Origin: an uncultured Chloroflexia bacterium
Lineage (GTDB): Bacteria; Chloroflexota; Limnocylindria; Limnocylindrales; CSP1-4
DNA length: 64,000 nt
Direction of reading: 5' to 3'
Assembly: GCA_963715295.1 (NCBI GenBank)
Contig: CAVQRP010000009.1
Location: forward strand, 13,189-77,188
Position 1 is the first letter of the stretch; each line of letters starts with the position of its first letter. A model generated the notes under the pieces. It had not been told where the DNA came from and made no database searches. It saw only the letters and a list, made by a program, of their open reading frames with translations. The translations under genes and the position numbers were made by a program. This document shows, piece after piece, positions 1-64,000 of the stretch.

Positions 1-2
1 TG

Positions 3-2231
3 GCGCGCGTCCGCTCCGACGGGCCCCTGCTGGGCGACCTGTGGCGACAGCTCGCGAGGCACGTCGCGGACCACTACCTGGCGCCACCCGGCATGGTCGT
101 ACGGGCGATGCTGCCACCCGGCCTGCTGGAACGCATCGAGCTCTTCGCCCTCGGGGTGGGGGTCACGGCCACCCTTGATCCGCTGCTGAGCGCTGTGCTC
201 GCCGGCGGTGAAGCAGGCGTCCGCGTGGACGACCTGCCGCAGGCGGCAAGTCGGGCCACGTCACTGCGGGCGCTGCGTGCGCTGGAGGCCGAGGGCGTGC
301 TGCGACTGGAGTGGCGCGTGCTGCCCTCCACGGCGGGCCCACGGCAGCAGCGGTGGGCCACGCTCACGACCGCGGGGCGGACCGCCGCAGACCTGCTGGC
401 CACTGGCGCCCGACCGCCGGGGCCGCCACTCGGCCCGCGCCAGCGCGATCTGCTGCTGGAGCTGACGGCGCCCGACAACCCGGGCAACGAGGTGGCCGCA
501 CGCCTGGCCGAGCGGCACGGTTCGTCGGCGCTATCCGGGCTCGTGAAACGTGGCCTGCTGGAGCTGGACGTGCGCACACAGGAACGACGACCCCTGGCCG
601 GCCGGGCCGACCCTGCGCGCGGCAGCCTTCCCGCTGGTGCGGCGCTCGACGAGGAGCAGTCGGCCGTGCTGGGGGTCGTGAGCGCGGCCGTGGCCGCGGG
701 TCGCCACGAGACCATCCTGCTCGAGGGCGACACCGCCAGCGGCAAGACGGCCGTCTATGCCGAGGCCATCGCTGCCGCCTTGGCGAACGGCCGGGGAGCG
801 CTCGTGCTGGTCCCCGAGATCGCCCTGGCCACGCCGCTCATCGATCGTCTTGGCCACGACCTGGACATGGACATCGCCATGCTCCACAGCGCCATGAGCG
901 ACGGAGAACGCAGCGATGAGTGGCGACGTATCGCCAGCGGTGAGGCGACCGTCGTCGTTGGCACGCGTCTGGCAGCCCTGTCGCCACCCGATCCATTGGG
1001 CCTCATCGTGGTAGACGAGGAGCATGACGGAGCCTACAAGTCTGACCGGACCCCGCGTTACCAGGCGCGAGATGTCGCGGTCGCGCTGGGCCGGCTGGCG
1101 AACGCGCCGGTGGTCCTGGGATCGGCCACGCCCGACATCGTCACGCTCGGCCGGGCCCGGCTCGGAGAGGCTCGGCATCTGCGCCTGCACGGTCGCCGCT
1201 CCGGTGCTCCGGTGCGAGTCGAGATCGTCGACATGCGCGAGGAGCTGGCCGAGGGCAACCGCGGCCTGCTCTCGGGGACCCTGGCGACGGCGCTGACGGA
1301 GCTCGATCGCGACGCTGGCGACCGCGCCATCCTGCTCATCAATCGTCGCGGCGCGGCCAGCGTCGTGCTCTGCCGTGACTGCGGCTACGTACAGATCTGT
1401 CCGGAATGCCAGCGACCGCTGGTCTTCCACGCGGCGGTCGTTGCCCTGCGTTGCCACCATTGCGGTGCCAGCGCAGCGGTAGCCAAGCGCTGCCCGGCGT
1501 GCCAGTCGGTCCGCATCCGCTACCTTGGGGGCGGCACCGAACGGGTCGAGCAGGAGCTCGACATACGCTTTCCGCAGCTGCGCGTGGCCCGTCTCGACCG
1601 CGATGTCGTGGAGCGAAAGGGTGCGGCTGCGTGCGTGATCGACGATTTCAGCGCCGGTGTCACCGATGTCCTGGTGGGCACCAGCCTGGTGGCCAAGGGC
1701 CTCGACATCCCGGAGGTCACGCTGGTCGGCGTGGTGTCCGCAGACATCGCCCTGAACCTGCCCGACGAGCGTGCCGCCGAACGTACGTGGCAGCTCCTGG
1801 CGCAGGCTGTGGGGCGTGCCGGTCGCGGGACTCGAGCCGGACGTGCCATCGTGCAGACCTACCAGCCGGAGCACCCAGCCATCCAAGCCGTGGCGACGGG
1901 CGATGCCGCCGCTTTCGTCGAGGCTGAGCTCGAGCGACGCCGCCGCTTCGGCTCGCCGCCGTTCGGCCGCCTGATCAAGCTCACGGTCGCCCTGCCCAGG
2001 CGCGAGGCTGCGCTTGAGGCTGCCGACGCGCTGGCAGAGCGCCTTCGCACCCGCTCGACCGAAACGGCCGCCCATGTCGCTGTCCTCGGCCCGGTCCCCG
2101 CCTACATCGCCCGTCGAGGGGGCCGCTGGCGCTTCCAGCTCGTGCTGCGGGGCCCCGATCCAGTTGCAGTCCTGGGCGACGATCCGGGCTCGCCGTGGTC
2201 GGTGGATGTGGATCCTGAGAGCCTGCTCTGA
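3..2231 (+). CDS. priA: Primosomal protein N' (replication restart helicase), 5' end truncated by window edge
   Basis: Walker A GDTASGKT, DEEH box, two Zn-finger Cys clusters, QAVGRAGR motif VI. The frame is open from base 3 (…LWRQLARHVADHYLAPPGMVVRAMLP), so the real start lies upstream of the window. Confidence 0.95.
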   Translation, partial: ARVRSDGPLLGDLWRQLARHVADHYLAPPGMVVRAMLPPGLLERIELFALGVGVTATLDPLLSAVLAGGEAGVRVDDLPQAASRATSLRALRALEAEGVLRLEWRVLPSTAGPRQQRWATLTTAGRTAADLLATGARPPGPPLGPRQRDLLLELTAPDNPGNEVAARLAERHGSSALSGLVKRGLLELDVRTQERRPLAGRADPARGSLPAGAALDEEQSAVLGVVSAAVAAGRHETILLEGDTASGKTAVYAEAIAAALANGRGALVLVPEIALATPLIDRLGHDLDMDIAMLHSAMSDGERSDEWRRIASGEATVVVGTRLAALSPPDPLGLIVVDEEHDGAYKSDRTPRYQARDVAVALGRLANAPVVLGSATPDIVTLGRARLGEARHLRLHGRRSGAPVRVEIVDMREELAEGNRGLLSGTLATALTELDRDAGDRAILLINRRGAASVVLCRDCGYVQICPECQRPLVFHAAVVALRCHHCGASAAVAKRCPACQSVRIRYLGGGTERVEQELDIRFPQLRVARLDRDVVERKGAAACVIDDFSAGVTDVLVGTSLVAKGLDIPEVTLVGVVSADIALNLPDERAAERTWQLLAQAVGRAGRGTRAGRAIVQTYQPEHPAIQAVATGDAAAFVEAELERRRRFGSPPFGRLIKLTVALPRREAALEAADALAERLRTRSTETAAHVAVLGPVPAYIARRGGRWRFQLVLRGPDPVAVLGDDPGSPWSVDVDPESLL

Positions 2232-2242
2232 GGGGCCACGCC

Positions 2243-2248
2243 TATACT
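2243..2248 (+). promoter_or_regulatory. Putative -10 element (TATACT), likely leaderless def transcript
   Basis: TATACT 7 nt upstream of the def ATG (2256), with no Shine-Dalgarno in between. Confidence 0.55.
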
Positions 2249-2255
2249 TGCGGTC

Positions 2256-2771
2256 ATGACCGTCAAGCCCATCCTTACCCTCGGTGACCCCCGGCTGCGT
2301 CTCAAGGGCGAGCCCGTCGACAGCTTCGGTGCCTACCTGCACGAGCTGCTCGACGACCTCACGCACACGATGCGCGACGCCCCTGGCGTTGGCCTGGCGG
2401 CACCCCAGATCGGCGAAGCCCTGCAGGTCTGCGTCATCGAAGTCGAGGGCCAGCTCTACGAGCTGGTCAACCCCGTCATCACGCGCTCGTCGGGCGAGGA
2501 GAACGACCTCGAAGGCTGTCTCAGCGTGCCCGGGTTCGTGGCCTACGTGCGGCGCAAGGAGAAGGTCTGGGTCGAAGCCCAGGACCGCGACGGCAAGCGT
2601 ATCCGCTCCGTCGGCACCGGCCTGTTGGCTCGGGCCATGCAGCATGAGCTGGACCACCTCGACGGCAAGCTCTACATCGACTACCTCGAGTCGTTCGATG
2701 ACCTCATCCCGGTGAGCAGGATCGAAGACGAGGTCGCCGAGTCCGGCGAGGAGATGCCGGCACTGGCCTGA
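2256..2771 (+). CDS. def: Peptide deformylase
   Basis: GVGLAAPQIG, EGCLS and QHELDHLDG motifs; sits between priA and fmt. Confidence 0.97.
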   Translation: MTVKPILTLGDPRLRLKGEPVDSFGAYLHELLDDLTHTMRDAPGVGLAAPQIGEALQVCVIEVEGQLYELVNPVITRSSGEENDLEGCLSVPGFVAYVRRKEKVWVEAQDRDGKRIRSVGTGLLARAMQHELDHLDGKLYIDYLESFDDLIPVSRIEDEVAESGEEMPALA

Positions 2772-2782
2772 TCGCCACCGCG

Positions 2783-3703
2783 ATGGCTGCACCCGTTCGC
2801 ACGCTCTTCTTCGGTAGTGGCCCGCTGGCGACACGGGCCCTCGAGCGCCTGCTCGGCTCCGATCTCGTGACCGTTGGCGCGGTGGTCACGGCACCCCCGC
2901 GTCCGGCCGGCCGCAAACAGCTCCTGACACCGACGCCGGTGGCGAGGCTGGCTCATGAGCGGGGGCTCACGCTCCACACTCCCGCGTCGCTGCGGCCGGA
3001 GGACGTGCTGACCCGGTTGGCTGCGACTGCGCCCGCGCTGATCGTGCTGGCCGACTATGGCCGCATCATCCCGGCGACCCTGCTGGCGCTGCCTCCGCAT
3101 GGCGCCCTGAACATCCATCCCTCGCTATTGCCGCGCCATCGCGGCGCCGCGCCCGTGCAGGGCGCCATCGCGGCCGGTGACGCCACGACCGGAGTGACCC
3201 TGATGCGCATGGACGAGGGCCTCGACACCGGACCCATCGTGGCGCAGGTCGACGTGCCGCTCATGGGCACGGAGGTCGCCCCCGAGCTCGAGGCTCGCCT
3301 GGCGGCCATCGGTGCCGATCTGCTCATCGACTCCCTGCCTGGCTGGCTGGACGGCTCCCTGCGGGCCCGTCCTCAGCCGCGCGCAGGCGCCACGCTGACG
3401 CGCCCCCTGCAGCGTCGGGATGGCCGCCTCGACCCGGAGCAGCCGGCGAGCGAGCTGGAGCGACTCGTGCGCGCCTACCAACCCTGGCCTGGCACGTACG
3501 TCGAGTTCGGCGGCGAACGACTCAAAGTCTGGGCCGCCGGCGTGGAGCCGGCAGCGGCGCCTGGCGCCCCTGGAGCGCTCGTCCGGTGGGGCGACGGCGT
3601 GGCCCTCTCGACGATCGACGGCATGCTGCGGCTTGATGAGGTGCAGCCGCCAGGCAAGCGCCGCATGAGTGGTGCCGACTACGAGCGCGGCCGCCGCCGC
3701 TAG
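2783..3703 (+). CDS. fmt: Methionyl-tRNA formyltransferase
   Basis: LNIHPSLLPRHRGAAP and MDEGLDTGP motifs; follows def. Confidence 0.96.
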   Translation: MAAPVRTLFFGSGPLATRALERLLGSDLVTVGAVVTAPPRPAGRKQLLTPTPVARLAHERGLTLHTPASLRPEDVLTRLAATAPALIVLADYGRIIPATLLALPPHGALNIHPSLLPRHRGAAPVQGAIAAGDATTGVTLMRMDEGLDTGPIVAQVDVPLMGTEVAPELEARLAAIGADLLIDSLPGWLDGSLRARPQPRAGATLTRPLQRRDGRLDPEQPASELERLVRAYQPWPGTYVEFGGERLKVWAAGVEPAAAPGAPGALVRWGDGVALSTIDGMLRLDEVQPPGKRRMSGADYERGRRR

Positions 3704-3773
3704 GTCCACGGCAGCCACTGCGCCCGACCCCGCTCCGGCCACATCCGCGCGTGGGCGCTACCATTCGCCCTCG

Positions 3774-5045
3774 ATGCCCAACCCAGATCCATCCTCCGCA
3801 CCAGCAACTGCCCGCGCGCCAGTCGATGGTGCCGAAGGCACACTGCCGTTGGTGGACCTGCCGCCCACCGGCCCCCAGGATGCCCGGCCCGGGATCTCGG
3901 ACGCGTCGCCGCAGGAGCTGCTCTCGTGGTTCGCGGACCACGGCGAGGCTGCGTTCCGCGCGCGCCAGCTGGCCGACCACGTCTGGTCCGGCCGGGCTCA
4001 GTCGTTCGATGACATCCACACGCTGCCCGGGCCGCTGCGTGCCTCGCTCGAGGCCACGTATCGCTTCTCCACCCTGACCAGGACCGAGCGTCGCAGCGCT
4101 GACGCGGGACTCACGGACAAGGCGCTCCACACCCTCGATGACGGCCGCGTGGTGGAGTCGGTGCTGATGCGCTACCCGGCTCGTGGCTCGCGGCGTGAGC
4201 GGACCACGCTGTGCATCTCCAGCCAGGCTGGCTGCGCGGTCGGCTGTCCCTTCTGCGCCACCGGCGAGCTCGGCCTGTGGCGCGACCTGCGGACCTCGGA
4301 GATCATCGATCAAGCCCGCTACTGGCGCAACGAGCTGGCCACCGAGGGTCGCCGTCTCACCAATGTCGTCTTCATGGGCATGGGCGAGCCGCTGCTCAAT
4401 GCCGATGCCGTGCTGGCTTCGTGCGGCGCCCTCAGCGACGCCAATCGCTTCGGCCTGGGTCAGCGTCACATCACCGTCAGCACCAGCGGCGTCATCCCCG
4501 GCATCGAGCGCATGACCGACCTGCGCCGTCAGTACAAGCTGGCAGTCTCGCTGCACGCGGCACGGCCGGAGCTGCGCGATGTGCTGGTGCCGCTCAACCG
4601 CAAGTATCCGCTGGCGGACGTCGTGGCGGCCGCCACCGCCTACGCGGCCGCCACCGGGCGCCGCATCACGTACGAGATGGTCATGATCGACCGCATCAAC
4701 GACACACCCGCTGACGCGCAGGCTGCTGCCGAGCTATTGCGTGGCCGGCTCGCCCACGTGAACCTCATCCCCATGAACCCGGTCGCCCACACACCCTGGC
4801 AGCCATCATCACCCGAGCGTGTGGAGGCCTTTGCCTCCGTGCTCCGTGGTGTGGGCCTCCATACCACGGTGCGGCGCAACCGCGGCCTCGACATCGGCGC
4901 CGCCTGTGGCCAGTTGGCCGCGGAACGGGCAGGGGAGCCGGCACCGGCCGCGGTCCAGCGGCGGCGTGACGCCATCGAACGTCGCAGTGCGGCCGCGCTG
5001 CTGGGTGCTCCCGACGGCTTGGCACGAACGGGCAGTGGCGCATGA
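3774..5045 (+). CDS. rlmN: 23S rRNA/tRNA m2A methyltransferase RlmN (radical SAM)
   Basis: [18 protein letters not shown] (CxxxCxxC), [15 protein letters not shown]. Start placed at ATG 3774, downstream of TACCAT (3759-3764). Confidence 0.94.
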
Positions 5046-5755
5046 CCGACGAGCATGCGGTGCTGGTTTCGGCCAGCATCCTCAACGCCGACTTCAGCCG
5101 TCTCGACCGCGTCGTCCACAAGATGGAGCGTGCGGGCGTGGATCGGCTCCACCTCGACGTCATGGATGGCCACTTCGTCGACAACATCACCTTCGGGCCG
5201 GACCTCGTCGCCGCCTTCCGCCGCCTGACGGACATGCCCCTCGATGTGCACCTGATGATCTCCGAGCCGGCCCGCTACATGGACCGCTTCATCGCGGCCG
5301 GTCCGCAGACGATCACGTTCCACGTGGAGACGGAGGAGAGCGCGGAGCGCAAAGGTGCCGCCATCGAGGCCATCCATGCGGCGGGGCAGGGGGCGGGCTT
5401 GGCGGTCAGCCCCGACACTCCTGTCGGCGCGGTCTCGCCCTGGCTCGACCAGCTCGACATCATCATGATCATGAGCGTGTATCCGGGCTGGGGCGGCCAG
5501 GGCTTCATCCCCGAGACGGCACCCAAGATCACCCAAGCGCGCACGCGGCTGGCCGCCGCCGGCCGCGGTGGCCTGGTGCATGTCGACGGAGGCGTCAACA
5601 GCAAGACCGCCGAGATCGTGGGTCGCCACGGGATCGATGTGTGCATCGTCGGTTCGGCGCTCTTCCAGCGCGGTCAGGATGCATCCGCCGAGGTCGAGCT
5701 GGTCAAGGAGCTGGCCGGCTGCGGCCGCGAGGCCTTCGCCGCCGGTCTCGGCTGA
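5042..5755 (+). CDS. rpe: Ribulose-phosphate 3-epimerase
   Basis: [32 protein letters not shown]. Confidence 0.96.
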
Positions 5756-5757
5756 TC

Positions 5758-6201
5758 ATGCGAGTCCTGCTCCAGCGCGTCAGGCATGCCAGCGTCAGCG
5801 TGGCCGGCGAGGTTCGCGGCTCCATCGGACCGGGGATCATGGCGCTCGTGGGCGTGGGCCCGGACGACTCCGCCGACGTTGCCCGCAGCCTCGCCACCAA
5901 GTCGGTGGACCTGCGCATCTTCCGGGATGCCGAAGGCCGCACCAATCGCTCGCTCGCCGATGTCGGGGGCGCCATGTTGGTGGTCAGCCAGTTCACGCTC
6001 TACGGTGACACGCGCAAGGGCCGCCGGCCCTCGTTCATCTACGCCGCCAAGCCCGAGCTGGCGGCCGAGCTGGTCGAGGTATTCGCCGCCACTGTCGAGG
6101 CACGCGGCGTCGAGGTGGGCCGCGGCGAGTTCGGCGCGGAGATGGAGGTCGAGCTCGTCAACGACGGGCCCATGACCATCTGGCTCGACAGCGACATCTG
6201 A
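5758..6201 (+). CDS. dtd: D-aminoacyl-tRNA deacylase
   Basis: MRVLLQRV start, SQFTL, KGRRPSF, NDGP. The true start is ATG 5758 inside the long track ORF 4819..6201. Confidence 0.96.
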
Positions 6202-6203
6202 TC

Positions 6204-7070
6204 GTGGCCGGCGTTCCACTCCGAACCCGGGTCTCCAATCGAGTCGAACGACTGCGACAGAGGCGCTGGCGCATGGCCGGTTACGACTCGAGCGAGGCTC
6301 ACCTGGTGATGGGTGGTGCACCGCGCAGCGGCACGACCGTGCTGCGCAAGCTTTTCGACCGCCACCCCGAGATCTGCTGCGGCGCCGAGACCAAGATCTT
6401 CGTCCCGGCCGCCTTCAACCTGCCCTGGCTGGCCAAGTCCTATGGCATCCCACTGGCGGACCTCGAGTCGATGCGGTCAGCCGCGCCCTCGCAGGCGGCC
6501 TTCATCGATGCCTTCGCGTCGCGCGTTCGCGCGGACGCGGGCAAGGTACGCTGGGCTGAGAAGACACCCCAGAACATCCGCAACCTGGACTGGATCGTGG
6601 CGCGGTTCCCGCGGGCCTCCATCGTCCACATCATCCGCGACGGCCGTGACGTGGTGTGCTCGATGCGTGGGCATCCGGATTGGCGTTGGGTCGACGGCGC
6701 CTGGCAGAAGGTGCTGGTGCCGCGCTCGGTCGAGTGGTACGCCCGGCGCTGGCTGGCCGACACCGCCGCCGGCATGGCCCGGCGCGACGATCCGCGCTAC
6801 GTGGAGATCCGCTACGAGGACCTCGTCGCCGATCCGTCGGCCATCCTGCGCCAGATCTGTGACGGCATCGGCGCCGGCGCCGATGCGGCCTGGCTGGAAC
6901 AGGTGGGTCGACGCGCGGACGAAGCCGGACGTACAGGACGCCCCGACTACGAGGGTGCCGTGAGCGACGCCTCCGTGGGGCGCTGGCGGGAGGATCTCAC
7001 TGCGGCCGAGCGGCAGGAGGTCGAGCGGCTTTGCGGGCCGCGGTTGCGAGAGCTGGGCTACGAAGACTGA
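6204..7070 (+). CDS. Sulfotransferase family protein (PAPS-dependent)
   Basis: 5'-PSB loop GAPRSGTT, EKTP, HIIRDGRDVVCS (3'-PB), RYEDLV, SVGRW. Start may be GTG 6204 or ATG 6273. Confidence 0.88.
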   Translation: MAGVPLRTRVSNRVERLRQRRWRMAGYDSSEAHLVMGGAPRSGTTVLRKLFDRHPEICCGAETKIFVPAAFNLPWLAKSYGIPLADLESMRSAAPSQAAFIDAFASRVRADAGKVRWAEKTPQNIRNLDWIVARFPRASIVHIIRDGRDVVCSMRGHPDWRWVDGAWQKVLVPRSVEWYARRWLADTAAGMARRDDPRYVEIRYEDLVADPSAILRQICDGIGAGADAAWLEQVGRRADEAGRTGRPDYEGAVSDASVGRWREDLTAAERQEVERLCGPRLRELGYED

Positions 7071-7080
7071 GTGGTCGAGC

Positions 7081-7278
7081 CTAGGAGGCTGACTTCATCA
7101 GGGTGCGGCGGCAGCGCGTGCAGATGATCGTACGCGTCACCTGGCCGCCTGTGTAGACCTTCAGCTGCTGCAGGTTGACGTTGTAGCGGCGACGCGCACG
7201 GACGCGGTTCATCCCCGACGACTGGGGGTTGTAACCGCCCATGGAAGTCTTGCCGCACTTCGCGCAGGAGCGAGCCAT
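7081..7278 (-). CDS. rpmB: 50S ribosomal protein L28 (Zn-ribbon type)
   Basis: 65 aa, MARSCAKCGK…RRRYNVNLQ…ICTRCRRT; GAGG RBS; divergent from the DAK2 gene, the usual arrangement. Confidence 0.9.
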   Translation of the reverse strand: MARSCAKCGKTSMGGYNPQSSGMNRVRARRRYNVNLQQLKVYTGGQVTRTIICTRCRRTLMKSAS

Positions 7279-7338
7279 GATCATCCTCAGGAGTAGCTGG
7301 ACAGGAGGTGGGTCGCGAATACGACCGCACGGCCGCGT

Positions 7339-7347
7339 ACTATACCA
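7339..7347 (-). promoter_or_regulatory. Putative extended -10 (TGgTATAGT) for rpmB
   Basis: The minus strand reads TGGTATAGT about 60 nt upstream of the rpmB start. Confidence 0.5.
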
Positions 7348-7433
7348 TCGGGCCGCGACAAGAGAGGACCGTGCGTGATCGAGCATAGCCAAACATCCTC
7401 GTTGCCTGGTCCCGGCACGGTTCGTCGCGTCCG

Positions 7434-9185
7434 ATGACGCGACTCTACGTGGATGGGCCGACGCTCATCCGTGCCGTGGCGGCCGCCACCCTCAACCTCG
7501 AGCGGCATGTGGATGAGGTCAATTCGCTGAACGTGTTTCCGGTGCCGGACGGAGACACCGGCTCCAACATGCTGGCCACGATGCGCGCGGCGCTGGCCGC
7601 AGCGGAGGCCTTGCCGGAGGATCGCCGCGATCTCAATTCGGTCGCCGATGCCCTCAGTCGCGGCGCCCTCACCGGTGCCCGTGGCAACAGCGGTGTCATC
7701 CTTTCCCAGATCATCCGCGGGATGACGCATGGCGCCGACGGACGGCGCCGCGCCAGCGGGCTGGACCTGGCGCAAGGCCTGCGCAAGGGTTCAGAAGTGG
7801 CCTACGAGTCCGTCTTGACGCCGGTGGAGGGCACCATCCTGACCGTCATCCGCGACGCCGCCGAAGCAGCCGAGACGGCGGCCGGACGGCAGCCCCACGT
7901 GGAGGCGGTGCTGGCCGACGTCATCGAGGCAGCCGCCAGCTCGGTGCAGCGGACGCCGACCCTGTTGCCGGTGCTCTCGGACGCCGGTGTCGTCGATTCG
8001 GGTGGCCAGGGCCTGTACCGCGTGCTCGAAGGCATGCTGCAGGTGGATGGCGATGTCCACCTTGCCCGGGTGCGCCGGCATGCTCGTGTCGCAGCCACGC
8101 TCAGCCGCGGGCTCCCGGCCGTGCCGAGCGCAGCGGGATCGCCTGTCGCAACGGACGGCGCCCCTGCCGCCGCGGCGCCGCTCCCTGCCACCGACCACGG
8201 GTACGAGACGCAATACCTGGTGGCGTCTCCCGACGGGGCCATCGACGTGGCTGCTCTGCGCGCCTCCATCCTCGACGTCGGGGACTCCGTGGTCGTGGCC
8301 GGCGACGCCTTCCTGGCACGGGTCCATGTCCACGGCGAGCGACCCGATCTCGCTCTCGCGGCCGGGCTGCGCTGGGGTCGCCTGAGCGGCGTCGAGGTCA
8401 TCGACCTTGACGATCAGGTCAGCCACCACACGGGCGCCTCGGCGGAGCCCGAAGCGGACCCGCCGAACGGGCCGACCGCGGTCGTGGCCGCCTCCGACCT
8501 CGGGACTGTGCGGCGGCCACCGACCGAAGCTCCGGCCAGCGCCCTGGTGGCGGTGACACAGGCGGCGGGTCTGGCCCGCGTGCTCGAGTCCATGGGAGCC
8601 CGCATCGTCACGCCCGGGCACGGAACGCGTCCCTCGGTGGGCGAGATCGCCGAGGCCATCCTGGCGGTCGGCGCGCGTTCGGTGATCGTGCTGCCCAACG
8701 ACCGTGACGCCGTGCTGGCCGCCCGCCAGGCCGCCCTGCTGACGCCCCTGGTCGAGGTGGCGGTCATCCCCACGCGCAATGCGGCCGAGGGTATCGCTGC
8801 GGCGGTCGTCTACGACGTGGGTGCCCCGTTGACGGTCAACGTCGAGCGCATGACCACCGAGTCAGCCGGGTTGCGTTCGTTCTCGGTCATCACCGCGGCC
8901 AGGGATTCGGTGGTCGATGGCACACGGGTCCAGCGTGGGCAGATCATCGCTCTCGACGCCGCCCGGCATCTCCTGGCCGCGGGTAGCGACGTGGAGGTCG
9001 TGGCCCTGCAGGCGCTGGCCCGGTACCAGGACTTCGAGCTGGTCACGATCTACTGTGGCAACAGCGCCGGGCCCGGCCGAAGCCAGGCATTGTGCAAGCG
9101 TATCGAGCAGGCCGGCTGGGCCGTCGAGGTCGAGGCCGTGGAGGGCGGCCAGCCACACGATCACCTTCTCGTCGCGGTCGAGTAG
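7434..9185 (+). CDS. DAK2-domain protein (fatty acid kinase FakA/YloV family)
   Basis: LNVFPVPDGDTGSNM, GARGNSGVILSQ, EGTILTV, VVDSGGQG, C-terminal GGQP; rpmB-DAK2-recG synteny. Confidence 0.92.
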   Translation: MTRLYVDGPTLIRAVAAATLNLERHVDEVNSLNVFPVPDGDTGSNMLATMRAALAAAEALPEDRRDLNSVADALSRGALTGARGNSGVILSQIIRGMTHGADGRRRASGLDLAQGLRKGSEVAYESVLTPVEGTILTVIRDAAEAAETAAGRQPHVEAVLADVIEAAASSVQRTPTLLPVLSDAGVVDSGGQGLYRVLEGMLQVDGDVHLARVRRHARVAATLSRGLPAVPSAAGSPVATDGAPAAAAPLPATDHGYETQYLVASPDGAIDVAALRASILDVGDSVVVAGDAFLARVHVHGERPDLALAAGLRWGRLSGVEVIDLDDQVSHHTGASAEPEADPPNGPTAVVAASDLGTVRRPPTEAPASALVAVTQAAGLARVLESMGARIVTPGHGTRPSVGEIAEAILAVGARSVIVLPNDRDAVLAARQAALLTPLVEVAVIPTRNAAEGIAAAVVYDVGAPLTVNVERMTTESAGLRSFSVITAARDSVVDGTRVQRGQIIALDAARHLLAAGSDVEVVALQALARYQDFELVTIYCGNSAGPGRSQALCKRIEQAGWAVEVEAVEGGQPHDHLLVAVE

Positions 9186-9188
9186 CGG

Positions 9189-11405
9189 GTGGCGCGCGCC
9201 ACGGGGACGGCGGACCCGGCAACCCTCGGCCTTCAGACGGCCATCGGGGGGTCCGGCCTGCCGGGTGCGACGGTGCTGCGACGGCATGGTCGGCGCATGC
9301 GTATCGAGACTGTGGGCGACCTGTTGACCACCTTCCCGCGTCGCTACGAGGACCTGCGCGAGTTCACGCCCATCGAGAAGCTTGCCGACCTCGCGCCCGG
9401 AACGCCGGTCACCCTGCGCGCGGCTATCGAGTCCATCCGCGTGGAGCGTACGTTCCGACGTCGCGTCCCGCGCACGACGGCCGTGCTGCGCCAGGGGCAT
9501 CACACCGTCGACGCGGTCTGGTTCGGGCGACGCTACATCGACCGGCAGCTCAAGGAGGGTGACCAGGTCGTGGTGAGCGGCAAGCTCAAGCACTTCCGCT
9601 TCCAGCCACAGATCGATAACCCCGAGTTCCAGCGCGACGATGGCGGCGATCTGCTCCATGCCGGGCGTATCGTGCCCATCTATCGCCTGACCGCGGGTGT
9701 GACAGCCAAGACCCTTCGTACTGCCATCCGCGGCGGGCTCGACGTCTACGGTGAGAGCCTGCAGGAGTACCTGTCGCCGCCGCTCCGTGGCGACCAGCCC
9801 TCGATCCGCGACGCCATCACCGCGGCGCATTTCCCCGATGATTTCGAGCAGCGCGATGCCGCCGTGCGCCGCCTAGCACACGATGAGCTGTTGGCGCTCC
9901 AGATGGGCATGGTGCAGCGTCGCCGGCAGCGTCAGGGCGAGCGTCGGTCGCGCATCGAGGTGGCAGAGACCGACGACGATCGGCTGCGTGCGGCCATCGC
10001 CGCCGGCCTGGCGCGGCGCGTCGGCCGTGAGGTCGAGCTCACGCCGGACCAGGTCAGCGCCATGGACGCCGTCCGCCGCGACCTTGGCCAACGTATTCCC
10101 ATGCTCAGGCTCATCCAGGGTGACGTGGGCTCCGGCAAGACCGCGGTGGCCGCGTACGCGCTGGCGCTGGTCGCAGGAGCCGGCGGCCAGGGCGCGCTCC
10201 TGGCGCCGACGGACCTGCTTGCGCGGCAGCTGGCCGAGACCATCGGAGACCTCCTCAGTGATGCGGCTGTGCCCGTGACGCTGCTGACCGGATCCCTCAG
10301 CGGCCCTGGACGCAAGGCGGCCGGCGAGGCCATCGCGTCAGGACAGGCGCAGGTGGTGGTGGGCACCCACGCCCTGCTCCAGGAATCCGTGTCGTACGCA
10401 CGTCTCGACCTCGTCGTGGTCGACGAGCAGCATCGCTTCGGCGTGTCGCAGCGTGAAGCCCTGGCCGCCAAGGGCGAGGCACCCCACGTGCTGTTGATGA
10501 CGGCAACGCCGATCCCGCGCACCCTGGGCCAGGTGCTCTACGCCGATCTGGACGTCTCCGACCTCCGCACCGCCCCAGCTGGGCGACCGCGCATCATCAC
10601 CGGCGTCAAGGCCCCCGATGACCTGGCCGGCACCTGGCGCCAGGTCGAGAAGGAGGCCGCCGCCGGGCACCGCGTCTTCGTCGTCGTGCCTCACATCGAC
10701 CCGCAGGGCGGCGAGGACATGGCAGAGGCTGTCGAGGTGCCAGCCTCGCTGCCGGCGATCGACGGTCACGCCGAGGCGCGTGGTGCGGAAGAGGTGCTCG
10801 AGCGCCTCCGGTCGCAGCTGCCAGCCTTGCGCATCGGCATCGTTCACGGCCGCATGCGGGCCGATGATCGCGACGCCGAGATGGCGAGGTTCCGCGACGG
10901 CGGCCTGGACGTGCTCGTCGGCACCACCGTCGTCGAGGTCGGTGTGGACGTGCCGGAGGCGACCATGATGGTCGTGCTCGAGGCTGATCGCTTCGGGCTT
11001 TCGCAGCTGCACCAGCTGCGCGGTCGCGTGGGGCGTGGCACGAGCGCCTCGTACTGTGTGCTGGTGGCCGATATCAGCGAGGACACCGTGGCCCGTGCTC
11101 GCCTGAAGGCCATCCACGACTCCGATGACGGCTTCGTGTTGGCCGAGCAGGACTGGCGCCTGCGCGGTGAGGGCGACGTCCTCGGACTGAGCCAAAGTGG
11201 CCTGCCCCGCATGCGCCTGGCGCGCCTGGCCGACGAGGCTGACCAGCAGCTGGCGGTGCGCTGTCGCGCCAAGGCGGAGGCCATGCTCGATGCCCATGGA
11301 GGGCTGCTACCGGAGCACGACGCCTTCGCGGAGGTCTTGGAGCAGGGCTGGCTGGCCGATATCGCCGCCGGCGAGGGCGCGTCCGAGGAGGGCGTGGGTG
11401 CCTGA
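9189..11405 (+). CDS. recG: ATP-dependent DNA helicase RecG
   Basis: QGDVGSGKT, DEQHRFG, MTATPIPRT, QLHQLRGRVGR. Confidence 0.97.
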   Translation: MARATGTADPATLGLQTAIGGSGLPGATVLRRHGRRMRIETVGDLLTTFPRRYEDLREFTPIEKLADLAPGTPVTLRAAIESIRVERTFRRRVPRTTAVLRQGHHTVDAVWFGRRYIDRQLKEGDQVVVSGKLKHFRFQPQIDNPEFQRDDGGDLLHAGRIVPIYRLTAGVTAKTLRTAIRGGLDVYGESLQEYLSPPLRGDQPSIRDAITAAHFPDDFEQRDAAVRRLAHDELLALQMGMVQRRRQRQGERRSRIEVAETDDDRLRAAIAAGLARRVGREVELTPDQVSAMDAVRRDLGQRIPMLRLIQGDVGSGKTAVAAYALALVAGAGGQGALLAPTDLLARQLAETIGDLLSDAAVPVTLLTGSLSGPGRKAAGEAIASGQAQVVVGTHALLQESVSYARLDLVVVDEQHRFGVSQREALAAKGEAPHVLLMTATPIPRTLGQVLYADLDVSDLRTAPAGRPRIITGVKAPDDLAGTWRQVEKEAAAGHRVFVVVPHIDPQGGEDMAEAVEVPASLPAIDGHAEARGAEEVLERLRSQLPALRIGIVHGRMRADDRDAEMARFRDGGLDVLVGTTVVEVGVDVPEATMMVVLEADRFGLSQLHQLRGRVGRGTSASYCVLVADISEDTVARARLKAIHDSDDGFVLAEQDWRLRGEGDVLGLSQSGLPRMRLARLADEADQQLAVRCRAKAEAMLDAHGGLLPEHDAFAEVLEQGWLADIAAGEGASEEGVGA

Positions 11406-11982
11406 GGCGGGACGTGTCGTGACCGGCAGCGCTGGTGGCCTGCGACTGCAGGCGCCCGGTACCGGCACCCGCCCCTTGAGCGACAAGGCCAAGCAAGCGC
11501 TCTTCTCCATGCTCGAAGCGGAGTCCGAGGGCATCTGGGAGCGCCCCATGTTGGACCTGTTCGCGGGCTCCGGTGCAGCCGGCATCGAGGCGCTCAGCCG
11601 CGGCGCCCCGGTGGCGGTCTTCGTGGAGAAGGACGCGCGTGCCGTGGGCGTCATCGAGCGCAACCTCCAACACACCCGCCTCGTGGCCGGTGCGCGCGTG
11701 GTCCGCCGCGACGCGCTGGCCTTCCTGGCCTCGGCGGCCGCAGTGCCGGAGGCGCCCTTCGGGAGCGTCGTGCTCGACCCGCCCTACGCACAGGTGGCGG
11801 ATCTGCTGACCGCGCTGGCGCATCTTGGTCGCCACGGCAGTGGCTGGCTCGACGGCGCTGCGGTCGTGGTCGCCAAGCACTTCTGGCGGGATGCGCCGCC
11901 CGATCGCTGCGACGGATTGGTGCGCGTTCGTCAACGCCGCTTCGGCGAGACCGCGCTCAGCGTGTATCGTCAGGGACCTTGA
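11398..11982 (+). CDS. rsmD: 16S rRNA m2G966 methyltransferase RsmD
   Basis: TRPLSDKAKQALF, LDLFAGSGAAGIEALSRG, DPPY; GTG start overlaps the recG end. Confidence 0.92.
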   Translation: MPEAGRVVTGSAGGLRLQAPGTGTRPLSDKAKQALFSMLEAESEGIWERPMLDLFAGSGAAGIEALSRGAPVAVFVEKDARAVGVIERNLQHTRLVAGARVVRRDALAFLASAAAVPEAPFGSVVLDPPYAQVADLLTALAHLGRHGSGWLDGAAVVVAKHFWRDAPPDRCDGLVRVRQRRFGETALSVYRQGP

Positions 11983-12003
11983 GATCGCTGCTGGAGAAGG
12001 CTG

Positions 12004-12558
12004 ATGCGCCTGGCCGTCTACCCCGGGTCGTTCGACCCCATCACGCTCGGCCACATCGACGTCATCGCCCGTGCCCGCGTCGTCTTCGACCGCCTGGTGG
12101 TGGCCGTCCTCATCAACACGCGCAAGACTCCCAGCCTGGACGTGGCCGCACGTGCGGCCATGATCGGTGAGGCCATCGCCGAAGAGCTGGGAGTAGAGGC
12201 CGCCGGCCAGATCGAGGTCATCACCTTCGAGGGCCTGACGGTCGACCTCGCGCGCGAGCGCGGGGCGACCTCCATCGTGCGTGGCCTGCGCGCGCTGTCC
12301 GACTTCGAGAACGAGCAGGCCATCGCACACCTCAACCACAAGCTGGCCCCGGAGATCGACACGGTCTTCTTCATGACCAGCATCGAGCACGCCTACCTGA
12401 GCTCCAGCCTGGTGCGCGAGATCGCCGCCTTCGGCGGTGACGTCAGCGCCATGGTCCCGCGCAATGTCGCCCGCCGGCTGGCCGCCGACGCCGCCAGCCA
12501 GTCGGCGCGACCGGCAGCCGGCGCCCCGCTCGACGGGTCCGCTAGAGTAGAGAGGTAG
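12004..12558 (+). CDS. coaD: Phosphopantetheine adenylyltransferase
   Basis: AVYPGSFDPITLGHID, VRGLRALSDFE, SSSLVREIA. Confidence 0.97.
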   Translation: MRLAVYPGSFDPITLGHIDVIARARVVFDRLVVAVLINTRKTPSLDVAARAAMIGEAIAEELGVEAAGQIEVITFEGLTVDLARERGATSIVRGLRALSDFENEQAIAHLNHKLAPEIDTVFFMTSIEHAYLSSSLVREIAAFGGDVSAMVPRNVARRLAADAASQSARPAAGAPLDGSARVER

Positions 12559-12613
12559 GGGAGTTGGGCTACAATCCCCAGTCGTCCTTCCCTGTCCAGC
12601 AGGAGTCCGCGCC

Positions 12614-13132
12614 ATAGACCTCATGTTCCTCATCGAGCGGCTCGATGCTCTCATCGAGCAGGGCCGCCGATTCCCCGGCACCAACGCCGTGATGGTCGAC
12701 AAGGTGGCTGCCACCGATCTCATCGAGCAGCTGCGTGTGGCCGTGCCCGAAGAGGTCCGCCAGGCCAAGCGCATCAACGAGGAGTCGTCACGACTGGTCG
12801 AGCGCGCCCAGGACGAGGCCGAGCGCATCATCGCGCGAGCTCAGGAGCAGGCGGCGTTCCTGATCGAGGAGCGGGAGCTGACGCGCGCCGCCGAGCAGCG
12901 CTCAGAGGAGATCATCGAAGAGGCCAGGGGTGAGGCGCAGGAGATCCAGCAGGGCGCTGATGCCTACGCGGCCAACGTCCTCGTCAAGCTCGAGGGCGAA
13001 GTCGTCAAGGCCCTGCAGTCGATCCGCCGTGGCCTCTCCGCGCTGGACGAGCGCTATCCCGCCGACGGCAGTGACCCGGCCCAAGCCGAGGCCGAGTCCG
13101 CGACCGACGAGCGGACGCATGCTCAGCTTTAA
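12614..13132 (+). CDS. Conserved coiled-coil protein (ATP synthase subunit b-like/DivIVA-like family typically found between coaD and yceD)
   Basis: Helical heptad pattern (IDLMFLIERLDALIEQGRRFP…LRVAVPEEVRQA…GADAYA). SD AGGAG at 12601-12605 is spaced for ATA 12614; the first ATG is 12623. TACAAT at 12570-12575. Confidence 0.75.
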   Translation: MDLMFLIERLDALIEQGRRFPGTNAVMVDKVAATDLIEQLRVAVPEEVRQAKRINEESSRLVERAQDEAERIIARAQEQAAFLIEERELTRAAEQRSEEIIEEARGEAQEIQQGADAYAANVLVKLEGEVVKALQSIRRGLSALDERYPADGSDPAQAEAESATDERTHAQL

Positions 13133-13652
13133 CGTCGCCGACCTGCTGCGTTCCACGCCGGGCACGAGCGAGCGCCACGCCATCGACGTGGCAGCGCTCG
13201 CCATCGCGCCAGGGGTGGAGCTGGCCGCGCCCATCCACGGCCGGGTCCGGTTGACCCACTCGGGCCGTAGCATCCTCGTGCAGGGCCATCTCGAGACGGC
13301 GCTGGCCGAGGGTTGCTCGCGCTGTCTGCGCCCGGCCCTGGCCCCGTTGTCCATCGACCTCGAAGAGGAGGCCCTGCCCTCCGTCGACGTCGACAGCGGT
13401 GTGCCCCTCGACAGTCAGGCGGAACCCGGACTCCTGCGTATCTCCGAGCACCACGAGCTCGATCTCGAGCCGGCCATCCGCGACGCCATCTCGCTGGCTG
13501 AGCCGATCGCACCGCTGTGCCGGCCCGATTGCCCGGGCCTGTGCGAGACCTGCGGTCTTGACCTGTCCGACCACGTGGGGCACACGCACCCCGTTGACGA
13601 CATCGATCCACGTCTGGCCAGTTTGGCCGGTCTGCGCGACCAGCTGCGCTAG
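13119..13652 (+). CDS. yceD: YceD/DUF177 23S rRNA accumulation protein
   Basis: MLSFNVADLL, CSRCL, PLCRPDCPGLCETCG, IDPRLASL; immediately upstream of rpmF. Confidence 0.92.
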   Translation: MLSFNVADLLRSTPGTSERHAIDVAALAIAPGVELAAPIHGRVRLTHSGRSILVQGHLETALAEGCSRCLRPALAPLSIDLEEEALPSVDVDSGVPLDSQAEPGLLRISEHHELDLEPAIRDAISLAEPIAPLCRPDCPGLCETCGLDLSDHVGHTHPVDDIDPRLASLAGLRDQLR

Positions 13653-13688
13653 TCCACCCTGCGGCACTAGAAGGAGTAGAGGTATCCC

Positions 13689-13892
13689 ATGGGAGTCCCC
13701 AAGCGACGTGTCTCGAGCACTCGCAAGCGCGAACGACGCTCGCACCACGCGCTCTCGGTCCCGAGCCTGGAGGCGTGCTCGCATTGCCACCAGCCCAAGC
13801 GCCCGCACCACGCTTGCCCCAACTGCGGCTGGTACGGCGGTCGCGAGGCGGTGAAGATCCGCGAGAAGAAGTCCCCCGAGCAGAGCGCCTGA
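13689..13892 (+). CDS. rpmF: 50S ribosomal protein L32
   Basis: MGVPKRRVS…RRSHHAL…CSHC…[10 protein letters not shown]; AAGGAG RBS. Confidence 0.97.
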
Positions 13893-13928
13893 GCCTGACC
13901 GCGCAGCACACCGACGAGTCCGCCTGAC

Positions 13929-15059
13929 GTGGATCTCGAAGCCCTCAATCGCAGCCGCAGGGACGGCCAGCTCGATCGTCCTCGAGTGGCTGTCGACGCC
14001 ATGGGCGGCGACCACGCCCCTGAGGAGGTCGTGCGGGGTGCCGTCGACTGGGCCAGGTCGCACGACGACGTGGAGGTCATCCTCGTCGGCGACGAGGCCC
14101 GCATCAGACCCTTCATCGACGAGCCCCTGCCGGGCCATGTCCGCATCGTGCCGGCCTCCCAGCTGGTGGAGATGGGCGAGGCCCCCGCAGTTGCGGTGCG
14201 CCGCAAGCGCGATGCCAGCATCAACGTGGCCATGCGCCTGGTCCGCGACGGGGATGCCGATGCCGTCGTCACCGCCGGCCATACCGGTGCCGGTGTCGCG
14301 AGCGCCATCCTCAACCTGAAGCGCCTGCCCGGCGTGGACCGGCCGGCGCTGGCGGTGCAGATGATCACCGAGACCGGGCCCCTGATGCTGCTCGATATCG
14401 GCGCCACGACCAATTCGACCGGCATCAACCTGGCGCAGTACGCCCACATGGGCTCGCTCTTCAGCGAGCGCGTGCTGGGTGTCACCAACCCGACCGTGGC
14501 GCTGCTCTCGATCGGCGGCGAGGAGGGCAAGGGTGAGTCGCGCGTGCAGGACGCGACGGCCTTGCTCAAGGACGGCCACCTCAACTTCATCGGCAACGTG
14601 GAAGGCCGCGACGTCCCGCATCACCCTGCCGACGTGGTCGTCTGCGACGCATCGGTGGGCAACGTCGTGATGAAGTTCTTCGAGGGCCTCTCCACGGTCA
14701 TCTTCGACATGCTCAGGAAGGAGTTCAGGCGCCCGCCCTGGGGACCGCTGGGCTATCTCTTCATGCGCCCCGGGATCAAGCGCATCCGCGGTCGCTTCGA
14801 CTACGAGAAGCTGGGGGGTTCGCCTCTGCTGGGCGTCAACGGCACCGTCCTCATCACGCACGGCAGTGCCAAGCGGCGCATGATCGGCTATGCGGTCGAG
14901 GTGACCGCGGCTGCCGCGCGCGCCAACATCCCCGAGCGCATCATGGTCACGTTGGCCTCGGAAGGGGTGGACAAGTCGTCGGCCCAGAAAAAGGCCGCGG
15001 CCCTGCGCCCCGGCGAAGCCGACGCGCCTCCGCTCGACCGGGCGGACGAGAGTGCCTGA
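13929..15059 (+). CDS. plsX: Phosphate acyltransferase PlsX
   Basis: VAVDAMGGDHAP, GVDRPALA, FIGNVEG, YEKLGGSPLLGVNG, ITHGS. Confidence 0.95.
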   Translation: MDLEALNRSRRDGQLDRPRVAVDAMGGDHAPEEVVRGAVDWARSHDDVEVILVGDEARIRPFIDEPLPGHVRIVPASQLVEMGEAPAVAVRRKRDASINVAMRLVRDGDADAVVTAGHTGAGVASAILNLKRLPGVDRPALAVQMITETGPLMLLDIGATTNSTGINLAQYAHMGSLFSERVLGVTNPTVALLSIGGEEGKGESRVQDATALLKDGHLNFIGNVEGRDVPHHPADVVVCDASVGNVVMKFFEGLSTVIFDMLRKEFRRPPWGPLGYLFMRPGIKRIRGRFDYEKLGGSPLLGVNGTVLITHGSAKRRMIGYAVEVTAAAARANIPERIMVTLASEGVDKSSAQKKAAALRPGEADAPPLDRADESA

Positions 15060-15597
15060 GGCCTCCCCGGCCCAGCCATCACGCGTGGTCGGGAGCGTCC
15101 ACGAGCCCGAACGCGAAGGTCGCCAGCTCGCGCTGGCCGCAGTCTTCGAGGCGGAGTTCGGTCAGCGCACCGCTCGCTCAGCACTCTCCCGCCGGCTGGG
15201 AGAGGGCGACATCGGCGACCGCGCCGCGGCGCACGCCCAGCGCATCGTGGAGGCGGTGGTGGTACACCGCGACAGCATCGATGCCCGCATCGAGGACGTT
15301 GCCCCCACCTACCCCGTCGTCCAGCTCGCTCGCATCGATCGCGCATTGCTGCGTTGCGGCATGGGTGAACTGCTACACTGCCCGACGACGCCAGCCCGGG
15401 TCGCGATATCGGAGTGGGTCGAGCTCGCTCGGTCCTACAGCGGAGAGCCCACCCGGCGGCTCATGAACGGCGCTCTGGGACGTGTCGCCAGAGAGGCGGT
15501 GCCGAACGAGGGGACCGAAGGGCCCGCAGGGACCAGCGGTTCGGGGAGCGTGACCGAAAGAGTGACCACAGCCCATACGGAGGGACCAGCAGAGTGA
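15052..15597 (+). CDS. nusB: Transcription antitermination factor NusB
   Basis: R[12 protein letters not shown], [36 protein letters not shown]. Confidence 0.88.
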
Positions 15598-15836
15598 CCG
15601 CTTCGACCTACGAGCGACTCAAGAAGATCGTCGTCGAGCAGCTCGGTGTGGACGAGGCCGAAGTCAAGCCCGAGTCTTCGTTCGTGGATGACCTGAACGC
15701 CGACTCCCTTGACCTCGTCGAGCTCGTGATGAGCCTCGAGGAGGAGTTCGGTACCGAGATCTCGGACGAGGATGCGGAGCGGATCCGCACCGTCCAGGAC
15801 GCCACCGACTATATCGACGAGCACCTCAACCAGTAA
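15594..15836 (+). CDS. acpP: Acyl carrier protein
   Basis: [24 protein letters not shown] (phosphopantetheine Ser motif); GTG start overlaps the nusB stop. Confidence 0.97.
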
Positions 15837-15852
15837 TCGTCGACCGGGGTCG

Positions 15853-16572
15853 ATGCCCACGAGCAACGGCGATCTGGCCGACCGCCTCGGCCTCGTCTTC
15901 GACGACCCCGCGCTCCTGACCGAAGCGCTGGTTCACAGCAGCTATGTGAACGAGCACCCCGAGGGCGCGACCGAGTCCAACGAGCGGCTCGAGTTCCTCG
16001 GAGACGCGGTCCTGTCCCTGGTGATGTCGGAAGCGCTGTTCAAGCGCCATCGAGACGAACCGGAGGGCGTCCTCACGACCCGCCGCGCCGCCATCGTGTC
16101 CACACGTGGCCTGGCGCGCATCGCTCGCCGCCTCGAGATCGGTGACGCCCTCGTGCTCGGTCAGGGCGCCGACAACTCGGGGGAGCGTGGCCGTCCGTCG
16201 GTGCTGGCGGGCCTCTTCGAATCGATCGTTGCTGCCATCTACCTCGACCAGGGGCTGGAGGCGGCCAAGCGGTTCATCCTCGGTGCGGCTGCCCCGGAGC
16301 TTGAGGCGGCGCTGCCCGCCGACGTGCTGAAGGCACCCAAGAGCCGCCTCCAGGAGCGCGCCTTCTCCGCCAGTGGTCGCGCCCCTGCCTACCGCATCGT
16401 CAGTAGCGACGGCCCCGACCACGATCGCCACTTCGTGGTGGAGGTCGCCGTCGACGGCGAGGTCTGTGGCGTGGGCGAGGGGCGCAGCCGGCGTGAGGCT
16501 GAGACACGCGCGGCGGAGTCGGCCCTCAAGCGACTCGATGAGCCGTCCGCCACGGCCGCTCCGAGCCGATGA
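15853..16572 (+). CDS. rnc: Ribonuclease III
   Basis: NERLEFLGDAVL signature and C-terminal dsRBD (KSRLQE, GPDH, GEGRSRREAE). Confidence 0.97.
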   Translation: MPTSNGDLADRLGLVFDDPALLTEALVHSSYVNEHPEGATESNERLEFLGDAVLSLVMSEALFKRHRDEPEGVLTTRRAAIVSTRGLARIARRLEIGDALVLGQGADNSGERGRPSVLAGLFESIVAAIYLDQGLEAAKRFILGAAAPELEAALPADVLKAPKSRLQERAFSASGRAPAYRIVSSDGPDHDRHFVVEVAVDGEVCGVGEGRSRREAETRAAESALKRLDEPSATAAPSR

Positions 16573-19500
16573 GCCTGGCGCGTCTGCGCGAGCTGCGCAT
16601 GGTCGGCTTCAAGTCCTTCGCCGAGCGCACCGTGGTCGAGTTCGGTCCCGGTATCTCCGCCATCGTCGGTCCCAACGGCAGCGGCAAGTCCAACCTCGCC
16701 GATGCACTGCGCTGGGCCCTGGGCGAACAGGGCCGGGCACTCCGCAGCCGCCGCGCTGAAGACCTCATCTTCGCCGGCAGTGCCAACCGCCGAGCCGTGG
16801 GCATGGCCGACGTCAGTCTCGTCATCGACAACGAGGACCGGCTGCTCTCGGTCGATTTCGGTGAGGTAGAGCTCTCGCGGCGCCTCTTTCGCTCGGGCGA
16901 GAACGAGTACCTGCTGAACCGCCAGCGCATCCGGTTGCGCGACCTCGTCGAGCTGCTCGACGATGCCAACATCGCCGACAACGCCTTCCTCTTCATCGGC
17001 CAGGGCATGGTCGACCAGGCCCTGGCGCTTCGTCCGGAAGAGCGCCGGCCACTCTTCGAGGAGGCTGCCGGCATCCGCAAGCACCAGCGTCGGCGCAAGA
17101 AGGCCGAGACGGAGCTGGCCGAGGCCGAGTCCAACCTCGAGCGAGTCCGCGATGTGCTGGCCGAGCTACGCCCACAGGCCCGCCGATTGGCCGCTCAGGC
17201 CGAGCAGCAGGAAGCGCGCATGGTCGCCGGCGCGGAGCTGGCCGAGGCACTCGTCGCCGGTGCCCGCGCGAGGCTCGCTGCGGCTGAGACCGAGTCGCGA
17301 CGCCATGCCGAGTCGCTCGCCGCCTCGCGCCGGGATGCCGATGCTGCCCTGGCCGCGCTGCGCGAGGCCGAGGAGAAGGCAGCTGCGCTGACGCGTGCGC
17401 TGTCCGAGCGCGCCGATGCCGAGCAGCAGCTGCGCGAGCGACTCGACGAAGCGCGGGCGGCAGTCCAGCGCATCGAGCTGGCCCGCACCCGCACGGCCAG
17501 CGAGTCGGCGGCCCTCGTGCGCGAGCGCCAGCGCCTGGCCGAGGAACGCGCAGCCGCCACCGCGCGCGCCGAGGAATCACGACGCCGGATGGCAGCGGTG
17601 TTGCCGGAGCCGGATCGTGGCGCGGAGGACGCGCTCGAGGGGGCCGAGCAGCGCCTCACCCAGGCTACGCGCGACGCCGAGGAGCTGCGCCAGGCAGGTC
17701 GCGCCGACGCCGAACGCGTTGCCTCCGCCCGGGCCACCCGCCAGCGATTGGCGGCCGACGCCGAACGCGCCGCCCGTCGGGCGGCCGAGGGTGAGCGCCG
17801 GCTGCAAACGCAGGAGGAGCAGGTCGCAGCTGCCATCGAACGCGCCGCCGTCACGTCGGAGCGGGCCGAGGTCGCCGCCACCACCCGCGCACGGGCACAC
17901 GCGGCCGAGGAAGCGGCCGAGCAGGCGGCAGCTGCGGCGCGGGTGGCCGCCAACGAAGCTGATGCGGAGGCGTCCACGGCCAACGAAGCGCTGAGCCGCC
18001 TGCGTGCCGAGCAGGAGGGGCTGAGCGCACGCCGCGAGGCTCTCGACCAGCAGCTCGACAACGGGCCCGATGCTGCGGTGCTGCGCTCGGTCCGCGCACG
18101 CGGTGGTCGCCGTTTCACCGACGGCCTGGAGGTCGAGCCGGAGCTGCGGCTGGCGGTGGAGGCTGCCCTGGGCGAGGTCCTGGCCGGCCTGGTCCTTGAC
18201 CCCGACGATGCCCGCGCCCTCGCCGATGCTGCGGCGGTGCTGGTGCTGCGCGATGGTGGCGATGGCCGTAGCCGCGCCGGCGACCGCGCCGCGGTGCGGC
18301 TCGAGGAAGGTGTCAGCCAGGTCGGCGGCGGAGCGCTCTCGGGGGCCTTGCGCCTCGATCCCGACGCCCACGCCGCGCGCCTGCTGTCGCGCTGCGCGTG
18401 GGTGCCGGCACTCGACGACGCGCTCACGCTGCGCGAGCTCCTGCCGCCCGGTTGGCGCCTGGTGACCCGGGAGGGCGTGGTGGTCGATGACCTGGGCGTC
18501 ATCCGTCCCGCGCCCGGCGTGTCGACGCTGGAGCGCCGCGCGCTGCGCGAAGAGCTGCTCCGGCGGATCGAGGCCGCCGCCTCCGAGCTGGAGGCGGCGA
18601 CCGCCCACGCCGCGCGCGCACAGCAAGCCCGTTCGTCGGCGGACGCCACTGTTCACGCCGCGCGCGAGGCGCTCGACACGGCGCGCCGTGAGCGCCGCGT
18701 CGCCGACGAGGCCGACCGCTCTGCTGCATCAGCCGCCGAGAACGCGGCCCGCGAGCTGGCCTGGCAGGAGGCGCTGCTGGAACGCGCCCGCACCGAAGTG
18801 GCGACCGCGGCCGCCGAAGCTGGCCAACGCAACGCCGAGCTGAAGGACCTCGACGATAGCCAGGTCGGTGAGTCGGCCAGCCCCGAAGCGCGCAGCGCGT
18901 TGGAGGCGCTCGCAGCGCGCGTGGCGGTCCTGCGCCGGGAGCGCGATGCCGCTGCTACCGTCGCCGGGGAGGCTCGCGCCGCCCGCGATCGCGCCCTGGA
19001 GGACCGTCGCCGCGCCGAGGTTGGCCTCGGCCTCGCCGTGGCGCGCGTCGAGGAGCTCGATGGCGAGGAGGTGGCGTTCTCCGGCCGCGATGCCGATCTC
19101 GTCGCCGAGCGTGAACGGCTGGCCACTGCGCTTGCTTCGGCACAAGCCACGCAGAAGCGTGAAAGTGCGCTCTTCGAGGCCTCCGTGGTGTCGGCGCGCG
19201 AGGAGCGCAACGATCTGCTGGCGGTGGAGTCCGCAGCCGCTGGCGCTCGCGAGCGACTCCGCGTCGCCGAAGGCCGCAGCCGCCAGAGCGAGGTGGCGGA
19301 GATGGAGGCGCGCCTGCAAGTGGACGCGGCCCGCGAAGGTCTGTTGGTCGAGCTGGCCTCGATCGGCGATGACGGTCTGCAGATGCTGCTGGCACAAAGC
19401 GGACAGCCCGAGCCGGACGGGGCACACTCCGGCGACGAGCTCCCCGAGCTGCTCGAAGCAGCTCTCGACGCAGCGCTCGAGGCCTGGCGCGAGGACAGCA

Positions 19501-20210
19501 CGGCTGAGGTCGACGTGCCGGAGGCGCCCTCGCGTGCCCGTATCGCCGCCCTGCGTCGCCGCTTCAACGACGTGGGCGCCAGCAACCCCTTCGCGGTGCA
19601 GGAGCTGGGAGAGGTCAGGCAGCGGCTCGAATCCCTGGAGGCACAGCGTGAGGATCTGGAGAAGGCCATCCGCGATACGCGGGAGATGATCGGGCGCCTG
19701 GGCAGCCTCATGACCGAGCAGTTCCGCCAGACGTTCGAGGCGCTCGAAGGGGCCTTCGGTCGCCGTTTCCACCAGCTCTTCGGCGGCGGCGAGGCCCAGC
19801 TCTCGCTGACCGATCCGGCCGACCTGTCCACCACTGGCGTCGAGATCACCGCTCGACCACCGGGCAAGAAGCGCCAGCCCCTGGCCATGCTCTCGGGTGG
19901 CGAGCGTGCACTTACCGCGGTGGCCCTGCTGATGGCCATGCTCGAGGTGCGGCCGGTCCCGTTCTGCGTCCTCGACGAGGTCGATGCCGCGCTCGACGAA
20001 GCCAACGTCGGGCGCTTCTCGTCGGCGCTCCGCTCACTGGCCAGGGATATCCAGTTCGTGGTCATCACCCACAACCGCGGCACCATCGAGGCCGCCGATG
20101 CGCTCTACGGGGTGACCGTCGGCGATGACGCGGTCAGCCGCGTCATCTCGCTGAAGCTGGCCGATCTGCCAGAGGATGATCCACGCCTGGTCGGGACGGC
20201 CAGCGCGTGA
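16569..20210 (+). CDS. smc: Chromosome segregation protein SMC
   Basis: GFKSF, GPNGSGKSN Walker A, long coiled coils around a hinge, LSGGE signature, LDEVDAALD; rnc-smc-ftsY synteny. Confidence 0.95.
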   Translation: MSLARLRELRMVGFKSFAERTVVEFGPGISAIVGPNGSGKSNLADALRWALGEQGRALRSRRAEDLIFAGSANRRAVGMADVSLVIDNEDRLLSVDFGEVELSRRLFRSGENEYLLNRQRIRLRDLVELLDDANIADNAFLFIGQGMVDQALALRPEERRPLFEEAAGIRKHQRRRKKAETELAEAESNLERVRDVLAELRPQARRLAAQAEQQEARMVAGAELAEALVAGARARLAAAETESRRHAESLAASRRDADAALAALREAEEKAAALTRALSERADAEQQLRERLDEARAAVQRIELARTRTASESAALVRERQRLAEERAAATARAEESRRRMAAVLPEPDRGAEDALEGAEQRLTQATRDAEELRQAGRADAERVASARATRQRLAADAERAARRAAEGERRLQTQEEQVAAAIERAAVTSERAEVAATTRARAHAAEEAAEQAAAAARVAANEADAEASTANEALSRLRAEQEGLSARREALDQQLDNGPDAAVLRSVRARGGRRFTDGLEVEPELRLAVEAALGEVLAGLVLDPDDARALADAAAVLVLRDGGDGRSRAGDRAAVRLEEGVSQVGGGALSGALRLDPDAHAARLLSRCAWVPALDDALTLRELLPPGWRLVTREGVVVDDLGVIRPAPGVSTLERRALREELLRRIEAAASELEAATAHAARAQQARSSADATVHAAREALDTARRERRVADEADRSAASAAENAARELAWQEALLERARTEVATAAAEAGQRNAELKDLDDSQVGESASPEARSALEALAARVAVLRRERDAAATVAGEARAARDRALEDRRRAEVGLGLAVARVEELDGEEVAFSGRDADLVAERERLATALASAQATQKRESALFEASVVSAREERNDLLAVESAAAGARERLRVAEGRSRQSEVAEMEARLQVDAAREGLLVELASIGDDGLQMLLAQSGQPEPDGAHSGDELPELLEAALDAALEAWREDSTAEVDVPEAPSRARIAALRRRFNDVGASNPFAVQELGEVRQRLESLEAQREDLEKAIRDTREMIGRLGSLMTEQFRQTFEALEGAFGRRFHQLFGGGEAQLSLTDPADLSTTGVEITARPPGKKRQPLAMLSGGERALTAVALLMAMLEVRPVPFCVLDEVDAALDEANVGRFSSALRSLARDIQFVVITHNRGTIEAADALYGVTVGDDAVSRVISLKLADLPEDDPRLVGTASA

Positions 20211-21130
20211 CGACCCAAGGCGGCGCCGCACCCGAGCGCATCCTGCTGCAGGATGCCCTGCAGCGGAGTCGAATGGGCTTCGCTGAACGCGTCAAGAGCT
20301 TGCTTGGCTCGGGCCACCTCGACGATGAGACCTGGGAGGAGGTCGAGGAGGCGCTCATCTCCGCTGACCTTGGTGCCGAGCTCGCCATCGAGGTCTGCGA
20401 CCGCGCTCGTGCGCGCACCGATGTCGGCCCCCAGAAGGCGCTGCAGCTTGAGCTCCTGAACCTGTTCGCGGAACGCAAGGCGGTGCCGTGGCCGCGCATC
20501 CCCGGACCCGGCATCCCCGCGGTCATCCTGGTGGTCGGCGTGAACGGCACGGGCAAGACGACGACCATCGCCAAGCTGGCCTACCGCTTCAAGTCGCTCG
20601 GCGCCAAGGTCCTGCTCGCCGCCGCCGACACCTTCCGGGCCGCCGCCATCGAGCAGATCAGCGACTGGGCCGAACGCATCGATGTCCCTGTCATCTCGCA
20701 CGCCGCTGGCGCCGATCCCAGTGCCGTCGTCTTCGACGCCATGGATGCAGCCAAGGCGCGGGGCATGGACGTGGTCATCATCGATACGGCCGGCCGGCTG
20801 CACACCAAGGCCAACCTCATGGACGAGCTGGCGAAGATCCGGCGCACCATCGGCAAGCGCATCCCCGAGGCCCAACCAGAGGTGCTCTTCGTGCTCGATG
20901 CCACCACCGGGCAGAACGGCCTGATGCAGGCCAAGGCCTTCAACGATTCGTCGGGCTTGACAGCCATCGCCCTGACCAAGCTCGATTCGACCGCCAAGGG
21001 CGGCGTCGCCTTCGCCATCGAGCGCGGCCTGGGCGTGCCCGTGCTGTTCGTGGGCCTGGGCGAGAAGATGACCGACCTGCGCGACTTCGATCCCAATGCG
21101 TTCGTGGCCGCCCTCTTCGCGCTCGAGTGA
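20207..21130 (+). CDS. ftsY: SRP receptor FtsY
   Basis: GVNGTGKTTT, DTFRAAA, DTAGR, TKLDSTAKGG. Confidence 0.97.
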   Translation: MTTQGGAAPERILLQDALQRSRMGFAERVKSLLGSGHLDDETWEEVEEALISADLGAELAIEVCDRARARTDVGPQKALQLELLNLFAERKAVPWPRIPGPGIPAVILVVGVNGTGKTTTIAKLAYRFKSLGAKVLLAAADTFRAAAIEQISDWAERIDVPVISHAAGADPSAVVFDAMDAAKARGMDVVIIDTAGRLHTKANLMDELAKIRRTIGKRIPEAQPEVLFVLDATTGQNGLMQAKAFNDSSGLTAIALTKLDSTAKGGVAFAIERGLGVPVLFVGLGEKMTDLRDFDPNAFVAALFALE

Positions 21131-21174
21131 GAGTCGTCGACCTGGCGCTGGCGCGGCTCAGGCTGGGTCACCGC

Positions 21175-21180
21175 TAGACT
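21175..21180 (+). promoter_or_regulatory. Putative -10 element (TAGACT), likely leaderless ffh transcript
   Basis: TAGACT 6 nt upstream of the ffh ATG (21187), no SD. Confidence 0.55.
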
Positions 21181-21186
21181 GATCGC

Positions 21187-22518
21187 ATGTTCGACGCTCT
21201 CTCCGATCGACTCCAGGCGGCCCTGTCCGGCCTCACCGGCCGCGGCCGCATCACCGAAGACGATGTCAACGTGGCCATGCGCGAGATCCGCCTTGCGCTG
21301 CTGGAGGCTGATGTCAACTACAAGGTCGTCAAGGACTTCGTCAAGCGCGTCAAGGAGCGTGCCATCGGTGCTGACATCGTCGAGAGCGTCAACGCTGGCC
21401 AGATGGTGGTCAAGATCGTGCACGAGGAGCTGACGGCCATCCTCGGGGCAGGGGAGCGTACGTTCCACTACGACGGCTCGCCGGCCGTCATCGCCATGGT
21501 CGGCCTGCAGGGTTCCGGCAAGACCACCTCCTCGGCCAAGCTGGCGCGATGGGTGGTGCGCCAGGGTCGGCAGCCACTCCTCGCCGCGGCCGACCCCTAT
21601 CGTCCGGCCGCCGTGGAGCAGCTCATCACCCTGGGCAAGAGCCTCGACATCCCGGTCTACTCCGCCGCGGCGGGGACTCGCGTGGTCGATATCGCGACTG
21701 GTGCCGTGGCCCAGGCAAGACAGACCGGTCGCGACGTGGTCATCCTCGACACCGCCGGCCGCCTGCAGGTCGACGACGCGCTCATGGCCGAGATCCGTGA
21801 GGTCCACGAGGCGGTTCAGCCCAAAGAGACGCTGCTGGTGGTCGATGCGATGGTCGGCCAGGAGGCGGTGACGGTGGCCGAGGCCTTCCATGCGAACGCG
21901 CCGGTGACCGGCCTGGTCCTCACCAAGATCGACGGCGATGCCCGCGGCGGCGCGGCCCTCTCCATCTCGGCGGTCAGCGGACTGGCCGTCAAGTTCATGG
22001 GCACCGGCGAGAAGACCGACGCCCTGGAGGTGTTCCATCCCGATCGCCTGGCCGGGCGCATCCTGGGCATGGGCGACGTGGTCAGCCTCGTCGAGCGGGC
22101 GCAGGAGACCTACGACGCCAAGGAAGCCGAGAAGCTGGCCCAGAAGCTCCAGAAGAACGCCTTCACCCTCGATGACTTCCTGGAGCAGATGCAGCAGGTC
22201 AAGAAGATGGGTCCGCTGGGCTCGATCATCGACATGATCCCCGGCCTCGGCGGCGCCGCCAAGCAGGCGCAACAGGCCATCGACCGCGGTGAGCTCGCAC
22301 GTGTGGAGGCCATCATCCGCTCCATGACGCGCGCCGAACGCAACGACCCCGGCATCCTCAACGCATCCCGACGCCGCCGCATCGCGCGCGGCTCAGGCAC
22401 CAGCCTGCCCGAGGTCAATCGCCTGGTCAAGCAGTTCGGCGAGATGCAGCGTGTGATGAAGATGATGCGTGGCAGAGGGGGCAAGCTCCCGGGCATGCCG
22501 ATGGGACCCCTGTCCTAG
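21187..22518 (+). CDS. ffh: Signal recognition particle protein Ffh
   Basis: GLQGSGKTT, DTAGR, DGDARGG, RILGMGD, M-domain SRRRRIARGSG. Confidence 0.97.
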   Translation: MFDALSDRLQAALSGLTGRGRITEDDVNVAMREIRLALLEADVNYKVVKDFVKRVKERAIGADIVESVNAGQMVVKIVHEELTAILGAGERTFHYDGSPAVIAMVGLQGSGKTTSSAKLARWVVRQGRQPLLAAADPYRPAAVEQLITLGKSLDIPVYSAAAGTRVVDIATGAVAQARQTGRDVVILDTAGRLQVDDALMAEIREVHEAVQPKETLLVVDAMVGQEAVTVAEAFHANAPVTGLVLTKIDGDARGGAALSISAVSGLAVKFMGTGEKTDALEVFHPDRLAGRILGMGDVVSLVERAQETYDAKEAEKLAQKLQKNAFTLDDFLEQMQQVKKMGPLGSIIDMIPGLGGAAKQAQQAIDRGELARVEAIIRSMTRAERNDPGILNASRRRRIARGSGTSLPEVNRLVKQFGEMQRVMKMMRGRGGKLPGMPMGPLS

Positions 22519-22598
22519 GTTGACCCGACGCCATCGGTGAGACAATGGCGCTGCTGAGATCGTCCAACCGTTCCCCAACTCACGACTCGGAGGTTTCC

Positions 22599-24341
22599 AT
22601 GTCAGCTCCTGCAGCGGCTCCCACACAGGGTCGTCGTGGCCTGTGGCGCTGGGCCATCGCTCTTGTCGCCACCGCCGCGCTCACCATCTCCGGCTCGGGC
22701 CTGGTCGTCTTTGCACAGAACGGAGCGGGCGAGTCACAGGGACCCGTCTTCGTCCCGGCGGAGACGCCCATCTACCTCGAGGCCCGGCTGGACATGCCTG
22801 ACGGGCAGGATGAGGCTCTGGCGCAGATGCTGACCGCCCTCCCCGGGTTCGCCGACGCAGGCGCCTTCGACATGAAGCTGGACGAGGTCATCGCAGGGCT
22901 GGCCGGCGAGATGGGTCTCGCGACCGCTGAGGTGGACCTCATCGGCGATGTCCTGACCGGCGAGGTCGGCCTGGCAGTGGGCGACCTTGCAGCCGCCATG
23001 TCGGGCGGGAGCGACCCCGCCGTGCTCATCGGGCTGGCCGTGGCCGACGCCGAGCTGGCCACTGCCATGCTCTCCGACATGGCCGGTGACGTGAGCCAGG
23101 AGATGTACGGTGACACCACCATCCTCACCGACATGACTACGAGTGGCGCCGTCCATGCCGACTGGATGCTCCTGTCCAACGACATCGCGCAGGTACAGGC
23201 GGCGATCGACGTGCTCGACGGCGGCGCCCCGAGCCTGGCCGATGACGCAGGCTTCTCGACCGCGTTCGCGCGCGTGCCCAGCGGGCACCTGGGAGCCGCC
23301 TACGTCGACCTGCAGTCCTTCGGTTCCGTCATCGACATGGCGGGCATGATGGCCACCGGCCAGACCGGCATGGACCTGCCCCTGGCTGATCTGGCGGCGA
23401 TGTTGCCCGCGGACATGGTCATGTTCCTGGCCGCCGAATCCGACCGCATGAACCTCGAGGTGCTGGTCACCCCGGGCGAGGCGACCCCGGGCCTCCCGGT
23501 CGGAGACTCGGACCTGGCCAACGTCTTCCCAGCCGATACCCAGCTCTATCTCGAGACGCGTGAGCTGGGCAACGGTGTCGAGACGGCGCTCAACGGCATC
23601 GTCGAGCTGCTGGTGGCACAGGCCGAGGCGATGCCTGCCGGCGATGGCATGGGTGACTTGGGCGGCCTCGGCGACATGTCTGACATCGAGGCGCTCATCG
23701 GTGAGGACAGTCCTATCACCGACCTGCTGGGCGTGCCCCTGCCGGAGTTCCTCGGCTTCGTCGAGGACGCCGCCCTCGGTGCCGGCCTGAGCTCGGACGG
23801 GCTATGGCTCGGCATCGCCGGCGAGGTTTCCGACGAGGCCATCGCCGAGGATCGTGTGGGCACGCTGCTGAGCCTCCTGCGGCTGTTCGCAGGCAATCCT
23901 GCCGAGAGCGGCATCAGCGTCGAGACCGAGACGGTCGGCGACGTCGAGGTCAGCCGCATCACGCTTCCGCTCGATGAGCTGCTGGCGGAGTCAGGCCTGC
24001 CCATCACGCTGGGGAATACCATCAGCGTGGCCGTCAGCGACGGCAACCTCCTCGTCGGCCTGGGTGACTTCGTGCAGTCGGCGCTAAGCGGCGATGGCAC
24101 CGACTCGCTCGGCACCAGCGCCGGCTATACGGACGCGGTCGGCGGGGACACCGTCAACGCCGGCCTTATGTACATGAACATCAGCTCGCTGCTGGAGGCG
24201 CTCGATCCGTTGCTGTCGATGATGATGCCCGAGTGGTCCGATATCGCCCCCTACGCCACGGGGGTCGATCGCATCGTCCTCGTCGGCACCGGTGACGACG
24301 GGGTGGCCCACACGCGCCTGACCGCGATCGTCAACCAGTAA
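22599..24341 (+). CDS. Secreted or membrane-anchored acidic protein, DUF3352-like
   Basis: GGAGG RBS then ATG 22599; basic N-terminus plus hydrophobic segment (RWAIALVATAALTISGSGLVVFA); two internally similar halves (FVPAETPIYLEAR / VFPADTQLYLETR). Family assignment is by resemblance only. Confidence 0.6.
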   Translation: MSAPAAAPTQGRRGLWRWAIALVATAALTISGSGLVVFAQNGAGESQGPVFVPAETPIYLEARLDMPDGQDEALAQMLTALPGFADAGAFDMKLDEVIAGLAGEMGLATAEVDLIGDVLTGEVGLAVGDLAAAMSGGSDPAVLIGLAVADAELATAMLSDMAGDVSQEMYGDTTILTDMTTSGAVHADWMLLSNDIAQVQAAIDVLDGGAPSLADDAGFSTAFARVPSGHLGAAYVDLQSFGSVIDMAGMMATGQTGMDLPLADLAAMLPADMVMFLAAESDRMNLEVLVTPGEATPGLPVGDSDLANVFPADTQLYLETRELGNGVETALNGIVELLVAQAEAMPAGDGMGDLGGLGDMSDIEALIGEDSPITDLLGVPLPEFLGFVEDAALGAGLSSDGLWLGIAGEVSDEAIAEDRVGTLLSLLRLFAGNPAESGISVETETVGDVEVSRITLPLDELLAESGLPITLGNTISVAVSDGNLLVGLGDFVQSALSGDGTDSLGTSAGYTDAVGGDTVNAGLMYMNISSLLEALDPLLSMMMPEWSDIAPYATGVDRIVLVGTGDDGVAHTRLTAIVNQ

Positions 24342-24456
24342 TCCGCCGACGCGGTACCATTCGCCGGGCATCGCGATGCGATGCCCGGCGTTCACATGCC
24401 CGCGCCACGCCCCGTTGGCGGCAACGCCTACGCCCCACAGGAGGTCTCCGAAACCG

Positions 24457-24711
24457 TTGGCAGTCCGAATCCGCCTCACCCGAGTCGGCGCGACCAAGCA
24501 GCCAAGCTATCGCTTCGTCGTCGCTGACAGCCGCAACGCCCGCGATGGTCGCTCCATCGAGACGCTCGGCCACTACAACCCGCGCAGCGAGCCCGTCGAG
24601 ATCAATGTCGACGCCGAGAAGGCCGTCAAGTGGATGGAGCAGGGTGCCAAGCCTTCCGCCACCGTCGAGCGCCTCTTCCGCCGGGTCGGCATCCTTCCCG
24701 ACGCCAAGTAA
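24457..24711 (+). CDS. rpsP: 30S ribosomal protein S16
   Basis: (M)AVRIRLTRVG…PSYRFVVADSRNARDGRSIETLGHYNP; TTG start after AGGAGG. Confidence 0.96.
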   Translation: MAVRIRLTRVGATKQPSYRFVVADSRNARDGRSIETLGHYNPRSEPVEINVDAEKAVKWMEQGAKPSATVERLFRRVGILPDAK

Positions 24712-24713
24712 CG

Positions 24714-24947
24714 ATGGCTGCAGTCGAACTGGTCACCTTCGTGGCCAAGTCCCTTGTCGATGATCCCGACGCCGTAAGCGTCGAGGTGCACGAAGAAGAT
24801 GGCGGTCAGGTCATCGAGCTCAGTGTCGCCGAGGACGACATGGGCAAGGTCATCGGCCGCAACGGCTCCGTGGCCAAGGCCTTGCGCACGCTGTTGAAGG
24901 TCGTGGCCACGCGCGAGGGCGAGCCCATCTCGCTGGAGATCGTCTAG
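24714..24947 (+). CDS. khpA: KH-domain RNA-binding protein KhpA
   Basis: LVDDPDAV, DMGKVIGRNG KH motif; rpsP-khpA-rimM order. Confidence 0.93.
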   Translation: MAAVELVTFVAKSLVDDPDAVSVEVHEEDGGQVIELSVAEDDMGKVIGRNGSVAKALRTLLKVVATREGEPISLEIV

Positions 24948-24953
24948 CCCAGC

Positions 24954-25637
24954 GTGGCGATGCCCTCCGGCGAGCGTGTCACCGTCGGACTCGTGCGTGG
25001 ACTCCACGGGCTGCGGGGCGCTGTCCGTGTCGAAGTCCTGAGTGATGACCCCGAACGGTTCGCTGTCGGCTCCACGCTCTTCGTCGAGGGTGACGAGCGG
25101 CCCCTGACGATCGATTGGACGGGACCGGCCAAGCCGGGTCTGCTGGTGAGCTTCGCCGAGCTGCGCAGCCGCGAGGCGGCCGAGCTGCTCCGCGAGCACT
25201 ACCTCGAGGCGCCCCCAGGAGCGCCGCTGCCAGAGGGTACGTACTACTGGCATCAGGTCCGTGACCTGGAGGTCACCACCACCGAGGGTGAGTCGCTGGG
25301 CCGGGTCGTCGACGTCTTCCGGGCGGGTGCGGGGGAGGTCTACATCGTGCAGGGCGGTGCGCGGGGTGAGGTCATGCTCCCGGCGGTCAGGGATGTCATC
25401 GTCGAGCTTGATCCTGCCAGCGGGCGACTGGTGGTCGATCCCGTCGCACTCGATCTGCCCCAGAAGCCACCACGTCGGCGCCGGCGTCACGAGCTCAGCC
25501 GTGAGCAACGCAAAGCGGCTCGCAAGGGCGCCAGGCCTGCCCGGCGGCAGACCCGCTCCGACACGGCCGCCGGCACCGAAGCGCCCGCCACCGACTCGCC
25601 AGCGCCACCGGCCGCCGCCCCCGACGAGCCCGCCTGA
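24954..25637 (+). CDS. rimM: Ribosome maturation factor RimM
   Basis: HGLRGAVRV, LPEGTYYWHQV, PRC barrel; carries an extra basic then acidic C-terminal tail. Confidence 0.93.
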   Translation: MAMPSGERVTVGLVRGLHGLRGAVRVEVLSDDPERFAVGSTLFVEGDERPLTIDWTGPAKPGLLVSFAELRSREAAELLREHYLEAPPGAPLPEGTYYWHQVRDLEVTTTEGESLGRVVDVFRAGAGEVYIVQGGARGEVMLPAVRDVIVELDPASGRLVVDPVALDLPQKPPRRRRRHELSREQRKAARKGARPARRQTRSDTAAGTEAPATDSPAPPAAAPDEPA

Positions 25638-26323
25638 TGCGCATCGATGTCATCACGCTGTTCCCCGCGATCTTCCCCGGGCCGCTCGCCGAATCGATCC
25701 CCGGTCGTGCGCTCGGGCAAGGCCTCGCCGAGCTGCACGCGCACGACCTGCGCCAGTGGGGCCTGGGCCGGCACCATTCCGTGGATGACTACTCCTACGG
25801 TGGTGGTGCCGGCATGATCCTGCGCCCCGAGCCGGTGGCCGCGGCGCTGGAGGCAGTGACGGCGGACGCAGGGGCCTTCCGTATCCTGCTCGATCCCGGC
25901 GGAGAGCCCTTCCGGCAGGCGCGTGCCCAGGACCTCGCAGCACGGTCGCACCTGGTCTTCGTCTGTCCCCGATATGAGGGCATCGACGATCGCGTACGAG
26001 GGTTGGTGGACCTGGAGCTGTCCATCGGGGACTTCGTGCTATCGGGCGGGGAGATCGCCGCACTGGCGGTCATCGATGCGGTCCTGCGCCTCTTGCCTGG
26101 GGCCATCGACGAAGCGTCCACCGAGGAAGAGTCGTTCTCGCACGGCCTGCTGGAGTACCCCCAATGGACCCGGCCATCTTCGTTCCGGGGTGAGGCGGTG
26201 CCGGAAGTCCTGGTCAGCGGCGATCATGGCGCGGTGGCGAGCTGGCGGCACCAGCAGGCACTCGAACGAACCCGTCGCAACCGGCCCGACCTGCTACCAG
26301 CGCTCGACGACGACAACGCCTGA
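25637..26323 (+). CDS. trmD: tRNA (guanine37-N1)-methyltransferase
   Basis: VDDYSYGGGAGM, RYEGIDDRV, SIGDFVLSGGE, LLEYPQWTRP. Confidence 0.97.
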   Translation: MRIDVITLFPAIFPGPLAESIPGRALGQGLAELHAHDLRQWGLGRHHSVDDYSYGGGAGMILRPEPVAAALEAVTADAGAFRILLDPGGEPFRQARAQDLAARSHLVFVCPRYEGIDDRVRGLVDLELSIGDFVLSGGEIAALAVIDAVLRLLPGAIDEASTEEESFSHGLLEYPQWTRPSSFRGEAVPEVLVSGDHGAVASWRHQQALERTRRNRPDLLPALDDDNA

Positions 26324-26449
26324 GGCGCAGGCCCGGATGGCAGTCCACCGGGCCTGCTATACTCCGCCATCGACCCAGTCAGGAAGCCCCTGCCCACGTA
26401 TGCCCGCCGCGGTCAGCGGCCGAGGCTCCACCACCAGGAAGTGACGCCA

Positions 26450-26794
26450 GTGTCCGTTCTCGACGAGATCGTCGCCGACCAGATCCGAACCGACCTGCCA
26501 GACATCGCGCCGGGCGATACCGTGCGCGTGTCGGTCAAGGTCGTGGAGGGCACCCGTGAGCGCATCCAGGTCTTCGAGGGCACGGTCATGCGCATGCGCG
26601 GTGGCGGCATCACCCGCTCCATCACCGTCCGGGCCTTGCGTAGTGGCGTTGGCGTGGAGCGCACCTTCAAGGTCAATTCGCCGCGCATCGAGAAGATCCA
26701 GGTCGTGCGCCACGGTGTCGTCCGCCGCAAGCAGCTGTACTTCCTGCGCAAGCGTGTGGGCAAGGCCGCCACGCTACGCGAGCGCCGCGTCTAG
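26450..26794 (+). CDS. rplS: 50S ribosomal protein L19
   Basis: PGDTVRV, ERIQVFEG, GVGVERTF, VRRKQLYFLR. Start GTG 26450 fits AGGAA spacing; GTG 26441 is also possible. TATACT at 26358-26363. Confidence 0.96.
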   Translation: MSVLDEIVADQIRTDLPDIAPGDTVRVSVKVVEGTRERIQVFEGTVMRMRGGGITRSITVRALRSGVGVERTFKVNSPRIEKIQVVRHGVVRRKQLYFLRKRVGKAATLRERRV

Positions 26795-26877
26795 ACTCGT
26801 CCTGGCGGTCTCGTGACCGCCGGCTCCGTCGTTCCTGTTCGCTCGCCGCACGCCCAGCGCACGCTAGCCCTGAGTTC

Positions 26878-27591
26878 GTGGTGTCCCGCCCGCCCCATCT
26901 GAAGGCAGAGTTCGCGCTCTGGCGTTCCGGTGCGCGCAGGGTCGTGGGCGTGGACGAGGTCGGGACCGGCGCGCTGTGCGCGGCCGTGGTGGCGGCGGCG
27001 GTGCTGGTCAAGCCCAACACGCGCAAGATCAGGGGCGTCCGCGACTCCAAGACGCTCAGTCCAGGCCAACGCGAGCGCCTCGTGGACGAGATCAAACGGA
27101 GAAGCCTGGCGTGGGGCATCGGCGCGGCGTCCGTCCACGAGATCGAAGAGCTGAACGTGCGCAACGCCGCCCATCTGGCCATGCGTCGGGCGTTGGGTCG
27201 GCTGCCCGCCTACGACCACGTCCTCATCGACGGTCAGAGGATCAGCGGCATGGAGCAGCTCATCGGGCCCTACACGCCCATCGTCAAGGGTGATGCCTCC
27301 TCCTACGCCATCGCTTGCGCTTCGGTCATCGCCAAGGTGACGCGCGACCGCCTGCTGGCGCGGCTCGCTCGGCGCTACCCCGGCTACGGCTGGGAGCACA
27401 ACGCCGGGTATGCCACGCGCGACCACGTGGCCGGCTTGCGGGAGCTTGGCCTCAGTCCCCATCACCGTCGGACCTACGAGCGCATCCGCGCCATCCTGGA
27501 GGGCGACCAACTGGCCCTCGGGCTGTCCGGCGATGAAGCCGACGCGGGATCCGTCGATGACGAAGCAGGGACGCTCGAACTGCCCATCTAA
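26878..27591 (+). CDS. rnhB: Ribonuclease HII
   Basis: GVDEVG, DSKTL, VLIDG, KGDA, IACASVIAKVTRD, HHRRTY. Confidence 0.93.
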   Translation: MVSRPPHLKAEFALWRSGARRVVGVDEVGTGALCAAVVAAAVLVKPNTRKIRGVRDSKTLSPGQRERLVDEIKRRSLAWGIGAASVHEIEELNVRNAAHLAMRRALGRLPAYDHVLIDGQRISGMEQLIGPYTPIVKGDASSYAIACASVIAKVTRDRLLARLARRYPGYGWEHNAGYATRDHVAGLRELGLSPHHRRTYERIRAILEGDQLALGLSGDEADAGSVDDEAGTLELPI

Positions 27592-27625
27592 GCGGCCGTG
27601 AAGCGCGCCCTGCCAGCATGCACAC

Positions 27626-28042
27626 ATGGCCACTGCATCGCGACCACCAAGCGGCCCACGTGGAGTGATCGGGGCGGCCGCGGAGAGCGCCGCCGCCGCA
27701 CACCTTCAGCGCCTCGGCTGGACCGTGCTGGCCCGCAACGTGCGCGTCGGCCCTGACGAGATCGACATCGTGGCGCGCGATGCGGGCGTACCGCCGACGG
27801 TGGTCGTGGTGGAGGTTCGATCGCGCGCGGGGAGCGGGTTCGGCTCGGCGGTGGAATCGGTGGACCGGCGCAAGGTGGCCCGGCTCTATCGGGCGTTGGC
27901 CGCGCTGCAACACGAGGCCCATCCCGCGCTGCCGGCGTCGCTGCGCTTCGCAACCTCATGGCGTGTGGACCTGCTGGCTATGCGCCACAGCGGCGATGGT
28001 TGGGCCGTGGAACTCCACCTGCGGGCGCTGGCGCCGTCGTGA
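27626..28042 (+). CDS. YraN (UPF0102) family endonuclease-like protein
   Basis: GAAAESAAAAHL, ARNVR, EIDIVA, VEVRSR, RVDLL; typical position after rnhB. Confidence 0.88.
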   Translation: MATASRPPSGPRGVIGAAAESAAAAHLQRLGWTVLARNVRVGPDEIDIVARDAGVPPTVVVVEVRSRAGSGFGSAVESVDRRKVARLYRALAALQHEAHPALPASLRFATSWRVDLLAMRHSGDGWAVELHLRALAPS

Positions 28043-28101
28043 GGACGGGTATCGCGAACGCGCTCGCGGGAACTGCGCGTGGGCGCCCGGTGCCGGCTCC
28101 G

Positions 28102-28110
28102 TGATAGACT
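28102..28110 (+). promoter_or_regulatory. Putative extended -10 (TGaTAGACT) of the rpsB-tsf operon
   Basis: TGATAGACT about 160 nt upstream of the rpsB ATG. Confidence 0.5.
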
Positions 28111-28157
28111 CCCGCGGGTCCCCGACCACGGGGGCTTGAGCGTAGCGAACGCTGCGT

Positions 28158-28260
28158 ATCACACACGCGTTACCGCTCCCCGCAGGGGTGCCGCGCGACC
28201 CGACGACGGTCGCCGGTCTGCGGATCACGAGGTGCGCGGAGGAACAACCGCACAGGAGGT
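28158..28260 (+). ncRNA. rpsB 5' leader (S2 autoregulatory, t44-like RNA element)
   Basis: Contains the conserved rpsB-leader blocks CACACACGCG (28160), GGGGTGC (28185) and GCGCGGAGG (28234), directly upstream of rpsB. Confidence 0.65.
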
Positions 28261-28269
28261 CCACGCCCC

Positions 28270-29484
28270 ATGCCGTCCATCTCGATGCGCCAGCTGCTGG
28301 AGGCCGGAGTCCACTTCGGACACCAGACTCGCCGCTGGAACCCCAAGATGAAGCCGTTCATCTTTGCCGAGCGCAACGGCATCCATATCATCGACCTGGC
28401 GCAAACGGTCAAGCTCCTCGAGGAAGCACTCGATTTCGTCACCGACACCGTCGCCAACGGGGACTACATCCTGTTCGTGGGCACCAAGAAGCAGGCCCAG
28501 GAGCCCGTCCACGACGAGGCCACCCGCGCCGAGATGCCGTATGTCAACCATCGCTGGCTTGGCGGCATGCTCACCAACTTCGTGACCATCCGCAAGCGCG
28601 TCGGCCTGCTTGACCAGCTGGAGGCACGCAAGAACAGTGGTGATCTTGACCGCCTCTCGAAGAAGGAGGCGTCGCGCCTCACCGACGAGATGGCCCGTCT
28701 CGAGCTGAAGCTGGGCGGCGTGCGCAAGATGCGTCGTCTGCCCGGCGCCATCTTCGTGGTGGATCCGCAGCGCGAGAAGATCGCCGTCACCGAAGCACGA
28801 CGCCTGGAGATCCCGGTCATCGCTACCGGTGACACCAACGTCGACCCGGACATGATCGACTACATCATCCCCGCCAACGACGACGCCATCCGCGCCATCC
28901 GACTGCTCTGCAAGCTGGTGGCCGATGCTGCGATCGAGGGGATGGGAGCGCGCGCGGCCCGCGCCGAGGAGCCCGTCGTGAGTAGCGACGTCACTGATGC
29001 CGAGACCGCCAGCGACGAGATGCTGGCCGCCGTGGCCGCGGGCGGCACCTACAGTTTCGCGCCGGAGCCCGACGAGGACGAGGCTGTCCTTCCGGGTGAG
29101 GCTGCCCCGGTCGCCGATGGCGCCACGGAGGCTGCCCCCGTCGCCGCTAGCGCCGCGAAGGCGGAGGCTGAGACCGCCACCAGCGAACCAGCTAGCGACA
29201 GCGCGGCCCCGGTCGCCGCGGAGGCCTCCGTCGTGGACGAGGCCGCGACCGTCGAGGAGCCCACGGCCGACGAGTCCAAGGCCGCCAAGCCCAGGAAGGC
29301 GCCCGCCAGGAAGGCCACCAAGGCCAAGGCCACCAAGGCCGACGAGCCCAAGGCCGACGAGCCCAAGGCCGACGAGCCCAAGGCCGACGAGCCCAAGGCC
29401 GACGCCGACGAGGCTGCTGCCGACGAGGCTGCTGCTGCTGAGAACGACAAGAAGGACGAGGCCTCCGACGAGGCGGCGTCCTAG
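28270..29484 (+). CDS. rpsB: 30S ribosomal protein S2 with long low-complexity C-terminal extension
   Basis: [38 protein letters not shown]; about 170 extra Ala/Glu/Asp/Lys-rich residues. Confidence 0.97.
29335..29404 (+). repeat. 15-bp coding tandem repeat (AAGGCCGACGAGCCC) x4 plus partial, encoding (KADEP)4
   Basis: Four exact copies at 29335-29394 followed by AAGGCCGACG. Confidence 0.95.
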
Positions 29485-29514
29485 CTGCACGAGACGAAAG
29501 GGATAGCCATCAGC

Positions 29515-30113
29515 ATGGCAACTGCGATCACGCCCGCACAGGTCAAGGACCTTCGCGACCGCACCGGAGCGGGCTTCATGGACTGCAAGAAGGCGCTCGA
29601 GGAGACCGGAGGTGACCTGGAGGCCGCCATCGAGTTCCTCAAGGAGAAGGGTCAGGCCAAGGCTGCGGGCAAGGCCGGGCGCGAGGCTCGCGAGGGCCAG
29701 GTTTCGTCCTACATCCACGCGGGCGGTCGGCTGGGTGTGCTCATCGAGGTCAACAGCGAGACGGACTTCGTGGCGCGCAACGAGGACTTCCAGAAGCTGG
29801 TCAAGGACATCGCCATGCAGGTCGCGGGCCTGGCGCCGAAGTACGTCACCATCGAGTCGATCCCGGCCGCCGACCTGGAGGCCAAGAAGGCCGAGCTGAT
29901 GGCCGATGAGGCGACGCAGCAGAAGCCCGAGGATATCCGCGGCAAGATCGTGGAGGGCCAGCTCAACAAGTGGTACAAGGACGTGGTGCTCTACGAGCAG
30001 CCGTTCCGTGACTCGGACCTCACCGTGGGCCAGCTCGTCACCGAGGCGGTCGCACGCATCGGCGAGAATATCCGCGTCCGCCGCTTCGTCCGCTACGAGC
30101 TCGGGGAAGCGCT

Positions 30114-30117
<4 letters not shown>
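29515..30117 (+). CDS. tsf: Elongation factor Ts (short form)
   Basis: [39 protein letters not shown]. Confidence 0.97.
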
Positions 30118-31439
<1,322 letters not shown>

Positions 31440-32183
31440 GTGACTGCACCGTCGGTGACGAAGCGCACGGACGAGGCCCTGGACGCCACGGGCCCTCGGG
31501 CGCAGCTGCCCCGGCATATCGCCATCATCATGGATGGCAACCGCCGTTGGGCGCGCAGCCGCGGCGTGCCTGAGGTGCAGGGCCATGCCGCGGGGGTGGA
31601 GGCCATCCGCCCCATCGTGGAGCACGCCACCGCGCGGGGCATCGAGGTGCTTACCATCTATGCCTTCAGCCGTGAGAACTGGCAACGCTCCAGCCACGAG
31701 GTCGAAGCGCTTATCGGGCTGCTGGAAGCGACCATTCGCGACGAGACGCCGCGGCTCATCGAGGAGGGCGTGCAAGTGCGCCTGGCGGGTCGCCTGGACG
31801 AGCTGCCGGTGGAGACGCGCGCGTCGATCGAGCAAGCCATCCTGGCCACCGCCGAGGGTGAGCGCATGGTGCTCAACGTGGCCTTCAACTACTCGTCGCG
31901 GACGGAGATCGTCGACGCTGTTCACGCGTACGTTGACGACGGCAACAGCCTTGCCGGGTTCGATGAGGAGGCGCTGGCGTCCTATCTCTACAGCGCCGGC
32001 CTGCCTGACCCAGACCTGCTCATCCGCACCGGTGGGGATCAGCGCATCAGCAACTTCCTGCTGTGGCAGGCGGCGTATGCGGAGCTCTACTTCTGCGACC
32101 GCTACTGGCCCGACTTCGGGCCCGCCGAGCTCGATGCCGCCATCGACGAGTTCGCCCGTCGCGCGCGACGGTTCGGGCGCTAG
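31440..32183 (+). CDS. uppS: Undecaprenyl diphosphate synthase (isoprenyl transferase)
   Basis: HIAIIMDGNRRWA, YAFSRENWQR, DLLIRTGGDQRISNFLLWQ. Confidence 0.97.
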   Translation: MTAPSVTKRTDEALDATGPRAQLPRHIAIIMDGNRRWARSRGVPEVQGHAAGVEAIRPIVEHATARGIEVLTIYAFSRENWQRSSHEVEALIGLLEATIRDETPRLIEEGVQVRLAGRLDELPVETRASIEQAILATAEGERMVLNVAFNYSSRTEIVDAVHAYVDDGNSLAGFDEEALASYLYSAGLPDPDLLIRTGGDQRISNFLLWQAAYAELYFCDRYWPDFGPAELDAAIDEFARRARRFGR

Positions 32184-32194
32184 GGGCCTCCGGC

Positions 32195-33025
32195 ATGCGT
32201 GAGCGCGCCATCTCGGCGGTCGCCATCGCCGTGGTCGTCGTCGTCTTCTTCCTGCTGGGTCAGCCCTGGCTGACCTTCGGCATCGCGGCACTGGCCCTGC
32301 TGGCGGCCATCGAGGCCTACCGTCTGCTGCCCGCGGCTGGGTTCCCCGTACATCTGCTGCCCGGCGTCATCTTCCCGCCCGTGGCAGTCGTGGCCATGGG
32401 CTGGGACGAGCTGCAGCCAGGCTTCATCGCGGTCTACGTGGCGGCAGTCCTGATCGTGCTGGCGATCGACGCCTTCCGACGCGCAGAGGTCCGGGATGGC
32501 TTCCTGGCCTGGATGGGCGGCAGCTTCGGTGCCCTCTACCCGTCCCTCCTGGCGTTCATGGCCGGCATCCTCGTGGTCGCGCCTGCCATTCCCCCCAGCG
32601 CACCGCTCGAGGGCTTCTTCAGCGCTGGCCAGACCTGGTTGCTGGTGCTGGTACTGACGGTCTGGTCATTCGACACCTTCGCCTACCTGTCCGGTCGCAC
32701 CTTCAAGAAGGGCCGCTTCCTTAACCACATCTCGCCCAACAAGACCTGGAGCGGTGTCATCGGTGGCACGGTTGCGGCCATCGTGGTTGCCGGAGCCCTG
32801 ACGTCGGCCGCCGGCCAGTGGCCGCCGGGCGGCCTGGTGCTGGGCCTCCTGGTGGCGATCGCCGGCCAGGCCGGTGATGTGGCTGAATCGATGCTGAAGC
32901 GCACCGCCGGGGCCAAGGACTCCAGTCACCTCATCCCCGGCCACGGTGGCATCCTCGATCGCGTGGATTCGTTCCTGTTCGCGGCGCCGGTCGTCTACGC
33001 GTATCTGCTGATCGTCGGCACTTGA
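32195..33025 (+). CDS. cdsA: Phosphatidate cytidylyltransferase
   Basis: Multi-TM protein; DTFAY, ISPNKTWSG, GDVAESMLKR, KDSSHLIPGHGGILDRVDS. Confidence 0.95.
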   Translation: MRERAISAVAIAVVVVVFFLLGQPWLTFGIAALALLAAIEAYRLLPAAGFPVHLLPGVIFPPVAVVAMGWDELQPGFIAVYVAAVLIVLAIDAFRRAEVRDGFLAWMGGSFGALYPSLLAFMAGILVVAPAIPPSAPLEGFFSAGQTWLLVLVLTVWSFDTFAYLSGRTFKKGRFLNHISPNKTWSGVIGGTVAAIVVAGALTSAAGQWPPGGLVLGLLVAIAGQAGDVAESMLKRTAGAKDSSHLIPGHGGILDRVDSFLFAAPVVYAYLLIVGT

Positions 33026-34254
33026 TGGTCGCGCCCGATCCCACGCGGCCGACGCGCATGGGGGTGGCCTTGCTGGGCTCGACGGGTTCGATCGGCCGGC
33101 AGACCATCGATGTCCTCGGTTCGGCTGCGCCGGGCCGTTTCGAGGTCGTGGCCCTGGCCGCCGGTCGCGATGCCGAGACCTTGTCCGAGCAGGCGGCGCA
33201 GCTGCGACCAGCAGCCGTCGCCATCGCGGATCCGGCGGCCGCCTCACGAATGCGATTGCCTCCGGGTAGCGAGCTGCTGGACTCGGTTGACGCCATGACG
33301 CTGATGGTCACGCGCGAGGACGTCGACCTTGTCATCGTCGCCACGGGCGGCGTGGTCAGCTTGCGCCCGGTCCTGGCCGCTTTGCGCGCGGGCAAGGTCG
33401 TGGCCACGGCCAACAAGGAAACGCTGGTCTCGGCTGGCCACCTGGTGATGCCGCTGGCGCAGAGGCTGGCAGACGACGTGCGGGCCAGGGACGCCCAGTC
33501 ACCCATGGCCTCGCCGCTGGCGTGGTTGCGACCCATCGACTCCGAGCACTCGGCCATCTGGCAGTGCCTCGTTGGGGAGGAACTCGGGGCGGTCTCGCGG
33601 CTCATCCTGACTGCATCCGGCGGTCCCTTCCGAACGTGGAGCGCCCAGCGCATGGCCGGGGCCCGGCCGGCGGACGCGCTCCAGCACCCCAACTGGGTCA
33701 TGGGTAGCAAGATCACCATCGACTCGGCCACGCTCATGAACAAGGGCCTGGAGGTCATCGAGGCGCACTGGCTCTACGATGTGTCCTACCAAGACATCGA
33801 GGTGGTCATCCATCCCCAGAGCCTGGTGCACTCGCTGGTCGAGTTCGTCGATGGCTCGCTCAAGGCCCAGCTGGGCCTCCCTGACATGCGCATCCCCATC
33901 CAGTACGCGACGACCTTCCCTCACCGTTCCGCCGGGCCGGCCCCGCGCCTGAACCTCACGGAGCATCCACACATGACCTTCGAAGCCCCCGACGAGACGC
34001 GCTTCCCGGCCATCCCCATCGCGCGCGCCGCCGGCGTCGCCGGGCCCGGTGCCACGGCCGCCCTGATCGCGGCCGACGACATCGCCGTCGAGCGGTTCCT
34101 TGCCGGCGGGCTCTCCTATCTCGGCATGGCCCGGTTGGTGGAGGCGGCCGTGGAGCGTTTCGCCGTCGGTCATGCCCCGGAGCTTGATGAGCTGGAATCG
34201 ATCGACCGTGAAGTGCGGGCCTGGGCGCGCCAGACGCCGGAGGCGGCGGCATGA
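33025..34254 (+). CDS. dxr: 1-deoxy-D-xylulose-5-phosphate reductoisomerase
   Basis: LGSTGSIGRQT, ANKETLV, PIDSEHSAI, HPNWVMGSKITIDSA, NKGLEVIEA. Confidence 0.97.
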   Translation: MVAPDPTRPTRMGVALLGSTGSIGRQTIDVLGSAAPGRFEVVALAAGRDAETLSEQAAQLRPAAVAIADPAAASRMRLPPGSELLDSVDAMTLMVTREDVDLVIVATGGVVSLRPVLAALRAGKVVATANKETLVSAGHLVMPLAQRLADDVRARDAQSPMASPLAWLRPIDSEHSAIWQCLVGEELGAVSRLILTASGGPFRTWSAQRMAGARPADALQHPNWVMGSKITIDSATLMNKGLEVIEAHWLYDVSYQDIEVVIHPQSLVHSLVEFVDGSLKAQLGLPDMRIPIQYATTFPHRSAGPAPRLNLTEHPHMTFEAPDETRFPAIPIARAAGVAGPGATAALIAADDIAVERFLAGGLSYLGMARLVEAAVERFAVGHAPELDELESIDREVRAWARQTPEAAA

Positions 34255-35525
34255 TCGACGGCATCATCAACGTCGTCCTGCTGCTGACGGTCCTGACCGT
34301 GCTCGTGCTGGTGCACGAGCTGGGACACTTCGTCACCGCCCGCCGGGCCGGCGTCAAGGTGCACGAGTTCGGCATCGGCTTCCCGCCCCGGGCCAGGGTG
34401 CTGTTCAAGCGTGGCGACACCACGTACACGCTCAACTGGCTGCCCATCGGCGGCTTCGTGCGCATGGAAGGGGAGGAGGTCAGTCCTGCCGACGGCTCAG
34501 AGCCCGAGATGGACGAGTCCGCCATGCCCGCCGCCGACGTCGAGGCACTGCCGGAGCGCGAGTCGCTCGACCCGCGCGCCTTCGTCAACAAGCCGCTCCA
34601 CACGCGCCTGGTCATCCTGTCCGCCGGTGTGGTCGTCAACTTCGTGCTGGCGTGGGTCATCTTCAGCCTCATCGCGTTCGTCGCCCAGCCCACCTGGAAG
34701 GTGCAGCTGGCTGAGGTCACCCCCGGCTCGCCCGCGGAGGCGGTCGGGCTCGTCGGCGGGAAGGTCATCGAGCAGCGTGACTTCGAGGTCACCGACGAGA
34801 GCGGCCAGCCCACGGGCGAGGTCATCACCTACGACGTCTTCGACGACTCGGGAGACACCATCCTGGCCATCGATGGCCAGACCTTCCCGGTCTTCGATGA
34901 CATGGCCAATCCGGACGCGGCCGATGGTCGCATCGCGCCGATCAAGTACCTCGCCGACCGTCCCGGTGAGACCGTCACCATCACCATCGAGCGGGCCGAT
35001 GGCTCGGTCGCCGAGGTCGAGGCCACGCTGCGGTCGCAGGCTGAGATCGCGGCCGGCCTGGGTGCGCTCGGCTTCCGACCCGGCCAATACAGCTTCGCCG
35101 AACAGCAGAACGGGCCCGTCGAATCGGTCGCTATCGGCTTCGAGCGTACCGTCGAGACCTCGACGCTCATCCTGCGCGCCGTGGGCGGCTTGATCGTGTC
35201 CATCTTCGATGGTCCAGACGACGCGCTCGATGACATCGCCGGACCGCTGGGCATGGTGGACATCGTGGGCCAGGTGCGTGTGGCGTTCCCACCGGTGTTC
35301 CTGCTCTGGTTCGTGGGGCTGCTGTCGGCCAACCTGGCGGTCATCAACCTGCTGCCCATCCCTCCGCTCGACGGCAGCCGCATGGTCATGGGCGTGGTCC
35401 AGGCCCTCAGCGGCAATCGCGTCAGCCCGGAGGCCGAGCGCCTGGTCTACTTCACCGGCTGGCTGGCGCTGATGGCCTTCCTGGTCTGGGTGACGATCTC
35501 TGATATCGGCCGCATCGCGTCGTGA
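34251..35525 (+). CDS. rseP: RIP metalloprotease RseP (M50) with PDZ-like region
   Basis: [26 protein letters not shown]. Confidence 0.93.
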
Positions 35526-36763
35526 CTGCCGCCCCGCGCCCGGCCCGGCGCCAGACGACGCGGGTCGAGGTGGGCGGCGTGGCAGTGGGCTCGGGCGAGC
35601 CGGTGGTGGTGCAGTCGATGACCAATACCGACACGGCCGACGCCGATGCCACGGCGCTGCAGGTGGCCGCGCTCGCTCACGCCGGCTCCGAGCTCGTGCG
35701 CATCACGGTCAACAATGATGCGGCCGCCCAGGCAGTGCCTCTCATCCGTCGCAAGCTCGACGACCTGGGCATCGCGGTCCCGCTCATCGGCGATTTCCAC
35801 TACAACGGCCACCAGCTGCTCGTCGAGTACCCCGAGGCGGCCCAGGCCCTGTCCAAGTACCGCATCAATCCCGGTAACGTCGGTTCCAAGCGTCGCGACG
35901 AGAACTTCGCCACCATCGTGCGAGTCGCCATCGACAACGACCGGCCGGTACGCATCGGCGTCAACTGGGGCTCGCTCGACTCGGATCTGCTGACCGAGCT
36001 GATGGACGCCAACGCCCGTTCCGCAGCTCCGGTCGACGCGCGTGCGGTCATGATCGAAGCCATGCTGCAGTCCGCCCTGCGCTCGGCCGAGCTGGCGGAG
36101 GCCACCGGGCTCGCCCACGACCGCATCATCCTGAGCGCCAAGGTCAGTGGCGTGCGCGACCTCGTCGACGTCTATCGCCAGCTGGCGCGCCGCTGCGCCT
36201 ACCCGCTCCACCTCGGACTCACCGAGGCCGGCATGGGCATGAAGGGCATCGTCGCCTCGGCCGCCGGCCTGGCCATCCTGCTCGACGAAGGCATCGGCGA
36301 CACGATCCGCGTCTCACTCACTCCGCAGCCCGGCGGTGACCGTACCGAAGAGGTGCAGGTCGCGATGCAGGTGCTGCAGTCGCTGGGCCTGCGCTCCTTC
36401 CGGCCCCAGGTGAGCGCCTGCCCCGGCTGTGGCCGCACCACCAGCACGTTCTTCCAGGAGATGGCCCAGCGCATCGAGGCCCACATCGCGGCCCGCATGC
36501 CGGACTGGGCGCAGCGATACCCGGGTGTGGAGGACTTGTCCGTGGCGGTGATGGGCTGCGTCGTCAACGGCCCCGGCGAATCCAAGCACGCCGACATCGG
36601 GATCAGCCTGCCGGGGACGTTCGAGGAGCCCAAGGCACCCGTCTTCATCGACGGCGCCCTGCATGACACCCTGCGTGGCGAGGCGCTGGTGGAGGAGTTC
36701 ATCGACATCCTCGAGGCGTACATCGAGCGGCGCTACGGGGGCATCGCAGCTTTCCCGGCTTGA
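35522..36763 (+). CDS. ispG: (E)-4-hydroxy-3-methylbut-2-enyl-diphosphate synthase
   Basis: [47 protein letters not shown]. Confidence 0.97.
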
Positions 36764-36829
36764 GCGCGAAGGCCACCTTGGCTGCGCTAGGATTTCGGTG
36801 CCCGCACCCATCGACCACCAGGAGGTCTT

Positions 36830-38290
36830 GTGTCCAAGTCCGGTTTCGTCAGCGAGCTGACCCGCCAGTCGGAGGATTTCCCCGGCTGGTATAACGACGT
36901 CGTCCTGAAGGCACAGCTGGCCAGCTATTCGCCGGTGCGGGGCTGCATGATCATTCGGCCTTACGGCTTCGCCATCTGGGAATCGATGCGTGACGAGCTG
37001 GACCGGCACATCAAGGCCACCGGCCACGACAACGTCTACTTCCCGCTGTTCGTGCCCAAGTCATTGCTGGACCGCGAGGCTGATCACGTCGAGGGCTTCG
37101 ACCCCCAGGTGGCGTGGGTCACGCGGGCGGGTGGCAACGACCTGGAGGAGCCACTCGCCATCCGACCGACCAGCGAGGCCATCATCGCGGAGGCGGTGAA
37201 GGACTGGATCCAGTCCTACCGCGACTTGCCGTTGCTGATGAACTCGTGGAACAACGTGGTCCGGTGGGAGATGCGCACGCGGCTCTTCCTGCGAACGGCC
37301 GAGTTCCTGTGGCAGGAGGCGCACACGTTCCACGCCACCGAGGAGGAAGCGGCCGAGGAGGTGGCGACCGGCTTGCGCTCGTACGTGTCGGTCTCAGAGG
37401 AGTGGCTGGCGATTCCCGTCATCCAGGGCCGAAAGAGCCCGGCCGAGACGTTCCCGGGTGCCGACTACACGCACGCCATCGAGGCCATGATGCGTGACAA
37501 GAAGGCGCTCCAGGCCGGCACTAGCCACATGCTGGGCCAGAACTTCGCCAGGGCGGCCGATATCACCTTCCTCGATCGCAACAACGAGCGCGTGCATCCC
37601 TTCGGGACCTCGTGGGGCTTTTCCACGCGCATGGTCGGCGCGACCGTCATGGCCCACGGCGATGACTCCGGGCTGGTGCTGCCGCCCAACGTCGCCCCGA
37701 CACAGGTCGTGATCGTGCCGATCTTCCGTAGCGAAGACGACCGCATCGCCGTGGCCGCTGCCATCGAGCAGCTGGAGGCGTCGCTGGCAGGCGTGCAGAC
37801 GGCCTCGGGGACCCTCCGGCTGAAGGTCGACTGGCGCGAGGAGACCCCCGGCTACAAGTACAACCACTGGGAGCTGCGGGGCGTGCCCTTCCGCCTGGAG
37901 ATCGGCCCGCGCGACGTGGCCTCCCAGCAGGCCATGCTGGTGCGGCGGCTCGATCGCGCCAAGGAGCCGTTGCCCCTGGCCAGCCTCGCGGAGGAGCTGC
38001 CCAGGCGTCTCGCCGCCTACCAGGCCCAGGTCTTCCAGCGCGCACTCGACTTCCAGGTCGAGAACACCCACACCGCCGATACCCTGGGCGAGATGACCGA
38101 GGTGCTGGAAGGGCCGGGCGGCTTCGTGCTGGCGCCATGGTGCGGCTCGGCCGGGTGCGAGAAGGCGGTCTCGGCGGAGAACGGCGCCACCATCCGAGTC
38201 ATCCCCTTCGACTCGCCCGACGAGCCCGGTGCCTGCGTCATCGATGGCGCCCGCAGCGAGCGCCGCGTTCTCTTCGCTCGCTCCTACTAG
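36830..38290 (+). CDS. proS: Proline--tRNA ligase (short, archaeal/eukaryote-like type without INS editing domain)
   Basis: GCMIIRPYG, IRPTSE, VVRWEMRTRLFLRTAEFLWQE, QAGTSH, C-terminal FARSY; GGAGG RBS; TAGGAT at 36788. Confidence 0.96.
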   Translation: MSKSGFVSELTRQSEDFPGWYNDVVLKAQLASYSPVRGCMIIRPYGFAIWESMRDELDRHIKATGHDNVYFPLFVPKSLLDREADHVEGFDPQVAWVTRAGGNDLEEPLAIRPTSEAIIAEAVKDWIQSYRDLPLLMNSWNNVVRWEMRTRLFLRTAEFLWQEAHTFHATEEEAAEEVATGLRSYVSVSEEWLAIPVIQGRKSPAETFPGADYTHAIEAMMRDKKALQAGTSHMLGQNFARAADITFLDRNNERVHPFGTSWGFSTRMVGATVMAHGDDSGLVLPPNVAPTQVVIVPIFRSEDDRIAVAAAIEQLEASLAGVQTASGTLRLKVDWREETPGYKYNHWELRGVPFRLEIGPRDVASQQAMLVRRLDRAKEPLPLASLAEELPRRLAAYQAQVFQRALDFQVENTHTADTLGEMTEVLEGPGGFVLAPWCGSAGCEKAVSAENGATIRVIPFDSPDEPGACVIDGARSERRVLFARSY

Positions 38291-38323
38291 GGCGTTCCTG
38301 CGGCTCGCTGCGAGCAACCGTCG

Positions 38324-39016
38324 ATGGCCATCATCTGTCGTGAGATCGGGCTGCTGCTGCTGCAGGCACCCCATACCGGCTCGACCTCGCTGGGCACCCT
38401 GCTGCGGGACGAGCTTGGCGGCGTCAAGCTGCTGGAGGAGCGCGTGCGTGACGAGCGCGGCCGCATCGTGCTGCGCCAGAAGCACCAGACGCTGGCTCAG
38501 CTGATCGATGCCGGCCTTGTCAGCGCCGAAGAGCGACGCCACCTGCTGGTCGTGGTGGGCGTGCGCAATCCCTTCGACCTCGTGCTGACCGAATACGCCC
38601 GCAACCGCGAGGCTGGTGCCATCTCCGCATGGCAGCGCCTGCTGCGGCGGCTGCCGGGTCTCAGCGATGACTTCTCACGCTCCGACTTCGAACGTTTCGT
38701 GGCCCGCCGCTACGCGCCCAACGCGCTCTACCGGCTCCTCGGCCGGCGGCCCTTCGTCCCGGTCGACTGGACCGAGGGCGCCGACCATGTCATTCGCTTC
38801 GAAGCCATGCAGGCTGACCTGGACGAAGCGCTGCGCAGGGTGGGCGTGACGAAGCCGCATCGCCTGCCGCATCGCAATCCCACGGCTTCACGTCGCGACC
38901 GCGACTACTGGAGCATCTACACTCCGCGGTCGCGGGCGATCGTGGCGCAAGCCTATGCACGTGAGCTGGCACAGCACGGCTACACCTTCGAAGCTGCCGT
39001 GGCTGAGGGGGAGTGA
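38324..39016 (+). CDS. Sulfotransferase family 2-like protein
   Basis: APHTGSTS (variant of the PKTGxTS PSB loop), VRNPFD, DHVIRFE, LPHRN, DYWSIYT…ELAQHGYTF. Confidence 0.72.
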   Translation: MAIICREIGLLLLQAPHTGSTSLGTLLRDELGGVKLLEERVRDERGRIVLRQKHQTLAQLIDAGLVSAEERRHLLVVVGVRNPFDLVLTEYARNREAGAISAWQRLLRRLPGLSDDFSRSDFERFVARRYAPNALYRLLGRRPFVPVDWTEGADHVIRFEAMQADLDEALRRVGVTKPHRLPHRNPTASRRDRDYWSIYTPRSRAIVAQAYARELAQHGYTFEAAVAEGE

Positions 39017-39024
39017 CGGGGTGA

Positions 39025-39030
39025 TATACT
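39025..39030 (+). promoter_or_regulatory. Putative extended -10 (TGaTATACT) of the nusA-infB operon
   Basis: TATACT preceded by TG, about 90 nt upstream of nusA. Confidence 0.55.
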
Positions 39031-39053
39031 CCGTGCCTGATCATATGGCCGCT

Positions 39054-39084
39054 CAGAACGTGGGTGACCCCCACGTTTTGTTGT
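39054..39084 (+). terminator. nusA-operon leader hairpin (rimP/nusA leader-type attenuator)
   Basis: CAGAACGTGGG-TGACC-CCCACGTTTTG stem followed by a weak U-tract, between the promoter and the nusA RBS. Confidence 0.65.
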
Positions 39085-39122
39085 GAGCGGCGGTAGACGA
39101 AGACCCGAAAGGAGGGCGACGA

Positions 39123-40340
39123 ATGAGCCGGGACTTCATCGGCGCGCTCCTGCAGCTCAACGCTGAGAAGGGTGTGCCCCGCGAGCAGCTCGTTCGCACC
39201 GTCGAAGACGCCATCCAGAGTGCCTATCGACGCGTGGCGCCCGGCTACGAGGACGTCTATGTCAGCCTCGAAGCCGAGACCGGTGAGATGCGCATCTATC
39301 GCGCACGTCTCGTCGTGTCCGAGATCGAGGACGAAACGACCGAGTGGTCCATCGCGGAGGCCCAGGAGCACGATCCGGCCGCCAAGCTGGGGGACCTCGT
39401 CGAGTACGAGCAGCTCGAGCCCACCCATTTCGGCCGCGTCGGCGCTCAGGTCGCCGGACAGGTCGTCCGGCAGCGCCTGCGCGAAGCCGAGCGAGAGACC
39501 CTCTTCGACGAGTTCGCCCACCGCGAAGGCGAGATCATCACCGGCTCTGTCGGCCGCGTCGAGCCGTCGGGTGTCATCCTCGACCTGGGCAAGGCCGAGG
39601 CTATCCTGCGCACCACCGACCAGTCGGCGACCGAGCACTATCGCATCGGCCAGCACGTCAAGGCCTACGTGCTGGAGGTCCGCCGCACCACGCGCGGCCC
39701 GCTGATCTACGTCAGTCGCACGCACAAGAACTTCCTGCGCCGGCTCTTCGAGCTGGAGGTTCCTGAGATCCAGGCTGGCACCGTCGAGATCCGTGCCATC
39801 GCCCGCGAGGCCGGCAGCCGCAGCAAGATGGCCGTCGCCAGCCGCCAGGAGGGCCTCGACCCGGTCGGTGCCACCGTCGGCCAGCGAGGCGGCCGCGTGC
39901 AGGCCGTGGTGGCCGAGCTGGGCGGGGAGAAGATCGACATCATTCCGTGGTCCGACGACCCCGACGTGTTCGTGGCCAATGCTCTCAGCCCGGCGCAGGT
40001 GGTGGCGGTCGATATCGACGAGGACGAGCGCATCGCCTCGGTGACCGTACCCGAGCGCATGCTCTCGCTGGCTATCGGCCGCGAGGGCCAGAACGCGCGC
40101 CTGGCGGCGAAGCTGACCGGTTGGCGCATCGACATCCGCTCGGAGACCGCTAGCAGCGCAGAGGACGGCGACGACACGGTCGCGGTCGCCGTGGGCGCGA
40201 TCGCGGAGCCGCACGAAGCCGCCGCCGAGGATGCAGCGGCGCCGCCGGCCGCAGCGTCGCCCGAGGCCGAGTCCCCGCCCACCGAGGTGGCGCCGGTCGC
40301 GGTCGAAGCCACGGCTGAGACGACGGAGGTGCAGCAGTAG
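39123..40340 (+). CDS. nusA: Transcription termination/antitermination factor NusA
   Basis: FGRVGAQ, S1 domain, FELEVPEI, AREAGSRSK, GEKIDII, LSLAIGREGQNARLAAKLTGWRIDI. Confidence 0.97.
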   Translation: MSRDFIGALLQLNAEKGVPREQLVRTVEDAIQSAYRRVAPGYEDVYVSLEAETGEMRIYRARLVVSEIEDETTEWSIAEAQEHDPAAKLGDLVEYEQLEPTHFGRVGAQVAGQVVRQRLREAERETLFDEFAHREGEIITGSVGRVEPSGVILDLGKAEAILRTTDQSATEHYRIGQHVKAYVLEVRRTTRGPLIYVSRTHKNFLRRLFELEVPEIQAGTVEIRAIAREAGSRSKMAVASRQEGLDPVGATVGQRGGRVQAVVAELGGEKIDIIPWSDDPDVFVANALSPAQVVAVDIDEDERIASVTVPERMLSLAIGREGQNARLAAKLTGWRIDIRSETASSAEDGDDTVAVAVGAIAEPHEAAAEDAAAPPAAASPEAESPPTEVAPVAVEATAETTEVQQ

Positions 40341-40354
40341 CGCGGGCCGAGGTC

Positions 40355-40681
40355 GTGCTGGCGCGACACGTTCCCCTGCGAACCTGTGTCGCCTGCCGGA
40401 CGCGCCGCGAGAAGGCCGCCCTGGTGCGCATCGTGCGACGGCCTGACGGCCGCGTCCAACTCGACCCCTCGAGCACGCTGGAGGGCCGCGGCGCGTATCT
40501 TTGCGCTGACGCCGACTGCTGGCGGCTGTCTCTGAAGCGCTCAGCCTTGAAGCGAGCACTACGCATATCACTACCGCTGGAACTGACAACACGACTGGAG
40601 CACGGCGACGTGGCCGACATCGGCACCACGTCCGCCCACGGGGCTCCTGCAGCGATCACAGGAGGCACCCATGGCACGTAG
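40355..40681 (+). CDS. YlxR/RnpM family RNA-binding protein (DUF448)
   Basis: [24 protein letters not shown]; sits between nusA and infB. Confidence 0.9.
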
Positions 40682-42566
40682 CCGCAGCGGGACCCGCGGA
40701 CGGCGGGGCCCCCGCAAGCCGCGCAAGCGCAACGATAACCTCGAGAGCGCCGTCAAGATCGCCGATCCGGCGACACGCGGGGCGGTCGAGATCCCCGAGT
40801 CGGTCACCGTCAAGGAGCTGGCCGAGCTTATCGGCATCAACTCGGCCGACGTCATCCGTGAGCTCATCCGGAGTGGCATCTTTGCCACCATCAACCAGTC
40901 CATCGACCGCGACACGGCCGCGCTCGTCACCGAGGAGCTGGGCTTCCAGGTGGCTGAGGGCCGACCGGCCGACTCCAAGGACGATGAGGCCGAGTCAGCG
41001 CCTGCTCCCGCCACCAAGGTCGACCTGTTCGATGAGCCCGAGCCCGACAAGCTGGTCGAGCGTGCGCCGATCGTCACCGTCATGGGCCATGTCGACCATG
41101 GCAAGACCAGCCTGCTCGACCGCATCCGGGAATCATCGGTGGCCGAGGGTGAGCGTGGCGGGATCACGCAGCACATCGGCGCGAGCGAGGCCACGGTCAA
41201 CGGCCGGCGCATCGTCTTCCTCGACACGCCCGGCCATGAGGCCTTCACCTCCATGCGCGCCCGCGGGGCCAAGGTCACCGATATCGCCGTCCTGGTCGTA
41301 GCCGCCGACGATGGGGTCATGCCCCAGACCATCGAGGCCATCGATCACGCCAAGGCCGCCGGCGTCCCCATCGTGGTCGCGCTCAACAAGATGGACCTGC
41401 CCGACGGCAAGCCCGACCGCGTCAAGACCGAGCTGTCCGAACGTGGCGTCATCATCGAGGAGTACGGCGGCGACGTGCCGCTCGTCTCCGTCAGCGCCAA
41501 GACCGGTGACGGCATCAACGACCTGCTCGAGACCATCCTGCTGACGTCCGACGCCAACGTGGAGCCCAAGGCCAATCCGGATCGGCCGGCCATCGGAACC
41601 GTCGTGGAGGCAGAGCTCGATCGCGGCCGCGGCCCGGTCGCCACGATCCTCGTCCAGACGGGCACGCTGCGCCAGGGCGACGCCATCATCGTCGGTAACA
41701 CCTACGGCAAGGCTCGCGCGCTCGAGAACAGCAGCGGCAAGCGCATCAAGTCGGCCGGTCCGTCCACGGCAGCCGTGCTGCTCGGTCTATCGTCGGTGCC
41801 GGAGGCGGGAGACGTCGTACGCGTCGTCGACAGCGAGAAGATCGCTCGTGGTCAGGCCGAGGATCGGGTGCTGGCGGCGGCGGCCAAGTCGGACGCTTCG
41901 GGCCACACCACCCTCGAGGATCTCTACCGCCAGGTGCAGACCGGCCAGACCAAGGAGCTGCGCATCGTCCTCAAGTCGGACGTGCAGGGTTCGCTTGGTG
42001 CGGTCGTACACGCGCTGGAGCAGATCCAGAACGACGAGGTCCGCTTCAACGTCCTGCTCGAGGGCACCGGCGACATCACCGACAACGATGTCAACCTCGC
42101 CGCCGCATCCGACGCGGTGGTGGTCGGCTTCAACGTCCGCATCGGGGGCACGGCCAAGGCCATGGCTGAGTCCGAGAGCGTGGAAGTCCGGCTCTACGAC
42201 ATCATCTACAAGCTCACCGAGGACATGGAAGCTGCCTTGGCCGGCATGCTCGAGCCGGAGGTGGTGGAGACGATCCAGGGTCGTGCGGAGGTGCGCCAGA
42301 TCTTCCGCGTGGGCAAGAGCCAGCAGATCGCCGGCAGCTATGTCACCGACGGGCGCATCGTCCGCGGTGGGGCGCGCATCTACCGCAATGGACAGCTTCT
42401 CGCCACGGACAAGATCTCCTCGGTGCGGCGGTTCAAGGACGACGTCCGCGAGGTCATGTCGGGCTACGAGTGTGGCATCGCGCTGACGGGTTTCCATCAG
42501 CTCGAGGAACTCGACGTCATCGAGTCCTTTACCACGGAGACCATCGCGCGAGCCGTCACGAGGTAG
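40671..42566 (+). CDS. infB: Translation initiation factor IF-2 (short N-terminus)
   Basis: [36 protein letters not shown]. Confidence 0.97.
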
Positions 42567-42569
42567 ACC

Positions 42570-43085
42570 GTGAGCGAGCGCAGCCGGCGCGTCGATCATC
42601 TCCTGCAGGAAGAGATCAGCGCCATCGTTCAGCGTGAGGTGCACGACCCAAGGGTCGGCTTCGTCACCATCACCAGTGTCGAGACCACGCCTGACCTGCG
42701 CCATGCCACGGTGTGGGCTTCGGTCATCGGCGACGCAGCCCAGCGCAAGGCCAGCCTCGAGGCGCTTGGTCGCGCCATGCCCTTCGTGCGCCATCAGCTG
42801 GGTGGCCTGCGCCTGCGGCGCGTCCCGGACCTGCACCTTCGCGAAGACGACAGCGCCCAGCGAGGCACCCGTGTGATGCAGCTGCTGGAGCGTGTCGAGG
42901 CGGAGTTCGAGGGCACGGGCGCTCATGTCGACGAGCCCGTGGCCGATATCGCCGATTTGCCCACGCCGTCGTCGCTCAACGACCCCGCTGATGGGGATGT
43001 CGACGATGATCCGTTGCCGGCCGGCTACCGACGCCGCGTGGACCGCGTGTCTTTGCGCAAAGCCAGGCAGCGCCGTGGTCGCTGA
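42570..43085 (+). CDS. rbfA: Ribosome-binding factor A
   Basis: RRVDHLLQEEIS, DPRVGFVTIT, PDLRHA, LRRVPDL; extended C-terminal tail. Confidence 0.94.
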   Translation: MSERSRRVDHLLQEEISAIVQREVHDPRVGFVTITSVETTPDLRHATVWASVIGDAAQRKASLEALGRAMPFVRHQLGGLRLRRVPDLHLREDDSAQRGTRVMQLLERVEAEFEGTGAHVDEPVADIADLPTPSSLNDPADGDVDDDPLPAGYRRRVDRVSLRKARQRRGR

Positions 43086-44112
43086 CGGCATGCATTCGCT
43101 GCTGCAGTCCGACCTCGACGCGGTGCCGGTGGAGGTGCCCGAACGCCTGCTGCAGGGCAAGCGAGTCATGACCGTCTGCCACGAGAACCCCGACGCCGAT
43201 GCGCTCGGTTCAGCCCTGGGCGTGGCCCTCGCGCTGGAGACGCTCGGGGCACGGGTGAACGCCGTCTGCTCCGATCCGGTGCCCGACATGTACGACTTCA
43301 TGCCCCAGGTCGAGCGGTTCCGTCGATCGCCCGAGCCGGACCTGGACCCCGACCTCATCGTGGTCTGTGACTGTGGTGATCTCGAGCGCACCGGCAGCGT
43401 GCTCCGCGAGCAGGCTGGACTGTTCGAGCGGGTACCCATCGTCAACCTCGATCACCACGTCTCCAACACCGGCTTCGGCACGACCGACTGGGTCGACGCA
43501 ACGGCCGCGGCCACGTGCGAGGAGGTGACCCTGCTGCTGCCGCATCTCGGTGTCGCCTTCGATGCGCTCGGCGGCGACATCGTCCAGAACCTGACCGCGG
43601 GCCTGGTCTTCGACACGGCCAACTTCGCACACTCCAACACCACGCCGCGCACACTGCGCGTGGCGTCCGAGCTGGTCGCCGCGGGAGCCGAGCTGCCCAT
43701 GATCGCGCGGCGCATCTACCGCACCAAGCCCAACCCGCAGCTGAAGCTGTTCGGTCTCGTGCTGGCCCGCCTTGAATCGTCGGCCGACGGCCGCCTCACC
43801 TGGTCGGTCGTCAGCGACCAGGACTACGAGCGCGCCGGTGCCAGCCAGCAGATGTCCGAGGGACTCATCGACCTGCTGGCGCAGTCGGCCACTGCCGAGG
43901 TAGCCATCCTCTTCAAGGACCTCGGCGACGAGGTACGCCTTTCGGTCCGGACGCGCGATGACGGTGTCGACGCGACCACGCTGACGGGTGCATTCGGTGG
44001 CGGCGGGCACGCTCGTGCCGCCGGGGCCACCTTCGCGGGTGATCTCGCAGCCGCTCGGCCGGCGGTGCTCGACCAGGCCCAGCGGCTGCTGGACGAGATG
44101 CCCGCTCGCTGA
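43075..44112 (+). CDS. nrnA: DHH/DHHA1 phosphoesterase (NrnA-like oligoribonuclease / pAp phosphatase)
   Basis: HENPDADALGS, NLDHH, DTANF, GGGGHARAAG. Start GTG 43075 or ATG 43090. Confidence 0.88.
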   Translation: MVADGMHSLLQSDLDAVPVEVPERLLQGKRVMTVCHENPDADALGSALGVALALETLGARVNAVCSDPVPDMYDFMPQVERFRRSPEPDLDPDLIVVCDCGDLERTGSVLREQAGLFERVPIVNLDHHVSNTGFGTTDWVDATAAATCEEVTLLLPHLGVAFDALGGDIVQNLTAGLVFDTANFAHSNTTPRTLRVASELVAAGAELPMIARRIYRTKPNPQLKLFGLVLARLESSADGRLTWSVVSDQDYERAGASQQMSEGLIDLLAQSATAEVAILFKDLGDEVRLSVRTRDDGVDATTLTGAFGGGGHARAAGATFAGDLAAARPAVLDQAQRLLDEMPAR

Positions 44113-45119
44113 TGGCGCGGCGACGCGACGACGGACCGCGCATCGACGGCATCCTCGTCGTCTCCAAGCCCGCCGGTCCTACTTCCCATGACGTCATCGA
44201 TGCCGTGCGTCGGTTGACCGGTGTGCGCCGCGTCGGCCACGGCGGCACCCTTGATCCCTTCGCCATGGGTGTCTTGCCCGTCTTCATGGGACGCGCCACG
44301 CGCATGGTCGACTACCACCGCGGCGACGACAAGGCCTATCGCGCTGCGGTCGTGTTCGGGGCCCGATCGACGACCGATGACATCGACGGCGAGATGACGC
44401 CCGGGACGAGCCCGGTACCCGACCGCGACAGCGTGGAGGGGGCGCTGTCGATGTTTCGGGGTGAGATCGAACAGGTGCCGCCCGACCATTCGGCCGTGCA
44501 TGTGGGCGGCAAGCGTGCGTACGAGCTGGCACGGGGAGGGGAGAAGCCGGAGCTGGCTCCTCGTCGCGTGACCATCCATGCGCTCGACCTGGTGGCGTGG
44601 GATGCGGCTGATGCCGAGCGACCCATGGCCGAGCTGGAAGTCCGTTGCAGCGCCGGGACGTACGTGCGCTCGCTGGCGCGAGACCTGGGCACGCAGCTTG
44701 GTTGTGGCGCCTACCTAGGCGCCCTCACCCGGACGGCCAGCGGCCCCTTCCACATCGCTGCCTCGCATCCGCTCGAACGCGTTCGGGCCGAGCTTGCCGC
44801 CGGCAACGTGGAAGCCCTGCTGCTGGCACCCGACAGCGGCTTGGAGCACCTGCCCATGCTGCAGGCGTCGGGGCCGGACATCGAAGCCATCGCGCGCGGC
44901 CAGATCATCCGCGTGCGCGGCCAGATCGCTGGCCCCCTGGACCCGGCGGCGGTGCTGGACTCAGCCGCGGTCGTGCGCGTACTCGCCGATAACGGCAAGC
45001 TCGTGGCCATGGCGCACATCGACAAGGGGCGCCTGTACCCCGACAAGGTCTTCATCAGCCCGGAGGAGATCACGACCCCGCCCGGAGCGACCGAGCCGGG
45101 GGTAGTGACCGAGGCATGA
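44112..45119 (+). CDS. truB: tRNA pseudouridine(55) synthase
   Basis: KPAGPTSHD, GHGGTLDPFAMGVL, CSAGTYVRSLARDLG. Confidence 0.96.
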   Translation: MARRRDDGPRIDGILVVSKPAGPTSHDVIDAVRRLTGVRRVGHGGTLDPFAMGVLPVFMGRATRMVDYHRGDDKAYRAAVVFGARSTTDDIDGEMTPGTSPVPDRDSVEGALSMFRGEIEQVPPDHSAVHVGGKRAYELARGGEKPELAPRRVTIHALDLVAWDAADAERPMAELEVRCSAGTYVRSLARDLGTQLGCGAYLGALTRTASGPFHIAASHPLERVRAELAAGNVEALLLAPDSGLEHLPMLQASGPDIEAIARGQIIRVRGQIAGPLDPAAVLDSAAVVRVLADNGKLVAMAHIDKGRLYPDKVFISPEEITTPPGATEPGVVTEA

Positions 45120-46081
45120 CCGGACCCGTGCGTGGCATCGACAACCTGCCCAGCGACACCCGCCTGGTGGTCACCGTTGGCGTCTTCGATGGCGTCCACC
45201 GTGGCCATCAGCAGGTCTTCCGTGTGCTCGAGGAGACTGCCCGACGGCTCGGCGCGATGCCGGTCGTGGTCACGTTCGATCCGCACCCCGACGCAGTCGT
45301 CGCCGGACGTGCCCCCGATATGCTCATGGACCGACGTGAGCGCATCGAGCGCATCTCACGGCTCATCGGCGGGCTGGTCGTGCTGCAGCGCTTCGACGAG
45401 GTCTTCCGCCGCACCACCGCCGAGGAGTTCGTGGCCCGCCTGGGGGGTGGTCGCAATCTTGCCGGACTGGTGATGACGAAGGTGTCGGCCTTTGGTCGCG
45501 ACCGCGGTGGCACGCTGCCGGTGCTGCGCGAGATGGGCGCGGCCGCGGGCTGGGAGCTCGTCGAAGCCCCCACGCTCGACTCCGGTGGCGCGCGCGTCTC
45601 GAGCGCCCGCACGCGTGAGCTGGTGGCCGAGGGGCAGCTCCAGACAGCCGCCGAGCTGCTGGGCCGCCCCTTCGCGCTCGTCGGCTCGGTCGTGCATGGC
45701 GAACAGCGAGGCCGGGAGCTGGGCTTCCCCACGGCCAACCTCGACTTCTCGCAACCGGTGGCCCTGCCGCCCGACGGCATCTACGCTGCCCGCGCGACCT
45801 GGGGGGGCGAGGCCGTGCTCGAGCCGCGCGAACGCGCCGATGCCGTCATCTCCCTGGGTACGCAGCCTACCTTCGGCGGCCGCGTGCGACTGCTCGAGGT
45901 CCACCTGCTCGATCGGGAAGACGATCTCTACGGCCAGCGGATGCGCGTCGAGTTCCGGCAGTGGATCCGCGGGCAGCGTCGCTATGACTCGGCCGATGCG
46001 CTCATCGTACAGATGGGTGATGACGTCCAGCGGGCCCGTGACGTGCTGGCTCGCTCCGGGACGGACGGCCGGACCAGCTGA
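45116..46081 (+). CDS. ribF: Bifunctional riboflavin kinase / FAD synthetase
   Basis: GVFDGVHRGHQ, TFDPHP, VSSARTR, GRELGFPTAN, EVHLLD. Confidence 0.95.
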   Translation: MTGPVRGIDNLPSDTRLVVTVGVFDGVHRGHQQVFRVLEETARRLGAMPVVVTFDPHPDAVVAGRAPDMLMDRRERIERISRLIGGLVVLQRFDEVFRRTTAEEFVARLGGGRNLAGLVMTKVSAFGRDRGGTLPVLREMGAAAGWELVEAPTLDSGGARVSSARTRELVAEGQLQTAAELLGRPFALVGSVVHGEQRGRELGFPTANLDFSQPVALPPDGIYAARATWGGEAVLEPRERADAVISLGTQPTFGGRVRLLEVHLLDREDDLYGQRMRVEFRQWIRGQRRYDSADALIVQMGDDVQRARDVLARSGTDGRTS

Positions 46082-46294
46082 GCGCAGTCGGTCGCACGGC
46101 CGCAGGGATGACGACTCGGCACGGTACGCCGCAATCCGTCACAATGAAGGCACACATCCGACGAGCGCCCGCGCCTTTGTCAACCATGCGGCGGCTCGAC
46201 GGTATTCTCGCGTGGCTGATCACGGGCCTATCCTGAAAGCTGTGCTATGCTCCGCGCGATAACAGATAGGTATATGGATAGGCTGGAGGACCAG

Positions 46295-46564
46295 TTGCCG
46301 CTCACGCGGGAAACGAAGGCAAGCGTCGTTGCCGACTACGCCACCACGGAAGGTGACACCGGATCGCCTGAAGTCCAGATCGCGCTGCTCACAGAGCGGA
46401 TCGGCGGGCTGACAGAGCATCTTCGACGCTACCCCAAGGATCACCACTCGCGCCGCGGCTTGCTCAAGCTCGTTGGCACGCGACGTCGCCTCCTTGCGTA
46501 CCTGATGCGCAAGGACGCTGCCCGGTATCAGTCCGTCATCGAACGGCTCGGCCTGCGCCGCTAA
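46295..46564 (+). CDS. rpsO: 30S ribosomal protein S15
   Basis: [33 protein letters not shown]; TTG start after GGAGGA. Confidence 0.97.
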
Positions 46565-46691
46565 GGCGGGATGGCCTCGGCGGGCGCTGCCCGCACTCGC
46601 TACCACATCGCATGCGCCAAGGAGACCTCAGGTGAGGTCTGCGCAGTAGCACCCAACGTGCCCGGTCCGTCGGTCGTCCCCTGGAGGACAG

Positions 46692-49297
46692 ATGACGGTA
46701 ACCACCCTGACCGACCGAGTTCGGCGGTCGCACCATCACCATCGAGACGGGCAAGCTCGCTCGCCTGGCTGGTGGCTCCGTGACCGTGCAGTACGGCGAC
46801 ACCGTGCTGCTCGGCACGGCCAATCGAGCCGAACCGCGACCGGGTCTCGACTTCTTCCCGCTCACGATCGACTTCGAGGAGCGGATGTACGCCGCGGGCA
46901 AGATCCCCGGCGGTTTCATCAAGCGTGAGGCGCGCCCGTCGGAGGCAGCCATCCTCGCTGCCCGCCTGACCGACCGTCCTATCCGCCCGCTCTTCCCCGA
47001 GGGCTACAAGGACGACGTGCAGTGCGTGCTGACGGTGCTCTCGACCGATCAGGAGAACAACCCCGACATCATCGGCACGATCGCCGCCTCGGCCGCGCTG
47101 ACCATCAGCGAGATCCCGTTCCTGGGCCCGGTCGCCGCCGTGCGCATCGGCCGCATCGACGGCAAGTTCGTGGTCAACCCGATCGCCAGCCAGATGGAGG
47201 AATCGGAGCTCGACCTCATCGTCAGCGGCACCAAGGACGCCATCATGATGGTCGAGGCGGGCGCCAAGATCCTGCCCGAGTCCGTCATGGCCGATGCCAT
47301 CATGTTCGGTCACGCGCAGCATCCAGCCGGTCATCGAGCTGCAGGAGCGGCTCCAGGCTGAGGTCGGCAAGGCCAAGCAGCATCCCCTACGTCGAGCCGG
47401 GTGTCAGCTCCGTCGTGGACTTCGTCGAGGCCGTCTCGGCGGGCGAGTCGTTCGTCGTCTTCGACACCGAGACCACCAGCAAGGACGCGCGCACCGGCGA
47501 GCTCGTCGAGATCGGCGCCGTCCGCCTGAGCGGCGGCAAGGTGACCGATACGTTCGAGACGCTCGTCAAGCCCACCCGCGGCATCGTCGGCAAGCAGATC
47601 CACGGCATCACCAACGCCGACGTGGCCAACGCGCCCCAAGCCCGGCGGAAGCGGCGGCGCAAGCTGCTCGATTTCGCCGGCGACGACATCCTCGTCGGCC
47701 ACAACGTCGGCTTCGACATCAGCTTCGTCGAGGCTGCGCTGGCCGACGGTACACGCATCGAGCCGGGCACGTACCTCGACACGCTCGTGCTCGCGCGTGG
47801 TGGCTACCCCGACCTCGACGCTCACAAGCTGGCCGACCTGGTCGAGTTCTTCGAGCTCTCCGTCGACCCCAAGCACCGTGCGCTTGCCGACGCCGAGGCC
47901 ACCGCAGCGCTGCTGCAGCCGCATGGCCGAGGACCTGCCCGGTCGCGTGGCTGCCTTCAAGGAGGCCGTGGCCGCGTCGGTGCGCATGCGCAAGGGTGGC
48001 GCTGACAGCGACGTCGCTGACGCCGCCTTCGAGGCTGCGCTGGTGGCCTCAGGCATGAGCAAGAGCCTGACCACCTCCTTCACAAGAAGACCGTGCGCGA
48101 GCTGGTCCTCGACGAGGGCATCCGCATCGACGGCCGTGACGTCGACACCATCCGCCCCATCTCGGTCGAGGTCGGACTGCTGCCGCGCGCTCACGGCTCG
48201 GCGCTCTTCACCCGAGGCGAGACCCAGGCGCTGACGGTGGCCACGCTCGGCCCCTCGAGCGACGTCCAGCGCATCGACACCATCAGCCCCGAGGAGTCCA
48301 AGCGCTACCTGCACCACTACAACATGCCGCCCGTACAGCACGGGCGAGAACAAGTTCATGCGCGGTCCCGGCCGGCGTGAGATCGGCCACGGTGCGCTCG
48401 CCGAGCGGGCGCTGGTACCGGTCCTGCCCGACGCAGGAGGAGTTCCCCTACGTCATCCGCCTCGTGAGCGAGTGCGTCACCTCCAACGGCTCGACCTCGA
48501 TGGCCTCCACCTGCGGCTCGACGCTGGCGCTCATGGACGCCGGCGTGCCCATCAAGGCCCCGGTCGCGGGCGCCGCCATGGGCCTGGTCACCGACGGCGA
48601 GCGCTTCGCCGTCCTCACCGACATCCTCGGCAAGGAAGACTTCTTCGGTGACATGGACTTCAAGGTCACCGGCACCGCTGAAGGCGTCACTGCGCTGCAG
48701 ATGGACATCAAGGTCCAGGGCATCAACGAGGACATCATCCGCCAGGGCCTTGAGAAGGCTCATACGGCACGCCTGTTCATCCTCGACAAGATGACCGAGG
48801 TGCTGCCGACGGCACGAGGCGACGTGAGTAGCTTCGCCCCGCGCATCATCACCATCAAGATCAATCCCGAGAAGATCCGCGACATCATCGGCAAGGGTGG
48901 CGCCACGATCCGCAAGATCCAGGAAGAGACCGGCACGGAGATCAACGTCGAGGACGACGGCAGCGTCGAGATCGCGGCCGTCAACTCCGAGCACTCCGCC
49001 AAGGCCGTGCAGTGGATCGAGTCCCTCACCCGCGAGGTGGAGGTCGGCGCGCTGTACCTGGGCAAGGTCACCCGCATCATGGGCTTCGGCTGCTTCGTCG
49101 AGATCCTGCCCGGCAAGGAAGGCCTGGTGCGCATCGGCGAGCTGGCCGACTACCACGTGCCCACCGTCGAGGACGTCGTCCAGGTGGGTGACGAGATCAT
49201 GGTGGTCGTCATCGAGATCGACCGCCAGGGTCGCGTCAACCTCAGCCGAAAGGCCGCCATGCAGCGGCACCTGGCCAAGGATGGTGGGGAGGCCTAG
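46692..49297 (+). CDS. pnp: Polyribonucleotide nucleotidyltransferase (PNPase) with an inserted DEDDh exonuclease domain; broken by at least 7 single-base indels (probable sequencing errors)
   Basis: After frame correction: [33 protein letters not shown] (PH1); [43 protein letters not shown] (PH2); KH IIGKGG; S1 [15 protein letters not shown]. Shifts near 46713, 47314, 47379, 47920, 48075, 48332 and 48429. GGAGG RBS; follows rpsO. Confidence 0.92.
47451..47919 (+). other. DEDDh 3'-5' exonuclease (DnaQ/epsilon-like) domain embedded within pnp
   Basis: Exo[31 protein letters not shown], Exo[29 protein letters not shown], Exo[14 protein letters not shown]. Confidence 0.9.
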
Positions 49298-49308
49298 CCT
49301 CCCGCACC
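49283..49308. terminator. GC-rich hairpin between convergent pnp and glycosyltransferase stops
   Basis: GGTG-GGGAGGC-CTA-GCCTCCC-gCACC inverted repeat overlapping the pnp stop; no U-tract. Confidence 0.4.
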
Positions 49309-49309
49309 C

Positions 49310-50398
49310 TCAGTCGACGGGGTCGGGCTGCTTGAGCGCGGCCCCGTAGGCATCGCGCGTCGCTTCCGCCACGCGCATCCAATCGAATCGATCAAGGTCA
49401 GTGCCGTTGTGACGGCCCATGGCCTCGAGATCGGCAGTCATCGCGACCCGCAGTGCGCCTTCAAGGCCTTGCGGGTCGTCGGCGTCGTACAGGATGCCGC
49501 CGGCCTCGTCGAGCACATCGGTGACGCAGCCGCGACGAGGTGCGATGACGGCGCGCTCGAACGACATCGCCAGCAGGACGGAGCCAGAGGTGAAGATCTC
49601 CAGGAACGGAGCGGCTACGACGTCGGCCGCGCGCAGGTAGACCTGCAGGTCATCGTCAGGAACGAAGCCGAGCGAGAGGTGGACGCGCTCGTCGCCCTTG
49701 GCGGCCGCGCTCAGGCGAGCAGCGTAGGCACCGTCGACCGCCCGGCCGGCGATAAGGAGGTGGGCGTCCGGCTCATCGAGGTGGCTGAAGGCCTCGAACA
49801 GCTCCCACACCCCCTTGTACGAGCGCACCCAGCCCACGAAGGCGATGACGGTGGCAGCCTCAGGCAGATCGAGCCGCGCCCGCGCTTCCTGGCGCGTGAT
49901 GGTATCCGGATAGGCTCCCCGGTAGTGGCCGTGCGGGATGATCGCGACCTTGTCGCGACCGTCGTCGCCGACGGCCAGCGTCTCAAGCAGACTGTCTGCG
50001 GCCGCGGTGCAGTGCACGATCACGGCATCTGCCAGCTCGAAGAGCGAGCGCATGAAGGAGAGTTCGGTGGGGTCTTCCTTGCGATCGTGGCGAAAGAGGT
50101 CGTGGGCGGTCCAGACCAGGCCGATGCCGGCGCGCTTCGCGACACGCAGCTCGACGAGCGTGCGCTTGGCCTTGACACGGCTGACCTTGCTGCTGCCACC
50201 GGCGATGTACGGCTCGGTCCAGTGGATGTGGATGATGTCCGGCCGCCCGTGCCGCCGCAGCGCCTCGGCGATGGGCAGCAGTCGCCGCGAGCCGGTGGGG
50301 TCGGCGCTGACGTCGATGCCCAGCCCACCGAGGCCGTCGGAGAGGGCGCGCTGGTAAGCGTTGGCCTCTGAGTAGTCGGGCAGGAACAGGACTCGCAA
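49310..50398 (-). CDS. Glycosyltransferase family 4 (GT-B)
   Basis: (M)RVLFLPDYSEANAYQ, IIHIHW, WTAHD, IIPHGHY, FVGWVRSYKGV, TSGSVLLAMSF. Probable TTG start at 50398. Confidence 0.9.
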   Translation of the reverse strand: MRVLFLPDYSEANAYQRALSDGLGGLGIDVSADPTGSRRLLPIAEALRRHGRPDIIHIHWTEPYIAGGSSKVSRVKAKRTLVELRVAKRAGIGLVWTAHDLFRHDRKEDPTELSFMRSLFELADAVIVHCTAAADSLLETLAVGDDGRDKVAIIPHGHYRGAYPDTITRQEARARLDLPEAATVIAFVGWVRSYKGVWELFEAFSHLDEPDAHLLIAGRAVDGAYAARLSAAAKGDERVHLSLGFVPDDDLQVYLRAADVVAAPFLEIFTSGSVLLAMSFERAVIAPRRGCVTDVLDEAGGILYDADDPQGLEGALRVAMTADLEAMGRHNGTDLDRFDWMRVAEATRDAYGAALKQPDPVD

Positions 50399-50402
50399 CT
50401 CG

Positions 50403-51746
50403 TCAGACCCCCAGGTCGTCGTACACCCGCAGGAGCTCGCGTGCCTGGTGCTGCCAGGCGTAGGTCGAGCGAGCGGCAGCCAGGCATCGCAGCCGCAGCG
50501 CCAGCCGCTCATCGGCTGGGGCATCGATGATGGCACGGATGGCGCGGGCCACGTCGGCGGGGTCACCCGGATCGCACAGCTCGCCACAGCCGGTCTCATT
50601 GACGATAGGCGTGATGCCGGGCAGCTTGCTGGCCACCACGGGTACCCCGACCCCGATGGCGTCGTAGAGCTTGGTGGGCGTGTTGAAGCGGTGGTTCAGC
50701 GTGTCCGGCTGGACAGGCATGGCCGAGACATCGGCCCCCCGGGTCCAGGCGGGGATCTCAGCCGGTGGCACCGAGCCGGCGAAGTGGATGCGGTCGTGGT
50801 GGGGGAGGGCCGCGGCGATGGTGCGGTAGCGCTCGTAGTCGGGCCCGAAGCCTGCGACCACGAGGTCGGCATCGTCCACCAGCGAGATGGCCTCGAAGAG
50901 CTGGCGTAGTCCCCGCCCACGCATGACCTGGCCGATATAGAGCACGATGCGCCGCTCCGGGGGCAGGCCGAAGCGCTCGTGGAAGCGGTCACTGCGCTCG
51001 ACATCGGTCGCCACCGGCTCAGACTCCAGGTCATCCACGAGCGCGGCATTGCGCACCACTGCGTCCACTGGGCGCCCCAGGATGCGAGCCAGGATCTGGG
51101 CGTAGGGGTCGGACACGGTGACGACCGCGTCTGCGGCCCGCGCCAGGCGCCGTTCATGTCGGCGCAGCAGCTGCTTCCACGGCCCCGGCAGGCGCGCCAT
51201 GCGACCGGCCTCGCTGTCGATGTCGTTGGCGTCGTAGACGACGACACCACCGAAATGCTTGCGCAGGGCGACCGCGAGTGAGAGCGTGATGACGGACTCG
51301 GCCTGCCACACGTCCGAGGCCTCGACCTGTTCCGAGATGACCTTGGACCAGGCTCGCGACATGCGCAGGTAGCGGACGGCCTGCGACGCTCGGCCGACGC
51401 TGTCTCGCAAGCGCCGCCGCAGGCCACCCGTACGGCCGGCGGGATCATCGCCGGTCTCCGGCAGGCTGGGCGCCGGCAGCCAGGCCAGCGGCTGCGGTTG
51501 GCGGATGCGCGTGACCGTGTGGTGATCGAGCCGTTCGGTCGTGGCCAGGCCAGGGCCCCAGCGGGCGATGACGGTGACCTCGTAGCCGGCCTTGCCCAGC
51601 GAGACGGCGGTCTTCCAGGCACGGGCGTCGGCGACGTAGGTGTTGTTGATGAGGATGGCCACCCGCACGGGCGAGTGACGCACCACCGACGCCGCCCCAC
51701 GGCGTCGGCGTCGAGTGGTCAGCGGCATGGCCTGGCCAGGGAGCAT
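50403..51746 (-). CDS. Glycosyltransferase family 4 (GT-B)
   Basis: DARAWKTAVSL, VVYDAND, LYIGQVMRGRGL, PTKLYDAIGVGVPVVAS. Start ATG 51746 or 51728. Confidence 0.9.
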   Translation of the reverse strand: MLPGQAMPLTTRRRRRGAASVVRHSPVRVAILINNTYVADARAWKTAVSLGKAGYEVTVIARWGPGLATTERLDHHTVTRIRQPQPLAWLPAPSLPETGDDPAGRTGGLRRRLRDSVGRASQAVRYLRMSRAWSKVISEQVEASDVWQAESVITLSLAVALRKHFGGVVVYDANDIDSEAGRMARLPGPWKQLLRRHERRLARAADAVVTVSDPYAQILARILGRPVDAVVRNAALVDDLESEPVATDVERSDRFHERFGLPPERRIVLYIGQVMRGRGLRQLFEAISLVDDADLVVAGFGPDYERYRTIAAALPHHDRIHFAGSVPPAEIPAWTRGADVSAMPVQPDTLNHRFNTPTKLYDAIGVGVPVVASKLPGITPIVNETGCGELCDPGDPADVARAIRAIIDAPADERLALRLRCLAAARSTYAWQHQARELLRVYDDLGV

Positions 51747-51850
51747 TCGCGAATCACCATTCCACGGTAGCGTAGGTGGGTCGAGGGAGCGCTATTGACG
51801 CGGTATCATCGGTCACGTGCCCTCGATGGAAGTCCCACAGGAATAACGCC

Positions 51851-52918
51851 ATGCCCATCGAGTCCTCCCTCCGCCCTTTCACGGTCGCCGTCGTCGGTGC
51901 GACCGGTCTCGTGGGGCGCACCATGATCGACATCCTCGCCCAGCGCCAGTTCCCCGTGGCTGAGCTGCGCCCGCTGGCATCACGCGCCGATGGGCGCAGC
52001 ATCGGATTCGCCGGTCGCGAGTGGCCGGTCGAGGTGACCACCCCTGCTGCGTTCGATGGCGTCGACATCGCCATCTTCTCGGCCGGTGGCGGCATCTCCA
52101 AGGTCTTCGCGCCGGAGGCCGCCGCGCGCGGAGCCGTGGTGGTCGACAACTCCAGCCAGTGGCGCATGGAGCCGGGCGTGCCCCTGGTCGTGGCCGGCGT
52201 CAACGACGAGGACGCCGCCACCCATGAGGGCATCATCGCCAACCCCAACTGCTCCACCATGCAGTTGATGCCGCTGTTCAAGGCGCTACGCGACAGCGTC
52301 GGCATGGAGCGGGTCATCGTGGACACCTACCAGGCGGTCAGCGGCAGCGGCAACAAGGCCGTCGTGGAGCTGGAGGACCAGGTGCGCGCCCACGTCGCGG
52401 GCGAGGAGCTTGTGGCCTCGGTCTATCCGCATCAGATCGCCTTCAACGTGTTGCCTCACATCGACGTGTTCCTTGACAATGGCTACACCAAGGAGGAATG
52501 GAAGGTCATCGTCGAGACACGCAAGATCCTGCATCTGCCGGGGCTGCCCGTCTCGTGCACCGCGGTTCGTGTGCCCGTGATCACCTCGCATTCAGAGGCT
52601 GTCCACGTCGAGCTGACCGGCTCCATGACGCCGGCCGAGGCACGCGACCTGTTCGCCGGCGTTCCCGGTGTCGTCGTGCGCGACGATCCTGCCAACAACG
52701 TCTACCCGCTGGCCCTTGAAGGGGCCGGTCGCGACGAGGTCTTCGTCGGCCGCATCCGAGCCGATGCCTCGCTACCCGAGGGCAAGGGCCTTGCTTTCTG
52801 GGTCGTGTCCGACAACCTGCGCAAGGGCGCCGCTACCAACGCTGTCGAGATCGCCGAGGTGGTCGCGCGCAATGGCTGGCTGGCGAAGGCGTCGGAGCGC
52901 GCTGCCGGAGCGGCGTGA
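51851..52918 (+). CDS. asd: Aspartate-semialdehyde dehydrogenase
   Basis: [46 protein letters not shown]. Confidence 0.97.
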
Positions 52919-53688
52919 CGACCGCCGAACGCAAGGCTGCCCTGGAGGCCATCGCGGCCGAGGTCCGCGTGTGCGACCGTTGCCGTCTGGCCGCGGGCCG
53001 CACCAACGCCGTCCCGGGGGAGGGGCATCCAGACACGGAAGTCGTGTTCGTGGGTGAGGGCCCGGGCCAGAACGAGGATCGGCAAGGCCGGCCGTTCGTG
53101 GGTGCCGCAGGCACACTCCTGGAGCAGCTGCTGGGGATGATCGGCTGGCAGCGTGACGAGGTGTTCATCACCAACGTGGTGAAGTGTCGCCCCCCCAACA
53201 ACCGCGATCCTGAACCAGACGAGATCGCTGCCTGCGCGCCGTTCCTGCAGCGGCAGCTGGCGGCGCTCGATCCGGCCGTGCTGGTCACGCTTGGCCGCTT
53301 CAGCCTGCAGACGTTCATGCCCGGTGACCGCATCAGCCGCGTGCACGGCACCGAGCGTGCCATCGATCCATCCACCGGCGCTCGCGCCGCCGTAGGCTAT
53401 GCCATGTACCACCCCGCGGCGGCCTTGCGGCAGGGTGCGCTCAAGGAGACGATGCAACGCGACATGGCAGCCGTGCCCGAGGTGCTCATCCGCGCCCGTG
53501 CCATGCGCCGCCCGACAGAGCCGGACGGGCCTGCCCCCGCGTCTGCCACGCCATCCACCGATCCGGGGACGGCGAGGGCCGTCCCTTCGACCTCCGTTCA
53601 GTCAACCACCCCGGCCGCCGAGTCGACGGTCGCACCGCGAGAGGATGACCCCATGACGATCACAGACGACCAGATCGGACTGTTCTAG
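52915..53688 (+). CDS. Uracil-DNA glycosylase, family 4 (Fe-S)
   Basis: [40 protein letters not shown]; low-complexity tail ending in DQIGLF. Confidence 0.94.
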
Positions 53689-55372
53689 ATGGCCGTGAAG
53701 CGAGCCCCCGCGTCGTCGCGCGAGATCCTGCGCGTCGTGCCCCTCGGCGGCATCGGCGAGATCGGCAAGAACATGACCGTCTTCGAGTTCGCGGACGAGA
53801 TCATCGTCGTCGACTGCGGCCTGATGTTCCCCGAGGAGGAGATGTACGGGATCGACATCGTCATCCCCGATATCGCCTACCTGCGCGAGAAGCGCGAGAA
53901 GGTCAAGGCCTTCGTCATCACCCATGCCCACGAAGACCACGTCGGCGCCTTGCCGTACGTACTGCCCGAGTTCCCGGGTGTGCCGGTCTATGCCTCGACG
54001 CTGGCCCGTGGCCTGCTCAGCAACAAGATCAAGGAGCACAAGCTCCGCAACAACCCGCTGAAGGCGCTAGACCCGGGTGAGAAGGTGGAGCTGGGTCACT
54101 TCGATGTCACCGCCTTCCGTGTCGGCCACTCGATCCCCGATGCCATGGGTCTGCGCATCCAGACGCCATTCGGCGACATCATCCACACCGGCGACTTCAA
54201 GTTCGACCAGACCCCCGTCGACGGGAAACCGGTCGACTTCCAGGACATCGCCCGTTTCGGCGAGGAGGGCGTGCTCTGCCTGATGTCCGATTCGACGCGT
54301 GCGGAGGTGCCCGGTTGGACGCCCTCGGAGCGCACGGTCCTGGACGCGTTCCATGACATCATGGAGGGCCTTTCAGGGCGCGTCATCGTGGCCACCTTCG
54401 CCTCCAACATCGCACGCGTCCAGCAGGTCTTCGATGCGTCCGAGACCTTCGGCCGCAAGGTGGCCGTCATCGGCCGCTCCATGGAGCAGAACACCCGCAT
54501 CGCGGCGGATCTTGGCTACCTTCGATCGCCGAGCACGGGTCTCGTGGCCAAGGGCAAGATCAAGAGCATCCCTGACGACCAGTTGACGATCATGACCACG
54601 GGCTCACAGGGCGAGCCCATGGCCGGCCTGGCGCGCATGGCGAACCAGGACCACCGCTTCGTCGAGATCGGCCCCGGCGACACGGTCATCGTCAGCGCCA
54701 GCCCCATCCCCGGCAACGAAGAGTACGTGGCACGCACCGTCGACAATCTCTTCAAGGCCGGTGCCAACGTCTACTACCACGCCATCAAGCGGGCGCACGT
54801 ATCCGGCCACGCCAGCCAGGAAGAGCTGAAGCTGATGCTCAACCTGACCAAGCCCAAGTACATCATCCCGGTCCACGGCGAGTTCCGGATGCTGGTGCAG
54901 CACGGCCGGCTGGCATCGGACGTCGGCGTCGATGCAGAGAACATCCTCATCCTCGAGAACGGCCAACCCATCGAGTTCCTCGCCGATGGCTCCGCGCGGC
55001 GCGGCGAGAAGGTCGAGGCCGGTTACGTCTACGTCGACGGTGTCTCGGTGGGGGAGGTCGGGCGACATCGTGTTGCGTGACCGCGGTGCTCTCGCGCGCG
55101 ACGGCATGTTCCTGGTCGTGGTCGCGGTCGACAAGCAGAACGGCAAGCTGGTCGGGGCGCCCGAAGTCGTCACCCGCGGCTTCGTCGCCGAGGCCGACCA
55201 GCAGCTGCTGGCCGGCGCGGCCACGCGCATCGCTGCCTCCATCGAACGACCCGGCCAGCACCTGGCCGAGATCGGCCTCCTGAAGGCCCAGATCAAGGAC
55301 GGACTCTCCAACTATCTCTATGAGCAGACACGCCGTCGCCCCCTCGTCTTCCCGGTGATCGTGGAGGTCTAG
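53689..55372 (+). CDS. rnj: Ribonuclease J, with one +1 frameshift near 55061 (probable sequencing error)
   Basis: PLGGIGEIGKNM, THAHEDHVG, HTGDFK, HVSGH, PVHGE. The C-terminus GDIVLRDR…RRPLVFPVIVEV continues in the next frame after an extra G. Confidence 0.94.
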
Positions 55373-55377
55373 ACCGC

Positions 55378-57801
55378 ATGGCCCAGCGCAAGAAGAGCAC
55401 CCGCAGCCGGTCCCGCGCCAAGAAGAGCCGAACGCCCATCGTCTCGCCCTCGACCCTGCGTTCGGTCGTGGCGGTGGTGTTGCTGGCCGCGGGCGCGATC
55501 ACCCTCATCGCGCTGTTCCTGCCTGGTGGCGGGCTGCTCAACGGCTACGTCGACGGCTTCCTGCGACCGCTCTTCGGCCAGGGCGCCTGGTTGCTGGGCA
55601 TCCTCCTGCTGGTCGCCGGGGTGCTCGTCGAGCGCGCGCCCAGCGTCGACTACAGCTGGATCACGGTGGCGCTGGGTGGACTCATCGTCTTCGTCGGCGG
55701 CCAGGGACTCATCCATCTCTTCAGCGGCAAGGGTGGCGGCGATACCGATCTGGAGCAGGGTGGGGGAGCCCTGGGCCATGCGCTCGCCTCCACCCTTTCG
55801 GACCTGGTAAGCCCGGCAGGCGCCTTCGTCATCCTGCTGGGCATCGTGCTGGTGGGCATCCTGCTGCTCTTCGATATCACGCTGGTGGCGTTCGTCACCC
55901 CCTTCATCAACGCTGGTCGTGCTGTCTGGGCGATGGCCGTGGCAGGTGCCGCCGGCACCGCTGCCGCGCTGCGCTCCCGGCGTGAACCCGACGCACACGA
56001 GGCCGTCGCCATCCCCATCTCCGGAGGTGGCCGGAGAAGTCGCCGAGCCGCTGAGCCCGCGCCTGAGCTGCCGGAGCCGATGCCCAGTCCGGCACCCATG
56101 AGCCAGACGGTCTGGATGGGTGGCGCCAAGCGCGAGCCCGTGGCTGTCGCTGCAGCCGGCCTGGAGCCGGTGTCTGCGCGGTCACCGCTGGGCGCGGGCA
56201 CGGCGGTCGCGCCAGCCGTGGCGGTGGCGGCTGCCGGTGCTCAGGTCGCCAGCGAGCCCAGCAGCCCCGACTCCTCGACCAAGCCGGACTCGAGCCACCC
56301 CGACGCTGCCGAGGTCGCTCGGCTGCGACTGCACCAGAAGGACTGGCGCTTGCCCAGCGTGACCCTGCTGGACCCGGCCACCGAATCGGCGGACCTGGCC
56401 CGGCATGACCACGAGCGCAACGTCCGTATCATCGAAGAGAAGCTGCGCTCGTTCCAGATCCCGGCCACCGTCGTCGGCACCAACACAGGCCCGGTGGTGA
56501 CACAGTACGAGGTGCGGCCGGACGCGCGTATCAAGCTCTCGCGCATCGAGGGCCTGGCCGACGACCTGGCGATGGCGCTGGCCGCGCGCAGCATCCGCAT
56601 CGAGGCGCCCATCCCCGGGCGCGACGTGGTCGGCATCGAGATCCCCAACCACACGTCGGAGATGGTCGGCTTCCGGGCCGTCTTCGAGGATGCCAACATG
56701 GTCGATGCCACCAGCGAGCTGACCTTCGCTCTGGGTCGGGATGTGTCGGGCAAGCCGTACGCGGTCGACCTGGGTCGAATGCCTCATCTGCTCATCGCCG
56801 GCGCCACCGGCTCCGGCAAGAGCGTGTGCGTCAACGCCATCGTCACCAGCATCCTCATGCGGGCCAAGCCCACCGAGGTTCGCTTCGTGCTGGTCGACCT
56901 CAAGCGCGTCGAGCTGGCGCCATACGGTCGCATCCCGCACCTGCTCACCGACGTCATCATGGAGGCCCACGAGGCGCGCGCGGCCCTGGCGTGGGCGGTC
57001 GGCGAGATGGAGGAGCGCTACAAGAAGCTGGCCAAGTCGACGAGCCGCAACATCGCGACCTATAACTCGCTGCCCGACCTCGATCCAGAAGACCGCATGC
57101 CCTACATCGTGTTGATGATCGACGAGCTGGCCGATCTCATGATCCAGGAGGGCCGCAAGGTCGAGGAGCCCATCGTCAAGCTGGCCCAGAAGGCCCGAGC
57201 CGTCGGCATCCACCTCGTGCTGGCGACGCAGCGCCCCAGCGTCAACGTCGTGACCGGTCTCATCAAGGCCAACGTGCCCAGCCGCATCGCGTTCGCCATG
57301 GCCTCCAACGTCGACAGCCGCACGGTGCTCGACCAGCCAGGTGCGGAAGACCTGATCGGACGCGGCGACATGCTCTACCAGCCGGCCGACCTGCCGCGAC
57401 CCGTGCGCATCCAGGGCGTGTTCGTCTCGGACGCCGAGGTGCAGGCGGTGGCCGATCACTGGCGCGAGCAGGAGCCGCAGCCACCCTACGATCCCGATGT
57501 GCTCTCCGGCTCCGGCGACGGTGACGACGGCGAGAACAGCGAGTTCGCATGGCTGGCCAAGATGGCCGAAGACGAGCTCACGCCACGCGCTGCCGAGCTG
57601 GTGCTCCTCACGGGCAAGGCCAGCACGTCGATGATGCAGACCAAGCTGAAGGTCGGCTTCAACCGCGCCAGCCGCATCATCGACGAGCTCGAGCAGGTCG
57701 GTATCGTGGGGCCCCAGGATCCGCGTAACCCGGCCGTGCCGCGGGCCGTCTACGGACCCGAGAACTGGCTCAGGTCCGCCGAGGACGTCGACGCACCCTG
57801 A
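55378..57801 (+). CDS. ftsK: DNA translocase FtsK/SpoIIIE
   Basis: N-terminal TM helices, HLLIAGATGSGKS, IDELADLM, LATQRPS, GRGDML, gamma domain (ASTSMMQTKLKVGFNRASR). Confidence 0.96.
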   Translation: MAQRKKSTRSRSRAKKSRTPIVSPSTLRSVVAVVLLAAGAITLIALFLPGGGLLNGYVDGFLRPLFGQGAWLLGILLLVAGVLVERAPSVDYSWITVALGGLIVFVGGQGLIHLFSGKGGGDTDLEQGGGALGHALASTLSDLVSPAGAFVILLGIVLVGILLLFDITLVAFVTPFINAGRAVWAMAVAGAAGTAAALRSRREPDAHEAVAIPISGGGRRSRRAAEPAPELPEPMPSPAPMSQTVWMGGAKREPVAVAAAGLEPVSARSPLGAGTAVAPAVAVAAAGAQVASEPSSPDSSTKPDSSHPDAAEVARLRLHQKDWRLPSVTLLDPATESADLARHDHERNVRIIEEKLRSFQIPATVVGTNTGPVVTQYEVRPDARIKLSRIEGLADDLAMALAARSIRIEAPIPGRDVVGIEIPNHTSEMVGFRAVFEDANMVDATSELTFALGRDVSGKPYAVDLGRMPHLLIAGATGSGKSVCVNAIVTSILMRAKPTEVRFVLVDLKRVELAPYGRIPHLLTDVIMEAHEARAALAWAVGEMEERYKKLAKSTSRNIATYNSLPDLDPEDRMPYIVLMIDELADLMIQEGRKVEEPIVKLAQKARAVGIHLVLATQRPSVNVVTGLIKANVPSRIAFAMASNVDSRTVLDQPGAEDLIGRGDMLYQPADLPRPVRIQGVFVSDAEVQAVADHWREQEPQPPYDPDVLSGSGDGDDGENSEFAWLAKMAEDELTPRAAELVLLTGKASTSMMQTKLKVGFNRASRIIDELEQVGIVGPQDPRNPAVPRAVYGPENWLRSAEDVDAP

Positions 57802-57924
57802 GTCCCGGCCCGTCCCGCGCCGTTGGACTGGTCACGAACGGCAGGGAACGAGTAGACTGGGTCGAGCGTCGCGACTGCCGTGGTCGTGGCGAAAGCCGTG
57901 TACGAGTGAGGGCTCCATCGCCGG

Positions 57925-59304
57925 ATGACCGCGCGCCAGGAAGCACGCGTCGGGACTCGTGCGACAGGAGGGGAAAGCTGGTCGTTCGAGACCCAGCGCG
58001 CCCCCAATGTCGGTGAGATCCTGCAGACCGCCCGCGAACGCAAGGGCGTCGATCTGTCTCGCGCCGAGCGCGAGACGAAGATCCGCGCGCGTCACCTCAT
58101 GGCTCTCGAGAGCGGCGACGTGGCCGACCTGCCCGCGCAGGTCTACGCCAAGGGCTTCCTGCGCAACTACTCCACCTATCTCGGGCTGGATGCCGACGAG
58201 ATGCTGGCGCGCTGGCGCAAGGAGATCGACCAGCCGCGCTCAGCGGAGACGCCCAGCGTCAAACCGCCGCCACAGCCGATCACGGCTCCCAGTCGTGGCT
58301 TCAAGCTCACCAGTGGTCTCGTGGTCGCCCTGGTGCTGGCCGCCATCGTCTTCACCTTCGTCGGCTACGTGGGTCTGCAGCTGGTGCGCTTCACGCAGAA
58401 CCCCGAGATCACGCTGAACGGTCCCGCCATCCGACAGCTCCAGCCCGGTGCGGAGTTCGTGCAGCTCAGTGGCGGTGGCGCCGCCGGGACCGAGATCACG
58501 GCGTCCGGTGCCGACGAGCTCGTCCGCCAGACCACGGCCAACGACGGCGGCCAGTGGAGCATGAGCCTGCCCGTGACCAAGGGCGACAATCACTTCACCA
58601 TCCTCGGCACCGACCCCGAGACGGCCCGTGAATCGGCGCCGCTCAAGGTGATCGCCAGCGTCGATGTGCTGGGCACCGAGATCGCCCCTGGTGACGAAGG
58701 CCCGGTGCTACCAGAAGGTGTTGCTGACACCAATATCACCGGCATCCCATCGGCAGCGGTGACGCTGACCGAGCCGCCAGCGAACCTCCAGACCGAGAAC
58801 GGCAAGGTACGGGTCGTGGGCACCAGCGATGCCGACGAGGTGGTGGTCAGCTTCGTCTGGCGTGGCAAGGCGGACAAGGAGAAGACGCCACCGCCGCCGT
58901 CCACGCTGCCGGTCGAGGAGGGGGTCTTCCGCGGTGCCTTCCAGTTGCCCAAGGGTCGCTGGTACGTCTACGTGGCTGCGGCCATCGACGGTGGCTACCC
59001 TGCCGTCGAGCAGGTGTCGGTGAAGTCGCTCAACGACAAGATGCTGCTGAAGGTCGAGGCCATCGATGGCCAGACACGAGTCCAGCTGACCGAGCCTGGT
59101 GGCGATGTCATCGACGAGCGCGTCCTCATCAAGGCAGGCCAGACGAGGTCCTGGCGCGTCGACCCGGAGGTCCTCCTTCGCGTCGGCAATGCGCGTGCCG
59201 CCAACGTGACCGTCGACGGGCAGGCGTTCGGCGCCCTGGGCAACAAGCCGGAGGCGGAGACATGGCGCATCAAGCAGGGCGAGAAGCCCAAGCCGGTCGA
59301 CTGA
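57925..59304 (+). CDS. rodZ: RodZ-like cytoskeletal membrane protein (HTH, TM helix, extracellular beta domains)
   Basis: GEILQTARERKG…TKIRARHLMALE…YAKGFLRNYSTYLGL HTH, single TM segment, C-terminal LRVGNARAANVTVDG (DUF4115-like); follows ftsK. Confidence 0.82.
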   Translation: MTARQEARVGTRATGGESWSFETQRAPNVGEILQTARERKGVDLSRAERETKIRARHLMALESGDVADLPAQVYAKGFLRNYSTYLGLDADEMLARWRKEIDQPRSAETPSVKPPPQPITAPSRGFKLTSGLVVALVLAAIVFTFVGYVGLQLVRFTQNPEITLNGPAIRQLQPGAEFVQLSGGGAAGTEITASGADELVRQTTANDGGQWSMSLPVTKGDNHFTILGTDPETARESAPLKVIASVDVLGTEIAPGDEGPVLPEGVADTNITGIPSAAVTLTEPPANLQTENGKVRVVGTSDADEVVVSFVWRGKADKEKTPPPPSTLPVEEGVFRGAFQLPKGRWYVYVAAAIDGGYPAVEQVSVKSLNDKMLLKVEAIDGQTRVQLTEPGGDVIDERVLIKAGQTRSWRVDPEVLLRVGNARAANVTVDGQAFGALGNKPEAETWRIKQGEKPKPVD

Positions 59305-59819
59305 CGGCAGCCACCGAGCCGGCCATCGAGGAGCTGGTGACGCTCCTCCAGCAGGTCGCGCTCGCCCACGGCCTCAGTGTCGGCACTGCCGAGTCCTGCA
59401 CCGGCGGGCTCATCGGTCACACCATCACCGCCGTGGCTGGGTCAAGCGGCTACTACCGTGGCGGCGTCATCAGCTACTCGGACGCGGTCAAGGCCTCCGT
59501 CCTGGGCGTCCCGCCGTTGACCATCGAGCGACACGGAGCCGTGTCGGCGCAGGTGGCTGTCGCCATGGCCGAAGGCGTGCGTCGTGTCGTCGACTGCGAC
59601 TACGGGCTCGCCGTCACGGGCGTGGCGGGACCCGACGGTGGCAGCGCCGCCAAGCCGGTCGGCCTGACATACGTGGCCACGGCTGGCCCCGTCGGCCACG
59701 AAGTCCGACGTCATCTTTGGGACGGCGATCGAGCGGCCAACAAGGCGCGGAGCGCCGCCGCCGCGTTGGGGCTGTTGCTGGAGGTCCTGGCTCGCGACAT
59801 CCCCGAGGCGCAGCGGTGA
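59301..59819 (+). CDS. pncC: CinA C-terminal domain protein / NMN deamidase PncC
   Basis: AESCTGGLI, GSSGYY, HGAVS, TGVAGPDGG, KPVG. Start uncertain (CTG 59301 overlapping the rodZ stop, or GTG 59337). Confidence 0.88.
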   Translation: MTAATEPAIEELVTLLQQVALAHGLSVGTAESCTGGLIGHTITAVAGSSGYYRGGVISYSDAVKASVLGVPPLTIERHGAVSAQVAVAMAEGVRRVVDCDYGLAVTGVAGPDGGSAAKPVGLTYVATAGPVGHEVRRHLWDGDRAANKARSAAAALGLLLEVLARDIPEAQR

Positions 59820-61300
59820 GAGGCGCAGCCGACGTCGCGCGTGGGCTGGAGCCGGCGCGGGCGGCTCGCGTCATCGACCGGGGCGAGCGCATCCATGTCG
59901 TCGGTGTCGCCGGCGCGGGCGCCTCTGCGGCTGCGATCCTGGCACATGCCGCGGGTGCCTCTGTGGACGGTTGCGACCCCGGTGCCCCGTCGCCGTACAC
60001 CGTCGCGGTGGCCAGCCGCGGGATCCCCATCTCCAGGCTGCACGACGCTGCTCACATCAGCGACGGGCGGCCGGCGCGACTCGCGGTCACCAAGGCACTG
60101 ACGTCCGTCCAGCCAGATCATCCGGAGTTGCAGGCGGCTCGAGCAGCCGGAGTGCCTATCGAGCCCTGGCAGCAGACGGTGGCGGATGCGGCGATGAGCC
60201 AGGGTGGCCGTTTGGTGGCTGTCGCCGGCACGCACGGCAAGTCCACCTCGGCTGGCTGGCTGGTCCACCTCCTGGTACAGGCGGGGCGCGATCCCGGCGC
60301 TTTCGTGGGAGCGCTGCTGCCGGCGCAGCTAAGCGCAGGCGTTGCGGCCACCGCTCGCTGGGGCAGGGGAGACGCATTCGTCGTCGAGGCAGACGAGTAC
60401 GCCGGCAACTTCGATCCCTACCGGCCCGAGCTGACGGTCCTGCTGAATGCCGAGTGGGACCACCCCGACGTCTTCGCCGACGGGGCTGCTGTGGTCGATG
60501 CCTTCGAGGCGTGGCTGCGGGCGCCCGGCTGGGAAGAGCGCCGCGCGGTCATCCACGTGGCCGACCCCGGTGGCGCTGCGCTGGCCGAGCGGCTGACCGA
60601 CTGGGGTGACCGTCTCGTACCGGTGGCAGCGGCGTCTGTCGGGAGCGGTGTGCGCTACCACCTGGATGGGCCGGTCCTGTGGCTCTCGGGATTGCCCGGC
60701 GTGCCAGGGCCCATCGAGGCGCATCTGCGTCTGGCCGGGGTCCACAACGCTGCCAACGCCGCCTGTGTCGCGACCGCGGCGGCCGCGCTCGGGCTGGACG
60801 CAGCGGAGATCACGAACGGCCTCGGTTCGTTCGTCGGTGTCGGGCGCCGCTTCGACGTCAAGGGAGAGACGGCCGGTGTGCTGATCATCGATGACTACGG
60901 CCACCATCCAACGGCCATCCGGGCAACCGTCAGGACGGTGCGCGACCTGTACCCGGGCCGCCCTATCTGGCTCGCGCACGAGCCCCTGACCTACCACCGG
61001 GCCGCTGCCATGCTCGACGAGCTGGCGCAGGCGCTGGCGACCGCGGACCACGTCGTCATCGCTGATATCTGGGCCGGCCGCGACCCTGACCAGACCGTCA
61101 CGAGCGCGGCCGCAGTGGCGGCGAAGGTTTCGGCAGTCAGTGGTCGCGACGCCCCGGCCACCGGCTCTCCGGAGGCCACCGCGCAGCACCTCGCCCAACG
61201 GGTAGGGGCCGGTGACGTCGTCCTGACGATGGGGGGTGGGCGCTCGTACGTGATCGCCGAGCGCCTGGCTGCGCTGCTGCAGGAGCCCGGGCCCGAGTAG
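59816..61300 (+). CDS. Mur ligase, MurC/Mpl-like (divergent)
   Basis: IHVVGVAGAGAS, VAGTHGKSTS P-loop, VEADEY, NAEWDHPD, GVGRRF, DDYGHHPTAI, VLTMGGG. Confidence 0.85.
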   Translation: MRGAADVARGLEPARAARVIDRGERIHVVGVAGAGASAAAILAHAAGASVDGCDPGAPSPYTVAVASRGIPISRLHDAAHISDGRPARLAVTKALTSVQPDHPELQAARAAGVPIEPWQQTVADAAMSQGGRLVAVAGTHGKSTSAGWLVHLLVQAGRDPGAFVGALLPAQLSAGVAATARWGRGDAFVVEADEYAGNFDPYRPELTVLLNAEWDHPDVFADGAAVVDAFEAWLRAPGWEERRAVIHVADPGGAALAERLTDWGDRLVPVAAASVGSGVRYHLDGPVLWLSGLPGVPGPIEAHLRLAGVHNAANAACVATAAAALGLDAAEITNGLGSFVGVGRRFDVKGETAGVLIIDDYGHHPTAIRATVRTVRDLYPGRPIWLAHEPLTYHRAAAMLDELAQALATADHVVIADIWAGRDPDQTVTSAAAVAAKVSAVSGRDAPATGSPEATAQHLAQRVGAGDVVLTMGGGRSYVIAERLAALLQEPGPE

Positions 61301-61309
61301 AATGCAGAA

Positions 61310-61744
61310 GTGCCGACCACGTTGACGCCCGGCGACGGACAGGACCTGCTCGCCCGCTTCAAGGCGGCGCGGGAACAGCGTGATGCCGACGCCATGCTGG
61401 AGCTGTACCGCGATGATGCGGCGTACGACAGCGATCCGTTTGCGCCGACCCTGCAGGGGTCTAACGACATCCGCGCCTACTGGAACTCCATCAGCGCAGA
61501 ACAGCTCCATGTGGAGTTCGACAGCGAGCGCGTGTGGGTCTCGGGCCGCACGGTGTTGGCCAGCTGGCACGCGGCATTCACCCGGCGCGCCACGGCGAAG
61601 CGCGTGCGCGTGCGCGGCTTCAGCATGATCGAGCTGGACGAGGCTGGGCTGGTCGCGCGGATGCGTGACTGGCCATCGATGCGGGACGTCGGTATCGACA
61701 GTGGCCACCAGCCAGCCGGTCCGCCCGAGGAAGCAGGGGAGTAG
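61310..61744 (+). CDS. NTF2-like / SnoaL-like domain protein
   Basis: DADAMLELYRDDAAY-DPF…GSNDIRAYW…RMRDW pattern; TAGAAT 6 nt upstream of the GTG. Confidence 0.85.
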   Translation: MPTTLTPGDGQDLLARFKAAREQRDADAMLELYRDDAAYDSDPFAPTLQGSNDIRAYWNSISAEQLHVEFDSERVWVSGRTVLASWHAAFTRRATAKRVRVRGFSMIELDEAGLVARMRDWPSMRDVGIDSGHQPAGPPEEAGE

Positions 61745-61747
61745 CGG

Positions 61748-62245
61748 ATGGCCAGTAGCATCTCATTCGACGTCGTCAGCGAGTTCGACCGCCAGGAGCT
61801 GGTCAATGCGCTCGACCAGGTCCGCCGAGAGGTCGCCACTCGCTACGACTTCAAGGGCTCCAAGGTGCAGGTCGACCTGGGCGAGAAGGAGGTCACGGTG
61901 GTGACCGACTCGGAGATGCGGGCGGCGGCGGTGCAAGACCTCATCGGCTCCAAGGCCGTGCGGCGGGGACTGTCGCTGAAGATCTTCGAGTGGGGTGAGG
62001 TCGTGCCCGCGGGCGGCATGACGTACAAGCAGGTCGCCGGGCTCCAGCAGGGACTGCCGGAGGATACGGCCAAGAAGATCACCAAGCTGTTGCGGGATGA
62101 GTTTCCCAAGGTCAAGGGCCAGATCCAGGGCGGCACGGTTCGAGTCAGCGGGAAGTCCAGGGACGAGCTCCAGGCCGTGATCGCGCGCCTCAAGGAGGAA
62201 GGCGAGGGGTATCCTGTTGCGCTGCAGTTCAAGAACTACCGCTAG
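61748..62245 (+). CDS. yajQ: YajQ family nucleotide/c-di-GMP-binding protein
   Basis: SFDVVSE, NALDQ, RYDFKGS, QIQG-VRVSGKSRDELQ, LQFKNYR. Confidence 0.95.
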   Translation: MASSISFDVVSEFDRQELVNALDQVRREVATRYDFKGSKVQVDLGEKEVTVVTDSEMRAAAVQDLIGSKAVRRGLSLKIFEWGEVVPAGGMTYKQVAGLQQGLPEDTAKKITKLLRDEFPKVKGQIQGGTVRVSGKSRDELQAVIARLKEEGEGYPVALQFKNYR

Positions 62246-62251
62246 GACGAC

Positions 62252-62344
62252 ATGATCGATACCCAGAGCCGCGCCGCTCGTCTCATCCTCGCCCTGATCG
62301 CGACGCTCATCGTCGTGTCGCTGATCTTCACCCTGGTGCAGTAG
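62252..62344 (+). CDS. Putative 30-aa single-pass membrane protein (not in ORF track)
   Basis: AGGA RBS then ATG; [30 protein letters not shown]; GC3-rich codons; fills the gap between yajQ and the next gene exactly. Confidence 0.6.
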
Positions 62345-62345
62345 C

Positions 62346-64000
62346 TTGACCGACGCTGGACCGGGACTGGAGCCGAACAGTGAGCCACCGGCCCCGGCGC
62401 CGGAGGCTGCGAAATCCCTGGCCGACCCACCGGAACCCGGACCCGAGCCCGTGGCACAACCGGGACCCGAGCCCGTGGCGGAGCCAGAACCGGAACCCCC
62501 GGCAGGACCGGAACCCGCGCCCGTGGCGGAGCCAGAACCGGAACCCCCGGCAGGACCGGGACCCGCGCCCGTGGCGGAGCCAGAACCGGAACCCCCGGCA
62601 GGACCGGAACCCGCGCCCGTGGCGGAGCCAGAACCGGAACCCCTGGTAGAACCGGAACCCGAGCCGCCACCGCTCGTACGCCGACGCGTCTCGGCAGAGA
62701 TCGCCCGTCAGCTCCATGCTGCCGGCGCGCGCTACTGCTTCACCGTTCCTGCCGAGCCCATCCTGCCCCTGCTGGACGATCTGGCCGCAGCGGGCATCCG
62801 CGTCGTCACCGCGCGCCACGAAGGTAATGCCGCCTTCATGGCTGAGGCGCTCTCGCAGTCCACGGGGCGCCCGCAGATCGTGGCCGTCTCCCGCGCCGTG
62901 GGCGCGGCCAACGCAGCCGTTGGCATCCATACAGCGCAGCAGGATTCCGCGCCACTGGTAGCTCTCGTCGGTCAGGCGGACTCAGCTCTGCTGGGCCGCG
63001 AGGCCTTCCAGGAGGCTGACCTTGTGACCAGTGTCGGTTCACTCGCCAGCTGGGCGGCTCAGATCGATGTGCCCGCGCAAGCGCCGGCGGTACTGGCCAA
63101 GGCGTGGCAGCGTCTCACCACCGGTCGTCCAGGGCCGCTTGTCCTGTCCATTCCCGTCGACGTCCAGGTGGCCGAGATCGAGCTGCGGGACGAACCGCTT
63201 CCCAAGCCGCCCGGAGCTCGCGGTCCGGCTGCGGATCGATCCGCGGTCAGTCGCGCCATGAAGCTGCTGGCGGCCTCCGAGCGGGGCGTGATCGTCGCCG
63301 GCGCCGGGGTGCTGCGGGCACGTGCCAGCAAACGGCTCGTCGCCCTCTCAGAGGTCCTGGCGGTGCCGGTCGTCGCCGCTTGGCGCCGCCCCGACGTGTT
63401 CCCCAACGATCACGCCAACTACCTTGGCATGCTCGGTACCGCTGCGTCCCCGACGGTGCTTCGGCGTCTGGCCGACGCCGATGTCGTCTTGTTCATCGGG
63501 ACGCGATTGTCGGAGATCACAACGGCCGGCTACACCATCCCCGGACCTGACACGCGTTGGATCCACGTGGACGTGCAACCGCGCGTGGCACATGCGGGCT
63601 TGTCCGCGCCCACGCTGTCCGTGACAGCCGACGCCTCGCGCTTCCTTGATGCAGCGTGGTCAGACCTGCGTGCGGTGGCGCTCGATAACGAGATGCGCAG
63701 CCGTCGCGAGGCCCGCACGGCAGCCGACCGCGAGGCTTTTCGCAGTGCAACGGCGCTGGGCCCGGGGACCTGGACAGGCCGTGGTGTTCACCCCGGTCGT
63801 CTCGTGCGCGCCCTCCGCGCCGTGCTACCCGACAACGCCACCATCGCCACGGATGCGGGCAACCTCGCATCGTTCCTGGCGCGTGGCTTCCGCTTCCGTC
63901 GTGCAGGAACGTTCCTCGGGGCCACCTCGGGCAGCATGGGTTTCGGGCTGCCGGCGGCGATCGCTGCGTCACTCCTCGACCCTGATCGCATCGCCATCGC
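62346..64000 (+). CDS. Thiamine-diphosphate-dependent enzyme (acetolactate synthase-like) with Pro/Glu-rich N-terminal extension; 3' truncated by window edge
   Basis: Frame from TTG 62346 gives [55 protein letters not shown]. Missing from the ORF track because it has no stop within the window. Confidence 0.9.
62472..62643 (+). repeat. 48-bp coding tandem repeat, about 3.6 copies ([16 protein letters not shown])
   Basis: Unit CCCGTGGCGGAGCCAGAACCGGAACCCCCGGCAGGACCGGAACCCGCG at 62472, 62520 (one mismatch), 62568 and partially at 62616. Confidence 0.95.

Follow-up and report, generated by a model that had tools for sequence, protein, structure and literature searches.

The pnp gene at positions 46692-49297 (+ strand) of the window, that is, the whole stretch of 64,000 nucleotides that was analysed, encodes a polynucleotide phosphorylase (PNPase) with a DEDDh (DnaQ-like) 3'-5' exonuclease domain embedded between its two RNase PH cores. 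PNPase and DEDDh domains are both known, and it is their fusion in one chain that appears to be new. The first-pass annotation of this DNA knew of no such architecture, and no description of a PNPase with an embedded DEDDh exonuclease was found in the literature searched. To our knowledge, few enzymes of RNA decay are as conserved or as well studied as PNPase, whose five domains are regarded as a fixed plan. We consider it probable that the gene specifies a genuine, vertically inherited PNPase variant, in which a DEDDh domain placed in the alpha-helical domain provides a second nuclease centre and would add hydrolytic decay.

Layout of the gene and its intact orthologues

A GGAGG Shine-Dalgarno-like motif, read from the sequence at 46683-46687 (+), lies 4 nt before the ATG at 46692, where the protein starts with MTVTTLT. 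As assembled, the gene consists of seven frame segments and a 22-nt out-of-frame patch, its motif strings being spread over three different frames. It was profile-scanned in unaltered pieces, and whole-protein scores were taken from the intact orthologue P0001. All features given below lie on the + strand. The first RNase PH core (RNase_PH and RNase_PH_C, 46692-47377; Pfam on 46780-47361, RNase_PH 5.1e-19 and PH_C 2e-15) is closed by a 15-letter protein string located at 47333-47377. It is followed by a linker with one helix (47378-47453), which alignment A1 places against the beginning of the alpha-helical domain in ordinary PNPases; in the AF2 model this helix lies at residues 238-248 of the orthologue. 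The DEDDh exonuclease domain occupies 47454-47915 (Pfam RNase_T/PF00929, 7.6e-28 at residues 145-298 of the frame 47022-48005; 98.5 bits, cut-off 24) and carries ExoI as FDTETT (47460-47477), ExoII as HNVGFD (47700-47717) and ExoIII as HRALADAEA (47874-47900). Continuous with its last helix is a helical remnant of the PNPase alpha-helical domain (47916-48092; AF2 helices at 395-430, 437-451 and 455-473). The second, catalytic RNase PH core (48093-48766; Pfam RNase_PH 4.7e-10 on one piece, RNase_PH and PH_C on the next) opens with a 15-letter protein string at 48093-48137 and contains RREIGHG (48373-48393), SNGSTSMAS (48482-48508) and GDMDFKV (48647-48667). A KH domain (48848-49021; KH_1 5.4e-13, residues 158-215 of 48377-49297) and an S1 domain (49037-49252; S1 4.1e-17, residues 221-292 of the same frame) complete the protein. 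Every protein string quoted in the first-pass annotation was thus found in the window.

The gene is the sole pnp of the genome and sits in the usual rpsO-pnp context. In the same cluster, 2.6 kb upstream of pnp, lies a DHH/DHHA1 (NrnA-type) gene (42892-44112, +; Pfam DHH 3.5e-12, DHHA1 1.3e-09), which was found at the same place relative to pnp in 5/5 genomes checked.

The intact orthologue was 866 aa long, in line with the total of about 865 aa proposed earlier, and the proposed linker, exonuclease and helical segment were recovered at its residues 229-253 (including a helix), 254-406 (the Pfam exonuclease) and 407-465. Pfam gave the same domain order on P0001 as on the window pieces, namely RNase PH, PH_C, DEDDh exonuclease (PF00929), helices, RNase PH, PH_C, KH and S1. 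PF00929 scored 101.6 bits on P0001 (cut-off 24), and the epsilon-family domain TIGR00573 scored 80.8 bits (cut-off 71.5), with 68.9 on the window piece.

Whole-protein models assigned P0001 to PNPase: the TIGR03591 equivalog scored 956 bits (cut-off 525.05) and NF008805 951.3 bits (cut-off 471). Similarly, the 50 best solved chains matching the full-length model were all ordinary PNPases (targets of 482-730 residues, TMq 0.48-0.62; Foldseek E down to 3e-69). Solved PNPases aligned to residues 7-250 and 461-854, so that about 210 residues (251-460) replace about 49 of 5yjj. With canonical PNPase (TIGR03591; 5yjj, 4nbq, 7ogk and 3cdi) the fused form has in common two RNase PH cores, KH, S1 and the phosphate-binding and catalytic motifs, whereas the helical domain of about 49 residues has given way to about 210 residues that include a complete DEDDh domain. 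P0001 accordingly falls outside the PNPase criterion of a short all-alpha domain between the PH cores; PF03726 reached 21.7 bits, below its cut-off of 24.6, and was confined to residues 456-481. The motifs expected of the second PH core, RREIGHG, SNGS[ST]SMAS and GDMDFKV, were all found, in the window as well, and R559, R560, H564, S598, S600, D647, D651, D653 and K655 were invariant in alignments A1 and A2. The Asp residues of these motifs are presumably catalytic. For the Ser, His and Arg residues, a role in phosphate binding is given for human PNPase in the available part of PMC12685370.

Among relatives, an exonuclease match was found in 40 of 41, mostly in unbroken frames of 847-970 aa, and 18 of the 22 fused loci gave a single-frame full-length tblastn match. 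Locus frames were guided by tblastn, as high-GC genomes give long spurious antisense frames. Since the same layout occurs as one open frame in more than 100 genomes, the fusion is not a product of chance. The architecture read from the window is therefore real: intact relatives encode it as one polypeptide, no in-frame stop separating the domains was found, and the insert-bearing relatives were without a normal pnp of about 700 aa.

Frame-shifting indels of this assembly

The single-base indels assumed in the first-pass annotation were placed by MAFFT alignment to the intact orthologue L002 (88.5% DNA identity). Nine frame-shifting indels were obtained, spanning 46713-48433 (+): one insertion each at 46713, 47317, 47381, 47637 (2 nt), 47659, 47922, 48329 and 48433, and a 1-nt deletion at 48074. 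An in-frame 3-nt deletion was also present at 49282. Elsewhere in the window, one frame change each was found in 3 of the 38 other reference ORFs. These changes were judged by a protein-level test; raw blastn gaps, 287 of 347 of which were not multiples of three between the window and G010 (about 80% identity), were dropped as too noisy.

A density of nine such indels in 2.6 kb, against single changes in 3/38 other ORFs, could mark a genuine, recently decayed pseudogene or a mis-assembled chimera, and the genome's own reads were absent among the runs found, no sequencing run holding at least half of the sampled words (best 0.21). Such decay or mis-assembly is nevertheless very unlikely in our estimation. 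Near-identical short-read contigs from four other metagenome runs were without the indels wherever the sites were covered, omitting letters at 46711/46713, 47317, 47637 and 48430/48432 and carrying an extra G at 48074. Gap counts fitted the sites spanned in contig records 3, 12, 20-23, 27, 6 and 7, with only 2 mismatches in 350 nt (record 3) and 2 in 155 nt (record 27); site 48329 lay outside the contig records listed. Because these independent contigs lack them, the nine frame-shifting indels are read as errors of this assembly and not as biology. In addition, the frame segments showed 90-94% protein identity to the orthologue, apart from two that aligned at 67-75%, one of which spans the 22-nt patch, and the frames used were free of stops. 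DNA identity to G010 was 88.5% in pnp versus 74-82% in six aligned window blocks, and pnp is the only copy in the genome. Collinearity of window and G010 extends over 63 kb, so that the gene is not chimeric.

Conservation, kinship and distribution of the inserted domain

The D and E of ExoI, the D of ExoII and the H and D of ExoIII were invariant in 16/16 diverse orthologues and in 15/15 sequences of a second alignment, although inserts of different families are only 34-48% identical. A motif search in 106 database proteins of at least 800 aa recovered ExoI in 106, ExoII in 106 and ExoIII in 105. Purifying selection acts on the insert, whose dN/dS was 0.16-0.38 in 21 within-genus pairs, compared with 0.05-0.19 in the PH cores. 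Together with the second PH core, the residues conserved in 16/16 orthologues indicate that both catalytic centres are retained, as had been proposed from the window, and from them we infer a dual phosphorolytic/hydrolytic activity of the fused PNPase. Idle domains usually lose their catalytic residues. The possibility that the exonuclease domain is catalytically idle, serving as a structural, RNA-binding or regulatory module such as a gate of the side pore, is accordingly extremely unlikely, given five metal-binding and general-base residues invariant across such divergent inserts and motifs kept in 105-106 of 106 database proteins. It would fit the faster evolution of the insert relative to the PH cores, and the helical domain that was replaced is thought, in the part of PMC2723993 available, to modulate how phosphate and NDP reach the active site.

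Structure models were obtained with AF2 for the full-length protein (pLDDT 84.9, pTM 0.78; insert blocks 85-97) and for the insert alone (pLDDT 90.5, pTM 0.88). In the model, the last helix of the exonuclease extends without a break into what remains of the helical bundle, which suggests that the exonuclease is held on a fixed mount and not on a flexible tether. Foldseek with the insert returned DinG, PolC, DnaQ-domain and epsilon structures at E-values of 5.8e-12 to 1.5e-09 (TMt up to 0.81), with S. aureus DinG on top (5.8e-12). The first-pass annotation had suggested trimming in the manner of RNase T. By family, however, the best profile matches were PRK07883-type DEDD (5.7e-44), PolC (9.8e-34) and DinG (3.3e-29) exonucleases. 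RNase T and Orn share the superfamily fold and the five catalytic residues with the insert, but both were absent among the best 25 of 59 NCBIfam families and the best 60 of 86 PDB sequences; RNase T structures first appeared at Foldseek rank 12 (E 1.6e-08), and no Orn family or chain was present among the profile, PDB and Foldseek matches listed. The insert is thus nearest to exonucleases of the DinG, PolC and epsilon types and not to RNase T or Orn. By sequence and fold, the nearest kin of the domain are DNA-directed exonucleases, an observation that speaks against a reading in terms of RNA decay.

An internally inserted DEDDh domain of this sub-type also occurs in PolC (NF001688 positions 412-589 of 1445 match at 9.8e-34; PDB 2p1j at 2.3e-21), where the host is a polymerase instead of a phosphorylase. 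The DEDDh domain of PolC interrupts the PHP domain. Exo-DinG (S. aureus 9ii8/8zef and B. subtilis DinG) gave the best structural match as well as a strong profile match (NF005981); in the genomes of the class that were checked, it alone contained a DEDDh domain apart from the fused PNPase. It differs in that no helicase domain stands beside the insert, and the two are not united in the tree. P0001 itself was without a helicase domain and lies outside Exo-DinG by the membership criterion.

Sixteen inserts formed one clade (support 100/99) whose inner branching follows the families. In a class sample of 151 genomes, the insert was found in 49/49 genomes of family f1, 7/7 of f2, 52/55 of f3, 0/38 of f4 and 0/1 of f83. 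In a phylum sample of 401 genomes, the whole 241-aa insert used as query gave matches at E <= 6.1e-39 in 23/23 (f1), 4/4 (f2) and 16/16 (f3), and no full-length match outside these three families; the next best match (2.2e-27) covered the exonuclease core only. The fused frame is intact in relatives across these three families of one Chloroflexota class. Five unfused genomes had ordinary pnp frames of 737-787 aa and a DEDDh domain elsewhere. When representative proteins were searched with the insert, 26,471 reached E <= 0.001 and 35 of these reached E <= 1e-30, with P0125 (864 aa) as the sole full-length fused representative; other strong matches were 133-654 aa long. Close matches bore source names of Limnocylindrales or Limnocylindria. 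As judged from the tree and these tallies, the insert arose once, and the fusion is old and probably inherited vertically. Unpublished genomes were included as follows: G381 is among the five unfused examples; the phylum tallies contain G381, G310, G212, G184 and G266; the insert tallies contain G478, G487 and G511, without which f3 stands at 49/52; and the PF13307 tallies given below contain G457 and G471, without which f4 stands at 36/36. None of the conclusions depends on unpublished genomes alone.

The DinG-type helicase PF13307 was distributed in the opposite way in the same 151 genomes: 38/38 in f4 and 1/1 in f83, versus 1/49 in f1, 0/7 in f2 and 1/55 in f3. It was absent from G010, G292, G025 and G074, and in G362, which belongs to the unfused sister family f4, PF00929 occurs once, at the head of an Exo-DinG protein (PF00929, DEAD and Helicase_C_2). 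This complementarity, the DNA-directed kin of the domain and the longest structural alignment, which was that to S. aureus DinG (200-203 columns), favour an explanation in which the domain is mainly a 3'-5' exonuclease of DNA or RNA:DNA hybrids that replaces a lost Exo-DinG, with PNPase as its scaffold, and serves in trimming DNA ends or removing R-loops. B. subtilis DinG, according to the part of PMC12525004 available, acts as a nuclease on ssDNA, its preferred substrate, and on the RNA strand in hybrids; cleavage of linear ssRNA requires Mn2+. We regard such a replacement as possible though rather unlikely. The tree did not group the insert with DinG, its deep branches being unresolved and the f4 DinG exonucleases forming a separate clade; the domain is fused to an RNA enzyme in which the RNA-binding KH and S1 domains are retained; and, since relatives are not independent, no more than one or two evolutionary events may lie behind the complementary pattern. 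Descent of the insert from DinG is not claimed, because the tree leaves both DinG-type and GIY-YIG-type links open.

Proposed working and significance of the fused enzyme

Under our preferred reading of a genuine PNPase variant with added hydrolytic decay, the fused protein of about 865 aa would form the usual PNPase trimer. This would bring three hydrolytic exonuclease domains to the ring face opposite KH and S1, each beside the side pore of a phosphorolytic site. The location at the alpha-helical domain, already pointed out in the first-pass annotation, agrees with PMC2723993, the available part of which describes this domain as contributing to a side pore that leads to the active site, on the side of the ring away from S1 and KH. 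The helical domain of human PNPase contacts the RNA substrate, according to the available part of PMC12685370. The DEDDh domains would hydrolyse 3' ends of single-stranded nucleic acid, adding a phosphate-independent mode of 3'-5' decay to a phosphate-requiring enzyme, and the likeliest substrate would be RNA that is released by the ring or that the ring cannot finish.

The gene complement of five genomes (G010, G292, G025, G074 and the unfused G362) bears on what the insert may be needed for. RNase II/R (RNB) was found in 0/5 of them, as was PF01612 above its cut-off. The pnp insert was the only PF00929 match in G010, G292 and G074. No further DEDD-type exonuclease was found in four of the five class genomes checked, and the fifth had one further PF00929 match, in a 206-aa frame. 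Clearing of the short oligonucleotides left by PNPase, one of the roles first suggested, was weakened as a proposal: with an NrnA-type gene in 5/5 genomes checked and another 2.6 kb upstream of pnp in the window, the insert is not needed for this task, and its being a necessary replacement of oligoribonuclease was rejected. A strict link with the replacement of RNase II/R likewise failed. As the unfused G362 also lacks RNase II/R, the insert is not required to offset its absence.

The eukaryotic exosome combines a PNPase-like RNase PH ring with Rrp6, a hydrolytic 3'-5' exonuclease of the DEDD superfamily. Its ring has no catalytic activity, and Rrp6 joins it non-covalently as a distinct DEDDy subunit. 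In contrast, the fused PNPase keeps the phosphorolytic motifs in its ring and carries the DEDDh domain in the same chain, probably on the face opposite the RNA-binding domains. More tentatively, it might work as a self-contained two-step machine, phosphorolysis shortening the RNA inside the ring and the remnant, or a 3' end that cannot be processed, then passing via the side pore to the DEDDh site, which would make it a bacterial, covalently joined analogue of the exosome ring with Rrp6. In an equally tentative variant, the nuclease head of Exo-DinG was moved onto PNPase, where it would clear R-loops or trim DNA ends. If the two-step machine were true, 3'-5' decay would be complete and independent of phosphate in this lineage, where none of five genomes checked yielded RNase II/R.

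In public records these proteins go by one of two names, PNPase alone or 'DNA polymerase III epsilon subunit family exonuclease', and neither reveals the fusion. Judged by its sequences, a whole bacterial clade, represented in our samples by more than 100 species-level genomes from three families, appears to have added to PNPase a second centre of different chemistry, hydrolysis versus phosphorolysis, and in some of the fused genomes the insert is the only DEDD-type exonuclease. The fused enzyme gives a direct handle on the function of the poorly understood helical domain of PNPase. It is also a natural test case for the coupling of a ring-shaped processive nuclease to a distributive one, for which the eukaryotic exosome uses separate subunits.

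The pnp locus and its fused relatives

The sole pnp gene of the genome (3.0 Mb, 23 contigs) lies at 46692-49297 on the forward strand, downstream of a conserved cluster consisting of a DHH/DHHA1 (NrnA-type) gene, truB, ribF and rpsO, and a GGAGG motif was seen 4 bases 5′ of its ATG on the same strand. The spacer between rpsO and pnp measures 127 nt (46565-46691); in E. coli, pnp is known to have an autoregulatory leader hairpin. No single frame was open along the whole gene in the window. Following Pfam analysis of the unaltered pieces, the order obtained was RNase_PH and RNase_PH_C; RNase_T/PF00929 (7.6e-28); a piece without a family; RNase_PH; and RNase_PH, PH_C, KH and S1. The peptide strings quoted in the first-pass annotation were all found in the window, each at its place.

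The fusion of PNPase and a DEDDh exonuclease in one chain, as read in that annotation, was borne out by relatives with the same insertion: an exonuclease match was obtained in 40 of 41, mostly within unbroken frames of 847-970 aa. Locus L002, from the genus-level relative G010, encodes one 866-aa protein (P0001) with the full domain order and a PNPase equivalog score of 956 bits (cut-off 525). A single-frame, full-length match was obtained in 18 of 22 fused loci. A word-indexed protein search with the insert region returned 272 proteins at E ≤ 1e-5; in all 120 listed of these, PF00929 occurred together with PF01138, and 99 of the 120 measured 858-872 aa. Their source names are 'polyribonucleotide nucleotidyltransferase' or 'DNA polymerase III epsilon subunit family exonuclease', and the organism labels are Chloroflexota, Candidatus Limnocylindrales and two others; the taxon name for the fused group is taken from these source labels alone. 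No published account of an exonuclease embedded in a PNPase was found in full-text literature searches, in agreement with the earlier statement that none was known. The sequences are already public but plainly labelled.

Frame breaks in the window

Compared with the intact L002 (88.5% DNA identity), the window pnp carries eight frame-shifting insertions, of which one is 2 nt long, a frame-shifting deletion of 1 nt, and an in-frame 3-nt deletion. The nine frame-shifting indels span 46713-48433, and none lies at a long homopolymer. Since only 3 of the 38 other reference ORFs compared across the 64-kb window had a frame change, one each, this pile-up is unusual; 63 kb of G010 are collinear with the window. 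The three ORFs, identified by Pfam searches of the intact G010 copies, encode a peptide deformylase (about 2098-2765, forward strand), an amino-acid-kinase-family protein (about 30066-30879, forward strand) and RNase J (53689-55369, forward strand; G010 orthologue: beta-CASP 2.2e-46, RNase_J_C 8.9e-24). The changes in the first two are probably further assembly indels; that in RNase J lies near 55060 in this assembly.

Estimated completeness of the window genome is only 66.5%, and none of the public sequencing runs held half or more of the sampled words of the stretch. Short-read contigs from four other metagenomes cover pnp, some nearly identical to the window (two differing letters over 350 nt in record 3 and over 155 nt in record 27). 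Among the sites covered, which were not shown to include 48329, these contigs omit letters at 46711/46713, 47317, 47637 and 48430/48432 and add a G at 48074; gap counts match in the contig records over 47317 and 47381, 47637 and 47659, 47922, 48074 and 48433. The frames used in the window pnp contain no stops, and their segments mostly share 90-94% protein identity with the orthologue, two segments sharing 67-75%. Judged from the contigs of other metagenomes and from these frame segments, the nine indels are very probably errors of this assembly. The pnp copies of three other genus-level assemblies (L003-L005) are broken too and that of a fourth (L006) has a compensated out-of-frame patch, which suggests that assemblies in this genus are error-prone.

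Distribution, position and type of the exonuclease

Distribution was analyzed at two levels, some tallies including unpublished genomes. In a phylum draw of 401 genomes, the whole 241-aa insert query was matched (E ≤ 6.1e-39) in 23/23, 4/4 and 16/16 genomes of families f1, f2 and f3 and in 0/2 of f4, f83 not being sampled; outside f1-f3 the best match (2.2e-27) covered the exonuclease core only. In a class sample of 151 genomes at least 85% complete, the window's own genome excepted, the insert was found at E ≤ 1e-30 in 49/49 (f1), 7/7 (f2), 52/55 (f3), 0/38 (f4) and 0/1 (f83). Two f4 genomes and three outside the class have pnp frames of the ordinary kind, 737-787 aa long, and carry their DEDDh domain elsewhere. 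Only 35 proteins at E ≤ 1e-30 were recovered from 1.84 billion cluster representatives; one is a full-length fused protein and most others are short, the short strong matches looking like fragments. In the tree, 16 inserts group as a single clade (support 100/99) with a long stem branch, and branching inside the clade tracks the families. This topology fits a single insertion followed by vertical descent.

Solved PNPases align to orthologue residues 7-250 and 461-854, so that about 210 residues replace about 49 of the helical domain. Alignment with five unfused PNPases showed that this domain keeps its first helix and its last helices, with the exonuclease between them. In an AF2 model (114 sequences, pLDDT 84.9, pTM 0.78), the insert is confident throughout and the last exonuclease helix continues directly into a helix, 36 residues long, in what remains of the bundle; the solved chains matching the model were all ordinary PNPases within the best 50 ranks.

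The five DEDDh catalytic residues, reported as kept in the window, proved invariant across all 16 diverse orthologues compared, whose inserts fall to 34% identity. The three motif patterns were present in 106, 106 and 105 of 106 database proteins of at least 800 aa, the exception being P0058. With catalytic residues invariant, a silent structural role of the domain is unlikely. Over 21 within-genus pairs, dN/dS was 0.16-0.38 for the insert versus 0.05-0.19 for the PH cores; by this measure the insert is looser than the cores but clearly constrained.

Nearest profiles were a PRK07883-type 'DEDD exonuclease domain-containing protein' (5.7e-44), PolC (9.8e-34) and DinG (3.3e-29), and the orthologue passed the epsilon-family domain model. 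The nearest solved sequences were the PolC exonuclease 2p1j (2.3e-21) and DinG 8zef; fold ranking of the insert model gave S. aureus DinG (5.8e-12, 200 columns), PolC, a CRISPR-linked DnaQ domain and epsilon. An RNase T or Orn identity was rejected, the nearest profiles, sequences and folds being DEDD, PolC and DinG and RNase T appearing only from fold rank 12. In other Chloroflexota, the same sub-type occurs as PAS plus exonuclease (669 aa) and as exonuclease plus GIY-YIG, with or without UVR (599-702 aa; loci L044 (G249:C1), L042 and L046).

RNase complement and proposed function

Gene complement was checked in five genomes 91-97% complete, four fused (G010, G292, G025 and G074) and one unfused (G362, f4). 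None of the five yielded RNB (RNase II/R) or a DEDDy PF01612 match above cut-off, and PNPase may be their sole processive 3′-5′ exoribonuclease. All contain RNase PH, RNase J a few kb from pnp and, some 4 kb 5′ of pnp, an NrnA-type DHH gene. In G010, G292 and G074, no PF00929 match and no DEDD-type exonuclease was found apart from the pnp insert. A further PF00929 match was obtained in G025, which belongs to the small-genome family f2 (1.4e-15; 206-aa frame, C2:301392-301853); tblastn with an exonuclease query on locus L052 did not recover it.

In the unfused G362, the sole PF00929 match heads an Exo-DinG helicase (L035, G362:C20). Across the class sample, the DinG-type helicase domain PF13307 (E ≤ 1e-5) was distributed oppositely to the insert (f1 1/49, f2 0/7, f3 1/55, f4 38/38, f83 1/1), a pattern that could stem from no more than one or two events; descent of the insert from DinG was not supported by the tree. 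The loss of Exo-DinG, the relatives of the domain and the reported preference of B. subtilis DinG for ssDNA and for RNA strands in hybrids (PMC12525004) would suit a role on DNA or R-loops, which is a serious though less likely reading. RNA is favoured as the substrate, the host PNPase and its KH and S1 domains being RNA-directed.

PMC2723993 describes the PNPase helical domain as one of the elements of a side pore that leads to the active site and presumably admits phosphate and NDP; KH/S1 are on the opposite face of the ring. In human PNPase the helical domain contacts the RNA substrate (PMC12685370). The fused protein combines two conserved catalytic centres in one chain, and a single continuous helix connects the second centre with the helices that remain of this pore-lining domain. 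If the usual PNPase trimer forms, three hydrolytic 3′-5′ exonuclease domains would be placed on the ring face across from the side where RNA enters, and would add phosphate-independent trimming of 3′ ends. The nearest functional parallel would be the eukaryotic exosome, a ring that works with the DEDD exonuclease Rrp6.
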